The notes under the pieces: model-generated
What the model saw: the letters and a program-made list of their open reading frames with translations, nothing else
Databases searched by the model: none
Told to the model about the DNA's origin: nothing
IMG/VR virus record: IMGVR_UViG_2636416140_000002
Origin: a virus
Lineage: Duplodnaviria > Heunggongvirae > Uroviricota > Caudoviricetes
Direction: 5' to 3' (one strand)
DNA length: 9,612 nucleotides
Position numbers and translations under genes: made by a program
In this document: piece after piece, positions 1-9,612 of the stretch
How the letters are laid out: the number at the start of each line of letters is the position of its first letter
How positions within the stretch are numbered: the stretch's first letter is position 1

Positions 1-533
1 GAAAAACCAGAGATAAGACAGCGCCAAAATATAAAGCGTTAGACATGACAGAGCTTTCCCTAAAGGTGGCAATCAGAACGATAGACCGACACGTAGGGGA
101 AGGATACGCGAAGGAACATCCCGACCTGATAAGCGCATTCATGACCACAGCAGCGGCAAACTTTGCCACGCTGACAGAACGGGAGATTGCCGAAGCGGAA
201 CAGGTAACAACCATCAACGTTAAAACCGGAGAGGTGGAATCATGAGCGAACCAAAATTTGGTGAAAAACTTTACAAGCACAACGGACGGATCACGATTCA
301 GCAAATAAGCGCAGCTACACCAGGCTGGTGGGTTGAAACAGACGAAGGATCATCAACCGTGGCATCATGGGCGCTTTGTGTGCTTAGTTACCCTGACCGC
401 GATGTGTATCAGGATATTCTGCCTGTGATATCCACTGACAAAGGCATGAAACCCGTAGACATCAAAAACATGGGTTTTCAGTGCGTAATGCTCACTGAAA
501 AAATGATGGAAGAGATGAAAAAGAATAACGCCG
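1..533 (+). repeat. Direct repeat copy 1, apparently identical to 716-1248; truncated by the window start
   Basis: Read directly: 1-533 matches 716-1248 base for base (offset 715). Identity ends at 533/534 in copy 1 and 1248/1249 in copy 2. The repeat may extend upstream of the window. Confidence 0.9.
45..245 (+). CDS. Hypothetical small protein (66 aa from ATG 45), copy 1; frame is open to the window start, so the true start may lie upstream
   Basis: ORF with decent codon usage; its stop overlaps the next ORF's start (ATGA at 242-245), suggesting translational coupling. Identical second copy at 760-960. No recognisable family. Confidence 0.5.
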   Translation: MTELSLKVAIRTIDRHVGEGYAKEHPDLISAFMTTAAANFATLTEREIAEAEQVTTINVKTGEVES

Positions 534-712
534 TGGGGAATTTAACAAAATTGAAACATAATTACCCACTTTCCCACCTGTATATACCCAAAAAAGTGGG
601 GAGTAAAAAATATATTGAAAAACATCACGTTAGAATCACCAAAAAAAGAGGTGGGGAGACGGTGGGTAATTTCAAAAAGTGGGGAGCAAAAGTGGGGAGT
701 AGTGGGGAATGA
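242..712 (+). CDS. Hypothetical protein, duplicated copy 1; first 97 codons identical to 957-1262, then reads through into the iteron region (probable chimeric C-terminus created by the duplication junction)
   Basis: ORF track 156 aa. C-terminal part is encoded by GTGGGGA repeats and A-tracts (VG/KK-rich translation), which looks non-native. Copy 2 ends 3 codons after the divergence point. Confidence 0.4.
   Translation: MSEPKFGEKLYKHNGRITIQQISAATPGWWVETDEGSSTVASWALCVLSYPDRDVYQDILPVISTDKGMKPVDIKNMGFQCVMLTEKMMEEMKKNNAVGNLTKLKHNYPLSHLYIPKKVGSKKYIEKHHVRITKKRGGETVGNFKKWGAKVGSSGE
533..711. repeat. Iteron-like array: at least 7 direct (A)GTGGGGA(G) repeats plus inverted half-sites (CCCACTTT, CCCACC), separated by A-tracts and an AT-rich core; putative replication origin
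   Basis: Direct GTGGGGA copies at about 533-539, 595-603, 651-658, 679-687, 691-699, 701-708 and variant GTGGGT at 662-667; inverted copies at 565-578; AT-rich stretch 541-650. Confidence 0.6.
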
Positions 713-960
713 ACAGAAAAACCAGAGATAAGACAGCGCCAAAATATAAAGCGTTAGACATGACAGAGCTTTCCCTAAAGGTGGCAATCAGAACGATAGA
801 CCGACACGTAGGGGAAGGATACGCGAAGGAACATCCCGACCTGATAAGCGCATTCATGACCACAGCAGCGGCAAACTTTGCCACGCTGACAGAACGGGAG
901 ATTGCCGAAGCGGAACAGGTAACAACCATCAACGTTAAAACCGGAGAGGTGGAATCATGA
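709..960 (+). CDS. Hypothetical small protein, copy 2 (83 aa from ATG 709; 66 aa if the start is ATG 760)
   Basis: Identical to the 45-245 ORF over the shared part. ATG 709 lies inside the last iteron with GGGGAG about 9 nt upstream; ATG 760 has no obvious SD. Stop overlaps the next start (ATGA). Confidence 0.5.
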   Translation: MNRKTRDKTAPKYKALDMTELSLKVAIRTIDRHVGEGYAKEHPDLISAFMTTAAANFATLTEREIAEAEQVTTINVKTGEVES

Positions 961-1248
961 GCGAACCAAAATTTGGTGAAAAACTTTACAAGCACAACGG
1001 ACGGATCACGATTCAGCAAATAAGCGCAGCTACACCAGGCTGGTGGGTTGAAACAGACGAAGGATCATCAACCGTGGCATCATGGGCGCTTTGTGTGCTT
1101 AGTTACCCTGACCGCGATGTGTATCAGGATATTCTGCCTGTGATATCCACTGACAAAGGCATGAAACCCGTAGACATCAAAAACATGGGTTTTCAGTGCG
1201 TAATGCTCACTGAAAAAATGATGGAAGAGATGAAAAAGAATAACGCCG
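716..1248 (+). repeat. Direct repeat copy 2 (identical to 1-533)
   Basis: See copy 1. The 715-bp period equals the 533-bp block plus the 182-bp iteron region, consistent with a tandem duplication of an iteron-plus-gene unit. Confidence 0.9.
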
Positions 1249-1262
1249 GATCGCTTCACTGA
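957..1262 (+). CDS. Hypothetical protein (101 aa), copy 2, probably the intact ancestral version
   Basis: ORF translationally coupled to the upstream small ORF; stop at 1260-1262 overlaps the SD of the downstream SSB gene. No recognisable domain by eye. Confidence 0.55.
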   Translation: MSEPKFGEKLYKHNGRITIQQISAATPGWWVETDEGSSTVASWALCVLSYPDRDVYQDILPVISTDKGMKPVDIKNMGFQCVMLTEKMMEEMKKNNAGSLH

Positions 1263-1271
1263 GGTGGCAAT

Positions 1272-1682
1272 ATGACAGCACAAATTGCAGCTTACGGGCG
1301 GCTGGTGGCTGACCCGCAGTTAAAGACCACCAGCAAGGGTACACAAATGACGATGGCGAGTATGGCGGCCCCCCTTCCGTGCAGCCAGGCAGATGACGGA
1401 ACGGCGACGATGTGGTTATCCGTCCTGGCATTTGGCAGACAGGCCGAATCACTGGCAAGGCACCGCAAGGGTGAACTCCTGACCGTGGCGGGTAACATGC
1501 AGATCAGCCAGTGGACCGGACAGAACGGGGAAACGCGGCAGGGTTATCAGGTTATTGCAGACAGCGTAATCAGTGCCCGTGCGGCACGTCCTGGCGGGAA
1601 CAGACGCAAAACCACAGGCACACAGGGTAATCAGCCACCAGCGGGAGACGATGACCCCTACGGTGATGATATTCCGTTCTGA
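1272..1682 (+). CDS. ssb: Single-stranded DNA-binding protein (SSB, OB-fold) of mobile-element type
   Basis: SD GAGGTGG at 1261-1267. OB-fold-like core (WLSVLAFGRQAESLARHRKGELLTVAGNMQISQWTGQNGETRQGYQVIADSV), Gly/Gln/Pro-rich linker and canonical acidic C-terminal tip DDDPYGDDIPF (compare E. coli SSB ending DDDIPF). Confidence 0.88.
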   Translation: MTAQIAAYGRLVADPQLKTTSKGTQMTMASMAAPLPCSQADDGTATMWLSVLAFGRQAESLARHRKGELLTVAGNMQISQWTGQNGETRQGYQVIADSVISARAARPGGNRRKTTGTQGNQPPAGDDDPYGDDIPF

Positions 1683-1694
1683 GGGGTGGGGACG

Positions 1695-1967
1695 ATGGTA
1701 CATGACCGCATAGCGGAAGAACTGGAGGCGAAAGGCTTTTACCGGAGAGCGTCGGCGCGATGGGGTGAAGTCATGCAACTGGTGGAGACAGACAAGGAAC
1801 GGCATCACATCACGATGCGACGGCTGGAATGTTCCAGGAAGGCACAGAGGCCACCGGAGCCGCCGGATAATTACGGAGACCTGAAAAAGGCGGTCGATCG
1901 CACTTATGCCGAAATGGGTATGGATGGTGCTGGTGATGAAATATGGCGAAATTACCAGGACAGATAA
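1695..1967 (+). CDS. Small putative transcriptional regulator, possibly PerC-like (ORF track start GTG 1686; ATG 1695 preferred)
   Basis: N-terminus MVHDRIAEELEAKGFYRRASARWGEVM resembles, from memory, PerC-family small activators; not verified by search. GAGG upstream of ATG 1695. Followed by a strong terminator. Confidence 0.5.
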   Translation: MVHDRIAEELEAKGFYRRASARWGEVMQLVETDKERHHITMRRLECSRKAQRPPEPPDNYGDLKKAVDRTYAEMGMDGAGDEIWRNYQDR

Positions 1968-1973
1968 TCACAC

Positions 1974-1998
1974 AGCCGGAGCAATCCGGCTTTTTGTC
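1974..1998 (+). terminator. Rho-independent terminator
   Basis: Stem AGCCGGA (1974-1980), loop GCAA, stem TCCGGCT (1985-1991), followed by a T-run (TTTTTGT). Confidence 0.75.
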
Positions 1999-2013
1999 AT
2001 GTTTTGTAAATTA

Positions 2014-2040
2014 TTTGTTCGTGGTTGTTCCACGTTGTTC
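2014..2040 (+). promoter_or_regulatory. Three TTGTTC hexamers at exact 10-bp phase (2015, 2025, 2035) upstream of the capsid operon; candidate regulator binding site or promoter element
   Basis: Read directly. The 15-mer TTGTTCCACGTTGTT (2025-2039) recurs exactly at 9392-9406. A possible weak -10 (TATTTT, 2057-2062) lies 16 bp downstream of the last hexamer. Confidence 0.45.
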
Positions 2041-2115
2041 GCTGACCGGATCGGCATATTTTACCCGACCTGAATCATGATTATTCTCGCCCGTGGTGCC
2101 AGGACGCTGGGGCCA

Positions 2116-2165
2116 TTTTCCCGCCTGTTAATGTGCTCGCCAATATTCATTACCAGGCGGGAAAA
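2116..2165 (+). promoter_or_regulatory. Perfect 12-bp inverted repeat TTTTCCCGCCTG / CAGGCGGGAAAA with 26-nt spacer in the capsid operon leader
   Basis: Arms at 2116-2127 and 2154-2165 are exact reverse complements. A 36-codon uORF (2077-2187) without SD spans both arms. Confidence 0.4.
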
Positions 2166-2255
2166 CGATCGGTGCGATTACTGATTTCCTTATGAAAAAC
2201 GGTTGAGTGTTTGCCGCGTCCTGGAGTTCCTTACTTAACCCCAGGACTTTTTTTT

Positions 2256-3413
2256 ATGCCGAGAATAATCGAATTACGCCAGCAGAAAACCGCCATTAAA
2301 AATCAGATGCGCGACATGCTGGAGAACGCGGAAAAAGAAAACCGCAGCCTTAACGATGCAGAGGGCGCAAAATTTGACGAATTACGCGCTAAAGCTGAAT
2401 CCCTCGATAAAGACATTTCCCGCCTTGAAGCCATTGCAGACGAAGAGCGCAGCAAGCCAGGTAAAAGCAGTCAGACCACTGACCCCGCAGAACTCCGCAA
2501 CTACATTCTGACAGGTGAAACCCGCGCATTAAGTACAGGCGTTCCCGCTGATGGTGGTTATACCGTTATCCCTGAACTGAACACCGAAATCATGCGAATG
2601 CTGGCGGATGAATCCACCATGCGCCGCATCTGTACCGTGAAGAAAATCAGCAGCAACGAGTTTAAGCAGCTTGTTTCCGCTGGCGGTGCGACCGTTAACC
2701 ACGGTGAAGAGGGTAAGGCACGCGAACAGACCAGCACCCCGCAGATTAACGAGGTGAGCATCAAGCTGTATCCGGTCTATGCGTACCCGCGCACCACACA
2801 GGAAATCGTGGATTTTTCCGATGTGGACATCCTTTCATGGCTGACGGGTGAGATTGGCGACACCTTCACGGAAACCGAAGAAAGCGATCTGGTTGTGGGC
2901 GACGGTGACAAAAAAGCAAAAGGTTTTTTATCCGTACCCCGTGCAGAGAAGAACGACAAAGAGCGTGATTTTGGTACGTTGCAGGTAATTAAACCTTCCG
3001 AATCTCTGGCGTGGACATCTGCGGACCCGCTGATCGACCTGAAATTTGCATTACGTAAAAAATACCGCAAAAACGCGGTCTGGGTGGTTAACTCCACGAC
3101 GGCGGCAAAACTTCAGAAGGTGAAGAACGCGAACGGTGATTATATCTGGCGCGACCGTTTACAGGCGGGTGATCCTGATACGTTGCTGGGCCTTCCGGTC
3201 GAATATCTGGAGTTTATGCCTGATAACGTTATTGCCCTGGGTGACTTCAAACGCGGTTACTACATTGTTGATCACGAAACAGGTGTTCGCACCAGACCGG
3301 ACAACCTGACAGAACCAGGATTCATCAAAATTTTCACGCAAAAATATTTAGGCGGTGGCGTGGTGGATTCGAACGCGATCAAGATTCTGGAACTGCCGGA
3401 AGACGACGATTAA
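2256..3413 (+). CDS. Phage major capsid protein, HK97 family, with N-terminal scaffolding (delta) domain
   Basis: 385 aa from ATG 2256 (ORF track starts at TTG 2211). Coiled-coil-like N-terminus (ELRQQKTAIKNQMRDMLENAEKENRSLNDAE...) followed by an HK97-fold-like body; AGGA 10 nt upstream of ATG. Confidence 0.92.
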   Translation: MPRIIELRQQKTAIKNQMRDMLENAEKENRSLNDAEGAKFDELRAKAESLDKDISRLEAIADEERSKPGKSSQTTDPAELRNYILTGETRALSTGVPADGGYTVIPELNTEIMRMLADESTMRRICTVKKISSNEFKQLVSAGGATVNHGEEGKAREQTSTPQINEVSIKLYPVYAYPRTTQEIVDFSDVDILSWLTGEIGDTFTETEESDLVVGDGDKKAKGFLSVPRAEKNDKERDFGTLQVIKPSESLAWTSADPLIDLKFALRKKYRKNAVWVVNSTTAAKLQKVKNANGDYIWRDRLQAGDPDTLLGLPVEYLEFMPDNVIALGDFKRGYYIVDHETGVRTRPDNLTEPGFIKIFTQKYLGGGVVDSNAIKILELPEDDD

Positions 3414-3423
3414 CAGCATACAG

Positions 3424-3452
3424 AAGGGGCTTAAAAGCCCCTTTAGTGTTTT
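3424..3452 (+). terminator. Hairpin immediately after the capsid gene (partial terminator or mRNA-stabilising stem-loop)
   Basis: AAGGGGC (3424-3430), loop TTAAAA, GCCCCTT (3437-3443), then TAGTGTTTT. The U-tract is interrupted, so read-through into the protease gene is likely. Confidence 0.5.
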
Positions 3453-4025
3453 ATGGGTGAAAAAATTATGAAGAGTATGGAAATCCGGTCATCGGAAATC
3501 ACCACCAGCGCCAGCAACACGCTTACAGGCTACGTTGTTCGCTGGGATAACCTTTCAGAGCTGCTATGGGGGGAGTTTTACGAAAAATTCCAGCGGGGAG
3601 CGTTTACTGAATGGCTTGCGGCGGGTAATGACGTTCGCGGCCTGTATGAGCATGACCACAGCATGTTACTGGGGCGCACCCGTTCCGGCACGCTGAAACT
3701 GGAAGAGGACGAAACAGGGTTACGCTTTGAACTGACCCCACCGGATACCAGTACAGGGCGCGACGTTATCGAACTGGTTAAGCGTGGGGACATCTCGGGG
3801 ATGAGCTTTGGCTTTCGCTCCCGTAAGGATGTATGGGATACCACAACAGATCCATGCGTGCGCACCGTGCTGGTGGCGGAACTGTACGAAATTACCGTTA
3901 CATCGGTACCGGCTTACCCCGATTCCGGCGTGGAGCTGGCCCGCCGTTCCCTGTATGAGCAGCACCCCGAAAAAATGCCGCGTGCGGATAATCGCCGCTG
4001 GTGGGCGGATTTAGCGGGGGTGTGA
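3453..4025 (+). CDS. Phage prohead (maturation) protease, HK97 family
   Basis: Motifs typical of HK97-type prohead proteases (GYVVRW..., EHDHSMLLGRTRSGTL, GMSFGF). Alternative starts at ATG 3468 and 3477; none has a clear SD. Confidence 0.9.
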   Translation: MGEKIMKSMEIRSSEITTSASNTLTGYVVRWDNLSELLWGEFYEKFQRGAFTEWLAAGNDVRGLYEHDHSMLLGRTRSGTLKLEEDETGLRFELTPPDTSTGRDVIELVKRGDISGMSFGFRSRKDVWDTTTDPCVRTVLVAELYEITVTSVPAYPDSGVELARRSLYEQHPEKMPRADNRRWWADLAGV

Positions 4026-4026
4026 T

Positions 4027-5238
4027 ATGTGGCCTTTCAGAAGAAAAAAAGAGCAGCGCAGCATGACGCTTGATGAGTTTATGGCGCTGGCTGGCACATC
4101 GAACACGGGGGCGGGTGAGTACGTATCATCGGGGACAGCGGAATCACTGCCCGCCGTCATGAACGCCGTCACGGTCATCTCTGAGGCGGTGGCTACCATG
4201 CCGTGTTACCTGTACCTGGTACGCAATGAGAAGGGGAAGGAGGCCCGAGAGTGGCTTGATTCTCATCCGGTCGATCACATCCTCAACGAGCGCCCGAACG
4301 CGTGGCAGACTCCCTACCAGTTTAAGCGAATGATGATCCGCCACTGCCTGTTAAACGGTAATGCTTATGCGGTGATTCAGTGGGGGCGTGATGGTTTTCC
4401 GGTGGCTTTACATCCTTACCCGCCGCAGTCGGTGAACGTGGAGCAGACAGGCGAACACAACTGGCGCTACTGCATCACTGACGCCTACACCGGAAACACC
4501 CGCAACTATTTACCGTGGGAGGTTCTCCACCTTCGTTACTCCACGGATGACGGTTTTATGGGGCGCTCACCTGTAACCATCTGCCGCGAATCGCTGGGGC
4601 TTGGGCTGGCCCAACAACGCCACGGCGCGAGCGTGATGCGTGATGGCATGATGGCGGCAGGGGTTATCACGTCAGGCGAATGGCTGGACGGCGTGAAGGG
4701 CAAACAGGCATTAGCCGCACTGGAACGCTACAAAGGGGCCAGAAACGCCGGAAAAACGCCCATCCTTGAAGGGGGTATGAGCTATCAGCAGCTGGGCATG
4801 AGTAATCAGGATGCTGAATGGCTGGCCTCCCGTCGCTTCACCATTGAAGACATCGCCCGAATGTTCAACGTCTCGCCGATTTTTTTGCAGGAATACAGCA
4901 ACAGCACCTACAGCAATTTCAGCGAGGCAAGCCGCGCATTTCTCACCATGACGATGCGCCCGTGGCTGGCGAACTTTGAGCAGCAGATAAAAAACGCCCT
5001 GCTGGTGGCCTCGCCTGTACCTGGTATCCGGTATCAGGTGGAGTTTGACAGCGCGGACCTGTTACGGGCCACACCAGGCGAACGCTTTGCCACCTATGAA
5101 CGCGGCATCAAATCCGGCGTTATGTGCCCGAACGAAGCCCGCGAACGTGAAGGGCTGTCCCCGCGTGATGGTGGTGATGAGTTCAGCCAGGCATGGAAAC
5201 AGGAAGTAAAAATCAGCGAGGGAGAAAAACCGGAATGA
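4027..5238 (+). CDS. Phage portal protein, HK97 family
   Basis: 403 aa. Start is 1 nt after the protease stop, with a GGGGG SD. Central and C-terminal regions look like HK97-type portals; acidic C-terminal tail. Alternative start ATG 4063. Confidence 0.92.
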   Translation: MWPFRRKKEQRSMTLDEFMALAGTSNTGAGEYVSSGTAESLPAVMNAVTVISEAVATMPCYLYLVRNEKGKEAREWLDSHPVDHILNERPNAWQTPYQFKRMMIRHCLLNGNAYAVIQWGRDGFPVALHPYPPQSVNVEQTGEHNWRYCITDAYTGNTRNYLPWEVLHLRYSTDDGFMGRSPVTICRESLGLGLAQQRHGASVMRDGMMAAGVITSGEWLDGVKGKQALAALERYKGARNAGKTPILEGGMSYQQLGMSNQDAEWLASRRFTIEDIARMFNVSPIFLQEYSNSTYSNFSEASRAFLTMTMRPWLANFEQQIKNALLVASPVPGIRYQVEFDSADLLRATPGERFATYERGIKSGVMCPNEAREREGLSPRDGGDEFSQAWKQEVKISEGEKPE

Positions 5239-5573
5239 ACATAGGGCGACTGCGTGACAGGGTAACGATTCAGACCCTGAAACAGACCAGGGATATAACC
5301 GGCGAAATACTCGAAACGTGGGAGGACGGTCACACACTCTGGGCAAGCGTGAACATGATCAGCAGCAAGGAGGCCATTTCATCGGGTGCAGAGCTGGCGA
5401 TTGGTACCGTAAGGATCTGGATACGGTACCGGAAGGACATCAACGCCACCAGCCGGATAAAGGTCAGTACGGGGCCGCTGGCGGGGCGTGTACTGAATAT
5501 CATCGGGCAGCCGCTGCCGGATGCCGCCAGGACACGCCTTGAAATTCTTTGTCGTGAGGGCGCGGAAAAATGA
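5235..5573 (+). CDS. Head-tail adaptor / head-closure protein (head-tail joining family)
   Basis: ATG 5235 overlaps the portal stop (ATGA). 112 aa with a pattern typical of phage head-tail joining proteins (RDRVTIQ..., ...WASV..., ...RIWIRYR...). ORF track's longer start at 5193 is less likely. Confidence 0.75.
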   Translation: MNIGRLRDRVTIQTLKQTRDITGEILETWEDGHTLWASVNMISSKEAISSGAELAIGTVRIWIRYRKDINATSRIKVSTGPLAGRVLNIIGQPLPDAARTRLEILCREGAEK

Positions 5574-5866
5574 CAGAAGAACTTATCACCCTGGAAGAAG
5601 TGAAACTCCATTGCCGCATCGATGGCGACGAGGAAGACCAGTTAATCAGCGGATACATTGCCGCATCGCTTGAGGCGTGCCAGATACATATAGGCAGGCG
5701 CTTTGATGACGGGCTGGAGTTCACGCCAGCCATAAAGATTGGCTGCATGATGTTTATCGCTCACCTGTACGAGAATCGCCAGCTGGTAGCGGATAACGCA
5801 AAAACGCGCGTACCCATGACGATTGGCGCGCTCTGGACGGCTTACCGTGATGTGGGGGTGTACTGA
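5570..5866 (+). CDS. gp6-like head-tail connector protein
   Basis: ATGA overlap with the upstream gene. N-terminus ITLEEVKLHCRIDGDEEDQLISGYIAASLEACQ is characteristic of gp6-like connector / DNA-packaging proteins. Confidence 0.82.
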   Translation: MTEELITLEEVKLHCRIDGDEEDQLISGYIAASLEACQIHIGRRFDDGLEFTPAIKIGCMMFIAHLYENRQLVADNAKTRVPMTIGALWTAYRDVGVY

Positions 5867-6306
5867 TGCCGTGGCAACCATTAAGACGATGCACAGAACC
5901 AGGCTGTAACAGGCGCGTGAAGTCCGGCAAGTGTGAGGAGCACAGGCGGGCGGCATGGCGTGCAGAGGATGCCAGACGAGGACACCGCCGCGCGCGTGGG
6001 TACTCCAGACAGTGGGACAAATACCGCGCCATGTATCTGAGTAAAAACCCGTTATGCGTGCGATGCCTTGAGAAGGGGATATATACGCCCGCCGTGGTGG
6101 TGGATCACATTATCCCGATTAATGGCGGTGATGATGTTCTCTTCTGGCCCGAATGGAACCATCAACCATTGTGCCAGGCGTGTCATAACCAGAAAACGAA
6201 ATGGCTTGATCCGGCAACAAAAAGCAAGCGTGCCGCAGGTGGATTTCATGAAGAGGAAGAACGGGCCGCTAACCGCAATAACTGGATGTATGACGCTGAT
6301 GAATGA
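5866..6306 (+). CDS. HNH endonuclease (packaging-associated, adjacent to terminase)
   Basis: Cys-rich N-terminus (C..PGC...GKCEEH) and HNH core (VVDHIIPINGGDD...NHQPLCQACHNQKT). TGATG overlap with the connector gene. Position just upstream of terS is typical of cos-type HK97-like systems. Confidence 0.9.
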   Translation: MPWQPLRRCTEPGCNRRVKSGKCEEHRRAAWRAEDARRGHRRARGYSRQWDKYRAMYLSKNPLCVRCLEKGIYTPAVVVDHIIPINGGDDVLFWPEWNHQPLCQACHNQKTKWLDPATKSKRAAGGFHEEEERAANRNNWMYDADE

Positions 6307-6472
6307 GCGGGAACAAAACCGCCTTATCCGTGGACTGATAAGGCAGCGTGACGCATGGAAGACACAGGAAACAGGGCATAAAGATAAAGCGTCAGGACGC
6401 GCAGAACGCATCACAGCGAAGCGATTAACCGACCGTGGCCGCGAGGTTATGGAATGTTTCCGCAATCGCTGA
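6299..6472 (+). CDS. Hypothetical small ORF (57 aa) in the HNH-terS interval; may instead be a displaced fragment of the terS 5' region
   Basis: ATG 6299 overlaps the HNH 3' end; weak SD. Sequence ...SGRAERITAKRLTDRGRE loosely resembles Arg/Lys-rich N-termini of small terminases. Low confidence. Confidence 0.3.
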   Translation: MNEREQNRLIRGLIRQRDAWKTQETGHKDKASGRAERITAKRLTDRGREVMECFRNR

Positions 6473-6542
6473 TGAGGCTGTATGACGGGGTGGGGGGCGT
6501 TTTCAGGACAAACCCGACCCCGCCTACCTGGATGACATCGCC

Positions 6543-6854
6543 GTGAAGCAGTGGCGGGAAAAATCGCGGCAGCTTGCGGAACGGGGAGACCTGACCCCCG
6601 CCGACTGGAGCAATCTGGAACTGTATTGTGTCAACTACTCCATTTACCGGAAAGCCGTCGCAGACCTTGCGGCGCGCGGGTTCAGCATTGTTAACAGTCA
6701 GGGCGGCGAGAGCAGAAACCCCGCATTAAGCGCGAAATCAGACGCTGAAAGGGTGATGATAAAAATGGCCTCCTTGCTCGGTTTTGACCCGATAAGCCGC
6801 CGTAAAAACCCACCGGAAACAGAAGAAGAGGACGAGCTTGACCGCCTGGAATAA
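6543..6854 (+). CDS. terS: Terminase small subunit, P27/HK97-gp1-like family; annotated in-frame part only, N-terminus appears frame-disrupted
   Basis: Conserved-looking core DLTPADWSNLELYCVNYSIYRKAV. The family motif appears to begin upstream of the first in-frame start (GTG 6543) as ...KPDPAYLDDIA in the same frame, which is closed by a stop at 6483-6485. A good SD plus ATG at 6454 is in the +1 frame. Confidence 0.8.
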   Translation: MKQWREKSRQLAERGDLTPADWSNLELYCVNYSIYRKAVADLAARGFSIVNSQGGESRNPALSAKSDAERVMIKMASLLGFDPISRRKNPPETEEEDELDRLE

Positions 6855-8499
6855 GTACGCAGAAGACGTAAAAACGGGCAAAATTCCGGCCTGTAAACGG
6901 CTGAAACAGGCCGTTAAACGGTACTTTTCGGACCTTAAAAGCCCCCTTTACACGTTCGATCGTGAGGTTGTGGAGCGGTTTATTGCCTTTTCCAGGGTGT
7001 GCCCGCACGTAAAAGGACCGATGCGTGGCAGACCCATTGAGCTGGAGCCGTGGCAGCAGTTCGCCTTTGCGTGCATCCTCGGCTTTAAGGTTAAGGCCAC
7101 CGGACGGCGCAAATACACGAGCGCCTTTATCGAAGTGCCGCGCAAAAATGCGAAATCCACGACCGCCGCGATTCTGGCTAACTGGTTTCTGATTATGGAG
7201 AACGGTCAGCAGGATATCTACACCGCAGCGGTGAGCCGTGACCAGGCGCGGATCGTCTTTGATGATGCGCGTCAGATGTGCCTTTTATCCCGACCGTTAC
7301 GCAGGCGGGTGAATATTCAGGCGCATAAGGTGATACACCCGAAAAGCAACAGCCTGTTAAAGCCGCTGGCAGCAAAAGCGGCAACCATCGAGGGAACAAA
7401 CCCAAGCCTTTCCATCGTGGACGAATACCACTTGCACCCCGATAACGGCGTTTATTCCGCGCTTGAGCTGGGGATGGGCGCACGTCCCGAAGGGCTGTTA
7501 TTTGCCATTACCACATCAGGCAGCAACGTCGTTTCAGCCTGTAAACAGCACTATGATTATTGCTGCCAGATCCTGGACGGCGAAGAGGTTAACGATTCAA
7601 TTTTTGTACTGATTTACGAACTGGACGACGAAAACGAGGTTGATGATCCGGCGATGTGGATAAAGGCGAACCCTAATATTGATGTTTCCGTCGATCGTGA
7701 AAAACTGGCCTCAACCATCCAGAAAGCGCGGGGTATTCCGTCGCAGTGGGTGGAGATGATGACAAAGCGATTTAATATCTGGTGCCAGGGGGCTACCCCG
7801 TGGATGGGTAACGGCGCATGGGCTGAGTGTGCCGGAACGTTCACGGAGGAAGATTTACACGGCCAGGAGTGTTACGCGGGGCTGGACTTATCATCAACCA
7901 GCGATATTTCCAGCGTGTGCTATGCCTTTCCGGTCGGTAAAACCATTATGCTGGTTTCCCGTCACTATCTGCCGGAATTTCAGCTACAGAACCCCGCCAA
8001 TAAAAACCGCGCCATCTATCGTCAGTGGGCTAAAGCAGGCTGGATACGCACAACGCCTGGCGACTGCATTGATTACGACCGGATCAGAGATGACATCATG
8101 CAGGACGCGGAGAAATTTAATATCAGGCTGGTGGGCTTTGATACGTGGAACGCCACGCATCTCAGAACGCAATTACAGGGGGCAGGTTTTGAGGTGGAGC
8201 CGTTCCCGCAAACCTACCTCAGATTCAGTCCGGCGGCGAAATCGTTCGAAGTTTTTGTTAACCGCAGGGTGATTGTGCATCGTGGCGATCCGGTGTTGTC
8301 CTGGTCGATGAGTAACGTCGTGATGCAGAGTGACGCGAACGCCAATATCAAGCCGAACAAGAAAAAATCACCGAACAAGATAGACCCGAGCGTGGCGGCG
8401 CTGATGGCGTTTGGTACATTCCAGGCAGAGCATGAGGATTTTGCTTTTGATATAAGCGACAGCCACCGCCAGAAACTGGAAGAATTTAGCGGGGTGTAA
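6838..8499 (+). CDS. terL: Terminase large subunit (ATPase and nuclease)
   Basis: 553 aa. TTG start with GAGGA SD 5 nt upstream, overlapping the terS 3' end. N-terminus AWNKYAEDVKTGKIPACKRLKQAV and ATPase region are typical of large terminases; acidic residues in the C-terminal nuclease part. Confidence 0.93.
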   Translation: MTAWNKYAEDVKTGKIPACKRLKQAVKRYFSDLKSPLYTFDREVVERFIAFSRVCPHVKGPMRGRPIELEPWQQFAFACILGFKVKATGRRKYTSAFIEVPRKNAKSTTAAILANWFLIMENGQQDIYTAAVSRDQARIVFDDARQMCLLSRPLRRRVNIQAHKVIHPKSNSLLKPLAAKAATIEGTNPSLSIVDEYHLHPDNGVYSALELGMGARPEGLLFAITTSGSNVVSACKQHYDYCCQILDGEEVNDSIFVLIYELDDENEVDDPAMWIKANPNIDVSVDREKLASTIQKARGIPSQWVEMMTKRFNIWCQGATPWMGNGAWAECAGTFTEEDLHGQECYAGLDLSSTSDISSVCYAFPVGKTIMLVSRHYLPEFQLQNPANKNRAIYRQWAKAGWIRTTPGDCIDYDRIRDDIMQDAEKFNIRLVGFDTWNATHLRTQLQGAGFEVEPFPQTYLRFSPAAKSFEVFVNRRVIVHRGDPVLSWSMSNVVMQSDANANIKPNKKKSPNKIDPSVAALMAFGTFQAEHEDFAFDISDSHRQKLEEFSGV

Positions 8500-8512
8500 T
8501 GAGGTCAGCAGC

Positions 8513-8794
8513 ATGACAGAAGCCGAAATAACGGGATTAATCCGCCGCGTTGCCGGAATCAGCCAGCAGGCTGACGAACAGGCCACGCAGCCGGACAGCG
8601 TGACAGCCGAAAACTATGCGCGTGTTGTTGCTGAGGTGATGCGCCGTGATGGTATAGAACTTAATGGCGTGGATATGCGCAACATACGAACCAGAGTTCT
8701 TGAGTTGCTGGCCTACCGTCGCCGCGTGGAGATGTATCGGGAGAAGGAGAAAATAACGTACCACTGGAAGAAGCCGGAGCGGTTGCGGCGGTAA
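8513..8794 (+). CDS. Hypothetical protein (93 aa), last gene of the packaging operon
   Basis: Good SD (GAGGT) 7 nt upstream, tight spacing after terL, reasonable codon usage. Charged, likely helical; no family recognised. Confidence 0.6.
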   Translation: MTEAEITGLIRRVAGISQQADEQATQPDSVTAENYARVVAEVMRRDGIELNGVDMRNIRTRVLELLAYRRRVEMYREKEKITYHWKKPERLRR

Positions 8795-9048
8795 CTGGTT
8801 GATATTCCCGACGGCCCAAAAATGGGTTGGCTACACCCCTCACAACTACGACATTTTCGCAGTTTAATTAATGGTCAGCTTAATCGCTAACCCGCTGATA
8901 TTTTCGGAAACCTCAATTTGAGGAAGTCGGCGCGGTAACTCGCTGAACTTTAAGCAAAGCGCAAAATTGCGCTTGCTGAATAATCATTATGATTACGCAG
9001 ATGATTAAGGAATGACCGAAGGCGGAAATTCGCCTGTGGTTAATGGGG

Positions 9049-9068
9049 GAGTTGCAGATCTGCAACTC
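9049..9068. promoter_or_regulatory. Perfect 20-bp palindrome GAGTTGCAGATCTGCAACTC (contains GATC)
   Basis: Reverse complement is identical to the sequence; lies in non-coding DNA downstream of the packaging genes. Confidence 0.6.
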
Positions 9069-9117
9069 GACCATGAAACTACGGAAACTACCCGTAGTTT
9101 GGGTAGTAAGAGTAACA

Positions 9118-9157
9118 CCCAGATTTTGGGGCTTACTCGTGATACCCAAATTTGGGG
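9118..9157. repeat. Two near-identical palindromic units CCCAGATTTTGGGG (9118-9131) and CCCAAATTTGGGG (9145-9157) in direct orientation
   Basis: Read directly; each unit is itself dyad-symmetric (CCCAAATTTGGG is a perfect palindrome). Confidence 0.55.
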
Positions 9158-9301
9158 TATCAGTGGCAACCATAACGACTTTCGTTACGGTTGATGCTTT
9201 TACCCCATTGGGGGAAAGGTATTACGATAATCATAACACCTACCGAACAGGTAAAGCCCACCAGCCTGATTAACGTTTAACCGGAAAAAAATTCCGGTAG
9301 G

Positions 9302-9313
9302 TGGGGATCCCCA
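9302..9313. promoter_or_regulatory. Perfect 12-bp palindrome TGGGGATCCCCA (contains GATC)
   Basis: Read directly; immediately downstream of hairpin CCGGAA-AAAAA-TTCCGG (9281-9297). Confidence 0.5.
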
Positions 9314-9381
9314 TATCGACATTAACGCCCCTCATGAATTGGTGTGCTTCCCCCTGGAAAGATGATCCGCCTGTATATTTC

Positions 9382-9407
9382 TTGTGTCTATTTGTTCCAC
9401 GTTGTTT
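9382..9407 (+). promoter_or_regulatory. Second copy of the 10-bp-phased TTGTKY triplet, including the exact 15-mer TTGTTCCACGTTGTT (9392-9406) shared with 2025-2039
   Basis: Hexamers at 9382 (TTGTGT), 9392 (TTGTTC) and 9402 (TTGTTT). Confidence 0.45.
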
Positions 9408-9424
9408 CATACAGTGCACCGAAC

Positions 9425-9446
9425 GGTGTAGTCACTGGTGTAGTCA
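9425..9446 (+). repeat. Direct repeat GGTGTAGTCA x2 (period 12 bp), preceded by dyad CACCG-AA-CGGTG
   Basis: Copies at 9425-9434 and 9437-9446; candidate arm-type or regulator binding sites. Confidence 0.4.
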
Positions 9447-9492
9447 TTTTGCGATTTTTGGCACTTTTTGCGGTGTTAATTATTTAATTAAA

Positions 9493-9612
9493 TCAATGTG
9501 TTATGCGAAATAAGTTATATATAACAGCAATAAATAATGCGAGAATAAACGGCACGATGATCTCGGCGGCAAAACGGATACCGCAGAGAATAATGACCAG
9601 CATTCCCAACAT
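9493..9612 (-). CDS. 3' end of a minus-strand ORF encoding a hydrophobic (membrane) segment; ATG sits exactly at the window edge, so it is either a complete 39-aa small membrane protein or the C-terminus of a longer flanking gene
   Basis: Reverse-strand translation [39 protein letters not shown], stop at 9493-9495. GC-rich third positions in the first 20 codons suggest real coding. Not in the ORF track because it is under 60 aa within the window. Confidence 0.4.

Follow-up and report, generated by a model that had tools for sequence, protein, structure and literature searches.

Does the perfect direct repeat at the start of this record reflect a tandem duplication of a replication-origin unit in a bacterial genome, or did it come into being when that genome was assembled? 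The window, by which we mean the whole stretch of DNA analyzed here, is the entire WGS contig ANAN01000208.1 (9,612 bp) of GCA_000815945.1, a fragmented Shigella flexneri draft of at least 208 contigs; a literature search gave no paper on this assembly. The sequence-only reading of the window had proposed a perfect duplication of positions 1-533 and 716-1248 with a period of 715 bp, separated by 182 bp of iteron-like, origin-like sequence, and had regarded the whole as a tandem duplication of an origin together with two small genes (here orf83 and orf101, named for the length of their products).

The repeat and its novel junction

Pairwise comparison within the window bears out the repeat base for base: the two segments are identical without a single mismatch (100%), and the identity breaks off at 534 versus 1249, the following 182 bases being just 24% alike. 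The 715-bp unit is present about 1.75 times, head to tail, with one novel junction (J1); its left end lies inside the third iteron of the origin and its right end four codons short of the orf101 stop. A single tandem duplication, as had been supposed, is the simplest model for this arrangement, and it would start inside the iteron block. Because the contig is complete and the first copy of the repeat (segment A) starts at its first base, position 1 is the end of the record and not a boundary of the repeat, which may continue upstream of base 1; the further iteron block that had been predicted there would lie beyond the record. A simple tandem duplication leaves unexplained why the contig begins 182 bp inside the unit; this start falls at the boundary between the rep-ori and orf83 modules, where contigs of other assemblies (L006, L007) also start.

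Alignment to relatives gives the two parental sequences of J1 in the single-copy contig L008 as GGGGAGAG/TGGGGAATTT and AATAACGCCG/GATCGCTTC, where the slash marks the breakpoint; J1 itself reads ...GAATAACGCCG/TGGGGAATTTAAC... in longer left context and ...AACGCCG/TGGGGAATT... in short form. The microhomology amounts to 1 bp, a G that is common to both parents and rebuilds the iteron core at J1, and the parent of the right end breaks after the first base of orf101 codon 98. No J1-spanning k-mer of at least 14 nt occurs in the 7 related loci checked, among them a second S. flexneri island described below; a path through shared sequence therefore cannot yield J1, which needs either reads that carry it or a blunt join. 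With that second island (K-304 type), the window shares an unbroken stretch across 1245-1299 but no sequence at 534, so that neither 534 nor 1248 is a branch point of the assembly graph, given the known second island. With regard to the edges of segment A, 716/717 is a mosaic boundary and 1248 is not, the nearest one lying at about 1300. A simple de Bruijn path error was rejected as the source of J1, since no spanning k-mer of this length is shared with the related loci checked and the second island sets no graph boundary at 534 or 1248.

The breakpoint after the first base of codon 98 means that merely the last four residues of orf101 (GSLH) are swapped for 59 residues read from the spacer. 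The in-frame fusion of the first copy to the spacer that had been read from the sequence is thereby confirmed, the parent being the 101-aa frame listed in Table 1. An exact look-up in an index of 153 billion genes finds the fusion protein as RefSeq WP_252707883.1 [Shigella flexneri], on 1 contig. The frame of the fusion tail is also open across the single-copy origin (P0004, P0005), and we regard the fusion ORF as incidental; on hundreds of contigs this origin-crossing frame is annotated as 'hypothetical proteins' of 62-74 aa, which are spurious. The two small genes themselves belong to families without an assigned function. For orf83, Pfam, NCBIfam, PADLOC and PDB sequences gave no match, and a single-sequence AF2 model shows a helical hairpin at a pLDDT of 66, too poor for a fold search; the gene is conserved more widely among islands than orf101. 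For orf101, Pfam, NCBIfam and PADLOC gave no match, and the PDB search returned two non-significant hits, both UvrA (E = 0.12 and 0.41); the single-sequence AF2 model (pLDDT 39) is unusable. The features of the window are collected in Table 1.

Table 1. Features of the 9,612-bp window; a slash in the junction row marks the breakpoint.
Feature	Position	Strand	Description
Repeat copy 1 (segment A)	1..533	+	100% identical to 716-1248; base 1 is the record end; holds orf83 minus its first 2-3 codons (frame 3-245, cut by the contig end) and the first 97 codons + 1 base of orf101
Fusion ORF	242..712	+	156 aa; orf101 residues 1-97 + 59 residues read through the origin
Novel junction J1	533..534	.	...AATAACGCCG / TGGGGAATTTAAC...
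Internal origin copy (segment b2)	534..715	+	Most of the island's PICI-type origin, without the first two left iterons; rebuilt left iteron 533-539, inverted pair ~563-578, middle iteron 596-602, AT-rich stretch ~603-650, right iteron set 651-708
orf83, intact copy	709..960	+	phrog_1231, family without assigned function
Repeat copy 2 (segment A)	716..1248	+	Runs on into native downstream sequence
orf101, intact copy	957..1262	+	phrog_27268, family without assigned function
Single-strand DNA-binding protein (ssb)	1272..1682	+	PF00436, E = 2.4e-15; replication module
PerC-family transcriptional activator (perC)	1695..1967	+	PF06069, E = 3e-43
Terminator-like hairpin	1974-1991		After perC
cfPICI capsid/packaging module	2256..8499	+	Pfam, PHROGs (capsid, HNH, TerS); in order HK97-type capsid, S78 protease, portal, head closure, connector, HNH, P27-family TerS, TerL
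Chromosomal tqsA 5' flank, island right end	9521..9612	.	Empty-site genomes match here only

A capsid-forming island in tqsA and its replication origin

The contig covers the right two-thirds of a capsid-forming phage-inducible chromosomal island (cfPICI), with tqsA as the insertion site. K-12 and other empty-site genomes show a 100% match that is confined to the chromosomal flank at the right end of the window, and the insertion in tqsA is shown in one relative (L003). In annotated relatives of the island from complete E. coli genomes, the genes follow the order integrase, HTH/AlpA, an Icd-like gene, small genes, a DUF4222 gene and a RepA-family helicase gene, and then the origin, the 83-aa gene, the 101-aa gene, ssb, perC, and the capsid and packaging genes. 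The left module of this series would lie upstream of the contig start, and it is found in relatives with 0-2 mismatches to the window; its domains there include an integrase (PF00589), AlpA (PF05930, in L009) and a RepA-family AAA_25 helicase (PF13481), with the order kept in three relatives (L001-L003). The packaging module carries PF05065, PF04586, PF04860, PF05521, PF05135, PF01844 and PF05119, as well as PF03354 with PF20441.

Prototypical cfPICIs such as EcCIEDL933 (Alqurainy et al., bioRxiv 10.1101/2022.09.08.507074; PMC10085698) share with this island the set and order of capsid and packaging genes, the upstream integrase, AlpA and replicase (present here in the clonal relatives), the lack of tail and lysis genes, and a size of about 15 kb within a chromosomal gene. 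No tail or holin/lysis gene occurs among all genes of the elements in L008, L009 and L003 (about 15 kb between the tqsA fragments), and tail and lysis genes are 'forbidden' components in the SatelliteFinder model for cfPICIs (PMC10085698). Induction of cfPICIs by a helper phage, and packaging in their own small capsids with helper tails, have been assayed for the family (bioRxiv 10.1101/2022.09.08.507074); the island studied here differs from described cfPICIs by the 715-bp duplication in the replication module and by a 97-bp deletion that removes the start of terS. The region is unmatched in the phage collection, so it is not a phage fragment. Rfam finds no family in the window, and no promoter-like sites were found in 1-2300.

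By analogy with tested islands of this kind, the spacer between the two copies is most of a PICI-type replication origin. Its AT-rich stretch is flanked by two sets of AAAAGTGGGGAG iterons, in line with the iteron-like character first read from the sequence: GTGGGGA is found 9 times in the window where 1.34 would be expected, a count that 0 of 200 shuffles reach, and six of the nine lie within 533-708. One GTGGGTA and two inverted copies are present as well. In single-copy relatives the origin (about 200-210 bp, non-coding) is situated directly 3' of the RepA-family helicase gene. In L008 it consists, in order, of three AAAAGTGGGGAG-type iterons, two inverted copies, a middle iteron, an AT-rich trough (GC 0.30 at 6690-6749) and five further iterons, the left set spanning 6613-6648 and the right set 6753-6822; the first iteron begins at 6613 and so overlaps the stop codon of the RepA gene, which ends at 6614, and the same arrangement is seen in L001 and L002. 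The iteron core changes with the rep allele, being GTGGGGAG in L008, GTGGGTGG or GTGGTGG in L002 and GTGAGG in L003, whereas the 85/83-bp spacing of the iterons is conserved across rep alleles; an island of the DUF927 primase type (L005) has an unrelated iteron, TAACCCGCA. Islands that differ in their rep-ori modules are homologous from window position 717 (or 702) onward. The PICI-type geometry, the location directly 3' of rep and the co-variation of iterons with the rep allele together uphold the earlier view of the spacer as origin-like.

[quoted passage not shown] 2018, PMC6092414), and it is from this segment that replication by the present allele is predicted. The arrangement is that of this and other PICI/SaPI origins (PMC6092414): the initiator gene is followed immediately on its 3' side by the origin, an AT-rich stretch has a set of short iterons on either side, and the iterons are specific to the rep allele. 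The initiator of EcCICFT073 is a Pri-Rep protein, whereas the island here has a RepA-family (AAA_25) helicase; moreover, most of the origin is present again in this record, 533 bp downstream of the expected place of the first copy. The helicase/initiator of the island itself would bind the iterons and melt the AT-rich stretch, as in the tested PICI and SaPI replicons. Since the unit begins inside the third iteron, the internal origin is left without two of the three left iterons.

Distribution of the repeat and competing explanations

Every relative examined has a single copy of the unit, including contigs that are identical or nearly identical to the window, which answers the comparison with related elements that had been proposed along with the duplication. 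A 240-bp query across J1 against 5,426 complete E. coli genomes returned solely two-piece matches from single-copy islands, and queries with 2.2 kb and with the whole window found no match with the duplicated spacing in complete E. coli genomes. Exact J1 patterns are likewise absent from GTDB representative genomes, JGI metagenomes and IMG/VR. Among 35 IMG/VR islands, 23 have segment A, each of them once (0 of 23 with two copies), and the contigs that encode exactly orf101 (24 read) all show one of three single-copy gene layouts, the source contig excepted. Three contigs fetched to stand for these 24 (L008, L009 and L010) have one copy and differ from the window at 0-3 positions: L008 shows no mismatch over the 9,087 bp covered by window 533-6524 (L008 6640-12631) and 6518-9612, and the other two have 1-3 mismatches. 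These clonal relatives thus differ from the window by structure only. The duplication is private to one draft record, and it is a one-off recent event or an assembly error, not an evolved feature. That J1 occurs in a single record, and that the repeat touches a contig end of a fragmented draft, count against a simple duplication; independent support for J1 was found neither in a second assembly nor in related isolates among the records searched.

A second structural change distinguishes the window from L008, in which 97 bp are present that the window lacks: 90 bp and one copy of the 7-bp direct repeat CCCCGCC, at window 6518-6524. The deletion takes out the start codon of terS together with an AT-rich leader. 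The deleted form is absent from complete E. coli genomes and from the 35 IMG/VR loci; the identical deletion junction is found in a separate, decayed cfPICI-like island by phoQ in S. flexneri K-304, K-671 and SFBU1023. Identity between this second island and the window is 93% in segment A and 97% in the packaging module; the homology starts at window 717, and the island has a D5_N-type rep. It carries different alleles at 6438 and 6536, and the window has the tqsA-island alleles at both, so the change amounts to a patch of at most 97 bp, which could stem from gene conversion, from a second slippage at the same repeat or from cross-talk between the islands during assembly. Many contigs start at a position 2-8 bases away from the right edge of the deletion (6518-6524); a DNA hairpin upstream of terS, considered as the cause of these recurrent starts, shows nothing unusual (z = 0.94). 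It is rather unlikely that the origin-anchored duplication and the 97-bp deletion are both real and both mark decay of the satellite after its transfer into Shigella. In that case template switching at the iteron array during replication of the island would have produced the duplication, giving two origins in cis, and the deletion would have followed from faulty rejoining of packaged DNA ends or from gene conversion by the resident second island.

The explanation that we prefer, to which we give just short of an even chance, is that J1 is real DNA and marks a tandem duplication that is private, very recent and non-homologous, with a single base pair of microhomology. Spontaneous tandem duplications that arise in enterobacteria by illegitimate (microhomology) recombination are head-to-tail, show zero divergence and 0-2 bp of microhomology at the joint, are private to an isolate and are expected to be unstable. 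The repeat described here resembles them in its head-to-tail copies, zero divergence, short microhomology and restriction to one isolate, and differs in that the unit is small (715 bp), one of its ends lies inside an iteron array and the duplication itself is putative. It could have been generated by illegitimate recombination or by template switching, one end falling in the iteron array, and the second origin (with two of three left iterons missing), the second orf83 and the 156-aa read-through ORF would be incidental consequences. A perfect tandem repeat of 533-715 bp would easily be lost by homologous recombination in a recombination-proficient host, which agrees with copies that have not diverged and with relatives that all lack the duplication. 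The exact repeat and the clean junction support a real event, as does the complete agreement of the contig with an independent assembly (L008) apart from J1 and the 97-bp deletion; the contig keeps the tqsA-island alleles at all of the roughly 170 differences from the second island, even across identical runs as long as 442 bp, which shows that repeats of a comparable kind were resolved correctly in the assembly. Quite possible, if doubtful on balance, is an assembly artefact, in which the genome has one copy and segment A was placed a second time, directly against the origin segment, by the assembler, the scaffolder or the gap closer, or in which a chimeric read or library junction was taken in at the contig end. 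False tandem duplications in draft assemblies result from scaffolding or gap-closure joins of overlapping or repeated contigs, and the present case is similar in having a perfect repeat at a contig end, in one draft, with a second similar element in the genome; it is dissimilar in that the left piece, at 533 bp, is contained wholly within the right piece, and in that the join is blunt and away from the branch points of the known second island. An artefact is favored by a perfect repeat that runs from base 1 of a whole contig in a fragmented draft, by the occurrence of J1 in this record alone while clonal relatives have a single copy, and by the graph-complicating presence of the second related island, whose junction is matched by the second anomaly of the same contig. 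Both contig ends, the start (equivalent to 716) and the end (9612), fall within 1-2 bases of contig ends in other assemblies, and the right edge of the 97-bp deletion lies near the recurrent contig start noted above, coincidences which suggest that the ends were set by the assembly graph. The prior odds also point this way, since local misassembly is far commoner than a fixed 0.7-kb duplication without flanking homology. Against it, the lack of shared k-mers excludes a de Bruijn path and a blunt join needs 534 and 1248 as graph boundaries, for which the K-304-type island offers no reason; the contig is, moreover, otherwise free of errors and cleanly separated from the 97%-identical second island.

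A further explanation, in our judgment quite improbable, accepts J1 as real and places something else than the origin segment upstream of base 1, for instance an IS element or another rep-ori module; in this hybrid structure the left part of one island, up to the truncated orf101, would be joined illegitimately to the origin segment and onward sequence of another. The contig starts exactly at a module boundary, where the homology between islands with different rep-ori modules sets in, and multi-island genomes have contigs that start at the 717-equivalent position. If the rep-ori upstream were repeated, assembly with read pairs would produce precisely A-b2-A-C, with A at the start of the path, and the S. 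flexneri second island does have a rep of another type (D5_N). Such a structure requires two islands plus an illegitimate event, where a simple duplication takes a single event; at base 1 the contig has G, as the tqsA island does at 716, and not the A of the resident second island; the first copy of segment A is 100% of the tqsA-island type; and the clonal relatives, whose contigs are unbroken for 18.6 kb, show no such second island. Amplification under selection, a subset of real duplication in which the island or its host would benefit from having two origins or from twice the dose of orf83 and orf101, is highly improbable. The option had been raised from the sequence, and nothing speaks for it directly, although the unit does hold an origin and two conserved small genes: the junction is confined to one record and no related island has two copies, the second orf101 is truncated and fused to non-coding sequence, and the internal origin lacks two iterons. 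The same island has also lost the start codon of terS, which makes it more likely to be decaying than being optimized.

Implications for phage satellites

The duplication carries little biological weight, for it concerns a known kind of phage satellite and a known kind of origin and is limited to one draft record. If J1 is real, it would provide a clean example of illegitimate duplication with one end in an iteron array, and if the duplication and the 97-bp deletion both mark decay of the island, structural mutations in phage satellites would be concentrated at origins and cos sites. For annotation, WP_252707883.1 is the product of J1 and the 62-74-aa proteins are read-through of the origin, and neither should be treated as genes. 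The rep-ori segment of these islands is a cassette with a sharp right boundary at 716/717 and with iterons that track the rep allele, which aids the annotation of replication origins in cfPICIs.

Exchange of the rep-ori cassette and mosaicism in ssb

Homology to the window begins within a sharp module boundary at the start of orf83, one of the two small genes of the 715-bp repeat, in islands that carry unrelated rep-ori cassettes: from position 3074 in L005, an island with a DUF927-type primase, and from 9622 in L029, a locus of S. flexneri K-304. The cassette types that meet this boundary comprise a RepA-family helicase, a DUF927 primase and a D5_N primase, and the rep gene is swapped between islands together with its origin as a single cassette. 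The N-terminal half of ssb forms a divergent patch, with dense mismatches to both L005 and the annotated E. coli relative L001, and its flanks are nearly identical to these two islands; this patch is a mosaic exchange within ssb. The coordinates of these and the other features are collected in the table.

Features of the window and their positions
Feature	Position	Location or remark
Purine-rich origin, open reading frame	534-712	+ strand
Module boundary	702-717	start of orf83
Divergent patch	1301-1505	N-terminal half of ssb
Alleles flanking the deletion junction	6438 and 6536	differ from phoQ-site island
97-bp deletion	6518-6524	flanked by 7-bp direct repeat CCCCGCC
Shared contig starts	6526-6528	beside terS
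Inverted repeat, left arm	8122-8139	terL coding region
Inverted repeat, right arm	9253-9270	non-coding DNA close to the right end of the island
Shared contig ends	9610-9612	92 bp into tqsA

An open frame across the origin and a conserved inverted repeat

The origin itself constitutes an open reading frame (P0004, P0005, P0015), annotated in single-copy islands as hypothetical proteins of 62-74 aa, of which P0004 is present on 441 contigs. These proteins cluster with the orf101 family at 90% identity via the 156-aa fusion protein, which joins orf101 residues to the origin frame, and they are probably annotation artefacts.

Toward the other end of the island, a perfect 18-nt inverted repeat (ATCAGGCTGGTGGGCTTT / AAAGCCCACCAGCCTGAT) has both arms conserved exactly in about 21 independent loci, divergent islands included, with a spacing of 1061-1170 nt between them. 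It could serve in long-range pairing or as a regulatory element.

Recurrent contig starts and ends

The exact 108-aa partial TerS was found in 35 blocks of the collection in the 153-billion-gene index, and all ten contigs fetched (L011-L020) start within the same three bases beside terS. These contigs derive from varied assemblers and sources (Logan, MEGAHIT, metaSPAdes, NCBI), and their alleles are 92-99.9% identical to the window. Despite these starts, the sequence to the left is kept in L001, L002, L003 and the single-copy relative L008, and a search for an unusual hairpin at the start site found none. A physical end of the DNA (cos) could explain the shared starts, as could a mosaic boundary shared with an unsampled class of element.

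The right end of the window coincides, within 2 bases, with the end of eight other contigs (L021-L028), mostly metagenomic. Across eight loci that extend further, no polymorphism was found over the 90 bp past 9612. These ends could reflect a hot spot at which, for instance, an IS element inserts.

The terS deletion and a second S. flexneri island

Relative to otherwise identical relatives, the window lacks 97 bp (L008 12632-12721), and with them the terS ATG and AT-rich leader. The identical junction occurs in S. flexneri K-304, K-671 and SFBU1023, in another island at the phoQ site where the flanking alleles differ; it was not found in complete E. coli genomes, nor in 35 IMG/VR loci. The deletion may stem from gene conversion involving both islands, from repeated slippage or from assembly cross-talk.

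In K-304 and K-671, the second island is a decayed, cfPICI-like element between roxA and phoQ (L029/L030, about 3,800-18,300), in which the integrase is fragmented, the capsid gene split, TerL shortened, and the HNH gene fragmented or not called. An S. flexneri genome with the tqsA island as well would carry two related satellites.

Follow-up and report, generated by a model that had tools for sequence, protein, structure and literature searches.

PICI origins directly follow the 3′ end of the replication gene, and their iterons lie on either side of an AT-rich stretch (PMC6092414), and in the E. coli island EcCICFT073 the rep-ori segment drives plasmid replication that is dependent on both Rep and ori (PMC6092414). 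SaPI origins carry 6–12 short iterons immediately after rep, with a central AT-rich stretch and with the iterons on its two sides pointing in opposite directions; the SaPI Rep binds these iterons via its C-terminal winged helix, which gives specificity, and loads itself, with no separate loader or DnaA needed (PMC9371898). The capsid-forming PICIs (cf-PICIs) have been described in terms of their gene content, including the packaging genes hnh-terS-terL, and the cf-PICI paper contains no mention of iterons or of an origin (10.1101/2022.09.08.507074). Here we analyse a stretch of 9612 bases (the window) that carries an iteron array at 533–715, and we place the probability that this array serves an E. 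coli cf-PICI as its vegetative replication origin at about 0.85. The evidence obtained by computation consists of the adjacency to repA, the conservation of the layout, the covariation of the iteron core with RepA, and the prediction of a winged helix in RepA. Judged from sequence, the array is a PICI-type origin by position, layout and allele specificity; it is very probably an ordinary PICI feature, of a kind of origin already known, to which the residue-base rule and the conserved palindrome described below are modest additions.

The window is the complete draft contig ANAN01000208.1 of assembly GCA_000815945.1, with position 1 being the contig end, and it covers the right-hand side of a cf-PICI that is inserted in tqsA of E. 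coli. Its genes include ssb, perC, those for an HK97-type capsid, protease, portal, head closure, connector and HNH protein, and terS and terL, followed by tqsA, and there are no tail genes in the contig before tqsA. Full islands in complete E. coli genomes (L001, L003 and L004) extend further to the left, where they carry int, alpA, icd(-like), a DUF4222 gene and repA, and islands in these genomes are inserted either in tqsA or between roxA and phoQ. They thus possess a PICI left module and their own capsid-to-terL genes, lack tail genes, and share their gene order with the cf-PICI EcCIEDL933 (10.1101/2022.09.08.507074). Several related islands are often present in one E. coli strain, and the first 1300 bases of the contig match at up to six places per genome. 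CP088587.1, a record labelled as a plasmid that covers 92% of the window, was considered as evidence for an episome and rejected, as it is a chromosomal fragment carrying an island of the primase type.

Between 533 and 708, the window holds seven direct copies of GTGGG(G/T)A, two inverted copies and two strongly AT-rich stretches, far above chance (Table 1). Exact GTGGGGA occurs nine times in the 9612-base contig, compared with 1.34 expected and a maximum of 5 in 200 shuffles, and six of these nine copies are inside the array, starting at 533, 596, 651, 679, 692 and 702. Allowing up to one mismatch brings in the direct GTGGGTA at 662 and the inverted TACCCAC (563–569) and TTCCCAC (571–577), and at this threshold 9 of the 37 sites in the contig fall within the 176 bases of the array. 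From the three exact copies outside the block, about 0.06 would be expected per 183 bases, so the six observed are far beyond chance. The longer repeat unit is AAAAGTGGGGAG, and the iteron can also be written (AAAA)GTGGGGA(G). The unit of 7–12 bp and the spacing of 10–17 bp are unlike the 17–22 bp iterons of the plasmid type.

The iterons fall into a left set (533, 563(−), 571(−) and 596) and a right set (651–708), with the AT-rich stretch 603–647 in between. Within the left set, the palindrome GTATATAC, which is conserved in relatives, sits between the inverted copies and the direct copy at 596, and the iterons around it are opposed (563 and 571 inverted, 596 onward direct). Around the larger AT-rich spacer, the neighbouring iterons on both sides are direct. 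GC content is 25–28% across about 580–649, and of the three 25-bp stretches with the lowest duplex stability in the contig, two are here, at 540–564 and about 600–624. The features reported in the earlier note, namely at least seven direct repeats, inverted sites and an AT-rich core with A-tracts, are therefore real as measured by counts, GC content and duplex stability. No DnaA box with up to one mismatch occurs in 480–760, and neither a DnaA box nor an IHF consensus is seen at the origin at that threshold. A scan of 400–1300 gave no sigma-70-like promoter or terminator, and an Rfam search of 1–1400 (E up to 1) gave no RNA family.

Table 1. Features at the left end of the window (positions in the 9612-base contig).
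Feature	Position	Strand	Basis or remark
Upstream copy of the duplicated block: partial 83-aa ORF (1–245) and 5′ part of the 101-aa ORF	1–533	+	
Chimeric 156-aa ORF: begins as the 101-aa ORF (5′ part), crosses the junction and runs over the iterons	242–712	+	junction product
Junction ...AATAACGCC/GTGGGGAATTT, 1 nt (G) microhomology	532–533	.	absent elsewhere
Direct iteron GTGGGGA, third of the native left set	533–539	+	sequence, comparison with complete genomes
First AT-rich spacer	540–562	.	540–564 dG −24.8, contig mean −34.7
Two inverted iterons, TACCCAC (563–569) and TTCCCAC (571–577)	563–577	−	position kept in relatives
Palindrome GTATATAC, candidate first-melting or helicase-loading site	580–587	.	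conserved in relatives
Direct iteron AAAAGTGGGGAG	596–602	+	repeat search
Main AT-rich spacer with A-tracts, GC 25–28%	603–647	.	GC and duplex stability
Five direct iterons at 651, 662 (GTGGGTA), 679, 692 and 702; centre-to-centre 10–17 nt	651–708	+	
83-aa gene, phrog_1231, function unknown, first after the origin; ATG overlaps the last iteron	709–960	+	
Downstream, native-context copy of the duplicated block; runs on into the end of the 101-aa ORF, then ssb	716–1248	+	
ssb	1272–1682		downstream of the 101-aa ORF

In the complete genome NZ_CP028112 (L001), the stretch of 183 bases (533–715) occupies the interval between the repA stop codon (11975) and the next gene (12178), which begins at the last iteron, and it is identical to the window except for a C-to-AA change in the A-tract at window position 640. 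There, the 183 bases start 25 nt past the repA stop codon, and these 25 nt hold two further iterons, TAA-AAAGTGGGGAGTAAAAGTGGGGAGA. The array in the contig is left-truncated, with the two leftmost iterons, AAAAGTGGGGAGTAAAAGTGGGGAGA, which are present before 533 in complete genomes, missing. In L001, L003, L004 and L087–L090, the repA stop codon marks the start of the origin. Of 5426 complete E. coli genomes, at least 241 contain the left half of the array. In intact islands, the array thus has the position and the layout of a PICI origin. The L001 locus (24.8 kb) has ten exact GTGGGGA copies, of which eight are in the origin, and there is no GTGGGGA cluster near the regulatory region of the island. 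The native repA encodes a 465-aa 'helicase RepA family protein'. The suggestion in the earlier note that the initiator is encoded upstream holds for the island, in which repA is 5′ of the array, but no initiator gene is visible in the contig because the contig starts downstream of repA. The contig copy of the origin adjoins no initiator gene and has two iterons fewer than the native one.

The iterons change together with the replication gene. Three E. coli RepA alleles are 94–97% identical, with differences concentrated in the last 60 residues, and are followed by iterons of GTGGGGA, GTGGG(C/A/T) and GTGAGG, respectively, in the same array layout. Islands with a primase-type rep match the capsid, HNH, terS and terL of the window at about 98%; a primase-type rep island that is ~98% identical to the window from 717 on has GGTAGA(C/T)A iterons, unrelated in sequence, at the corresponding position. 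Unrelated iterons accompanying a different rep, despite packaging genes that are ~98% identical, imply that the array moves together with rep, rather than with the genes for packaging. 

We surveyed 80 loci encoding RepA relatives (52–72% identity) in Enterobacterales, from Xenorhabdus, Pantoea, Kosakonia, Pectobacterium, Serratia, Morganella, Citrobacter and other genera. In most of these loci, the top 7-mer 3′ of repA exceeds that of any control window of the same locus (typically 7–13 sites, compared with control maxima of mostly 6–9), and the order of elements is two or three direct iterons, an inverted one, (G)TATATA(C), a direct one, a spacer, and four or five direct ones. A 7-mer inverted pair (up to one mismatch) with TATA in its spacer is present at 68 of the 80 loci, and its arms are mostly the local iteron, whatever the core of that iteron. 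The core itself covaries with residue x of K-x-F (in the motif K-x-F-x-R-W) in 72 of 73 informative loci, defined as those with at least four GTGNG sites, although these counts are phylogenetically non-independent and the K and S classes each form a single clade. Base 4 of GTG-N-G is G where x is His (10 of 10 loci) or Lys (29 of 30), A where x is Asn (25 of 25), and C where x is Ser (7 of 7) or Gly (the single locus). Switches between His and Asn occurred independently at least twice, once within the E. coli domain type and once between Xenorhabdus and the Pantoea/Kluyvera group. Pairing of Asn with adenine and of His or Lys with guanine fits common recognition patterns.

Four further loci (L087–L090) were retrieved once the residue-base rule had been formed. 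L087, whose KHF RepA is 64% identical overall, has GTGGGGA, and L089, with a KNM RepA, has GTGAG; both fit the rule. L090 encodes a KGF RepA, a residue for which there was no prior prediction, and has GTGCG, as in the KSF group. The fit is partial in L088 (Salmonella), in which a KNF RepA is accompanied by a mixed array of GTGAG and GTGGG. The iteron sequence thus appears to be specific to the cognate Rep allele. The correspondence between residue and base is a testable specificity rule and possibly a basis for orthogonal small replicons.

In the predicted domain order of RepA, an N-terminal domain is followed by the RecA-type AAA_25 motor, and a winged helix forms the C terminus. In the full-length run, the last ~65 residues (about 405–466) are predicted as three helices and a β-hairpin with pLDDT of 84–91, and the C-terminal domain modelled alone has a mean pLDDT of 81. 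The best fold matches of the C terminus are all winged-helix domains (OhrR, MepR, SelB, DtxR, MCM WH and Rpa2 WH), with the weak E-values (0.09–0.3) that are expected for a domain of 69 residues. The K-x-F sits at the N-terminal end of the third (recognition) helix of the predicted domain. These models suggest that the C terminus is a winged-helix DNA-binding domain. The full-length model as a whole is poor (pTM 0.42) and was used for the C-terminal domain only; its top fold matches are meaningless, with RecA-type T7 gp4, KaiC and RadA found at weak scores only. Pfam searches with the C-terminal 72 and the N-terminal 148 residues gave insignificant matches only (NACHT 0.13, MCM5_C 0.18). The sole solved structure found by sequence is that of RSF1010 RepA (1g8y), to which the motor is similar over residues 147–320 (E 0.013).

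By analogy with the PICI and SaPI replicons that have been tested, binding, melting and replication would take place at the array. Once the island is induced, the winged helix of RepA would bind the (AAAA)GTGGGGA(G) iterons, such that RepA on the inverted copies (563–577) and on the direct copy at 596 would face each other across the GTATATAC palindrome. RepA would presumably assemble there and on the five direct repeats at the right, which would recruit more protein. The AT-rich DNA (540–562, 580–587 and 603–647) would then melt, and the RepA helicase would load itself, without DnaA or a separate loader, while the island SSB, encoded just downstream, may coat the opened strands. Among the AT-rich stretches, the palindrome is the best-conserved candidate for the first opening. 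Self-loading is proposed here by analogy and not by homology, because the RepA motor is RecA/SF4-like and not of the SaPI Rep helicase type. Such an origin would determine where, and with which initiator, the satellite replicates after helper-phage induction, and allele-specific pairs of initiator and origin would let several related islands in one E. coli strain replicate independently.

Among the closest described systems is the pri-rep-ori region of EcCICFT073, which comes from the same host species and shares the island-family layout, the origin 3′ of rep, allelic rep variants and two sets of short iterons flanking AT-rich DNA; the present island differs in being capsid-forming and in having as its initiator a RepA-family helicase (AAA_25) rather than a primase-type Pri-Rep, and the GTGGGGA iteron sequence is not in the text of that paper, figures aside (PMC6092414). 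The likeness to SaPI origins, which extends to the number and shortness of the iterons, their place after rep, the AT-rich centre and the (here predicted) C-terminal winged helix, is one of architecture and is probably convergent or modular. SaPI Reps are classed as AAA+ type helicases that move 3′ to 5′ (PMC9371898). They belong to another helicase class than the protein considered here, whose motor is RecA-like AAA_25.

The plasmid iteron origins of pPS10, R6K, RK2 and F are similar in that a winged-helix initiator acts on direct repeats beside an AT-rich unwinding element, and in that the match between initiator and iteron is allele-specific. Plasmid iterons are about 17–22 bp long and are usually accompanied by DnaA boxes, and DnaB recruitment is needed. 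In contrast, the repeats here are 7–12 bp, there is no DnaA box and the initiator carries a helicase motor; with its short repeats and without a DnaA box, the array falls outside the plasmid-type (Rep/DnaA-dependent) iteron origins. The motor domain gives a weak similarity to the RepA/oriV system of RSF1010 (IncQ). RSF1010 uses a separate protein, RepC, to bind its iterons, whereas here the predicted DNA-binding domain is fused to the helicase. At the origins of SV40 large T antigen and papillomavirus E1, opposed short sites flank a meltable centre and two helicase rings are placed head to head. The present origin may work in a similar manner, without homology, and a comparable head-to-head model has been proposed for the SaPI Rep (PMC9371898).

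Other functions have to be weighed against that of an origin. The overlap of the last iteron with the start codon of the 83-aa ORF, together with the autoregulation that is frequent among plasmid iteron initiators, could suggest that the array is mainly a transcriptional operator for repA or for the downstream operon (83-aa ORF, 101-aa ORF, ssb, perC), without origin function, and the covariation with the RepA winged helix would point to RepA binding but not to its purpose. However, we consider this improbable: the array comes after repA and not before it, the regulatory region has no GTGGGGA cluster near it, promoter-like and terminator sequences are absent from 400–1300, and both the conserved AT-rich DNA and a TATATA palindrome flanked by facing sites are features of an origin; furthermore, EcCICFT073 requires its corresponding region for replication (PMC6092414). 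A function as a regulator array may exist as a second role beside that of the origin. The earlier note had also raised the possibility that the array is part of a packaging signal (cos or pac), which would be recognised by the small terminase of the island. Short repeated motifs near AT-rich DNA can indeed be terminase-binding sites, but the repeat core tracks a RepA residue, and the iterons change with rep and not with the ~98% identical capsid, HNH, terS and terL genes, which makes a packaging signal very improbable. The array is, moreover, about 5.8 kb from terS, and the packaging genes of cf-PICIs are hnh-terS-terL (10.1101/2022.09.08.507074). Least likely, to the point of being negligible, is that the array is coding, either as the C-terminal third of the 156-aa ORF at 242–712 or within the minus-strand ORF at 542–787. 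Both ORFs are open across the array and the gene caller picked 242–712, but this ORF owes its existence to the duplication junction, is on record in one contig only and has no family match, and the stretch is intergenic in complete genomes. Translation of the region and its conservation as protein in homologous elements, which the earlier note had named as the outcome that would speak against an origin, is not what we find, as ORF 242–712 is made by the junction and the homologous arrays differ by 1-nt indels and by a coordinated base change in every repeat. For annotation, ORF 242–712 is not a gene, and the contig start needs checking. The iteron-origin reading put forward in the earlier note is instead supported by the position 3′ of repA, the PICI layout and the covariation of the core with the RepA domain.

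The probable origin in the contig is embedded in perfect direct repeats, 1–533 being identical to 716–1248 with no mismatch over 533 nt, at a period of 715 bases; the earlier note had overlooked both of these 533-base repeats and the left truncation. The junction replaces the native left end of the origin, that is, the repA stop codon and two iterons, and the origin copy in the contig might be impaired. The junction sequence was found in none of the 5426 complete E. coli genomes and nowhere in the collections of species-representative genomes, viral contigs and metagenome contigs, and the duplication is absent from NZ_CP028112 and from the 5426 genomes. Either a 715-base unit (the origin and two genes) was recently duplicated in tandem, or this arrangement of block, origin and block is an assembly error. 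We give about even odds to an error of the draft assembly, in which case the real chromosome would have one copy of the block, together with repA and a complete origin. The repeat is at the very start of the contig, the two copies are identical, the junction is absent from all other collections searched, and the contig start is within 1 nt of the point (window position 717) at which islands with other rep-origin modules start matching; a break at this boundary is expected if one strain has two islands that share the block. On the other hand, the two sides of the junction share 1 nt only, and a graph assembler could join them only with reads that span the junction; furthermore, a recent tandem duplication would likewise leave two identical copies and a junction that is unique. 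It is rather unlikely, in our estimation, that the arrangement is real and arose, as a 715-base tandem or a small origin-bearing circle, by a template switch at the third iteron in the course of Rep-driven replication; at the same tentative level, and separately, a code of nearly one residue to one base between RepA and iteron could explain many mutually compatible satellites per cell. A real arrangement would mean that satellite origins are able to amplify their own flanks in place. The breakpoint lies exactly at the start of the third iteron, and template switching at an active origin could yield a breakpoint of this kind.

The iteron array is bracketed by a perfect direct repeat of 533 bases with a period of 715 (window 1-533 and 716-1248), and the repeat junction at window 532/533 carries a 1-nt microhomology. 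No other record was found with a match to this junction. The chimeric open reading frame that the junction produces is an annotated gene in the public assembly, yet it is known from ANAN01000208.1 only. The start of the contig coincides with a module boundary separating island types.

In the RepA-type and primase-type initiators, the ~130 residues at the N-terminus belong to one family, as seen from cross-hits between phrog_2850 and phrog_864, and thus the initiator alleles have an N-terminal module in common while their motor and DNA-binding parts differ. In several other iteron types, the primase-type origin among them, the origin spacer holds a conserved element approximating CCGCGCCATTACTGG, which is not present in the AT-rich spacer of the window. 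In the Salmonella locus L088, the origin (2601-2810) mixes GTGAG and GTGGG iterons and adjoins a KNF-type RepA, making it the sole partial exception to the rule that relates the variable residue of the RepA K-x-F motif to the fourth base of the iteron GTG-N-G; this origin may be recombinant or decaying.

Coordinates of the chimeric reading frame, repeats, hairpin, spacer element and initiator module
Feature	Position	Remarks
Chimeric ORF, 156 aa	window 242-712	product of the 532/533 junction
Hairpin, 18 nt, 94% complementary, 14-nt loop	window 2116-2165	precedes the capsid gene by about 50-90 bases
Direct repeat, 35 nt, 77% identical	window 2005-2039 and 9372-9406	TTGTTCCACGTTGTT in common
Perfect inverted repeat, 18 nt, ATCAGGCTGGTGGGCTTT / AAAGCCCACCAGCCTGAT	window 8122-8139 and 9253-9270	arms 1113 bases apart
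Conserved spacer element	L002 6865-6890; L090 about 2725-2750; also L029, L031, L033, L039	L002, primase-type locus; L090, locus with KGF-type RepA; others, further loci compared
Common N-terminal initiator module	L001 10578-10970; L002 4924-5320	L001, RepA-type (complete island in NZ_CP028112); L002, primase-type

Further repeats lie around the capsid gene, terL and the right end of the island. The perfect inverted repeat has one arm within terL and the other close to the right end, and the two copies of the 35-nt direct repeat are found upstream of the capsid gene and, again, close to the right end. The hairpin, which precedes the morphogenesis genes, may serve as a regulatory element or a terminator. 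The least stable DNA of the contig (window 9462-9552) is located where the island meets tqsA, the expected position of the attachment site.

CP088587.1, labelled as 'plasmid' pD17EC0246-3, holds a primase-type cf-PICI amid the chromosomal genes pntB, mdtJI, mlc and clcB, and this record is probably a chromosomal fragment mis-assigned as a plasmid.

Follow-up and report, generated by a model that had tools for sequence, protein, structure and literature searches.

A 9,612-nt stretch of DNA from the IMG/VR record IMGVR_UViG_2636416140_000002 (Caudoviricetes), referred to as a whole as the window, carries two arrays of helically phased TTGT hexamers, one in front of a capsid operon and the other beside an attachment site. 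These arrays are probably operators of one element-encoded protein, for which the 62-residue winged-helix protein AlpA is the strongest candidate. The best reading of the sequences would be that AlpA operators join excision, autoactivation of alpA, and expression of the capsid operon; activation of the capsid operon by AlpA binding is held with somewhat less confidence than the assignment of the arrays to AlpA. From the arrangement described below, we infer AlpA as the binder, activation of transcription at site 1, and the position of the capsid-operon promoter.

Judged by ORF calling, Pfam, and a megablast search of complete E. coli genomes, the window covers the right two-thirds of a capsid-forming PICI (cf-PICI) of the EcCIEDL933 type, an E. 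coli satellite that is inserted in tqsA. Its genes run in the order two small genes, ssb, a PerC-family gene, the head/packaging operon, and one small ORF. The operon encodes an HK97-type major capsid protein, prohead protease, portal, head-closure and connector proteins, an HNH endonuclease, TerS, and TerL. The last element ORF ends at 8794, and about 700 bp of noncoding DNA at the right end is followed by a 5′ fragment of the host gene tqsA. Among the complete relatives found, L001 (strain CD45) was the closest, being 97% identical over the window, and it has an element of 15.3 kb. The left part of L001, missing from the window, encodes a P4-like integrase with an N-terminal arm-binding domain (Arm-DNA-bind_3, PF13356), a 62-aa Phage_AlpA protein (PF05930, 5e-18), the gene of which lies 375 bp downstream of int, and a RepA helicase. 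The gene content of L001 and its 15.3-kb element in tqsA agree with the definition of cf-PICIs (10.1101/2025.02.11.637232). When the chromosomal flanks were joined in silico, they matched intact tqsA with 100% identity in one piece (top matches, e.g. H26-H30), and this query was at least 80% covered at one place in 5166 genomes. The match to intact tqsA fixes the 9-bp att core at the position given in Table 1.

Several other features of the window were recorded. Positions 1-533 and 716-1248 are identical over 533 bp, with 540-712 between them, and form a 715-bp tandem duplication that spans the two small genes and a GTGGGGA iteron cluster resembling a replication origin. This duplication was absent from all 31 related loci that contain the probe sequence, and it may be either a genuine doubling of the origin or an artefact of assembly. 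The E. coli Chi octamer GCTGGTGG is present in 12 copies, compared with 0.32 expected (maximum 3 in 200 shuffles), at 324, 1039, 1301, 3869, 3997, 5001, and 8127 on the + strand and at 1327, 1635, 3502, 5446, and 9258 on the - strand. L001 holds 15 copies in its 15.3-kb element and a single one in 12.3 kb of flanking chromosome. Classical PICIs are enriched to a similar degree, whereas a Gilliamella cf-PICI and phage P4 have none. The enrichment may protect satellite DNA from RecBCD while it is linear or concatemeric. A perfect 18-nt inverted repeat (ATCAGGCTGGTGGGCTTT / AAAGCCCACCAGCCTGAT) joins 8122-8139 in the terL coding sequence and 9253-9270 in the noncoding right end, and each arm holds one Chi site, giving two opposed Chi sites with identical flanks. 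Short palindromes and repeats are clustered at 8940-9180 after the last ORF (e.g. 8951-8975, 9040-9077, and 9078-9100), together with paired acccagattttgggg / acccaaatttgggg units. This cluster, which is separate from the att arm carrying site 2, may be the cos/packaging region of the satellite.

The exact 15-mer TTGTTCCACGTTGTT occurs on the + strand at 2025-2039 and 9392-9406, and both copies are noncoding according to the annotation of L001, the 97% identical relative, as a sequence-only reading of this DNA had claimed. It is the sole direct 15-mer common within the window when the 715-bp duplication is excluded. Some exact direct 15-mer repeat was found in 20 of 500 dinucleotide shuffles (4%); the 15-mer on its own is weak, borderline evidence, and the phasing is what counts. 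The pattern TTGT-N6-TTGT-N6-TTGT matches the window only at 2015-2038 and 9382-9405, and none of 200 window shuffles contained a match. The three central hexamers are perfect TTGTTC copies in site 1, and those of site 2 are TTGTGT, TTGTTC, and TTGTTT (starts in Table 1). Three TTGTNN hexamers per site with 10-bp spacing had been described in the sequence-only reading, and these were confirmed, with coordinates right within 1 nt. The two sites are 77% identical over 35 nt (2005-2039 versus 9372-9406). Site 1 is located in the 288-bp gap between the stop of the PerC-family gene (1967) and the capsid ATG (2256), directly 3′ of a terminator-like hairpin (1974-1991). Site 2 is located between the last element ORF and the tqsA fragment, 114-150 bp from the core. 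The same reading had placed site 2 in the palindrome-rich right end and linked it to excision; the attR location supports the link, and the place is better named the P arm of attR. Excisionase-type proteins that use a head-to-tail layout with one helical turn per repeat bind cooperatively and bend DNA, and the layout of both sites fits the cooperative type of binding site that had been suggested.

Table 1. Positions of the arrays and neighbouring features in the window and in the complete relative L001
Feature	Sequence	Position	Strand	Basis or remark
PerC-family gene	window	1686-1967	+	Pfam PF06069, E=3e-43; last gene of upstream operon
Terminator-like hairpin with T-run	window	1974-1995	+	7-bp stem, 5 GC pairs, TTTTTGT tail; ends upstream operon
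Site 1, five TTGT units phased 10-11 bp	window	1994-2040	+	TTGTCA 1994, TTGTAA 2004, TTGTTC 2015, 2025, 2035
Candidate sigma-70 promoter, capsid operon	window	2060-2087	+	-35 TTTACC 2060-2065, 16-nt spacer, -10 TATTCT 2082-2087; lax scan
Last leader hairpin with T8	window	2218-2255	+	directly before capsid ATG; 3′ arm holds AGGA Shine-Dalgarno
Capsid/packaging operon	window	2256-8499	+	ORF calling, Pfam, megablast; presumed regulated target
Site 2, four phased units	window	9371-9407	+	CTGTAT 9371, TTGTGT 9382, TTGTTC 9392, TTGTTT 9402
Tandem 12-mer pair GGTGTAGTCACT / GGTGTAGTCATT	window	9425-9448	+	predicted integrase arm-type sites; only at both att arms of L001
att core ATAACAGCA, 9 bp	window	9521-9529	.	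common to both junctions; right element boundary inside tqsA
attL array	L001	3254-3287	+	phased-pattern scan; ~60 bp upstream of int
int-alpA spacer array, five units	L001	4665-4622	-	phased-pattern scan
Capsid-upstream array (site 1)	L001	10800-10823	+	240 bp upstream of capsid ATG
attR array (site 2)	L001	18303-18326	+	phased-pattern scan

In L001, the phased pattern was found at four places only within 27.5 kb and in none of 100 L001 shuffles. The attL and int-alpA arrays of this complete element fall outside the window. With a relaxed 15/18 match, L001 again had exactly four arrays and no further sites were added. Under the same match, classical PICIs with the same AlpA and no capsid module had exactly three (attL, int-alpA spacer, and attR), or two in loci that start inside int, where attL is cut off. 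The 12 kb of chromosomal flank contained no arrays, so that arrays were inside the element only.

The comparison set comprised 134 loci, namely L001 and 133 more fetched with the capsid and AlpA proteins. They contained 211 strict arrays (attL, 28; int-alpA spacer, 82; capsid upstream, 55; attR, 43; elsewhere, 3), counts that are not independent events because the loci are closely related and partly redundant. Arrays had 3-6 units with 10-bp (once 11-bp) spacing and a single orientation within each array. The unit consensus extends to TTGTTC(CACG), and for this reason two near-consensus units share the exact 15-mer. The capsid-upstream array was the best match of all arrays (18/18 positions) and stood at a fixed 240 or 220 bp from the ATG in about 60 loci, including those with capsids of 63-75% identity. 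This distance was constant even where the downstream leader was unrelated, and the few apparent absences of the capsid array were single-base variants of one hexamer. The scan of the element and its relatives thus bore out the claim that the first site stands upstream of the capsid operon, placed it about 240 bp before the capsid ATG, and found it positionally conserved rather than absent. Diversity among arrays was confined to those of the int-alpA spacer, of which there were 31 versions (3-6 units). When 48 distinct int-alpA spacers were aligned without reference to the motif, column identity was 99.3% for TTGT, compared with 80% elsewhere in the arrays and 84.5% in the spacer sequence beyond them (permutation p < 1e-4). 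These results indicate that the TTGT of the hexamer is under stronger conservation than the spacers, pointing to selection on the hexamer.

Arrays also vary in extent and placement. Between the core and the strong attL array of L001 (3181-3250), weaker nTGTTT units keep the 10-bp phasing from about 15 bp past the core, giving about ten phased units at attL in all, which would allow room for a long protein filament on that arm. L032, from a group with AlpA of about 64% identity, has a strong array just after alpA and before the next operon (2551-2574, +), and in this allele group the array upstream of alpA is degenerate (nnGTTC units, - strand). Early-region wiring therefore differs between AlpA allele groups. 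In distant cf-PICIs (Citrobacter, Erwinia, Gilliamella, and Rosenbergiella; AlpA at most 52% identical, or none found), no alternative phased motif common to the capsid-upstream and att/alpA regions, and hence no covarying one, was found. Isolated repeats were seen there: TTACCC three times about 190 bp upstream of the capsid gene in L005 and L062, GTATTCAC iterons in L006 and L061, and TTTGCCA arrays beyond terL in L059.

Several lines of evidence point to AlpA as the binder. Direct repeats with a spacing of one helix turn are typical of RDF sites (PMC7498355; PMC11963761), and the arrays consist of at least three head-to-tail repeats about one helical turn apart. As for RDF-type operators, arrays stand in the att arms beside integrase arm-type sites, with the boundaries confirmed, and a small winged-helix protein (62 aa, PF05930) is encoded near int, outside the window. 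As for dual-function RDF/regulators, the motif present at att recurs at two internal places, between int and alpA and 240 bp before the capsid ATG. Essentially all array-bearing loci that extend over the left end contained both int and alpA. The capsid array was present in 49 of 50 loci with an AlpA at least 60% identical and absent in the 4 with at most 52%. The AlpA alleles of array-bearing loci have R-x-x-R-Y in the recognition helix and LGGRSVGW in the wing, and AlpA is alignable with P4 Vis and has a PDB sequence match, 8c3t ("AlpA family phage regulatory protein"). A literature search on PICI AlpA operators, footprints, and PDB 8c3t returned nothing relevant.

Published genetics agrees with this assignment. 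EcCICFT073 and EcCIEDL933 are reported to have identical alpA genes. In EcCICFT073, AlpA turns on its own promoter and induces Int-dependent excision and replication with no rise in int expression (PMC6092414). Because excision is triggered without more int expression, these data argue for a direct role of AlpA at att (PMC6092414). In EcCIEDL933, mutation of alpA abolished induction and transfer (10.1101/2022.09.08.507074), and an AlpA homologue is the excisionase of CP4So (PMC5148205). The suggestion of the sequence-only reading that an AlpA- or Xis-like dual regulator would fit is thus matched by an element that encodes a 62-aa PF05930 AlpA, a protein published as needed for excision and induction. 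Those parts of that reading that comparative data could address were all borne out. A Pint fusion in EcCICFT073 was unchanged by AlpA (PMC6092414); given the array just upstream of int, occupancy there is either without transcriptional effect or absent. In the cf-PICI preprint, the alpA-overexpressing strain also carries a helper prophage, so capsid expression in that strain need not be due to AlpA alone.

Other observations also count against AlpA. L153 combines a perfect capsid-upstream array and a degenerate attL array with two AlpA-like proteins of only 60% and 48% identity, both with a divergent recognition helix. The presence of arrays on both att arms is also atypical, since classical RDFs usually bind one arm.

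In type, the predicted system would resemble P4 Vis, P2 Cox, 186 Apl, and RdfS, in which att and promoters carry the same phased repeats for one small winged-helix protein. P4 Vis (ORF88), which we take to be a member of the AlpA family, is a small protein with a winged-helix region alignable with AlpA, from a satellite with a P4-type integrase, the arm sites of which are likewise tandem 12-bp pairs on both arms. Vis is reportedly needed for excision, binds between int and the att core, and bends DNA, and it is said to regulate the late promoters PLL and Psid. It differs in its distant sequence, in its target, which is a capsid-size/late-regulatory operon and not a full head/packaging operon, and in its reported effect on PLL and Pint, which is negative; the TTGTTC motif and both-arm arrays are not described in P4. 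P2 Cox at P4 PLL offers an RDF that activates a satellite late promoter, with the same protein acting at att (PMC7498355). Its boxes there are three head-to-tail 10-bp repeats, CCACTTAAAG, TCATTTAAAG, and CCACTTAAAG (P4 9176-9205), and the upstream position of site 1 resembles theirs; unlike AlpA, Cox is helper encoded, belongs to another protein family, and reads another motif.

The 186 Apl protein binds 5-7 direct repeats, 10-11 bp apart, at att and a promoter region, and its binding is cooperative and bends DNA (PMC7498355). Unlike the predicted AlpA system, Apl represses early lytic and lysogenic promoters, has no known structural-gene role, and is a sequence outlier. RdfS of ICEMlSymR7A is a winged-helix RDF that forms oligomers along attP beside the arm sites of IntS; it switches on PintS and also adjusts the activity of its own promoter (PMC11963761). 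It comes from an integrative conjugative element and has no discrete repeated hexamer and no capsid-gene link. In lambda Xis, head-to-tail winged-helix protomers occupy the repeats X1, X1.5, and X2 beside Int arm sites (PMC7498355), but on one arm only and with no transcriptional regulon. Pseudomonas aeruginosa AlpA shares the name and is a promoter-bound factor that opens a lysis/late operon across a terminator. It has more than 140 residues and a 21Q-like fold, is not of PF05930 size, and uses a single GGGACG element between -35 and -10 to ride with RNA polymerase (PMC9371919). An antitermination model of this kind was rejected: the P. aeruginosa protein is much larger and different and has a single intra-promoter site. 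Q-like antitermination was likewise set aside, as the arrays are upstream of the candidate -35 and the PICI AlpA has only 62 residues.

At the capsid operon, the terminator closes the upstream operon, and the capsid operon therefore needs its own promoter. A consensus promoter scan from the array to the capsid gene found none; the promoter may be too weak, as expected if it is activator dependent. A lax scan found a -35 of TTTAC(C/A) or TTTATC, a 16-nt spacer, and a -10 of TATTCT or TATGTT in three leader types, and this shared arrangement starts 23-25 nt past the third TTGTTC (window/L001, L130, and L060). Relative to the candidate promoter, with a predicted transcription start near 2094, the five units of site 1 would lie at about -100 to -54, the position of a class-I activator.

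The leader itself (2066-2262) is strongly structured (RNA fold -67.4 kcal/mol, z = -4.15), with an inverted repeat of 18-bp arms at 2116-2165 that is kept in a 69%-identical relative. The hairpin and T-run before the ATG are kept in L060 (capsid 69% identical) and not in L092 or L130; with its U8 and buried AGGA, the hairpin looks like a terminator or a translational control element. Between perC and the array, some relatives have a 74-aa hypothetical gene (L001 10399-10799; L002 9350-9745) flanked by two copies of the terminator hairpin CAGCCGGAGCAATCCGGCTTTTT, which suggests that the slot between perC and the operator is cassette-like and variable; this gene is missing in the window.

The promoter region also bears on the alternative that survives best, although we regard it as unlikely: AlpA would bind site 1 but repress or act architecturally, for instance by occluding a promoter with the third TTGTTC as its -35, which would leave transcription of the operon to another factor or to read-through. 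Such a promoter (TTGTTC-16-TATTTT) does overlap the third repeat in the window, L001, and L060, and P4 Vis is said to repress PLL and Pint. Most dual-function RDFs are repressors (Apl; Cox at Pc) (PMC7498355). However, the overlapping promoter is missing in the L130-type leader, whereas TTTACM-16-TATKYT is common to all three leader types, and the terminator ends the upstream operon. AlpA is, moreover, a genetically defined activator of PICI genes (PMC6092414), and P2 Cox activates P4 PLL from three 10-bp repeats (PMC7498355, its ref. 41). Activation by AlpA from site 1 is therefore preferred.

It is improbable that site 1 is instead bound by the PerC-family protein, which would activate the capsid operon while the likeness of attR would be incidental or a second PerC target. 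The perC gene adjoins site 1, the DNA just upstream of the array is AT rich, and the PerC/Pch family includes transcriptional activators of horizontally acquired genes (PMC4764244). Against this, six loci have the capsid array but no PerC, among them a Shigella element with a perC remnant, classical PICIs with perC have no array after perC, and PerC-less PICIs retain the att and alpA arrays. Pch binds AT-rich regions and has no defined motif and no known DNA-binding fold (PMC4764244), and the PerC-like genes of EcCIEDL933 and EcCICFT073 are mentioned in a citation within PMC11773190 as without effect on LEE1 fusions. The structure predicted for the PerC protein of the window was all helical (pLDDT 66, pTM 0.27) and too poor for a fold search, and a PDB sequence search gave weak coiled-coil-like matches only.

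We assign a similarly small probability to a reading in which a host or helper-phage protein reads the arrays, or in which the arrays act through intrinsic DNA curvature and have no protein of their own. Curvature can arise from phased T-rich units, T-tracts precede site 1, and helper phages control induction (PMC6092414). Similar TTGTTC arrays also occur in unrelated viral contigs: a scan of IMG/VR for three TTGTTC-N4 units returned more than 120 stretches, and only 22 of the 117 analyzed were PICI relatives. The remaining stretches were 10-bp minisatellites or members of other recurrent families, and the motif alone therefore has no diagnostic value. However, the G and C of TTGTTC are conserved and are not needed for curvature alone, the arrays are confined to the element and are lacking in 12 kb of chromosomal flank, and they track the regulatory module of the element. 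Among the unrelated matches, one recurrent family (L136, L138, L140, and at least 12 other IMG/VR contigs) has TCTAGTTGTTCCCGTTGTTCCCAGTTGTTCCGAGTTGTTCC followed by inverted GGGAACAAC, and a second has GGCCGGAACAATCATTGTTCCACATTGTTCCACATTGTTCCGGCC; both are TTGTTCC arrays with 10-bp phasing.

The att arms contain a second class of repeat. On both arms of L001, the array is followed after 9-17 bp by the tandem 12-mer pair. The sequence of this pair differs by Int allele: GGTGTAGTCACT in the reference, GGTGTAGTTAAT with an Int 90% identical that uses another chromosomal site, and, with more diverged integrases, TGTGTGGTCAGT (Int 67%) and TGTGTATTGCAC (Int 41%). The 12-mer changes with Int at both arms, and TTGTTC is constant across integrase alleles. 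The GenBank record of P4 annotates an "attP arm sequence repeat" as tandem 12-bp pairs on both sides of the core. The pair lies 73-96 bp from the core in the window (9425-9448) and 129-152 bp from it on the other arm (L001 3297-3320), compared with about 54-96 and 113-155 bp for the P4 arm repeats, and it flanks the core in the same orientation, as in a P4-type attP. Because the 12-mers covary with Int and match the P4 arm repeats, they make better candidates for integrase arm sites, which assigns the TTGTTC arrays to a different protein. This leaves only a slight chance that the TTGTTC arrays are themselves the arm sites of the P4-like integrase, with Int acting as a regulator at the int-alpA and capsid copies. 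The presence of arrays on both att arms, as for integrase arm sites, the PF13356 arm-binding domain of Int, and the autoregulation ascribed to P4 Int and IntS (PMC11963761, in part) speak for it. Against it, the 12-mer pair fits better, being present at the two arms only, at P4-like distances from the core, and changing with the Int allele, and arrays 1.3 kb and 7.5 kb from the core are without precedent as arm sites. That the 15-mer is a functionless chance match or duplication relic has negligible probability: an exact direct 15-mer repeat does arise in 4% of shuffles, but the phased pattern arises in none, four arrays per element hold conserved positions in over 100 loci, and the hexamer is conserved against variable spacers.

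If the arrays are AlpA operators, the following mechanism could operate. A helper phage would turn on alpA, and AlpA would fill the array in the int-alpA spacer and establish positive feedback. Filling of the attL and attR arrays beside the integrase arm sites would steer Int to excision, and occupation of site 1, about -100 to -54 relative to the capsid-operon promoter, would turn on the head/packaging genes.

cf-PICIs are recently described, widespread satellites that build their own capsids and take only phage tails, and no description of a switch for their packaging operon was found in the papers searched. What is new here is the identification of a predicted operator for the AlpA of enterobacterial PICIs and a layout of four sites that includes arrays on both arms. 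A third new point concerns cf-PICIs alone, in which the fourth array, the strongest, appears to have been recruited before a complete head/packaging operon. It is a tentative but serious possibility that cf-PICIs shed their need for helper late regulators by placing the best AlpA operator of the element (18/18) before an acquired HK97-type operon. In the same reading, AlpA filaments along the two att arms would form a symmetric RDF architecture that has no described counterpart among lambda-type systems. Telling apart the two classes of att-arm repeats, RDF sites and integrase arm sites, helps in annotating PICI boundaries and is also useful for engineering PICIs as delivery vehicles. The predicted four-site AlpA regulon provides a mutable handle of three to five hexamers for asking whether one 62-residue protein couples excision, its own amplification, and capsid production, and why capsids appear without a helper.

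Follow-up and report, generated by a model that had tools for sequence, protein, structure and literature searches.

The window (the whole stretch of DNA analysed, 9,612 nt) carries genes for SSB, PerC, an HK97-type capsid protein, prohead protease, portal, head-closure and connector proteins, HNH, a P27-type TerS and TerL, as identified by Pfam, and represents the part of an EcCIEDL933-type capsid-forming PICI (cf-PICI) of E. coli that runs from replication to packaging. The heads of capsid-forming PICIs are made by the islands themselves, and only the tails come from helper phages. Islands of this type are recognized by int, alpA, primase/rep and packaging genes, by the lack of tail and lysis genes and by a size of ~15 kb; the assignment of the window is based on its Pfam gene set, on an identical annotated locus of ~15 kb, and on the published family description. 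In particular, the leader of the capsid gene is 100% identical to that of E. coli UCPROB-002, as is the capsid start, and the UCPROB-002 island, which is ~15 kb long and located in tqsA, contains int, a gene for a 62-aa AlpA-like HTH protein, icd-like genes, primase, ssb, perC, and the packaging genes. The cf-PICI EcCIEDL933 resembles the UCPROB-002 island and the window in its gene set and gene order, its size, and its alpA-dependent biology (bioRxiv 10.1101/2022.09.08.507074). A G-rich segment, GACGGGGTGGGGGGCGTTTTCAGGACAAACCCGACCCCGCC, found at positions 6484-6525 between the HNH and terS genes and present in related islands too, is likely the cos region of the HNH-dependent packaging system.

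The features of the region between the PerC-family gene and the capsid gene are collected in the table below. PerC was considered as a dedicated regulator of the leader and rejected, as a PerC homologue lies 5' of the leader only in the lineage of the window and in the L164 type; elsewhere the upstream neighbour of the leader is variable cargo, often divergently oriented.

Features of the capsid operon leader and adjoining genes; positions are those of the window
Feature	Position	Strand	Evidence
PerC-family gene, directly 5' of the capsid leader	1686-1967		PF06069, E = 3e-43
Intrinsic terminator after the PerC-family gene	1974..1996 (stem 1974-1991, T-run)	+	terminator scan
Conserved box TTTTGTAAATTAT	2002..2014	+	5' edge of the conserved packaging module
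Three TTGTTC(G/C) repeats, 10-bp phased, at 2015, 2025, and 2035	2015..2041	+	between the box and -35
Predicted sigma-70-type promoter	-35 TTTACC 2060-2065, 16-nt spacer, -10 TATTCT 2082-2087	+	leader conservation
uORF, 35 aa, judged not functional	2077..2184	+	ORF list, leader comparison, promoter position
P1, bipartite 5' hairpin, GUGGU-G-CCAG-GACG-CUGG-G-GCCAU	2093..2116	+	folds; covariation
P2, long helix (the inverted repeat)	2116..2165	+	repeat finder, fold, covariation
Small hairpin, 8 pairs (three G-U), E. coli lineage only	2167..2186	+	MFE folds
3' strand of the anti-P3 helix, GCGUCCUGG	2216..2224	+	9-nt perfect complementarity to 2099-2107; RNAalifold
P3 hairpin, GUCCUGGAGUU/AACCCCAGGAC	2218-2228 / 2237-2247, then U8 2248-2255	+	repeat finder, folds
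Major capsid protein gene, HK97-type, first of the packaging operon	2256..3413	+	PF05065, E = 1.6e-61; RefSeq

An earlier note on this DNA had drawn attention to a 12-bp perfect inverted repeat about 90 nt upstream of the capsid start. Both sequence reading and the repeat finder recovered it, as TTTTCCCGCCTG (2116-2127) complementary to CAGGCGGGAAAA (2154-2165) across a 26-nt spacer, and the end of its 3' arm is 91 nt from the capsid ATG (2256). The G+C content of the arms is 7/12, and the pairing can be extended to 18-nt arms (2116-2133 and 2148-2165) with one mismatch and a 14-nt loop. No other perfect inverted repeat in the window reaches 12 bp with 40 nt or less between its arms. Dinucleotide shuffles have 0.033 such repeats on average (6 of 300 contained any), and the 12-mer of the arm, with at most one mismatch, occurs in the window at these two sites only (0.09 expected). 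Chance is an unlikely origin for the repeat. As RNA it forms the stable stem-loop that had been anticipated, segment 2110-2170 folding with an energy of -24.2 kcal/mol (z = -3.9 versus shuffles). Of the checks that the note had proposed, folding of the leader 2060-2255 gives -68.7 kcal/mol (z = -4.65), and covariation of the two arms in homologues, described below, is strongly positive. Its suggestion of a regulatory RNA, acting by attenuation or antitermination, stands in part. A stem-loop does lie in the leader of the capsid operon, where an attenuation-like role is plausible; the repeat itself is neither a terminator nor an antiterminator, because no U-run follows it. It is succeeded by CGAUCGG, has a loop of 14-26 nt, and was not called by the terminator scan. 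The hairpins that are candidates for switching, P1 and P3, flank the repeat, and neither had been mentioned.

Capsid-based searches of genomes, viral contigs, and metagenomes yielded ~200 loci and 80 whole islands. In ~200 related islands one RNA element is found directly 5' of the major capsid gene, on the coding strand, once per island. The covariance model R1 gave one match per locus, always on the plus strand and ending at the capsid AUG, in 65 of 96 sources of a first set, 80 of 82 of a second, and all 56 of a third, made up of whole islands; its place and strand with respect to the capsid gene are constant in all 201. Two main lineages of leaders share one architecture, P1, P2, linker, and P3. 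Group A comprises the window type and its relative L060/L164 (69% capsid identity), and scores only ~42 bits with R1 because its 3' half is diverged and misaligned. Group B comprises the islands of Citrobacter, Rosenbergiella, and Erwinia, many islands of E. coli, and islands from gut metagenomes, and has a pyrimidine-rich linker after P2. Of 5426 complete E. coli genomes, 431 carry the window-type leader and 172 a second leader type of the same family, the element heading the capsid operon in ~600 of them; it is also found in related islands of Shigella, Citrobacter, Erwinia, Rosenbergiella, and gut and other metagenomes. The inverted repeat forms the middle helix of a leader RNA family that is new and widespread among capsid-forming satellites.

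The Rfam 15 scan of the window leader and one group-B leader gave chance-level matches only (at most 19 bits, far below the gathering scores). We did not find the element described in the literature on cf-PICI regulation, PerC, AlpA/antitermination, or RNAs 5' of capsid genes, and the literature searched contains neither the P1 nor the P2 sequence; the element could be among the more than 10,000 unnamed viral RNA candidates of one catalogue (PMC10690425). No promoter, terminator, or RNA element is described for the packaging operon in the cf-PICI papers examined (bioRxiv 10.1101/2022.09.08.507074).

The element is missing from some capsid homologues, and other or much shorter leaders are found, among others, in the Gilliamella loci and in a short-leader group. 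Capsid homologues with other leaders are L084, L085, L087, L092, L093, and L096 (for these six, the position listed is ~120 nt 5' of the capsid ATG), L089, L094, L095, and L157, and L006/L061/L101/L107/L121/L128. They have a TGTAAAT-type box (absent or degenerate in L096) and a terminator-like hairpin, and their leaders are either unstructured and 45 nt long or of a different long type with an internal terminator-like hairpin of its own. Leader types appear to be exchangeable modules.

The first hairpin, P1, has a predicted energy of -14.3 kcal/mol on its own, and its GACG loop (2103-2106) is invariant or replaced by the variants GGCG and GAUG, which still pair by wobble. The group-B counterpart GUGGCACUCAGACGUGAGCCGCCAC is almost invariant; compensatory changes are observed in 6 of the 10 pairs of P1. 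P2 begins 0-3 nt 3' of P1, and its arms are unrelated among leaders with near-identical P1 and P3, as in GGCCGUUUAAUC, GUCCACCCGG, GGCCGUCAGG, and GCCGCCUGAC, and similarly in AGCCGUUUAAUG, GCCCGCCCCG, GGCAGCUUACUC, and UUCCCGCCUG, with at least eight unrelated stem sequences in all. The apical part of P2 varies from an 11-nt loop up to a three-way junction of ~45 nt.

In the MAFFT alignment of 30 diverse leaders, 89.7% of cells are paired and 20 of 35 pairs have changed on both sides, and the covariation score of the observed alignment was reached by none of 500 shuffles. When the partners were slid, pairing in this alignment fell to 34-45% of cells; overall, 32-46% of cells pair with slid partners, as compared to 90-93% with the true ones. 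The model-based alignment of 51 distinct sequences contains changes on both sides in 8 of the 10 basal pairs of P2, with 93% of cells paired overall; for instance, pair 36-90 is CG in 24 sequences and UA in 23, pair 38-88 is UA in 23, AU in 13, CG in 7, and UG in 7, and pair 39-87 is GC in 28 and AU in 21. There are 76 G-U cells on the plus strand versus 21 on the minus strand. The common P2 variant within E. coli is a C-to-U change producing a U-G pair; two disruptive variants are also seen in E. coli, each in one or two of the fetched loci only. Compensatory changes were thus found as for a conserved structured cis-regulatory RNA (5' UTR element). On this comparative evidence P2 is an RNA helix and no dyad operator, since its sequence and loop length differ among islands, yet the pairing and the compensatory changes persist.

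A small hairpin is predicted after P2 in the E. coli lineage. Its sequence AACGATCGGTGCGATTACTG (2164-2183) is 80-85% similar to GGTGTAGTCAC repeats that are located in both island ends (L001, 4525-4544 and 19532-19551), a likeness that may be due to chance.

The last hairpin, P3 (-14.1 kcal/mol), buries the AGGA Shine-Dalgarno sequence (2243-2246) with an unpaired probability of 0.00. The purine-rich Shine-Dalgarno region lies in the 3' arm of P3, 9 nt before the AUG, and natural variants of P3 either retain the pairing via G-U or gain an A-U pair. A tract of 7-8 U residues follows P3 in group A and none in group B, so in group A the folded P3, together with the U tract that runs up to the capsid AUG, has the look of an intrinsic terminator; a simple terminator scan made no call at P3 because of an internal A-C mismatch. 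The T-run at 2248-2255 is polymorphic, T7 being found in most related E. coli loci and T8 in the window and some others, which alters both the spacing of the Shine-Dalgarno sequence from the AUG and how long the terminator tail is. The non-E. coli lineage has a weak Shine-Dalgarno sequence (GGA/GAG) and a P3 that lacks the U tract.

Within the linker of the window, segment 2188-2207, CCUUAUGAAAAACGGUUGA, resembles the group-B capsid start CUCCAUGAAGAAA, and the covariance model aligned the two. The segment contains a mini-ORF of four codons (MKNG*) and looks like a relic of an ancestral capsid start; as such, it would imply that the group-A leader has gained ~60 extra nt including the terminator-like P3.

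Upstream of P1, a pattern TTTAC-16-TAT..T is conserved in a fixed register in 110 non-redundant leaders, its last T being 6 nt before the first G of P1. This places the predicted transcription start at ~2094, within the first bases of P1. The copy in the window matches the promoter consensus at 8 of 12 positions and is under the threshold of the promoter scan; the homologous site of L072, TTTACA-16-TATGTT, was called. A promoter of its own is needed by the operon because the upstream gene is variable and often divergent, and many group-B islands have a terminator-like hairpin whose end falls precisely at the -35 hexamer.

Further upstream, TTGTAA, and with it the TTTTGTAAATTAT box, keeps a fixed distance of 98-99 nt to the GACG loop in 123 of the 157 unique leaders, despite the differing intervening sequence, and the genes 5' of the box, which marks the edge of the module, are variable and often divergent. 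The reverse complement of the box reads TTTACA, and was scored as the -35 hexamer of a divergent promoter in L108. The phased repeats between the box and the -35 hexamer have relatives elsewhere in the island: besides its place 5' of the capsid promoter, a 10-bp-phased TTGT(T/G)(T/C)(C/G) motif is present in the full island L001 at each of the two island ends, in the interval from int to alpA (there inverted), and immediately 5' of alpA (the sites in L001 being 4489-4509, 5864-5894 (inverted), 6114-6130 (inverted), 12056-12082, and 19496-19522). The copies at the island ends are inside a 76-nt direct repeat that is 75% identical. These repeats are candidate sites for a DNA-binding protein of the island, possibly an activator, and their distribution suggests that one protein (AlpA/RDF-like or the integrase) might bind at the att arms, the alpA promoter, and the capsid promoter; if so, excision, alpA autoregulation, and transcription of the capsid operon would be linked. 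A k-mer search for further copies of the promoter-proximal repeats in group-B islands gave too noisy a signal.

The upstream ORF that had been reported across both arms of the repeat exists, with its ATG at 2077 and its stop at 2184, but its role as a functional element did not hold up. The ATG is inside the spacer of the predicted -35/-10 hexamers and thus 5' of the predicted start, it has no Shine-Dalgarno sequence, and the ORF is not conserved. Among 100 group-B leaders, 53 have a 10-codon ORF as its counterpart, 22 have none, and in ~24 it is shifted; the length of equivalent ORFs ranges from 8 to 54 codons across leaders with no conservation of the peptide sequence, and within group A the uORF shows non-synonymous changes and, in two loci, a frameshift. 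We conclude that the uORF is incidental. An 11-nt perfect complementarity between 2079-2089, at the uORF start, and 2260-2270, within capsid codons 2-5, was set aside, since the 5' strand is upstream of the predicted transcription start and natural variants break the pairing; if it has any relevance, this is probably confined to read-through transcripts.

The leader contains a second set of complementary strands. The segment 2099-2107, CCAGGACGC, which covers the inner 5' strand of P1, the loop, and one further nucleotide, has a perfectly complementary partner that overlaps the 5' arm of P3. In group B the counterpart is formed by the loop and the 3' strand of P1, AGACGUGAGCCGC, which pairs with GCGCUGGUUUCACGUCU on the 5' side of P3. 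The tetranucleotide CGUC, the complement of the GACG loop, is also invariant and is located ~110 nt 3' of it. Given the alignment alone with no structure supplied, RNAalifold predicted P2 and this long-range helix, rather than P1 and P3. The double complementarity is conserved: the long-range helix is 97-99% paired and mostly invariant, and two of its pairs have compensatory changes, corresponding to ~3 lineage events. In particular, group-B leaders have U in alignment column 17, group-A leaders C, and the L167/L179 lineage G, and both partners of this column, column 12 in P1 and column 155 in the long-range helix, are A, G, and C, respectively. Similarly, column 19 covaries with column 10 (P1) and column 153 (long-range helix) over three lineages. 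Covariation of one strand with two partners is a signature of a two-state RNA, and a two-state switch is a likely, though not proven, interpretation of these alignments. The energies of the long-range duplex are only ~2 sd better than those of shuffled partners.

The two folds differ in predicted stability. In the window, the combination of P1, P2, and P3 has an energy of -65.9 kcal/mol versus -57.1 kcal/mol when the long-range helix is enforced, and in the group-B leader L108 the values are -57.5 and -51.2 kcal/mol; the unpaired probability of the Shine-Dalgarno region is ~0 in both leaders. As the default fold is 6-9 kcal/mol more stable, a switch would need an effector (or kinetic trapping). 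No candidate for an effector was found, and whole islands contained neither a second copy of P1 nor an antisense partner.

The best explanation, to which we assign a probability of about 0.6, is that the capsid operon has a structured leader in which P2 serves as a clamp, and which acts as a default-OFF switch over capsid expression. The mRNA of the operon would start with a structured 5' untranslated leader of ~160 nt (~2094-2255). Its more stable default fold, P1+P2+P3, would be the OFF state, with access of the ribosome blocked and, in the E. coli type, with transcription terminating 9 nt before the AUG. In the alternative fold the P1 loop and one adjoining strand would re-pair with the 5' side of P3, excluding both P1 and P3, and P2, enclosed by the long-range helix, would clamp the two strands of that helix together. 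This fold would be the ON state, in which the ribosome-binding site is freed and the terminator removed, and we infer that the refolding could be driven by a factor made after induction by the helper phage. A clamp function of P2 would explain the requirement for a helix with free sequence, and also the near-constancy of P1 and P3, on each of which two pairings act. The ON/OFF assignment is uncertain in the non-E. coli lineage, where the freed 5' strand of P1 could also pair beside the AUG.

A more specific version of the default-OFF switch, which we put forward tentatively and consider rather doubtful, is a new class of riboregulator that licenses the production of satellite capsids. The helper-induced factor, a protein or an RNA encoded by the helper or by the island, would bind the P1 hairpin or its 5' strand and flip the leader to the long-range helix, so that the whole packaging operon would be translated and, in E. 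coli islands, also read through.

Among the alternatives, the one that survives best is a static leader with no switch, in which P1 and P2 protect the long capsid-terminase mRNA from decay that depends on its 5' end, or P2 is an RNase III processing site, and P3 damps translation. With the predicted start on its first bases, P1 would indeed stand at the 5' terminus of the RNA. The length of P2 (12-18 bp) and its free choice of sequence would suit a helix with a structural role or one recognized by a nuclease, and the default fold is much the more stable. What such a leader leaves unexplained is the invariance of both the GACG loop and the CGUC ~110 nt away, the covariation of P1 bases with two partners, and the full burial of the ribosome-binding site of the most abundant virion protein; for these reasons we hold it to be unlikely.

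The two abutting 5' stem-loops of a long operon, with a terminator-like hairpin after them in the E. coli lineage, could also be taken as a put-like cis antitermination element in which P1 and P2, transcribed right after the start, modify RNA polymerase and let it pass P3 and the terminators beyond. The comparison of R1 with the HK022 immunity region (putL, putR), run with filters off, gave a best score of 2.6 bits (E = 3.2), and no sequence resemblance to HK022 put is seen; moreover, most lineages lack the U tract after P3, and a conserved P3 would be pointless under a factor-independent antiterminator, which leaves this reading a slim chance. The AlpA protein of P. aeruginosa is a Q-like antiterminator whose functional residues extend to position 142 (PMC9371919). 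The island AlpA is an unlikely candidate for such a role as judged on size only, having 62 aa against more than 140 aa in P. aeruginosa.

We give similarly little credence to a separate gene for a trans-acting sRNA of ~160 nt (~2094-2255) in the E. coli lineage, which would leave the capsid gene to be expressed from read-through or upstream transcripts. A promoter-like site, a strong structure, and a 3' end that resembles a terminator and carries a U7-8 tail do recall the shape of an Hfq-type sRNA, but the larger lineage shares P1, P2, and P3 and lacks the U tract, the element is joined to the capsid start in every case, with one copy per island, and a second complementary target was not found in the island.

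The earlier note had also allowed for a dyad operator. Action of the repeat as DNA, either as an operator or as a cruciform for a dimeric regulator of the late operon, would fit the perfect 12-bp dyad symmetry near a promoter. It is very improbable because homologues retain the pairing and not the sequence: the half-sites differ in otherwise near-identical leaders, the spacer ranges from 11 to ~45 nt, compensatory changes and G-U wobble, the latter in favor of plus-strand RNA, preserve the helix, and the repeat is 3' of the predicted start. If an operator exists, the phased TTGTTC repeats upstream are the better candidates for it. Finally, attenuation by a leader peptide, in which translation of the 35-codon uORF over P1 and P2 decides whether P3 forms, is hardly credible. 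The uORF does span both hairpins, and 53 of the 100 group-B leaders have an ATG equally far from P1, but the ATG of the uORF lies between the -35 and -10 hexamers with no Shine-Dalgarno sequence, and the ORF is absent, shifted, variable in length, or frameshifted, with no conserved peptide.

We found no description in the cf-PICI papers examined of how the expression of capsid, HNH, and terminase is timed or restrained. If the leader is a default-OFF switch, it marks the point at which induction is converted into particle production, provides a handle for the engineering of cf-PICI-based delivery particles, and offers a natural case of a strand covarying with two partners. The licensing version, if true, would make it the first control point after initiation to be described in cf-PICIs, and a portable RNA switch responsive to the helper. 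Even if it were a stabilizer only, it would still represent a new and well-supported RNA family missed by annotation pipelines.

Several known systems resemble parts of this leader. Processing by RNase III or stabilization by a 5' hairpin is known in the early RNAs of T7, the lambda N leader, and ompA-type stabilizers, which share with it a long helix of free sequence, a 5'-terminal hairpin, and a long polycistronic message; unlike the capsid leader, they have no need for a conserved complementarity between the loop of the 5' hairpin and the hairpin at the ribosome-binding site. The put sites of HK022 are likewise a pair of neighbouring stem-loops close to the 5' end of a transcript from a phage-type operon, located 5' of terminators, whereas the leader described here ends in a hairpin that occludes the ribosome-binding site, and most of its members lack a downstream U tract. 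The closest functional analogues are the expression platforms of riboswitches and attenuators. The capsid leader differs from them in having no known aptamer, leader peptide, tRNA, or protein partner and no Rfam match, and resembles them in its location in a 5' UTR, in alternative pairings that share one strand, and in a last hairpin placed over the Shine-Dalgarno sequence and followed, in the E. coli lineage, by a U tract.

Follow-up and report, generated by a model that had tools for sequence, protein, structure and literature searches.

A capsid-forming phage satellite of the EcCIEDL933 type in Shigella flexneri tqsA, with a 98-bp deletion that probably impairs packaging

Results

Gene content and boundaries of the island

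The 9,612-nucleotide stretch of DNA analysed here (the window) is one entire draft contig of Shigella flexneri and covers roughly the right two thirds of an island. All its genes lie on the plus strand, except the host gene at its right end. The contig begins with a 533-bp segment (1-533) that holds hypA and most of hypB and is 100% identical to positions 716-1248. This is followed by an AT-rich, iteron-like non-coding region (534-715), with three copies of AAAAGTGGGGAG(T/C)A and inverted arms at 560-578 and 653-671. The small conserved genes hypA (709-960) and hypB (957-1262) come next, matching phrog_1231 and phrog_27268 (no known function) and 99-100% identical to those of the O157:H7 F6321 element. 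They precede an SSB gene of the replication module (1272-1682; Pfam SSB, 2.4e-15) and a gene for a PerC-family transcriptional activator (1686-1967; PF06069 PerC and PHROG transcriptional activator families). A terminator-like hairpin lies after the PerC gene (1974-1991), with the terminator count across the window not above chance.

Region 534-715 is equivalent to the stretch between repA and hypA in the related loci L001 and L002, downstream of repA, and is a candidate replication origin. The preliminary description had placed an SSB, a regulator and an origin directly upstream of the head genes; the first two stand, whereas the 'origin' consists only of the iteron-like repeats. The window thus holds just the right end of a replication module (iteron-like region, SSB and PerC), and the int/alpA/rep third and attL lie off the contig.

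The packaging operon starts with an HK97-fold major capsid protein (2256-3413; Pfam Phage_capsid, 1.6e-61), a prohead serine protease (3453-4025; Pfam Peptidase_S78, about 3e-48) and a portal protein (4027-5238; Pfam Phage_portal, 9e-91). Two joining proteins follow: the head completion/head closure protein Hc1 (5235-5573; Pfam Phage_HCP, PHROG Hc1), called 'adaptor' in cf-PICI (capsid-forming phage-inducible chromosomal island) papers, and the gp6-like head-tail adaptor Ad1 (5570-5866; Pfam Phage_connect_1, PHROG Ad1), called 'connector' there. Next are an HNH endonuclease (5866-6306; Pfam HNH, 1.7e-8), a class of protein that serves as terminase helper in HK97-type cos packaging, and a 60-aa protein of no known function (6290-6472; phrog_3173). 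The operon ends with the P27-family small terminase TerS, which has lost its N-terminus (6543-6854; Pfam Terminase_4), and the large terminase TerL (6838-8499; Pfam TerL_ATPase and TerL_nuclease). The Pfam matches to the packaging genes were strong and full-length.

Downstream of terL lies the final gene of the island, for a conserved 93-aa protein of no known function (8513-8794; phrog_1561), which also follows terL in L001, L002 and L004. The non-coding right arm (8795-9529) ends in the attR core ATAACAGCA (9521-9529). A GGTGTAGTCA doublet at 9424-9446 within this arm also adjoins attL in a same-site relative, and no Rfam family or tRNA was found in the arm. Beyond the core is the 5' end of tqsA, encoding an AI-2 transporter and interrupted by the island (9530-9612, minus strand; CD45 annotation). 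The window matched 5,424 of 5,426 E. coli genomes, of which 358 hold most of it, a distribution that fits a window ending in a core gene.

Same-site relatives at tqsA are 15.3-kb islands with integrase, AlpA and RepA. In one of them, E. coli CD45, annotated tqsA fragments border the island on both sides, the att cores span 15,282 bp, and the left end encodes Int (Arm-DNA-bind_3 and Phage_integrase), AlpA (PF05930) and RepA (AAA_25). The presumed completeness of integrase, AlpA and rep in the Shigella copy rests on these relatives.

A packaging operon in satellite order

The preliminary description had called the capsid-to-terL order across 2256-8499 non-canonical, and the Pfam and PHROG coordinates confirmed this. 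The genes run capsid, protease, portal, Hc1, Ad1, HNH, 60-aa protein, TerS, TerL, and their successive junctions are a 39-nt gap, a 1-nt gap, two 4-nt overlaps, a 1-nt overlap, a 17-nt overlap, a 70-nt gap before terS and a 17-nt overlap. Compared with HK97-type prophages, the capsid-protease-portal and Hc1-Ad1 blocks both run in the opposite order, so that the arrangement is not a simple circular permutation of the canonical one. For contrast, a prophage of EDL933 reads terS, terL, capsid, portal, connector, head closure and tail. In 126 of 132 related loci from Enterobacterales, Pasteurellales and Orbales the order was colinear with that of the window. It is the same as the published hallmark of proteobacterial cf-PICIs, in which morphogenetic genes come first and hnh-terS-terL last, and all eight families expected from it were detected (Pfam, PHROG). 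The preliminary description had called the capsid-plus-terminase set complete; TerS, however, is not intact, lacking its ATG and first 15 codons.

Criteria for cf-PICIs include a size of about 10-18 kb with att repeats at both edges, and SatelliteFinder treats tail and lysis (holin) genes as 'forbidden components'. We found no tail or lysis (holin) families among the window ORFs (Pfam, PHROG) or in the left halves of annotated relatives. The earlier remark that no such genes follow terL also held: the 93-aa gene is succeeded by about 720 nt without a credible gene, then by attR and tqsA.

The operon shares with phages HK97 and HK106 an HK97-fold capsid with protease maturation, a portal, gp6/gp7-like joining proteins, HNH-TerS-TerL packaging logic and cos ends. 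By contrast, those phages make tails, encode lysis genes, build T=7 capsids and keep the order terS-terL-portal-protease-capsid-Ad1-Hc1. Against real tailed phages, TerL identity never exceeds 36%, but it is 69-82% against a few 10-16.5-kb records labelled 'phage' that turn out to be satellites. This gap marks the packaging genes as distinct from those of phages. A DNA search of 50,697 phage records gave six weak matches, mostly to records of 1.6-16.5 kb, and none of the six was a tailed-phage genome of standard size.

These data bear on an alternative, an ordinary complete prophage of which the window would show the head-and-packaging end, with tail and lysis genes outside the contig. In its favour, the contig stops short of the element's left end and the proteins are phage-like. 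However, host tqsA directly follows attR on the right, replication genes already occupy the left part of the window, and the next 6 kb leftward in every annotated relative holds only int, alpA, small genes and rep. The islands are moreover only about 15.3 kb long, and no tailed phage in the 50,697 records exceeds 36% TerL identity. We regard a complete prophage as extremely improbable. The specific candidate of a complete HK97-like prophage was largely refuted, with no contiguous tail, tape-measure or lysis modules and an order that is not canonical.

Classical PICIs such as EcCICFT073 and EcCIED1a resemble the island in the int-alpA-rep left half, in helper-dependent AlpA induction and in size. 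Unlike it, they are without capsid, portal, connector and terL, and redirect helper capsids and terminase, for example via Rpp.

Close relatedness to EcCIEDL933

The nine packaging proteins share 96-100% identity with their counterparts in the prototype cf-PICI EcCIEDL933 of E. coli O157:H7 EDL933 (Alqurainy et al., bioRxiv 10.1101/2022.09.08.507074; locus L004 on the EDL933 chromosome). Protease and portal are 100%, HNH and TerL 99%, and the 60-aa protein 98% identical to their EDL933 counterparts. The capsid matches 382 of 385 residues of PDB 9GYI, the cryo-EM structure of the EcCIEDL933 capsid (bioRxiv 10.1101/2025.02.11.637232). The two elements share the nine-gene operon and its order, SSB and PerC upstream, the 93-aa gene after terL and the lack of tail and lysis genes. 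The 60-aa ORF, which the preliminary description had overlooked, would by its place in the gene order be the counterpart of EcCIEDL933 gene 1792, mutation of which severely reduced transfer.

EcCIEDL933 (15.4 kb as published) differs in its site, roxA/phoQ in EDL933 instead of tqsA, and presumably in its integrase allele. It has a DUF927 primase, compared with the RepA-helicase type (as in CD45 and F6321) for the window. The PerC-capsid spacer is shorter in the window, a common natural variant, and the window has a 98-bp deletion at the start of terS and a possible 715-bp duplication, both described below.

According to the published work on EcCIEDL933, a helper prophage turns the island on via AlpA, and the island excises and then replicates with its own rep, ori and SSB. 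Products of the nine-gene operon form small HK97-fold capsids of T=4 symmetry, for which the island itself supplies capsid, protease and portal proteins. The HNH-TerS-TerL machine, likewise island-encoded, cleaves the island DNA at a cos site and packages it. The two head-tail joining proteins dock phage-made tails, and the particles exit by phage lysis. By analogy, given 96-100% protein identity, helper induction, small capsids of its own and helper tails may be expected of the Shigella island.

The proposal of a capsid-forming phage satellite is thus supported by protein identity and also by both flanks, with attR and host tqsA on the right and, in same-site relatives, int, alpA and repA without tail or holin genes on the left. 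We conclude with high confidence that the window covers the right 9.5 kb of an approximately 15-kb cf-PICI of the EcCIEDL933 type in S. flexneri tqsA, carrying a 98-bp deletion that probably removed a cos/terminase-recognition site and impaired packaging. Judged by sequence, the island is an already described kind of satellite, near-identical to the published prototype.

A 98-bp deletion at the start of terS

Direct comparison with intact elements, in an interval that the preliminary description had passed over, revealed that 98 bp are missing between two CCCCGCC repeats. The deletion removes the terS ATG, its ribosome-binding site, 15 N-terminal codons and a conserved non-coding block. It leaves half of the conserved intergenic region before terS (GGGGTGGGGGG ... 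TTTTCAGGACA; 6487-6524), which ends in the scar CCCCGCC (6518-6524). The only possible remaining starts are GTG at 6543 and CTG at 6528. The public annotation of the contig uses the latter (108 aa); TerS measures 103 aa from 6543, compared with 118 aa in intact relatives. The lost N-terminal residues, MARPPKxPxYLDxIA, are conserved across genera.

The deleted stretch includes a 32-nt block that 143 of 153 related loci carry and that the window lacks on both strands. Among loci with TerS identity above 75%, only the window and S. flexneri L087 are without it, and it is kept even where TerS is only 65-70% identical. In the linear virion-derived record LR881103.1, the two ends flank this block. 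Those need not be physical DNA ends: the depositor may have chosen the start point, or a natural deletion may lie there. We consider the deleted block to be probably the cos/terminase-recognition site. No mapped cos site for EcCIEDL933 was found in the accessible cf-PICI texts, and the label 'cos' is for that reason an inferred one. The block could instead be a promoter or other regulatory element, and the G-rich GGGGTGGGGGG, conserved in most inspected loci and retained in the window, could be the actual cleavage site.

The deletion is not confined to this contig. Remnants of the same family at the phoQ site of S. flexneri (for example strain 301, AE005674.2) show the same order, the identical 98-bp deletion and the same 108-aa TerS call, and this exact 108-aa protein is on record in 4,623 sample blocks. 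They differ from the window in att site, in 1-3% divergence and in flanking haplotype. They are also further decayed: their capsid gene is split (275 + 109 aa), whereas that of the window is intact, and a truncated gene of 53 aa stands in the SSB position, where the window has one of 136 aa. Such decay alongside the same deletion is as expected of a dead element. The window copy, in contrast, is otherwise intact beyond the deletion.

Could the 98-bp loss be neutral, leaving a fully functional cf-PICI that makes TerS from GTG 6543 or CTG 6528 and uses the retained G-rich stretch, or a site elsewhere, as cos? The 103-aa product still has a complete Pfam Terminase_4 domain, the other packaging genes are full length and 96-100% identical to a working prototype, and GGGGTGGGGGG ... 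TTTTCAGGACA is retained. The GTG at 6543 shares bases with the stop codon (GTGA) of a 30-aa ORF that is preceded by GAGG, and translational coupling might thus yield some TerS. On the other hand, the deleted block is kept in loci of distant genera, with the window and L087 the sole exceptions above 75% TerS identity, the 15 lost residues are conserved between genera too, and S. flexneri copies with the identical deletion accumulate pseudogenes. We therefore consider full function unlikely. A transfer-competent cf-PICI is expected to have an intact terS and a cis packaging site; here the terS ATG, 15 codons and the candidate cos block are all deleted.

On the preferred reading of an impaired satellite, loss of the cos/terminase-recognition site would block efficient packaging of the island's own DNA. 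From the sequence, loss of the terS start together with the candidate cos predicts capsid building without self-packaging. The Shigella copy would probably still be inducible, replicate and assemble capsids, as a freshly disabled satellite. Making its own capsids and borrowing tails is true of the family, and may fail for this copy.

Assembly and the repeat at the left end

Copies at the phoQ site with the identical deletion are common in S. flexneri, and the contig opens on a perfect internal repeat whose duplication junction is private to it. The contig might therefore be an assembly chimera of a decayed phoQ-site copy and a tqsA copy in one Shigella genome, with the deletion and the terminal duplication as artefacts. 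We think this improbable. Both flanks of the deletion (nearest informative sites 6267 and 6536) carry the intact L007/L008-type haplotype and not that of the phoQ-site copy, and a 7-bp repeat cannot be jumped by a de Bruijn assembler. In addition, the two 533-bp copies match perfectly, while the phoQ-site sequence is 2-9% different there.

The left-end repeat could be genuine, a 715-bp tandem duplication private to this contig, or could stem from a loop made by the assembler. Among the top matches listed, no complete genome of E. coli contained its junction in one piece. ORF 242-712 reads on into the iteron region as a fusion, and the resulting protein is on record for this contig only.

Identity of the element

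The genes of the window were assigned by a six-frame ORF listing together with Pfam and PHROG scans, which revealed a single unbroken array lying entirely on the plus strand. Two small genes of unassigned function (hypA, 709-960, and hypB, 957-1262) are followed by those for SSB (1272-1682, 136 aa), a PerC-family activator (1686-1967), the major capsid protein (2256-3413), an S78 prohead protease (3453-4025), the portal (4027-5238), the head-completion protein Hc1 (Phage_HCP, 5235-5573), the gp6-like adaptor Ad1 (Phage_connect_1, 5570-5866), an HNH endonuclease (5866-6306), a 60-aa ORF (6290-6472), the P27-family small terminase TerS (6543-6854), the large terminase TerL (6838-8499) and a 93-aa ORF (8513-8794). 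The preliminary description had placed a head and packaging module in non-canonical order at 2256-8499, and this order was borne out. Within the block, neighbouring genes overlap by 1-17 nt or are separated by 1-39 nt, except for a 70-nt spacing before terS. The order differs from that of an HK97-type prophage by more than a circular permutation, with capsid-protease-portal and Hc1-Ad1 both inverted; an HK97-type prophage adjoining the EDL933 island, in contrast, has the order terS, terL, capsid, portal, connector, head closure, tail. [quoted passage not shown]

The published gene order of proteobacterial cf-PICIs is exactly that of the window. We found that the window capsid protein is identical at 382 of 385 positions to PDB 9GYI, the capsid of the E. 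coli O157:H7 EDL933 prototype EcCIEDL933, which forms a T=4, 47.5-nm, HK97-fold shell (2025 preprint, bioRxiv 10.1101/2025.02.11.637232). Furthermore, the packaging proteins are 96-100% identical to those of EcCIEDL933 taken from the EDL933 chromosome. Through TerL we fetched 160 related loci from IMG/VR and the GTDB species representatives. Of these, 132 extended far enough upstream to be compared, and 126 of them had all seven marker genes colinear and compact, from Escherichia to Xenorhabdus, Proteus, Gilliamella and the Pasteurellaceae. When the module DNA was searched against 50,697 phage records, six weak matches were obtained: three records of 10.7-16.5 kb, evidently satellites deposited as phages, two fragments of 1.6-3.8 kb, and one match at the end of a 106-kb Klebsiella record. 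The window TerL is 69-82% identical to those of the matched records, compared with at most 36% in real phages.

By the working definition, cf-PICIs are elements of 10-18 kb that carry integrase, regulation and replication modules in addition to the packaging module, without lytic genes or a complete tail module. SatelliteFinder, which uses 11 core components and forbids tails and holins, detected cfPICIs in ~13% of Enterobacteriaceae genomes. The preliminary description had named two findings that would argue against a satellite: tail or lysis genes contiguous with the module, and a TerL or capsid nested in ordinary temperate phage clades with canonical synteny. Neither was found, since the right end of the element is attR and tqsA, the left halves of its relatives lack such genes, and TerL is so distant from that of real phages; this supports the satellite interpretation. 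The capsid, the packaging proteins and the gene order together support the identification as a cf-PICI. The element is therefore of an already described kind and nearly the prototype, so that our main finding is the rediscovery of a published family, and it mainly shows that such a satellite can be recognised in a first reading of raw sequence.

In EcCIEDL933, induction is by the helper phages HK106 and HK446 via AlpA. Each gene of its packaging module is required for transfer and none for replication, with the exception that mutation of gene 1792 only lowered transfer, albeit severely. The island encodes its small capsids, the phage contributes only helper tail genes, and tail compatibility is set by the adaptor and connector alleles. 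Given their near identity, the window element would be expected to follow the same steps.

As a separate observation, the 106,503-bp record of Klebsiella phage P12620-1 (PQ569648.1) contains a cf-PICI packaging module at ~90,984-106,364 with a TerL 82% identical to that of the window. Its last ~15 kb may represent a satellite co-assembled with its helper, or a chimeric assembly.

Integration site and boundaries

Most or all of the window was matched in 358 of 5,426 complete E. coli genomes by megablast. In E. coli CD45, the homologous island splits tqsA into two halves and contains, in order, an integrase, AlpA, Icd-like genes, the RepA helicase and the window genes, followed by tqsA. Joining the two tqsA fragments revealed the att core, ATAACAGCA, at both ends of the CD45 island, 15,282 bp apart. 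The window has the same core at 9521-9529, with the 5' end of tqsA adjoining it, indicating that the element ends inside the window. Only one small ORF and a non-coding arm of ~720 nt lie 3' of terL within the island; as noted in the preliminary description, no tail or lysis genes come after terL. The window constitutes the entire draft contig ANAN01000208.1 of the Shigella flexneri assembly GCA_000815945.1, so that the flanks which the preliminary description proposed to inspect are absent from this record, and the left third of this copy is deduced from relatives. Whether integrated at tqsA or elsewhere, these all carry int-alpA-rep, and none carries tail or lysis genes.

A longest-common-substring search for att first picked an internal 23-bp repeat, the GGTGTAGTCA doublet (9424-9446 in the window), which is not the core. 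The exact 16-mer TTGTTCCACGTTGTT(T) is present at 2024-2039, upstream of the capsid operon, and is repeated at 9391-9406 near attR. Next to attL in CD45, upstream of int (~9270-9320 of its locus, L001), a TTGTTCCACGTTGTT-related sequence occurs together with the GGTGTAGTCA doublet. The 16-mer and the doublet could serve as arm sites for the integrase or as AlpA sites.

At the left end, positions 1-533 are 100% identical to 716-1248 with a 182-bp iteron-like region (534-715) between them, forming a 715-bp tandem duplication whose unit comprises this region, hypA and most of hypB. The duplication creates a 156-aa read-through fusion ORF (242-712) that is on record only for this contig, labelled Shigella flexneri. 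The top-ranked complete E. coli genomes match the junction query only in two separate pieces that together cover a single 717-bp unit. The repeat may be a genuine duplication of the origin region, private to this contig, or a loop introduced by the assembler. The copy number is uncertain, since a greedy path around an assembly-graph loop would yield exactly such a contig.

A candidate cos site upstream of terS

A non-coding block of 32-50 nt, AACCGCCCCCTCCTCAAATTTTTAYGCACGGNAATTTTTTTGAAAATAA, lies upstream of terS and is conserved from Escherichia to Haemophilus. The degree of conservation is unusual for intergenic DNA: with up to 6 substitutions allowed, 143 of 153 loci carry its 32-nt consensus, AATTTTTACGCACGGCAATTTTTTTGAAAATA, ahead of terS, and these include loci in which TerS identity is as low as 65-70%. 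Where TerS identity exceeds 75%, the block is missing only from the window and from S. flexneri SFBU1023; neither strand of the window holds a copy at another position. The block includes CACCGAACGCCTCCTCAAATTTTTATGCACGG. The G-rich half of the intergenic region, which includes GGGGTGGGGGG, is kept in the window; in Xenorhabdus hominickii (L135) the G-rich element upstream of terS is expanded to GGGGTA repeats, GGGGTAGGGGTAGGGGTAGGGGTAGGGG.

The linear, virion-derived 16.5-kb 'phage' record LR881103.1 ends just left of the block and starts just right of it, with ~70 nt missing, and the sequence flanking this junction is nearly identical to the cf-PICI of K. pneumoniae ATCC 13883. Physical DNA ends located within the block would be expected to produce such a record. 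In HK97-type phages the arrangement is also HNH-cos-terS. From the conservation of the block, the ends of this record and the shared arrangement, we infer that the block is probably the cos or terminase-recognition site. No mapped cos site of EcCIEDL933 was found in the cf-PICI texts examined, and in the phage records the intergenic region matched only a 1.6-kb EDL933 fragment, with no mapped genome ends. LR881103.1 itself ('Escherichia phage vB_KppS-Ant', 16,548 bp) has the cf-PICI architecture, with terS, terL, int, a regulator, a primase and the genes from capsid to HNH; its 765-aa gene annotated 'tape measure' has no Pfam match. A family-wide candidate cos, delimited by its conservation and by where a virion-derived record starts and stops, is thereby added to what was known.

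Loss of the candidate cos and terS start in Shigella

When the junction before terS was set side by side with that of EDL933, we found that the window lacks 98 bp between two CCCCGCC repeats, of which one is left at 6518-6524. Along with the terS ATG and ribosome-binding region, the loss takes ~70 nt of intergenic DNA and the first 15 codons; the motif of these codons, MARPPKAPAYLDDIA, is conserved in different genera. TerS is 118 aa in intact relatives, whereas the public annotation of the window contig starts terS from 6528, reading CTG, to give 108 aa. Judged from its sequence, the window copy is probably packaging-defective, although the G-rich half of the intergenic region is kept and the Pfam TerS domain is complete. 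Some TerS might also be translated from a GTG at 6543, which overlaps the stop codon of a 30-aa ORF lying upstream.

The exact 108-aa TerS was found in 4,623 sample blocks on record, named Shigella. The copy that encodes it in complete genomes, S. flexneri 301 among them, is integrated at roxA/phoQ, as is EcCIEDL933. This common S. flexneri copy (L168, L170, L171 and L172) has the same 98-bp deletion; its capsid gene is broken into parts of 275 and 109 aa, and the SSB position is taken by a gene of 53 aa, compared with 136 aa in the window. It has the appearance of a satellite that is decaying now that its mobility is lost. In one strain its primase is also disrupted. The window copy, in contrast, is at tqsA and, apart from the deletion, intact. 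To the left and to the right of the deletion (the closest informative sites being 6267 and 6536) its haplotype is that of the intact elements L007 and L008, from which it differs by 0-2 positions per 300-nt bin between ~6300 and the attR end, the deletion aside. The shared deletion is either a slippage product that arose twice or was moved by a conversion tract shorter than ~270 nt. We consider it possible, though doubtful, that the block is the universal proteobacterial cf-PICI cos and was lost more than once in Shigella by CCCCGCC slippage, in the widespread phoQ copy and independently, on a different haplotype, in the tqsA copy. If so, its recurrent loss would reflect a mutational hotspot, or selection immobilising the satellite while keeping its capsid genes.

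Shigella flexneri is a host-restricted pathogen known for genome decay, and its copies, including the otherwise intact one in the window, have lost the candidate cos and the terS start, raising the possibility of recurrent satellite inactivation in such a host. This bears on the counting of 'functional' satellites by gene content alone: SatelliteFinder-type tools are expected to score the window copy as complete for terS. As far as the literature examined shows, the candidate cos block and the Shigella deletion are new, a modest addition that we in part infer.

An exact 44-nt search with the deletion junction gave no match in complete E. coli genomes, but no weight is placed on this result, as CCCGACCCCGCC may be masked by the low-complexity filter of BLAST and the query is one base different from the S. 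flexneri junction. The 98 bp are present in all of the best 25 of 474 E. coli matches. A 103-aa TerS call had suggested the deletion in E. coli CE10, but terS is intact there (118 aa), and the call stems from an older annotation using an internal GTG.

Two terminator-like hairpins were noted, directly 3' of the PerC gene (1974-1991) and directly 3' of the capsid gene (3423-3444), the latter of which would be consistent with attenuation downstream of the gene for the most abundant structural protein; in the scan of the window, neither promoters nor terminators exceeded the number expected by chance. Rfam and tRNA scans across the window gave no match. Two private base changes (6337 and 6438) lie inside the 60-aa gene, less than 200 nt from the deletion. 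Relative to CD45 and EDL933, ~327 bp are absent between the PerC and capsid genes; we rejected this as a second lesion because the shorter spacer is a common natural variant, matched in a single piece at 98.6-100% identity among the top-ranked E. coli genomes.

Follow-up and report, generated by a model that had tools for sequence, protein, structure and literature searches.

A probable cos- and terS-deleted remnant of an EcCIEDL933-type capsid-forming PICI and a predicted three-part cos site in its intact relatives

Capsid-forming PICIs (cf-PICIs) are packaged by a cos mechanism that leaves cohesive ends (Alqurainy et al. 2022 preprint; He et al. 2025 preprint), and one such island, KpCIDSM30104, was described in these cf-PICI preprints as packaged efficiently, with cohesive ends and concatemers. 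No cos coordinates for cf-PICIs are given in either preprint (Alqurainy et al. 2022; He et al. 2025). In phage HK97, cos is cut between positions -1 and +1 to leave a 10-nt 3' overhang, and the TerS site lies at +15 to +29 (CTAACCCGATTTTTT) (PMC11331095). The HK97 genome record, which was written from the mapped ends, has its HNH gene ending 319 bp before the right end and terS starting at nt 50. The cos site of lambda (cosQ-cosN-cosB) has three parts: an element ahead of the nicking site, the nicking site itself and, beyond it, a region where the small terminase binds intrinsically bent A/T-rich DNA; the lambda overhang is a 5' overhang of 12 nt and the lambda terminase has no HNH partner. 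An HNH-dependent terminase cos site in a known satellite family is not what is new here. What we add, from sequence comparison, is a specific prediction of cf-PICI cos anatomy and a recurrent deletion derivative.

We analysed a 9,612-nt stretch of viral DNA (IMG/VR record IMGVR_UViG_2636416140_000002), referred to below as the window. Megablast matched it to 514 of 5,426 complete E. coli genomes, EDL933 among them at 98%, and the genes annotated around the EDL933 match belong to the island known as EcCIEDL933, which is the prototype of capsid-forming PICIs. The window is 98-99.8% identical to the islands of EDL933 and MBT-5. According to the ORF list and a Pfam scan, an operon running in one direction (plus strand) encodes the major capsid protein (2211-3413), prohead protease (3453-4025), portal (4027-5238), a head completion protein (5193-5573) and a gp6-like connector (5570-5866), followed by an HNH endonuclease, the terminase's packaging partner (5866-6306; Pfam HNH PF01844, E = 1.7e-8; phrog_144, E = 1e-44), a 5'-truncated terS of the P27 family (6519-6854; PF05119, E = 1.4e-23) and an intact terL (6838-8499; PF03354 and PF20441). 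Pfam together with the EDL933 and MBT-5 annotation placed these head and packaging genes in one operon without tail genes, and Rfam and tRNA scans of the window returned no matches. On this evidence we identify the window as a capsid-forming PICI of the EcCIEDL933 type. It shares with EcCIEDL933 and KpCIDSM30104 the gene order, near-identical sequence and island-encoded HNH, TerS and TerL for cos-type packaging, but unlike them it lacks 97 bp that include the terS start and a conserved core.

An earlier sequence-only reading had placed a candidate cos site in the interval 6307-6542, between HNH and terS. This interval is not intergenic: most of it proved to be filled by a conserved 60-aa gene of unknown function (6290-6472, plus strand), which overlaps the HNH gene by 17 nt, so that 6307-6472 is coding. 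The product matches phrog_3173 over its full length (E = 6.6e-36) and is annotated in RefSeq relatives as WP_000174068.1, and its C-terminal ...ECFRNR* is conserved across genera.

The remainder of the interval carries a deletion. Full-length E. coli matches to a 1035-bp query spanned 1132-1133 bp, each in two pieces, and alignment to MBT-5 and EDL933 showed a gap of 97-98 bp in the window between two CCCCGCC copies. The single CCCCGCC that is left (6518-6524) is the deletion junction, where the BLAST pieces overlap, and it forms the last 7 nt of a C-rich spacer, CCCGACCCCGCC (6513-6524, plus strand). Using exact-protein look-ups, we identified draft E. coli siblings that are intact at this position. 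Two of them (GCA_031594575.1 and GCA_017281985.1) match the window at 100% identity over both 2790-6524 and 6518-9612, a third (GCA_017283095.1) has one mismatch over the same segments, and all three have the intact interval and a 118-aa TerS. Apart from the 97-bp deletion and an upstream 716-bp duplication, the window is 100% identical to intact E. coli drafts. The bases missing from the window, as found in the intact sibling lineage, are GGGCACCGAACGCCTCCTCAAATTTTTATGCACGGGAATTTTTTGAAAAATAATCTGACGAAAAATAAGCATGGCAAGACCACCGAAAGCCCCCGCC; their loss removes about 70 nt of non-coding DNA, the whole of a 52-bp core, and the terS ATG with codons 1-7.

The terS frame in the window is closed upstream by a TGA at 6483, and the first ATG, GTG or TTG within it is the GTG at 6543, which corresponds to the native Val16. 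The terS start at 6543 is consequently not the native one; it is the first start codon left after the deletion. RefSeq uses the ATG start that gives a TerS of 118 aa, and this start is supported by the N-terminus MARPPKxPxYLD, which is conserved across genera. In public gene calls a 103-aa TerS with the GTG start appears in 3,350 blocks, including three elements whose interval is intact (L274, L278 and L280). A PDB sequence search with intact TerS returned no match, and a single-sequence AlphaFold model of the truncated protein had a pLDDT of 55, too low to support a fold comparison.

The same 97-bp deletion was identified in the complete genome of Shigella flexneri SFBU1023 and in four further assemblies (three NCBI assemblies and one metagenome scaffold), next to phoQ. 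These five loci (L087 in SFBU1023, L273, L275, L276 and L277) represent another haplotype: the Shigella-type deletion elements are about 97.3% identical to the window, and flanking differences come as near as 12 nt to the junction. From this divergence, the same deletion appears to have arisen, or to have been transferred, at least twice, and its recurrence in Shigella in identical form points to a favoured way of inactivating the island. HNH or terL is additionally disrupted in some of these copies.

These independent assemblies also bear on whether the deletion is real. It could be argued that the 97-bp deletion and the 716-bp duplication are both assembly or sequencing artefacts and that the real element is intact, with a normal cos and terS. 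The 100% identity of the rest of the window to drafts with an intact interval would fit this, as would the presence of a second structural oddity and the lack of any match to the deletion junction in the 5,426 complete E. coli genomes or in IMG/VR contigs. However, independent assemblies with another haplotype share precisely this deletion, and the 7-bp direct repeat that flanks it would be expected if slippage or a microhomology event had really taken place. Because an identical, repeat-flanked deletion recurs in this way, we consider an artefact unlikely.

The duplication itself is unrelated to the 97-bp deletion. It is a 716-bp tandem duplication within window positions 1-1249, recognised by comparison with the otherwise 100% identical E. 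coli drafts, with its junction at 533/534. Window positions 1-533 equal 2370-2902 of the intact sibling locus used as reference (L288), after which the sequence restarts at reference position 2187 with a 1-nt overlap. The duplication provides a second copy of phrog_1231, a gene of 83 aa, and joins a copy of the 101-aa gene phrog_27268 to a new reading frame of 156 aa. Nearby, AGTGGGGA occurs four times at 595-708, and three of these occurrences, arranged as AAAGTGGGGAG-like units, fall within 31 nt; in 200 shuffles the number of copies never reached four. These repeats, downstream of the helicase gene seen in relatives, resemble iterons at which the island would start its replication. A run of similar GTGGGGA repeats contains the left boundary of the duplicated segment.

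What the deletion removed can be judged from the intact relatives. A terS-based scan with one genome per species identified 33 loci in more than 20 genera of Enterobacterales and in Aeromonas, and from 31 elements, representing about 30 genera, we aligned the 135 nt that precede terS, scoring conservation as mean pairwise identity. In these relatives a non-coding region of about 135 bp consists of a G-box, a variable spacer and a 52-bp core, GGCACCGCCCGCCCC^CTCAAATTTTTACGCACGGTGATTTTTTTGAAAATAA, in which ^ marks the cut position discussed below. Across the 31 elements the G-box (ACGGGGTGGGGG) has an identity of 0.94, the adjoining GTTTTCAGGACAAA block 0.66 and the spacer, to which the C-rich tract belongs, 0.39, and both the first part of the core (GGCACCRCCCGCCYCCTC) and the second (AAATTTTTACGCACGGYRATTTTTTTGAAAATAA) reach 0.84. 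In the adjacent terS, identity is 0.51 at third codon positions and 0.85 at first and second positions; constraint on the non-coding core therefore equals that on protein-coding positions. The window retains the G-box (ACGGGGTGGGGGG, 6485-6497, plus strand), the moderately conserved CGTTTTCAGGACAAA (6498-6512, plus strand) and the C-rich spacer up to the deletion junction.

The layout of this region resembles HK97 cos in several respects. The gene order HNH, small ORF, terS, terL in the window puts the region between the HNH gene and terS, as in HK97, and both cognate enzymes are related: the window TerL is 27% identical to HK97 gp2 (E = 3e-47) and the HNH protein 39% identical to gp74 (E = 3e-19). 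In both systems a GC-rich ACCGCC... segment stands at the cut or its aligned equivalent, and a GC-then-T-tract segment occupies about +12 to +30, where HK97 TerS binds. Unlike HK97, the islands have their cos in the middle of a co-directional operon, after the head genes, and their TerS belongs to another family (P27, PF05119), for which no sequence similarity to HK97 gp1 was detected; in the window, moreover, the core is deleted.

We scanned circularised HK97 with a weight matrix of the 52-nt core, ungapped and on both strands. The cos junction was the best forward-strand match and ranked third of 80,562 positions (z ~4); one unrelated reverse-strand position outscored it, and the junction was scored twice because 300 nt of duplicated padding had been added at each end. 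The best nhmmer match in HK97 also fell at cos, with an E value of 0.66 that is not significant by itself. In the resulting register, HK97 ATGACCGCCGCCAAA and GTTTGAATTTAACGCTAACCCGATTTTTTT are aligned with island GGCACCGCCCGCCCC and CTCAAATTTTTACGCACGGTGATTTTTTT, respectively, and the mapped HK97 cut falls at the ^ mark. The HK97 G-run GGGCAGGGGGGGGG lies 42 nt before the cut and the island G-box 44 nt before the aligned point; among intact relatives the G-box is about 45-55 nt upstream of the predicted cut. The same register places the HK97 TerS site opposite ACGCACGGTGATTTTTTT. Taking together the weak nhmmer value, the third rank in the scan, the homologous TerL and HNH and the dissimilar TerS, we regard the cut-site alignment as moderately supported. 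The correspondence of the TerS sites is an analogy, and since the P27 TerS has no similarity to gp1, it may be convergent or wrong.

A break in this interval was also seen in a particle-derived Klebsiella record. LR881103 (vB_KppS-Ant), a linear cf-PICI of 16,548 bp, is recorded as an induced prophage. Over 2,400 and 2,800 nt on either side of the break it shows 100% identity to the chromosome of K. pneumoniae ATCC 13883, which we take to be the same strain as DSM 30104. The record starts 22 nt before terS and ends at ...GGGGTGGGGGAGGTTTTCAGGAC (equivalent to ...CAGGAC within 6498-6512 of the window), and it lacks exactly 69 bp of the ATCC 13883 chromosome; these 69 bp contain the core. On the simplest reading, the physical ends would lie within the 69 bp, and the assembly would be short of a few tens of bases at either end, although the gap could in principle be an assembly or editing artefact. 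LR881103 includes the whole G-box and 13 further bases, and the G-box is therefore not the cut site. Directly after terL, the depositors annotated a 765-aa "tail length tape measure protein" in this element (vB_KppS-Ant/KpCIDSM30104; L003:2036-4333), a gene that stands in a tail-less satellite and is absent from the window's island.

Other collections yielded no further ends. None of the IMG/VR contigs scanned for CCTCAAATTTTTAYGCACGG and none of the metagenome contigs scanned for TTTTTAYGCACGGYRATTTTTTTGAAAATAA starts or ends at the predicted cut, and blastn of the intact interval against phage records returned only other satellites and no phage with mapped ends. In a tblastn search with TerL, identity to the nearest true phages was only about 35%, which leaves no closely related phage from which known ends could be transferred.

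The sequence-only reading had proposed that 6307-6542 is itself a functional cos, in which a G-rich and a C-rich tract with dyad symmetry and the inverted repeat CCTTATC/GATAAGG serve as terminase recognition and cleavage elements. Its motif positions were correct (GGGGTGGGGGG at 6487-6497, CCCGACCCCGCC at 6513-6524, CCTTATC/GATAAGG at 6322-6343), but the tracts are 15 nt apart and not 20. A location between HNH and terS fits HK97-like systems, conservation of the G-box is very strong, and the tracts do form a 10-nt inverted repeat that is 90% complementary (6486-6495/6513-6522). The dyad, however, folds no better than shuffled sequence (z = -0.76; 46 of 200 shuffles equal or better) and is not kept in relatives: only 4 of the 31 elements have more complementarity to the G-box than shuffles do, and in the packaging-proficient Klebsiella element the stem is only 3 bp. 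A hairpin or terminator reading of the dyad was rejected on the same comparison with shuffles, and GGGGTGGGGG, allowing one mismatch at most, is not enriched in the window.

The second motif, CCTTATC/GATAAGG, is part of an 8-bp perfect inverted repeat (GCCTTATC/GATAAGGC, 6321-6344) that lies within the coding sequence of the 60-aa gene. Perfect 8-bp inverted repeats with a loop of 3-30 nt occur in 6% of dinucleotide shuffles of 6307-6542, so this one is not above chance. It is missing in Klebsiella-type relatives, and position 6337 inside it is G in the window and T in relatives. On the minus strand (6318-6347) the repeat reads as a terminator-like hairpin with a TTTGTT tail; such hairpins were no more numerous than in shuffles, and no minus-strand gene was obvious that it would terminate. 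Of the proposed elements, the G-box was thus upheld as a strongly conserved part of the cos region but not as a cut site, and neither the C-rich partner, the dyad nor the inverted repeat was upheld. Given in addition that the end of the particle-derived record lies downstream of the G-box, and that the window lacks both the 52-bp core and the terS start, we consider a functional, dyad-based cos in the window very improbable.

That the conserved block upstream of terS is mainly a promoter or other regulatory element of terS-terL, or a host-factor site, with cos elsewhere, seems to us most improbable: the block is A/T-rich and directly upstream of terS, and conservation alone cannot separate regulation from packaging signals, but the intact interval has no forward-strand sigma-70-like match, the block is co-linear and in register with mapped HK97 cos, it matches the stretch missing from the ends of the particle-derived record, and terS sits within a long co-directional operon where a promoter of its own is not obviously needed.

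We therefore favour, with a probability of about 70%, the reading that the window is a cos- and terS-deleted remnant of an EcCIEDL933-type cf-PICI whose intact relatives have a three-part cos. A cos between HNH and terS, as first proposed, accordingly holds for the family, given the HK97 layout, the cohesive ends and the break in the particle-derived record, but not for the window copy, from which the core is deleted. In intact islands, TerL and HNH would nick concatemers in the GC-rich part of the core, in a staggered manner at or near ^, and would leave a 3' overhang as in HK97. We predict termini inside GGCACC(G/A)CCCGCCCC^CTCAAATTT with an overhang of roughly 10 nt. TerS would bind the GC-then-T-tract segment just downstream of the cut, and the G-box, carried on the right-end DNA, may act in recognition or termination in the manner of lambda cosQ. 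The three-part layout is common to lambda cos and the island region, but the terminases are unrelated and the sequences differ, and a cosQ-like role for the G-box is an analogy only.

Deletion between the two CCCCGCC repeats took the core, the terS leader and terS codons 1-7. What is left at 6473-6524 would therefore be no more than the G-box arm of cos, upstream of the cut, which packaging places at the right end of the DNA, and with the conserved core and the terS start codon absent we read the interval as a cos remnant rather than a functional cos. The intact terS and cos of a self-sufficiently packaged cf-PICI are both lacking in the window. So are the core that aligns with the HK97 cut, at which the island cut is inferred, and the ACGCACGG..ATTTTTTT block, matched to HK97 +15 to +29 by register only. 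The window island may still build capsids, but with the probable cutting site and the terS start deleted, this copy is probably unable to package itself; it probably makes no normal TerS and is probably not cut or packaged by its own terminase. Against a complete loss of function, a truncated TerS might still be made from GTG 6543, and functions could be provided in trans by a helper or by a second island.

The recurrence of the deletion may have a cause other than simple replication slippage. One tentative and rather unlikely possibility is a self-inflicted scar: the island's own terminase and HNH would have broken the chromosome at cos, and the break would have been mended when the CCCCGCC repeats on either side of the cut annealed. 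In the intact sibling L288, the GC-rich part of the core (CACCGAACGCCTCC, 8180-8195) resembles terS codons 4-8 (CACCGAAAGCCCCC, 8258-8275), with 12 of 14 positions identical; this repeat-like similarity may favour deletions, and it may be a chance result of proline codons. A decayed relative in Erwinia tracheiphila (L118:2385-2828), located beside an IS1-like element, has the first ~37 capsid codons fused to terS at about codon 6-7. Its deletion is far larger and has an end within a few bases of the right-hand deletion endpoint of the window.

Because packaging into their own capsids is how cf-PICIs spread between species, the cos site decides what is mobilised. The window's island, with head genes and terL intact but no cos core or normal terS, is therefore not to be counted as a functional satellite and is probably immobile. 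If the self-inflicted scar were true, the event would have erased cos and the terS start and left the host immune to further cutting, and cos-bracketing deletions would be a recurrent route of cf-PICI domestication and genetic marks of the cut site. For the family as a whole, the comparison provides a testable prediction of a three-part cos common to about 30 genera, with a core that is co-linear with the mapped cos of HK97.

Follow-up and report, generated by a model that had tools for sequence, protein, structure and literature searches.

A 97-bp deletion between short direct repeats, and not a homopolymer frameshift, probably underlies the truncated small terminase gene and the loss of a candidate cos region in a capsid-forming PICI of Shigella flexneri

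The stretch of DNA analysed here, referred to throughout as the window (9,612 nt), corresponds in full to contig ANAN01000208.1 of the Shigella flexneri draft assembly GCA_000815945.1. On it lies the packaging half of a capsid-forming PICI (cf-PICI) whose integration site is tqsA, and the contig end falls inside this element. A remnant of tqsA at the right end, at about 9497-9612, is the integration site of the siblings found in E. coli STEC299 and CD45. The CD45 sibling extends over about 15 kb from its integrase to the tqsA remnant, encodes a RepA helicase, an SSB and a PerC protein and has no tail genes; cf-PICIs are delimited as elements of about 10-18 kb with an integrase and a replication module and without tail or lysis genes. 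Within the window, Pfam and PHROG searches showed no tail or lysis genes. The features on which the following account depends are these:

2256-5866, plus strand: head module of the cf-PICI, all of it intact (Pfam hits, tblastn against STEC299 proteins, PHROG)
2256-3413, plus strand: major capsid protein, in the head module
3453-4025, plus strand: prohead protease (S78), in the head module
4027-5238, plus strand: portal protein, in the head module
5235-5573, plus strand: head closure protein (PHROG match)
5570-5866, plus strand: head-tail connector, in the head module
5866-6306, plus strand: HNH endonuclease, 146 aa (PF01844, E 1.7e-8; 100% identical to WP_001145904.1)
6290-6472, plus strand: conserved 60-aa gene (hyp60), phrog_3173 (PHROG E 6.6e-36; WP_000174068.1 of relatives, 98% identical)
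6454-6546, plus strand: fortuitous 30-aa ORF, MFPQSLMRLYDGVGGVFRTNPTPPTWMTSP and a stop, in the +1 frame and running through a run of six G residues (G6)
6486-6511, no strand: block A, CGGGGTGGGGGGCGTTTTCAGGACAA, which holds G6 and is retained; non-coding, probably the right-end part of the cos region
6518-6524, no strand: deletion junction, a single remaining CCCCGCC (alignments with STEC299, S. flexneri SFBU1023 and sibling L197)
6519-6854, plus strand: remnant of terS, a P27-family small terminase gene; native codons 8-118 and the stop, without start codon or leader
6838-8499, plus strand: terL, 553 aa, TTG start, intact (PF03354 and PF20441)

The packaging operon has the gene order of a cf-PICI, namely capsid, protease, portal, head connectors, hnh, terS and terL (Pfam, PHROG, tblastn), and the same order has been reported for the cf-PICIs of Proteobacteria (bioRxiv 10.1101/2022.09.08.507074). 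Apart from terS, the packaging genes are full length and gap-free at 97-100% identity in tblastn with STEC299 proteins, and the exact terL protein is present in 9878 blocks of public assemblies. The HNH endonuclease is presumably the packaging accessory nuclease of HK97-type cos systems. Gene order and protein families are as in the cf-PICIs EcCIEDL933, EcCIGN02175 and KpCIDSM30104, the last of which (L091) also has conserved upstream blocks in common with the window family. Unlike these islands, the window copy is without the terS start and without a conserved non-coding block, here called block B, and carries a 715-bp tandem duplication in its accessory region. Given the deletion of the terS start and block B, the window copy is a defective derivative of a cf-PICI, lacking a complete TerS and the putative cos of its own. 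Near the right attachment site, window 9012-9291 matches only residues 8-49 of a 100-aa STEC299 hypothetical protein (83% identity), and the short ORFs there encode 60 and 76 aa; a further accessory gene may have decayed at this place.

The duplication lies at the left end, where window 1-533 equals 716-1248, and is a perfect 715-bp tandem repeat relative to the sibling L197 (GCA_017283095.1), with its junction at 533 and 1 nt of microhomology. It repeats a two-gene cassette (phrog_1231 and phrog_27268) and creates a chimeric 156-aa ORF at 242-712, which NCBI has named as a Shigella flexneri protein. Lying at the contig end, the duplication may be real or may be an artefact of assembly.

The first-pass annotation had described the N-terminus of terS as frameshifted at the G6 run, with the true protein opening at an ATG in the +1 frame. 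Every element of the geometry on which it relied is indeed there. The first canonical in-frame start of terS is GTG 6543, which opens an ORF at 6543-6854 (plus strand) of 103 aa; an in-frame TGA lies at 6483-6485, and the translation from there (RGGGRFQDKPDPAYLDDIA) contains no ATG, GTG or TTG codon before the terS body. The G6 run occupies 6492-6497, and the arithmetic by which one extra base in it would yield a fused ORF of 133 aa is correct. The GAGGT (6444-6448) and ATG 6454 taken as the start signal of that ORF also exist, but both belong to the coding sequence of the upstream 60-aa gene, which ends ..cgc GAG GTt atg GAA TGt ttc cgc aat cgc TGA, and do not form a dedicated start signal; the C-terminus which they encode (..REVMECFRNR and a stop) is conserved across genera. 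Similarly, the sequence read as a conserved N-terminal motif, KPDPAYLDDIA, is native TerS in its P-AYLDDIA part (from codon 8), but its 'DKPD' portion is translated intergenic DNA joined to the gene by a deletion. Undeleted relatives, too, have an ORF from the ATG equivalent to 6454; it is left unannotated and terminates within the non-coding block.

Two side observations concern these frames. In the deletion allele, the TGA of ORF 6454-6546 overlaps GTG 6543 (GTGA), a classic layout for coupling from which low-level re-initiation of a truncated TerS could result. In the S. flexneri run SRR8551538 (L195), TTA replaces the TGA at the equivalent of 6483-6485 in the deletion allele and opens a 139-aa ORF (P0001) from a GTG inside the 60-aa gene, either by chance or as a partial restoration of TerS expression.

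Where terS truly begins is evident from its homologues. In tblastn the window encodes TerS residues 8-118 at 100% identity, and the true start, MARPPKAPAYLD..., is conserved in all genera sampled. An ATG start followed by the pattern M-A-R-x-P-K-x-P-x-Y-L was found in 28 of 28 elements translated from other genera (Klebsiella, Aeromonas, Citrobacter, Serratia, Erwinia, Xenorhabdus, Photorhabdus, Proteus, Pectobacterium and others). In an alignment of 42 sequences the N-terminus reads MARPPKxPxYL[DN][DE], with P5, P8 and Y10 invariant and R3 and K6 nearly so. Conservation at the protein level starts exactly at MARPPK, which is preceded by an SD-like AGGAAA and, in most genera, by in-frame stops just upstream. 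The full-length N-terminus is present in all 80 IMG/VR relatives and in most of 80 species-representative loci (28 of the 28 translated). The first-pass annotation had proposed an alignment of homologues as the means of defining the N-terminus, and such an alignment places the start at a separate ATG, at MARPPK; the terS of the window has lost both its N-terminus and its start. Profile searches add to this picture: the remnant still matches PF05119 (E 1.4e-23), and with TIGR01558, the match to which begins at residue 6 of intact TerS, the 103-aa ORF scores 51.7 bits (cut-off 45.6) from profile position 13, as against 60.1 bits from position 1 for an intact sibling. Gene callers choose the GTG start even in intact genomes, and the 103-aa product is therefore useless for counting carriers of the deletion.

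Alignment of the window with STEC299 over 6280-6620 shows identical flanks on both sides, the same G6 and a clean gap of 97 bp in the window, located 21 nt downstream of the G6 tract. In the intact sequence a 7-bp direct repeat, CCCCGCC, flanks the 97 bp on either side. The missing bases, CCCCGCCGGGCACCGA(A/C)CGCCTCCTCAAATTTTTATGCACGGGAATTTTTTGAAAAATAATCTGACGAAAAATAAGCATGGCAAGACCACCGAAAGC, comprise a variable spacer, the conserved block B, the terS leader, and the ATG with codons 1-7 (MARPPKA); about 70 nt of them are intergenic DNA. Over window 533-6524 the identity of the sibling L197 is 100%, and over 6518-9612 it departs from the window at a single base; it retains the 97 bp together with a terS of 118 aa.

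These comparisons bear directly on the possibility that terS is frameshifted at G6, whether by a sequencing error, a 1-nt mutation or programmed slippage, with a true protein of about 133 aa starting at ATG 6454 (MFPQSL...). The ORF geometry does permit fusion after a +1 change in G6, and in a related clade with five G residues ORFs of 165 aa have been called from the same ATG (P0013). The latter arise for no other reason than that the G-run is one base shorter, and for this very clade PGAP annotates a protein of 118 aa. The intact, 100%-identical sibling L197 has the same G6 along with a separate 118-aa terS, as STEC299 has the same G6; relatives have runs of anything between 4 and 9 G residues; conservation begins at MARPPK and does not extend to the MFPQSL... 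peptide; and what separates the window from its relatives is a gap of 97 bp, not an indel of 1 nt. As at homopolymer frameshift sites, a G-run lies between two overlapping frames. Such sites are, however, runs of conserved length between conserved coding frames, with the lesion in the run itself, whereas the run here is non-coding, varies in length and is unchanged relative to intact alleles. The probability that remains for a frameshift is thus close to nil. Of the three explanations offered earlier, a homopolymer error falls on the identity of G6 in intact siblings and slippage-based expression on the non-coding nature and variable length of the run, and the 133-aa fusion is contradicted by PGAP and by protein conservation, both of which put the start at MARPPK. 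The third, a genuine inactivating mutation in a packaging-defective element, came closest, but the lesion is a 97-bp deletion and not a change in G6.

Taken together, it is very probable that terS has been truncated at its 5' end by a 97-bp deletion bounded by CCCCGCC, which removed the start of the gene and a probable cos, and that packaging has in all likelihood been lost with them. Replication slippage or microhomology-mediated joining between the two CCCCGCC copies would produce the 97-bp loss. The deletion appears to be recent, given that all other genes are intact and that L197 differs by a single base besides the deletion and the 715-bp duplication. Shigella is a genome lineage known for gene decay, and the clean loss between 7-bp repeats with one copy left resembles the pseudogene deletions between short direct repeats of this genus, from which it differs in that the identical deletion is found on two haplotypes and at two chromosomal sites. 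It is probably an ordinary microhomology deletion that disables packaging in a known kind of satellite.

The DNA lost with the start codon is itself strongly conserved. In an alignment of the 200 nt upstream of terS from 30 elements of more than 15 genera, block B (CCGACCGCCTCCTCAAATTTTTATGCACGGGAATTTTTTGAAAAATAA), absent from the window, has a mean column conservation of 0.88, with 32 of its 52 columns at least 90% conserved; its consensus reads ACCGCCCGCCyCCTCAAATTTTTAyGCACGG...TTTTTTTGAAAATAA. The corresponding values for block A (GGGTGGGGG..TTTTCAGGACAAA) are 0.77 and 14 of 26 columns, and those for the adjacent coding DNA, at the 3' end of the 60-aa gene, are 0.55 and 4 of 77. The G-run within block A differs in length between related loci: about 156 of them have 4 to 9 residues, with 5 in 85 loci and 6 in 57, which excludes a role in coding or in programmed slippage. 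The G6 tract of the window is thus untouched and non-coding, and is predicted to lie on the other side of the cos cut from block B. No Rfam family, plus-strand promoter or plus-strand terminator was found in the intergenic region, and with these scans empty we discarded the idea that it acts as an RNA element, a promoter or a terminator. Both blocks are also seen to be conserved across more than 15 genera in loci L091-L169, over L001 7287-7380 (window 6486-6517 plus the deleted DNA). Inverted repeats occur in the two blocks as well: one is formed by GGGGTGGGG and CCCGACCCC, and another, which surrounds the predicted cut, by TTTTCAGGACAAACCCG and CGGGAATTTTTTGAAAA.

Packaging of cf-PICIs follows an HNH-dependent cos mechanism (bioRxiv 10.1101/2022.09.08.507074), and their DNA has cohesive cos ends (bioRxiv 10.1101/2025.02.11.637232). 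The cf-PICI papers that confirm the cos ends and the need for terS do not give the coordinates of cos. In phage HK97 (gp74, gp1, gp2), cos is cut between the HNH gene and terS, with a G-run about 50 nt before the cut and terS at +50, and an HK97-type cos is characterised by a defined cut that leaves 10-nt 3' overhangs, with TerS bound at 15-29 bp downstream. HK97 TerS has been shown to bind from +15 to +29 from the cut and to use its N-terminal arm (PMC11331095). The HNH gene lies just upstream of the site in HK97, as it does of the putative site here, and the order of G-run, GACCGCC, predicted cut, A/T-tract and terS ATG at about +50 appears to be shared. When the joined HK97 ends (3.3 kb) were searched with an nhmmer profile of the cf-PICI upstream regions, a single match was obtained, and it runs across the cut (E 0.0012, weak at 9.1 bits): it spans 683-763, the cut falls after 733, and the G-run, GACCGCC and the T-run that is TerS-bound in HK97 occur in the same order. 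In pairwise comparison the similarity to HK97 is not significant for the E. coli element, being reached by 244 of 2000 shuffles; for the Pasteurella element Pmp8 it was reached by 6 of 2000. A weak fold match to 8pop_A is a further point of likeness. Unlike HK97, the TerS encoded here belongs to the P27 family (PF05119/TIGR01558), and its comparison with HK97 gp1 found no protein sequence similarity; the DNA similarity is weak and the cut is only predicted.

From the conservation of the blocks and their collinearity with HK97 cos, supporting lines that agree while each is weak, we infer that block B holds the cos cleavage site and the TerS-binding site. The cut of cf-PICIs is predicted to fall near the boundary between CCGCCTC and CTCAAATTTTT, within CCGCC(T/C)CCTCAAATTTTT, about 49-50 nt before the terS ATG and hence within the 97 bp that the window has lost. 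The best candidate for the cos site of cf-PICIs is accordingly the conserved non-coding DNA lying between hnh and terS, with an HK97-like layout. A virion-derived linear record, vB_KppS-Ant (L002, LR881103.1), gives an indirect hint in the same direction. It equals the cf-PICI of K. pneumoniae ATCC 13883 (DSM 30104) minus 69 nt. Comparison with L091 1250-1560 puts these 69 nt, which hold block B, precisely at the point where the two ends of the record would meet. The boundaries share ACGAA; either cos ends that exist in the virion DNA dropped out during assembly, or a further small deletion has occurred.

What the deletion would mean for the island can be considered in the light of EcCIEDL933, in which mutation of each gene of the packaging module, including terS, abolished transfer, with the exception of one hypothetical gene that only severely reduced it (bioRxiv 10.1101/2022.09.08.507074). 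Full-length TerS would not be made from the window allele; at best, a poorly initiated product without the first 10-15 residues would be expected. The TTG start of terL overlaps the 3' end of terS, and terL is for this reason probably translationally coupled to terS; its translation would probably be lowered through this likely coupling. Above all, the predicted site at which terminase and HNH would cut to begin packaging is gone, along with the predicted TerS-binding site; the island should therefore not package, and a supply of TerS in trans would not be expected to restore packaging. It would still form capsids but would neither package nor transfer itself.

It is very unlikely, by comparison, that the deletion is real and the element nonetheless packaging-competent, with a truncated TerS made from CTG 6528 or GTG 6543 and a cos located elsewhere, in block A or inside terS. 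PGAP does annotate a product of 108 aa in deletion carriers, starting at CTG 6528, and GTG is the start picked by gene callers even in intact genomes; no packaging gene other than terS is damaged in the window or in certain S. flexneri carriers (L200), block A is retained, and ORF 6454-6546 has a good SD and a stop whose GTGA overlap could permit re-initiation at GTG 6543. No Shine-Dalgarno match, however, is present in the 20 nt upstream of GTG 6543, and none precedes CTG 6528 either. The lost N-terminal arm is nearly invariant across genera, and block B surpasses all other DNA of the region in conservation and lines up with the cut and the TerS site of HK97. Moreover, several carriers at a second chromosomal site, next to phoQ (L170, L172, L173), are further decayed, for instance by a split capsid gene and a shortened terL, as would be expected after loss of packaging. 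In annotation, terS is to be marked as a pseudogene truncated at its 5' end and the island as probably defective in packaging, and G6 should not be 'corrected'.

The deletion is not confined to the window. An identical junction occurs in independent S. flexneri assemblies (CP182556, GCA_000281795, GCA_000213455 and GCA_027263715), with S. flexneri SFBU1023 among the carriers, and lies there in a cf-PICI next to phoQ; this makes the deletion a real, heritable type of allele, and the 108-aa product with the CTG start annotated by PGAP is seen in 55 blocks. Among 5426 complete E. coli genomes the junction was found in none and the undeleted region in 515. The exact 36-nt junction pattern was not found in IMG/VR or the JGI metagenomes, nor was a shorter pattern there; the 36-nt pattern missed a carrier among the GTDB representatives because of a C/T SNP inside it. 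A second S. flexneri cf-PICI, the phoQ-adjacent one, is of a different haplotype and has the same deletion fixed. It differs from the window at 68 sites in 3.3 kb, with the nearest distinguishing SNPs at 6438 and 6536.

The existence of this second island raises the question of whether the deletion in the tqsA copy could be an artefact of draft assembly, for example through reads of the phoQ-adjacent cf-PICI merged into the contig. The window is a short 9.6-kb contig of an old draft assembly with a suspicious perfect repeat of 715 bp at its left end, S. flexneri commonly carries the second cf-PICI with exactly this deletion, and among 24 contigs read with the private hyp60 variant of the window none has the deletion, terS being intact in them. 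The contig nevertheless follows the tqsA haplotype at every other distinguishing site, without mosaicism over 9 kb, and among the matching sites are 6438, which lies 79 nt to the left of the junction, and 6536, which lies 12 nt to the right of the repeat. At 6536 the window has C, where an assembly path of k-mers crossing the phoQ junction would carry T, and an assembler is not led astray by a repeat as short as 7 bp. An artefact is on these grounds quite improbable. A collapsed-repeat consensus, also considered as the source of the deletion, is unlikely, as no other site is mosaic. As for the private variants themselves, window 6337 (T>G, silent) and 6438 (A>G, Asp to Gly), both in the 60-aa gene, are specific to the window lineage and are found in 49 blocks.

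If the deletion is real at both sites, its origin there may be single or double. Each deleted haplotype has an undeleted sibling of its own (L197 for the window, L174 for the phoQ carriers), as would be expected if the repeat pair had slipped twice, independently. It is also conceivable, though less likely, that the window acquired the deletion by ectopic gene conversion from a co-resident phoQ-adjacent cf-PICI. The window comes from S. flexneri, the one taxon in which the deleted phoQ copy is common, and the junctions are identical to the base. Conversion would, however, have had to stop short of the SNP at 6536, within the 18 identical bases that separate it from the junction, and on the other side to remain to the right of the SNP at 6438. 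Homologous exchange usually needs a tract much longer than this, although patchy repair of a heteroduplex could account for it. The same deletion at two S. flexneri loci offers a small case study of satellite decay or taming.

A comparable lesion exists at a third location. A cf-PICI remnant next to fis/dusB (L191-L193 7001-7468, P0069) has a deletion of 618 bp with 5 bp of microhomology, through which the predicted cos region has also been lost; HNH residue 46 is joined in frame to TerS residue 10, and the right breakpoint lies a few bases from that of the window. In view of this deletion and of the identical one on two haplotypes, one may speculate that deletions across the predicted cos do not come from random slippage but are scars left where the island's own terminase and HNH protein cut a chromosomal cos and the break was closed by microhomology-mediated end joining. 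The chances of this being so are slim, but, if it were true, self-inflicted breaks at cos would constitute a recurrent route to the immobilisation of cf-PICIs in which the capsid genes are kept intact. Lastly, a look-up that itself selects for this position returned contigs of many independent assemblies (35 blocks, L201-L208) that start within 1 nt of each other at the equivalent of window 6526-6527, two bases past CCCCGCC in terS, and this shared start may mark a repeat boundary between co-resident islands.

Follow-up and report, generated by a model that had tools for sequence, protein, structure and literature searches.

What function is served by the palindrome-rich and gene-free tract at the right end of this viral record (IMGVR_UViG_2636416140_000002) is the question addressed here. 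The window, that is, the whole stretch of 9,612 nucleotides that was analyzed, had received an initial annotation which flagged the interval 8940-9320 as unusually dense in dyads and offered two readings of it: a highly structured non-coding RNA, or an array of protein-binding sites such as an attachment-site arm, which would place the right boundary of the element within the interval. PICIs have been described almost wholly by their genes, and this applies also to the capsid-forming ones, which cross species boundaries; no published dissection of a non-coding PICI right end was found.

The window corresponds to a capsid-forming PICI (cf-PICI) of E. coli, a phage satellite integrated in tqsA. 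Its gene order begins with int, an alpA-like HTH gene, primase, SSB and PerC, and continues with MCP, protease, portal, head closure, connector, HNH, TerS, TerL and orf93. The product of this last gene matches phrog_1561 (E 3e-56), while searches of Pfam, NCBIfam and the PDB returned no relative; its AF2 model is all-helical and, at a pLDDT of 60, not good enough to be used in searching for similar folds. The best 120 homologues listed are all near-identical E. coli proteins, and a single-protein scan of the genome collection yielded one close locus only. Homologues of orf93 are located 5' of the same non-coding modules (described below) in about 40 distinct PICIs. The identification of orf93 as RgdR was considered and dropped, RgdR being a 99 aa protein with an RGD motif which, by size alone, fits the annotated DUF4222 gene.

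All seven dyads reported for the flagged interval are present where they had been placed (Table 1), and their density is far above chance. The MFE z-score of 8795-9330 is -9.1 on the + strand and -10.0 on the - strand, and none of 100 dinucleotide shuffles of this segment folds as well. In 150-nt sliding windows, z-scores from -3.7 to -7.9 are reached at 8851-9300 only; over the whole window the mean is -0.63 (sd 1.6), and no value below -3.3 occurs outside 8851-9300. The structured stretch extends from about 8792 to about 9321 and thus starts some 150 bp to the left of the flagged start. Searches of the spacer found no promoter, terminator above chance, conserved ORF, cosN, iterons or Rfam match. 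Also, the poor coding character ascribed to the local ORFs is borne out by relatives, which differ from the window by indels of 1, 2, 5, 8, 15 and 39 nt.

Table 1. Features of the right end of the element, in order of position within the window.
Feature	Position	Strand	Description
orf93	8513-8794	+	Last gene, 3' of terL; 93 aa, helical; repeat array begins at its stop codon
Unit 1	8792-8831		Head TAACTGGTTGATA overlapping the TAA stop, then hairpin GGCCCA-AAAA-TGGGTT
Module A	8840-8887		Dyad AACTAC-GACATTTTC-GCAGTT; part of hotspot left flank
Unit 2	8888-8935		Head TAACCCGCTGATA, hairpin CCTCA-ATT-TGAGG, tail GTCGGCGCGG; repeat family D1
Unit 3	8936-8980		Degenerate head TAACTCGCTGAAC plus bulged hairpin
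Bulged hairpin	8953-8977		Confirmed
Module B	8976-9011		Dyad TAATCAT-T-ATGATTA plus second ATGATTA; hotspot right flank begins
Palindrome TAATCAT-T-ATGATTA	8981-8995		Confirmed
Hairpin X	9020-9035		AGGCG-GAAATT-CGCCT
Module C	9044-9164		Cassette of ~120 bp with four dyads: P1 9049-9068, P2 9078-9107, P3 9109-9137, P4 9140-9162
Perfect 20-bp palindrome	9049-9068		GAGTTGCAGATCTGCAACTC; confirmed
Inverted repeat AAACTAC-CC-GTAGTTT	9085-9100		Confirmed
Two similar near-palindromes	9118-9157		~27 bp apart; confirmed
Modules D1-D3	9165-9321		Hairpins 9168-9194, 9198-9219 and 9281-9297; GATC-centred palindrome 9302-9313; conserved dyad block
Hairpin CCGGAA-A5-TTCCGG	9281-9297		Confirmed
Perfect 12-bp palindrome	9302-9313		TGGGGATCCCCA; confirmed
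attP arm block (P-arm side)	9384-9448	+	~70 bp; ends in doubled arm-type motif
Doubled arm-type motif	9425-9446		GGTGTAGTCAnnGGTGTAGTCA; recurs beside int at attL, same orientation
Core-proximal IHF consensus	9491-9503	+	AATCAATGTGTTA; same place in related loci
att identity block (attR junction)	9521-9529		ATAACAGCA; from attL/attR/attB three-way comparison; followed by tqsA 5' coding sequence, minus strand

Genomes in which the chromosomal site is empty match the window only from 9521 onwards, so that attR lies outside 8940-9320. A mobile-element boundary is indeed nearby, as had been supposed, but the junction is 200-580 bp to the right of the interval in which the initial annotation had located it. 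The recognisable arm block occupies 9384-9503, ending by -140 from the core. About 70 bp of it are common to both arms, and GGTGTAGT has only four occurrences in the element, two per arm. The doubled motif consists of two copies of GGTGTAGTCA; relative to the core centre, one such pair lies 89 bp upstream and the other 143 bp downstream. This layout is shared by the attP of helper-embedded PICIs, in which a doubled arm motif is placed ~81 bp upstream and ~132 bp downstream of the centre (PMC10111431), although the motif itself is different. However, the likeness concerns 9384-9529 and not the flagged dyads, and the excerpted attachment-site account of PMC10111431 makes no mention of the flagged modules. 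The half-sites AAACTAC, GTTGCAG, GATACCC and GGGGATCCCC of these dyads are absent from attL. The flagged stretch is not an attachment-site arm, the true arm features being situated ~100-200 bp further right, at 9384-9529. A real att junction and its arm sites are now fixed for a tqsA-integrating cf-PICI.

The flagged stretch belongs to a gene-free spacer that runs from orf93 to the chromosomal junction and is a mosaic of portable non-coding modules (Table 1), an anatomy that is solid. The reverse complement of the unit 1 head, TATCAACCAGTTA, is a perfect IHF consensus, as is the unit 2 head on the - strand. Module A is found independently in other PICIs. Module B is homologous to GGTCATAATGACC...GACCATCAAGG in relatives, the changes in its arms preserving the dyad, and hairpin X occurs in relatives in a longer form (ACCGAGGGCGGAATTCCGCCTTCGGT), 3' of module C instead of 5'. 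In module C, the base of P4 shows a compensatory change from T-A to C-G, and the half-sites of the module have no other occurrence in the element. The hairpins of modules D1-D3 are retained across relatives with negligible covariation, and the block is conserved beside different att sites. A Chi sequence occurs on the minus strand at 9258-9265, within D1-D3; Chi was rejected as an explanation of the region, being enriched element-wide and not here alone.

The proposed array of protein sites was correct in that IHF-type sites are over-represented in 8792-9503, but no exact match falls inside 8940-9320 itself. The window contains four matches to the IHF consensus (0.61 expected), three of them within 8792-9503, an excess to be read in the light of a low-information consensus and of units that are paralogous copies, so that IHF and unit counts are not independent. 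The consensus is perfect in 25 of 37 distinct units, and the variable positions of the heads coincide with its N positions. Among 50 distinct heads, 28 are followed by a perfect hairpin of at least 5 bp, the number in shuffles being 3.5 +/- 1.9; 16 different stems are represented, and the hairpins begin 4-10 nt, mostly 8-10 nt, past the head. Head-plus-hairpin units number 60 in the 32 kb located 3' of orf93 homologues and 19 in 2.83 Mb elsewhere. All heads are in one orientation and the orientation of the array relative to orf93 is constant, while head-to-head spacing ranges from 42 to 137 bp (48 being the commonest value), so the heads are not helically phased. The precise coincidence of the start of the hairpin array with a stop codon, in sense orientation, is just as compatible with an mRNA 3' structure.

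The modules are present independently in 1557 of 5426 E. coli genomes, module C occurring at 92-95% identity in 706 of the 5426. They are carried by cf-PICIs, by classical lambda-dependent (Rpp/cos) PICIs and by helper-embedded PICIs with different att sites, and the satellites bearing the module have different terminases and different primases. A search of the spacer against 50,697 deposited phage records, in distant mode, returned no match, and within the collections searched the modules are confined to satellites of the PICI kind. The same modules occur beside tqsA, clpS-side, phoQ-side and prophage-gene att sites and four different arm motifs, and modules C and D maintain 83-97% identity across elements whose flanks differ. 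Every module is missing from some apparently complete satellites: module C from the EcCIEDL933-like locus L007 and from L005, L009 and L010, and D1-D3 from L003 and from L006, the latter being circular, 10.8 kb long and similar in appearance to an excised PICI. Unit number ranges from 1 to 7 among PICIs. The dispensability of unit number, module C and modules D in some PICIs fits non-essential or even neutral DNA. In two relatives the modules are accompanied by cargo, namely a Q-family gene between module A and module B in L223, with module B immediately to the right of the cargo, and an Abi gene located 3' of module C and hairpin X in L003.

The reading that we tentatively favor, and to which somewhat less than an even chance is given, is that this tract represents an accessory hotspot at the 3' end of a cf-PICI, devoid of cargo, a non-coding spacer of ~725 bp between orf93 and the attP arm which would function at the DNA level. 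The left flank is composed of tandem units, each with an IHF-consensus head followed, after 8-10 nt, by a short G+C-rich hairpin of unit-specific stem, and the right flank of the conserved dyads of modules B and D1-D3, with module C (~120 bp, four dyads) inserted into the right flank in this element. IHF-induced bends would alternate with cruciform-capable short palindromes, and both may mark and insulate the end of the unidirectional operon. Also, the conserved heads and flanks may serve as short homologies for the exchange of cargo genes and modules among PICIs. We infer that IHF would occupy the predicted sites, that the spacer may insulate or delimit the operon, and that it may take part in cargo exchange, the last being only suggested by the mosaic pattern.

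Accessory or immune hotspots at the PICI 3' end, and an analogous hotspot in P4-like satellites, are described in PMC11364771 (and in Rousset et al. 2022, cited there), and both PMC11364771 and bioRxiv 10.1101/2025.02.11.637232 report immune genes at the 5' or 3' end of PICIs. The spacer occupies the same position, from the packaging module to attR, and the Abi and Q-family cargo of relatives lies exactly between modules. In contrast to these hotspots, the one seen here is gene-free, and the published definition rests on cargo, the non-coding flanks being undescribed in the excerpts of PMC11364771.

The closest analogy for the predicted IHF sites, and for action at the DNA level, may be the IHF-binding BIME-1/RIP repeats at the 3' ends of E. 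coli operons. BIME-1/RIB/RIP elements reportedly consist of an L motif that binds IHF, with REP palindromic units on its flanks, and are located at the 3' ends of transcription units. As in these elements, an IHF consensus alternates here with short G+C-rich palindromes, in tandem repeats of variable number directly after the last gene of an operon. Unlike them, the PICI units are confined to right ends instead of being dispersed in the chromosome, their heads have a single orientation, and their stems are unit-specific and follow no one consensus. A search with the REP (PU) consensus, allowing up to 3 mismatches, gave no match, and the resemblance is therefore taken as one of mode of action and not of membership.

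A structured RNA, be it a 3'-UTR hairpin array of the late/packaging operon (acting as stabiliser, processing site or terminator) or a separate non-coding RNA, would account for an array that begins at the orf93 stop and keeps its orientation to that gene, for pairing that is maintained while stems differ among units (16 stems in paralogous units), for variants that are G.U-compatible on the + strand (e.g. GGCCCA/TGGGTT, and AAATTAC in P2) and for the very low folding z-scores. This account is possible but unlikely. A search of Rfam 15 with 8400-9612, both strands, returned nothing at E <= 1; a sense-strand promoter is absent, one terminator-like match was found where 1.5 are expected by chance, and the hairpins are without U-tracts. 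Mismatches in the stems are strand-symmetric (22 G.T vs 21 A.C), which points to the DNA level rather than to one RNA strand, and the conservation pattern of the heads fits a DNA-binding consensus. Covariance analysis of the conserved D block revealed almost no compensatory change (covariation term +0.85; one compensatory pair). From none of these results did the highly structured non-coding RNA of the initial annotation gain positive support. Functionless debris is a clearly unlikely origin of the tract, which would then combine recombination scars at the orf93 3' end with remnants of a lost minus-strand small hydrophobic ORF running through D2-D1-B. The joint of unit tail and head (GTCGGCGCGG/TAAC) does resemble the end of orf93 (GCGGCGG/TAAC), as duplicated gene ends would, and the variation in unit number, from 1 to 7, agrees with this origin. 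Also, a minus-strand open frame encodes ...GGLYIPLITVMMIQ...APTVTMFVVVALMVCVVIMTIQ... in L002, L005 and L009, and in the window a minus-strand ORF of 40 aa (9322 to 9200) is preceded by a promoter-like site (9390-9362) and an SD-like GAGGGG, with its ATG at 9322. However, the start and frame of this ORF are not kept in relatives, the hydrophobic frame lacks a conserved start and in most elements is interrupted by non-triplet indels, the internal hairpins of the units remain perfect, their 16 stems being paired at similar offsets, and modules C and D are 83-97% identical despite differing flanks. A type I toxin-antitoxin locus was likewise tried and rejected, given a hydrophobic frame that is open in some relatives only and has no conserved start, and no match to an Rfam antitoxin.

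In lambda attP the long P arm lies on the side away from int, and the flagged region is similarly on the attP side distal to int. The dyads could then belong to a very long, extended P-arm, as its distal sites for Int, AlpA/Xis and IHF, in keeping with the enrichment of IHF consensus sites and with a D3 palindrome whose distance to the doubled arm motif on its right is fairly constant (96-122 bp) among PICIs having four different arm motifs. Such an extension is improbable: the interval is 200-580 bp from the core, against roughly 150-250 bp expected of arms, the dyad half-sites recur neither at attL nor elsewhere in the element, and the modules vary independently of att site and arm motif. 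Moreover, D1-D3 are lacking in L006, D in L003 and C in L007, and in L003 and L223 cargo genes lie between attR, on one side, and the units and module C, on the other. That module C by itself is a sensing or regulatory site, serving as operator or decoy to a DNA-binding protein from either the satellite or a helper phage, is highly improbable, in spite of four strong dyads per 120 bp and an identity of 92-95% across PICI types. The pattern GTTGCARATYTGCAACTC, which covers 18 bp of P1, is found within KilA-N-type genes (peptide ELQICNS) at 87 IMG/VR prophage loci, including lineages with strongly diverged flanks, and this palindrome could be a shared protein-binding site linking satellite and helper. 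The match may also be due to chance amplified by an abundant gene family, since the pattern search was selected on P1-type sequence; an attempt at unbiased sampling recovered identical copies only. The half-sites have no further copies near promoters of the element, and module C is absent from the EcCIEDL933-like element, EcCIEDL933 itself being experimentally mobilisable (10.1101/2022.09.08.507074). A packaging site (cos or pac) or a replication origin is barely credible, for the module is common to satellites with different terminases and primases. Dense dyads and IHF sites are typical of packaging sites and origins. However, lambda cosN (GGGCGGCGACCT) is absent from the window with up to 2 mismatches allowed, and the classical relative L002 has two cosN copies, both 5' of orf93; in classical relatives the two cosN copies flank rpp (PMC9026076). 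Also, in LR881103, a cf-PICI record derived from virions, both ends fall in the HNH-terS gap, the record starting 22 bp before terS and ending 37 bp past a small ORF downstream of HNH, which is indirect evidence because record ends may be set by convention. The PICI origin is described as lying directly 3' of pri and comprising an AT-rich stretch with an iteron set on either side (PMC6092414), whereas the flagged region is ~8 kb from pri and a repeat scan revealed no iteron family beyond the units.

The right end is not random spacer, as conserved repeat modules bracket the site of anti-phage cargo. Should the units guide exchange, or bind IHF while organising or insulating the end of the operon, this would help to explain the sharing of accessory genes among disparate satellites, and would provide a sequence signature for locating PICI right ends and empty hotspots. 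A more specific proposal, that the units and the B/D flank form a dedicated, satellite-specific cargo-exchange junction in which IHF-bent, cruciform-prone repeats bracket the 3' hotspot and direct recombination, is quite improbable; were it true, defence and regulatory genes would move among unrelated cf-, lambda-dependent and helper-embedded PICIs, and cassettes would be shuffled by a non-integron route.

The head-plus-hairpin units also invite comparison with lambda nut (boxA + boxB). Although their loops are not GNRA-like pentaloops and they lie at the end of an operon rather than at its start, with 0 matches to the boxA consensus (YGCTCTTWA) in the window and no N-like gene seen in the element, they resemble nut in having a conserved linear head and, 8-10 nt past it, a hairpin of 5-6 bp whose loop is A-rich and whose stem varies between copies.

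The last 813 bases of the window are matched over at least 80% of their length by 195 complete E. coli genomes, and the matches of nearly all other genomes begin only at position 9521, within tqsA. In FORC_069 the order of products is int, a small alpA-like HTH regulator, Icd-like, DUF4222, primase, SSB, PerC, major capsid protein, prohead protease, portal, head closure, connector, HNH, P27-family TerS, TerL and a hypothetical protein of 93 aa (orf93); a truncated tqsA lies beyond it. This gene order is the same as that of EcCIEDL933, which marks a capsid-forming PICI (cf-PICI) in bioRxiv 10.1101/2022.09.08.507074. Of the element, the window contains the part that lies between the primase gene's end and the right junction, and the 725 bases from the orf93 stop codon (8794) to the junction carry no annotated gene.

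When the occupied site and its left junction were compared with an empty site of the K-12 type, the att identity block ATAACAGCA emerged at 9521-9529. The initial annotation had suggested, as one of two options for the palindrome-dense interval 8940-9320, an attachment-site arm placing the right boundary there. The empty-site comparison puts the junction outside this interval; the boundary guess was nevertheless right in its closeness, since the junction and the arm features lie to the right of the interval, while the dyads themselves are 200-580 bp away from the core, have no copies at attL and are probably not an attachment arm. The arm block of about 70 bp ends in a doubled motif, GGTGTAGTCAnnGGTGTAGTCA, and has a second copy in the same orientation at attL, just upstream of int. 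The entire block (TTGTTCCA, GTTGTTTCA and GTGCA.C, then the doubled motif), not the doubled motif alone, is duplicated on both arms in direct orientation (window 9384-9448; fetched locus L012, 1725-1796). Four copies of GGTGTAGT occur in the whole element, two on each arm; measured from the core centre, the doubled motifs stand 89 bp upstream and 143 bp downstream. This reproduces the layout of helper-embedded PICIs, in which a different motif occurs at 81 and 132 bp (PMC10111431).

All seven dyads listed in the initial annotation were found at their positions. Dyad density in 8795-9330 is far above chance, with folding z scores against dinucleotide shuffles of -9.1 (plus strand) and -10.0 (minus strand). 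Among 150-nt sliding windows only 8851-9300 reached z values of -3.7 to -7.9; elsewhere in the 9.6 kb the average was -0.63 (sd 1.6), with no further window under -3.3. The true extent of the structured stretch is from the orf93 stop codon (8792) to near 9321.

Alignment of the regions downstream of orf93 homologues in about 40 distinct elements (from E. coli genomes, one plasmid-like record and IMG/VR contigs) revealed a mosaic of modules, whose anatomy, statistics, distribution, portability and position relative to att and cargo are directly observed. From the orf93 stop codon onward, units are arrayed in tandem. Their head is TAAC-NNNY-TGAT-W, the reverse complement of which (WATCAR-NNNN-TTR) is the IHF consensus; it is followed, mostly 8-10 nt on, by a short G+C-rich hairpin with an A/T centre and then by a tail resembling the orf93 3' end (..GGCGCGG). 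Relatives carry from 1 to 7 units. Stems vary between units (GCCCA, GCGCA, ACGCA, GTGCA, CCTCA, TTCGCC, CAGCC, TTCCACA and others), with pairing and offset retained. Of 50 distinct consensus heads, 28 precede a perfectly paired hairpin of 5 bp or more, versus 3.5 +/- 1.9 in shuffled sequence. The exact IHF consensus is present in 25 of 37 distinct units, the variable head positions being the N positions of the consensus. In fetched loci totalling 1.43 Mb, 60 such units fall within the 32 kb downstream of orf93 homologues, as against 19 in the remaining 2.83 Mb, several of these 19 being the core-proximal att IHF site or adjoining an orf93 remnant.

Features of the right end of the element and Chi sites in the window
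Feature	Position	Description
Three units	starts 8792, 8888, 8936	first two heads match the consensus perfectly
Modules B and D1-D3	8976-9011 and 9165-9321	several hairpins, minus-strand Chi site, GATC-centred palindrome
Module C	9044-9164	four consecutive dyads: 20-bp palindrome, AAACTAC/GTAGTTT repeats, 29-nt dyad, GATACCC-N-GGGTATC
Arm block, about 70 bp	9425-9446 (doubled motif at its end)	right of the interval 8940-9320
IHF consensus, exact	9491-9503	between doubled motif and core
Chi sites (examples)	324, 1039, 1301, 3869, 3997, 5001, 8127 (+); 1327, 1635, 3502, 5446, 9258 (-)	

Module C occurs in 706 of 5426 genomes at 92-95% identity. Among its carriers are lambda-dependent PICIs of the classical type that have rpp and cosN (L002), helper-embedded PICIs (L003, L025) and a 10.8-kb circular record resembling an excised PICI (L006); it is missing from the EcCIEDL933-like element of O157:H7 and several others. 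In many elements it directly follows the first unit, and in the window it is inside the right flank; where it is absent, modules B and D1-D3 are contiguous. The GATC-centred palindrome of D reaches 22 bp in relatives. The circular record (NZ_CP148328.1, 10,790 bp), deposited as a non-mobilizable plasmid, contains int, alpA, primase, a protease-capsid fusion, an orf93 homologue, module C and both att arm motifs, lacks D1-D3, and resembles a classical PICI excised as a circle. Most of the 20-bp palindrome 9049-9068 is covered by an 18-bp pattern (central C or T) that is also found within KilA-N-type prophage genes, encoding ELQICNS, at 87 IMG/VR loci (e.g. L094, L093, L084, L036, L054), including lineages with strongly diverged flanks; this search selected on sequence, and the match may be due to chance.

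Relatives carry cargo between these modules. In L223, a PICI-like locus (NZ_AP042695.1, 3494680-3505556), a Q-family antiterminator gene lies between modules A and B, and L003 and L011 carry an Abi gene between module C plus hairpin X and the att arm. PICI immune systems are reported at 5' or 3' ends (PMC11364771), and bioRxiv 10.1101/2025.02.11.637232 describes variability on either side of the cf-PICI packaging operon. On this evidence the right end of the window is such a 3' accessory hotspot, empty of cargo, having the units and module A as left flank and B and D as right flank. The Q-family gene in the L223 hotspot is bracketed by the same units and B/D modules as in the window, and a ProQ/FinO-family gene adjoins ssb in this locus (genes 1902-2318, 5204-5596).

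The stems of paralogous units have diverged yet still pair, which shows that dyad symmetry is under selection, whether in DNA or in RNA. A sense-RNA reading, with the hairpin array in a 3' UTR, is a serious rival. The structured RNA proposed initially is consistent with the strong folding. The interval has no Rfam match at E <= 1, and the spacer yielded no sense-strand promoter and one terminator-like match, at chance level. Wobble-type stem mismatches amount to 22 G.T versus 21 A.C, without strand bias, and in the conserved D block the hairpins are invariant (covariation term +0.85, one compensatory pair). Module C has one clear compensatory change, T-A to C-G at the base of its last dyad, P4. 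A role at the DNA level is favoured because of the absent strand bias, the near-absent D covariation and a head conservation that follows a DNA-binding consensus pattern.

The small ORFs of the interval look non-coding, as initially supposed: indels in relatives are non-triplet, and a minus-strand hydrophobic frame is open in some only, with no conserved start. On that strand the window has a 40-aa ORF (9322->9200) with an SD-like GAGGGG and a sigma-70-like promoter-like site upstream (9390-9362), and in L002, L005 and L009 an extended open frame on the same strand encodes hydrophobic segments (...LITVMMIQ...MFVVVALMVCVVIMTIQ...); neither start nor frame is kept, and this may be what is left of a small membrane-protein cargo gene that has decayed. 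The spacer matches none of 50,697 deposited phage records. The window lacks a lambda-type cosN, and the two cosN copies of L002 are upstream of orf93, flanking rpp (PMC9026076). These copies are convergent (7863-7874, plus; 8602-8613, minus), the second just upstream of the orf93 homologue, and the 144-aa gene between them, starting about 100 bp after the first, is presumably rpp. A cf-PICI cos in the spacer is made unlikely, indirectly, by virion-derived LR881103.1, whose ends lie 22 bp ahead of terS and 37 bp past the small ORF that follows HNH, although convention may have set the ends of this record. This 16.5-kb record ('Escherichia phage vB_KppS-Ant'), from an induced prophage and with its ends in the HNH-terS gap, has cf-PICI gene content (int, primase, capsid, protease, portal, connector, HNH, TerS, TerL) and no tail genes save one doubtful 'tape measure' annotation. 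PICI origins sit elsewhere, immediately 3' of pri (PMC6092414). An operator set and nut-like sites were also dismissed: module C half-sites occur nowhere else in the element, and boxA is absent. No known family was found for orf93, whose predicted structure is poor and all-helical; RgdR (99 aa) corresponds, by size alone, to the annotated DUF4222 gene rather than to orf93.

BIME-1/RIP repeats bind IHF and are located at the 3' ends of E. coli operons. The most likely mechanism, by analogy, is that the region would work like these repeats, IHF-bent sites alternating with short palindromes to set a boundary where the unidirectional PICI operon ends. Both have IHF consensus sites and palindromes at an operon end, but the REP consensus is missing here, which rules out membership of the BIME-1/RIP family itself. 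Conserved heads and flanks could also provide homologies for module and cargo exchange between PICIs; we infer IHF occupancy, any insulating effect and any such exchange role. The consulted portions of the PICI, cf-PICI, helper-embedded PICI and PICI cos literature cover cos, ori, att motif and cargo, and no description of these non-coding right-end modules was found in them. The modules resemble known IHF-plus-palindrome repeats at operon ends, and their function is predicted.

Near 6517 (between 6472 and 6543) the window lacks 97 bp found between CCCCGCC direct repeats in FORC_069 (L001, 11619-11715), a deletion that takes with it the start codon of terS and the greater part of the G+C-rich HNH-terS gap, where cos probably lies. 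All sampled complete genomes align across this site in two pieces, with about 298 bp spanned, and therefore carry the 97 bp; the window copy may have lost the ability to package. The window has 12 Chi sites (GCTGGTGG) versus 0.32 expected from shuffles, which may protect a replicating or packaged satellite without a Gam-like function from RecBCD. One Chi falls in conserved module D2, and many classical PICIs have one immediately left of module C.
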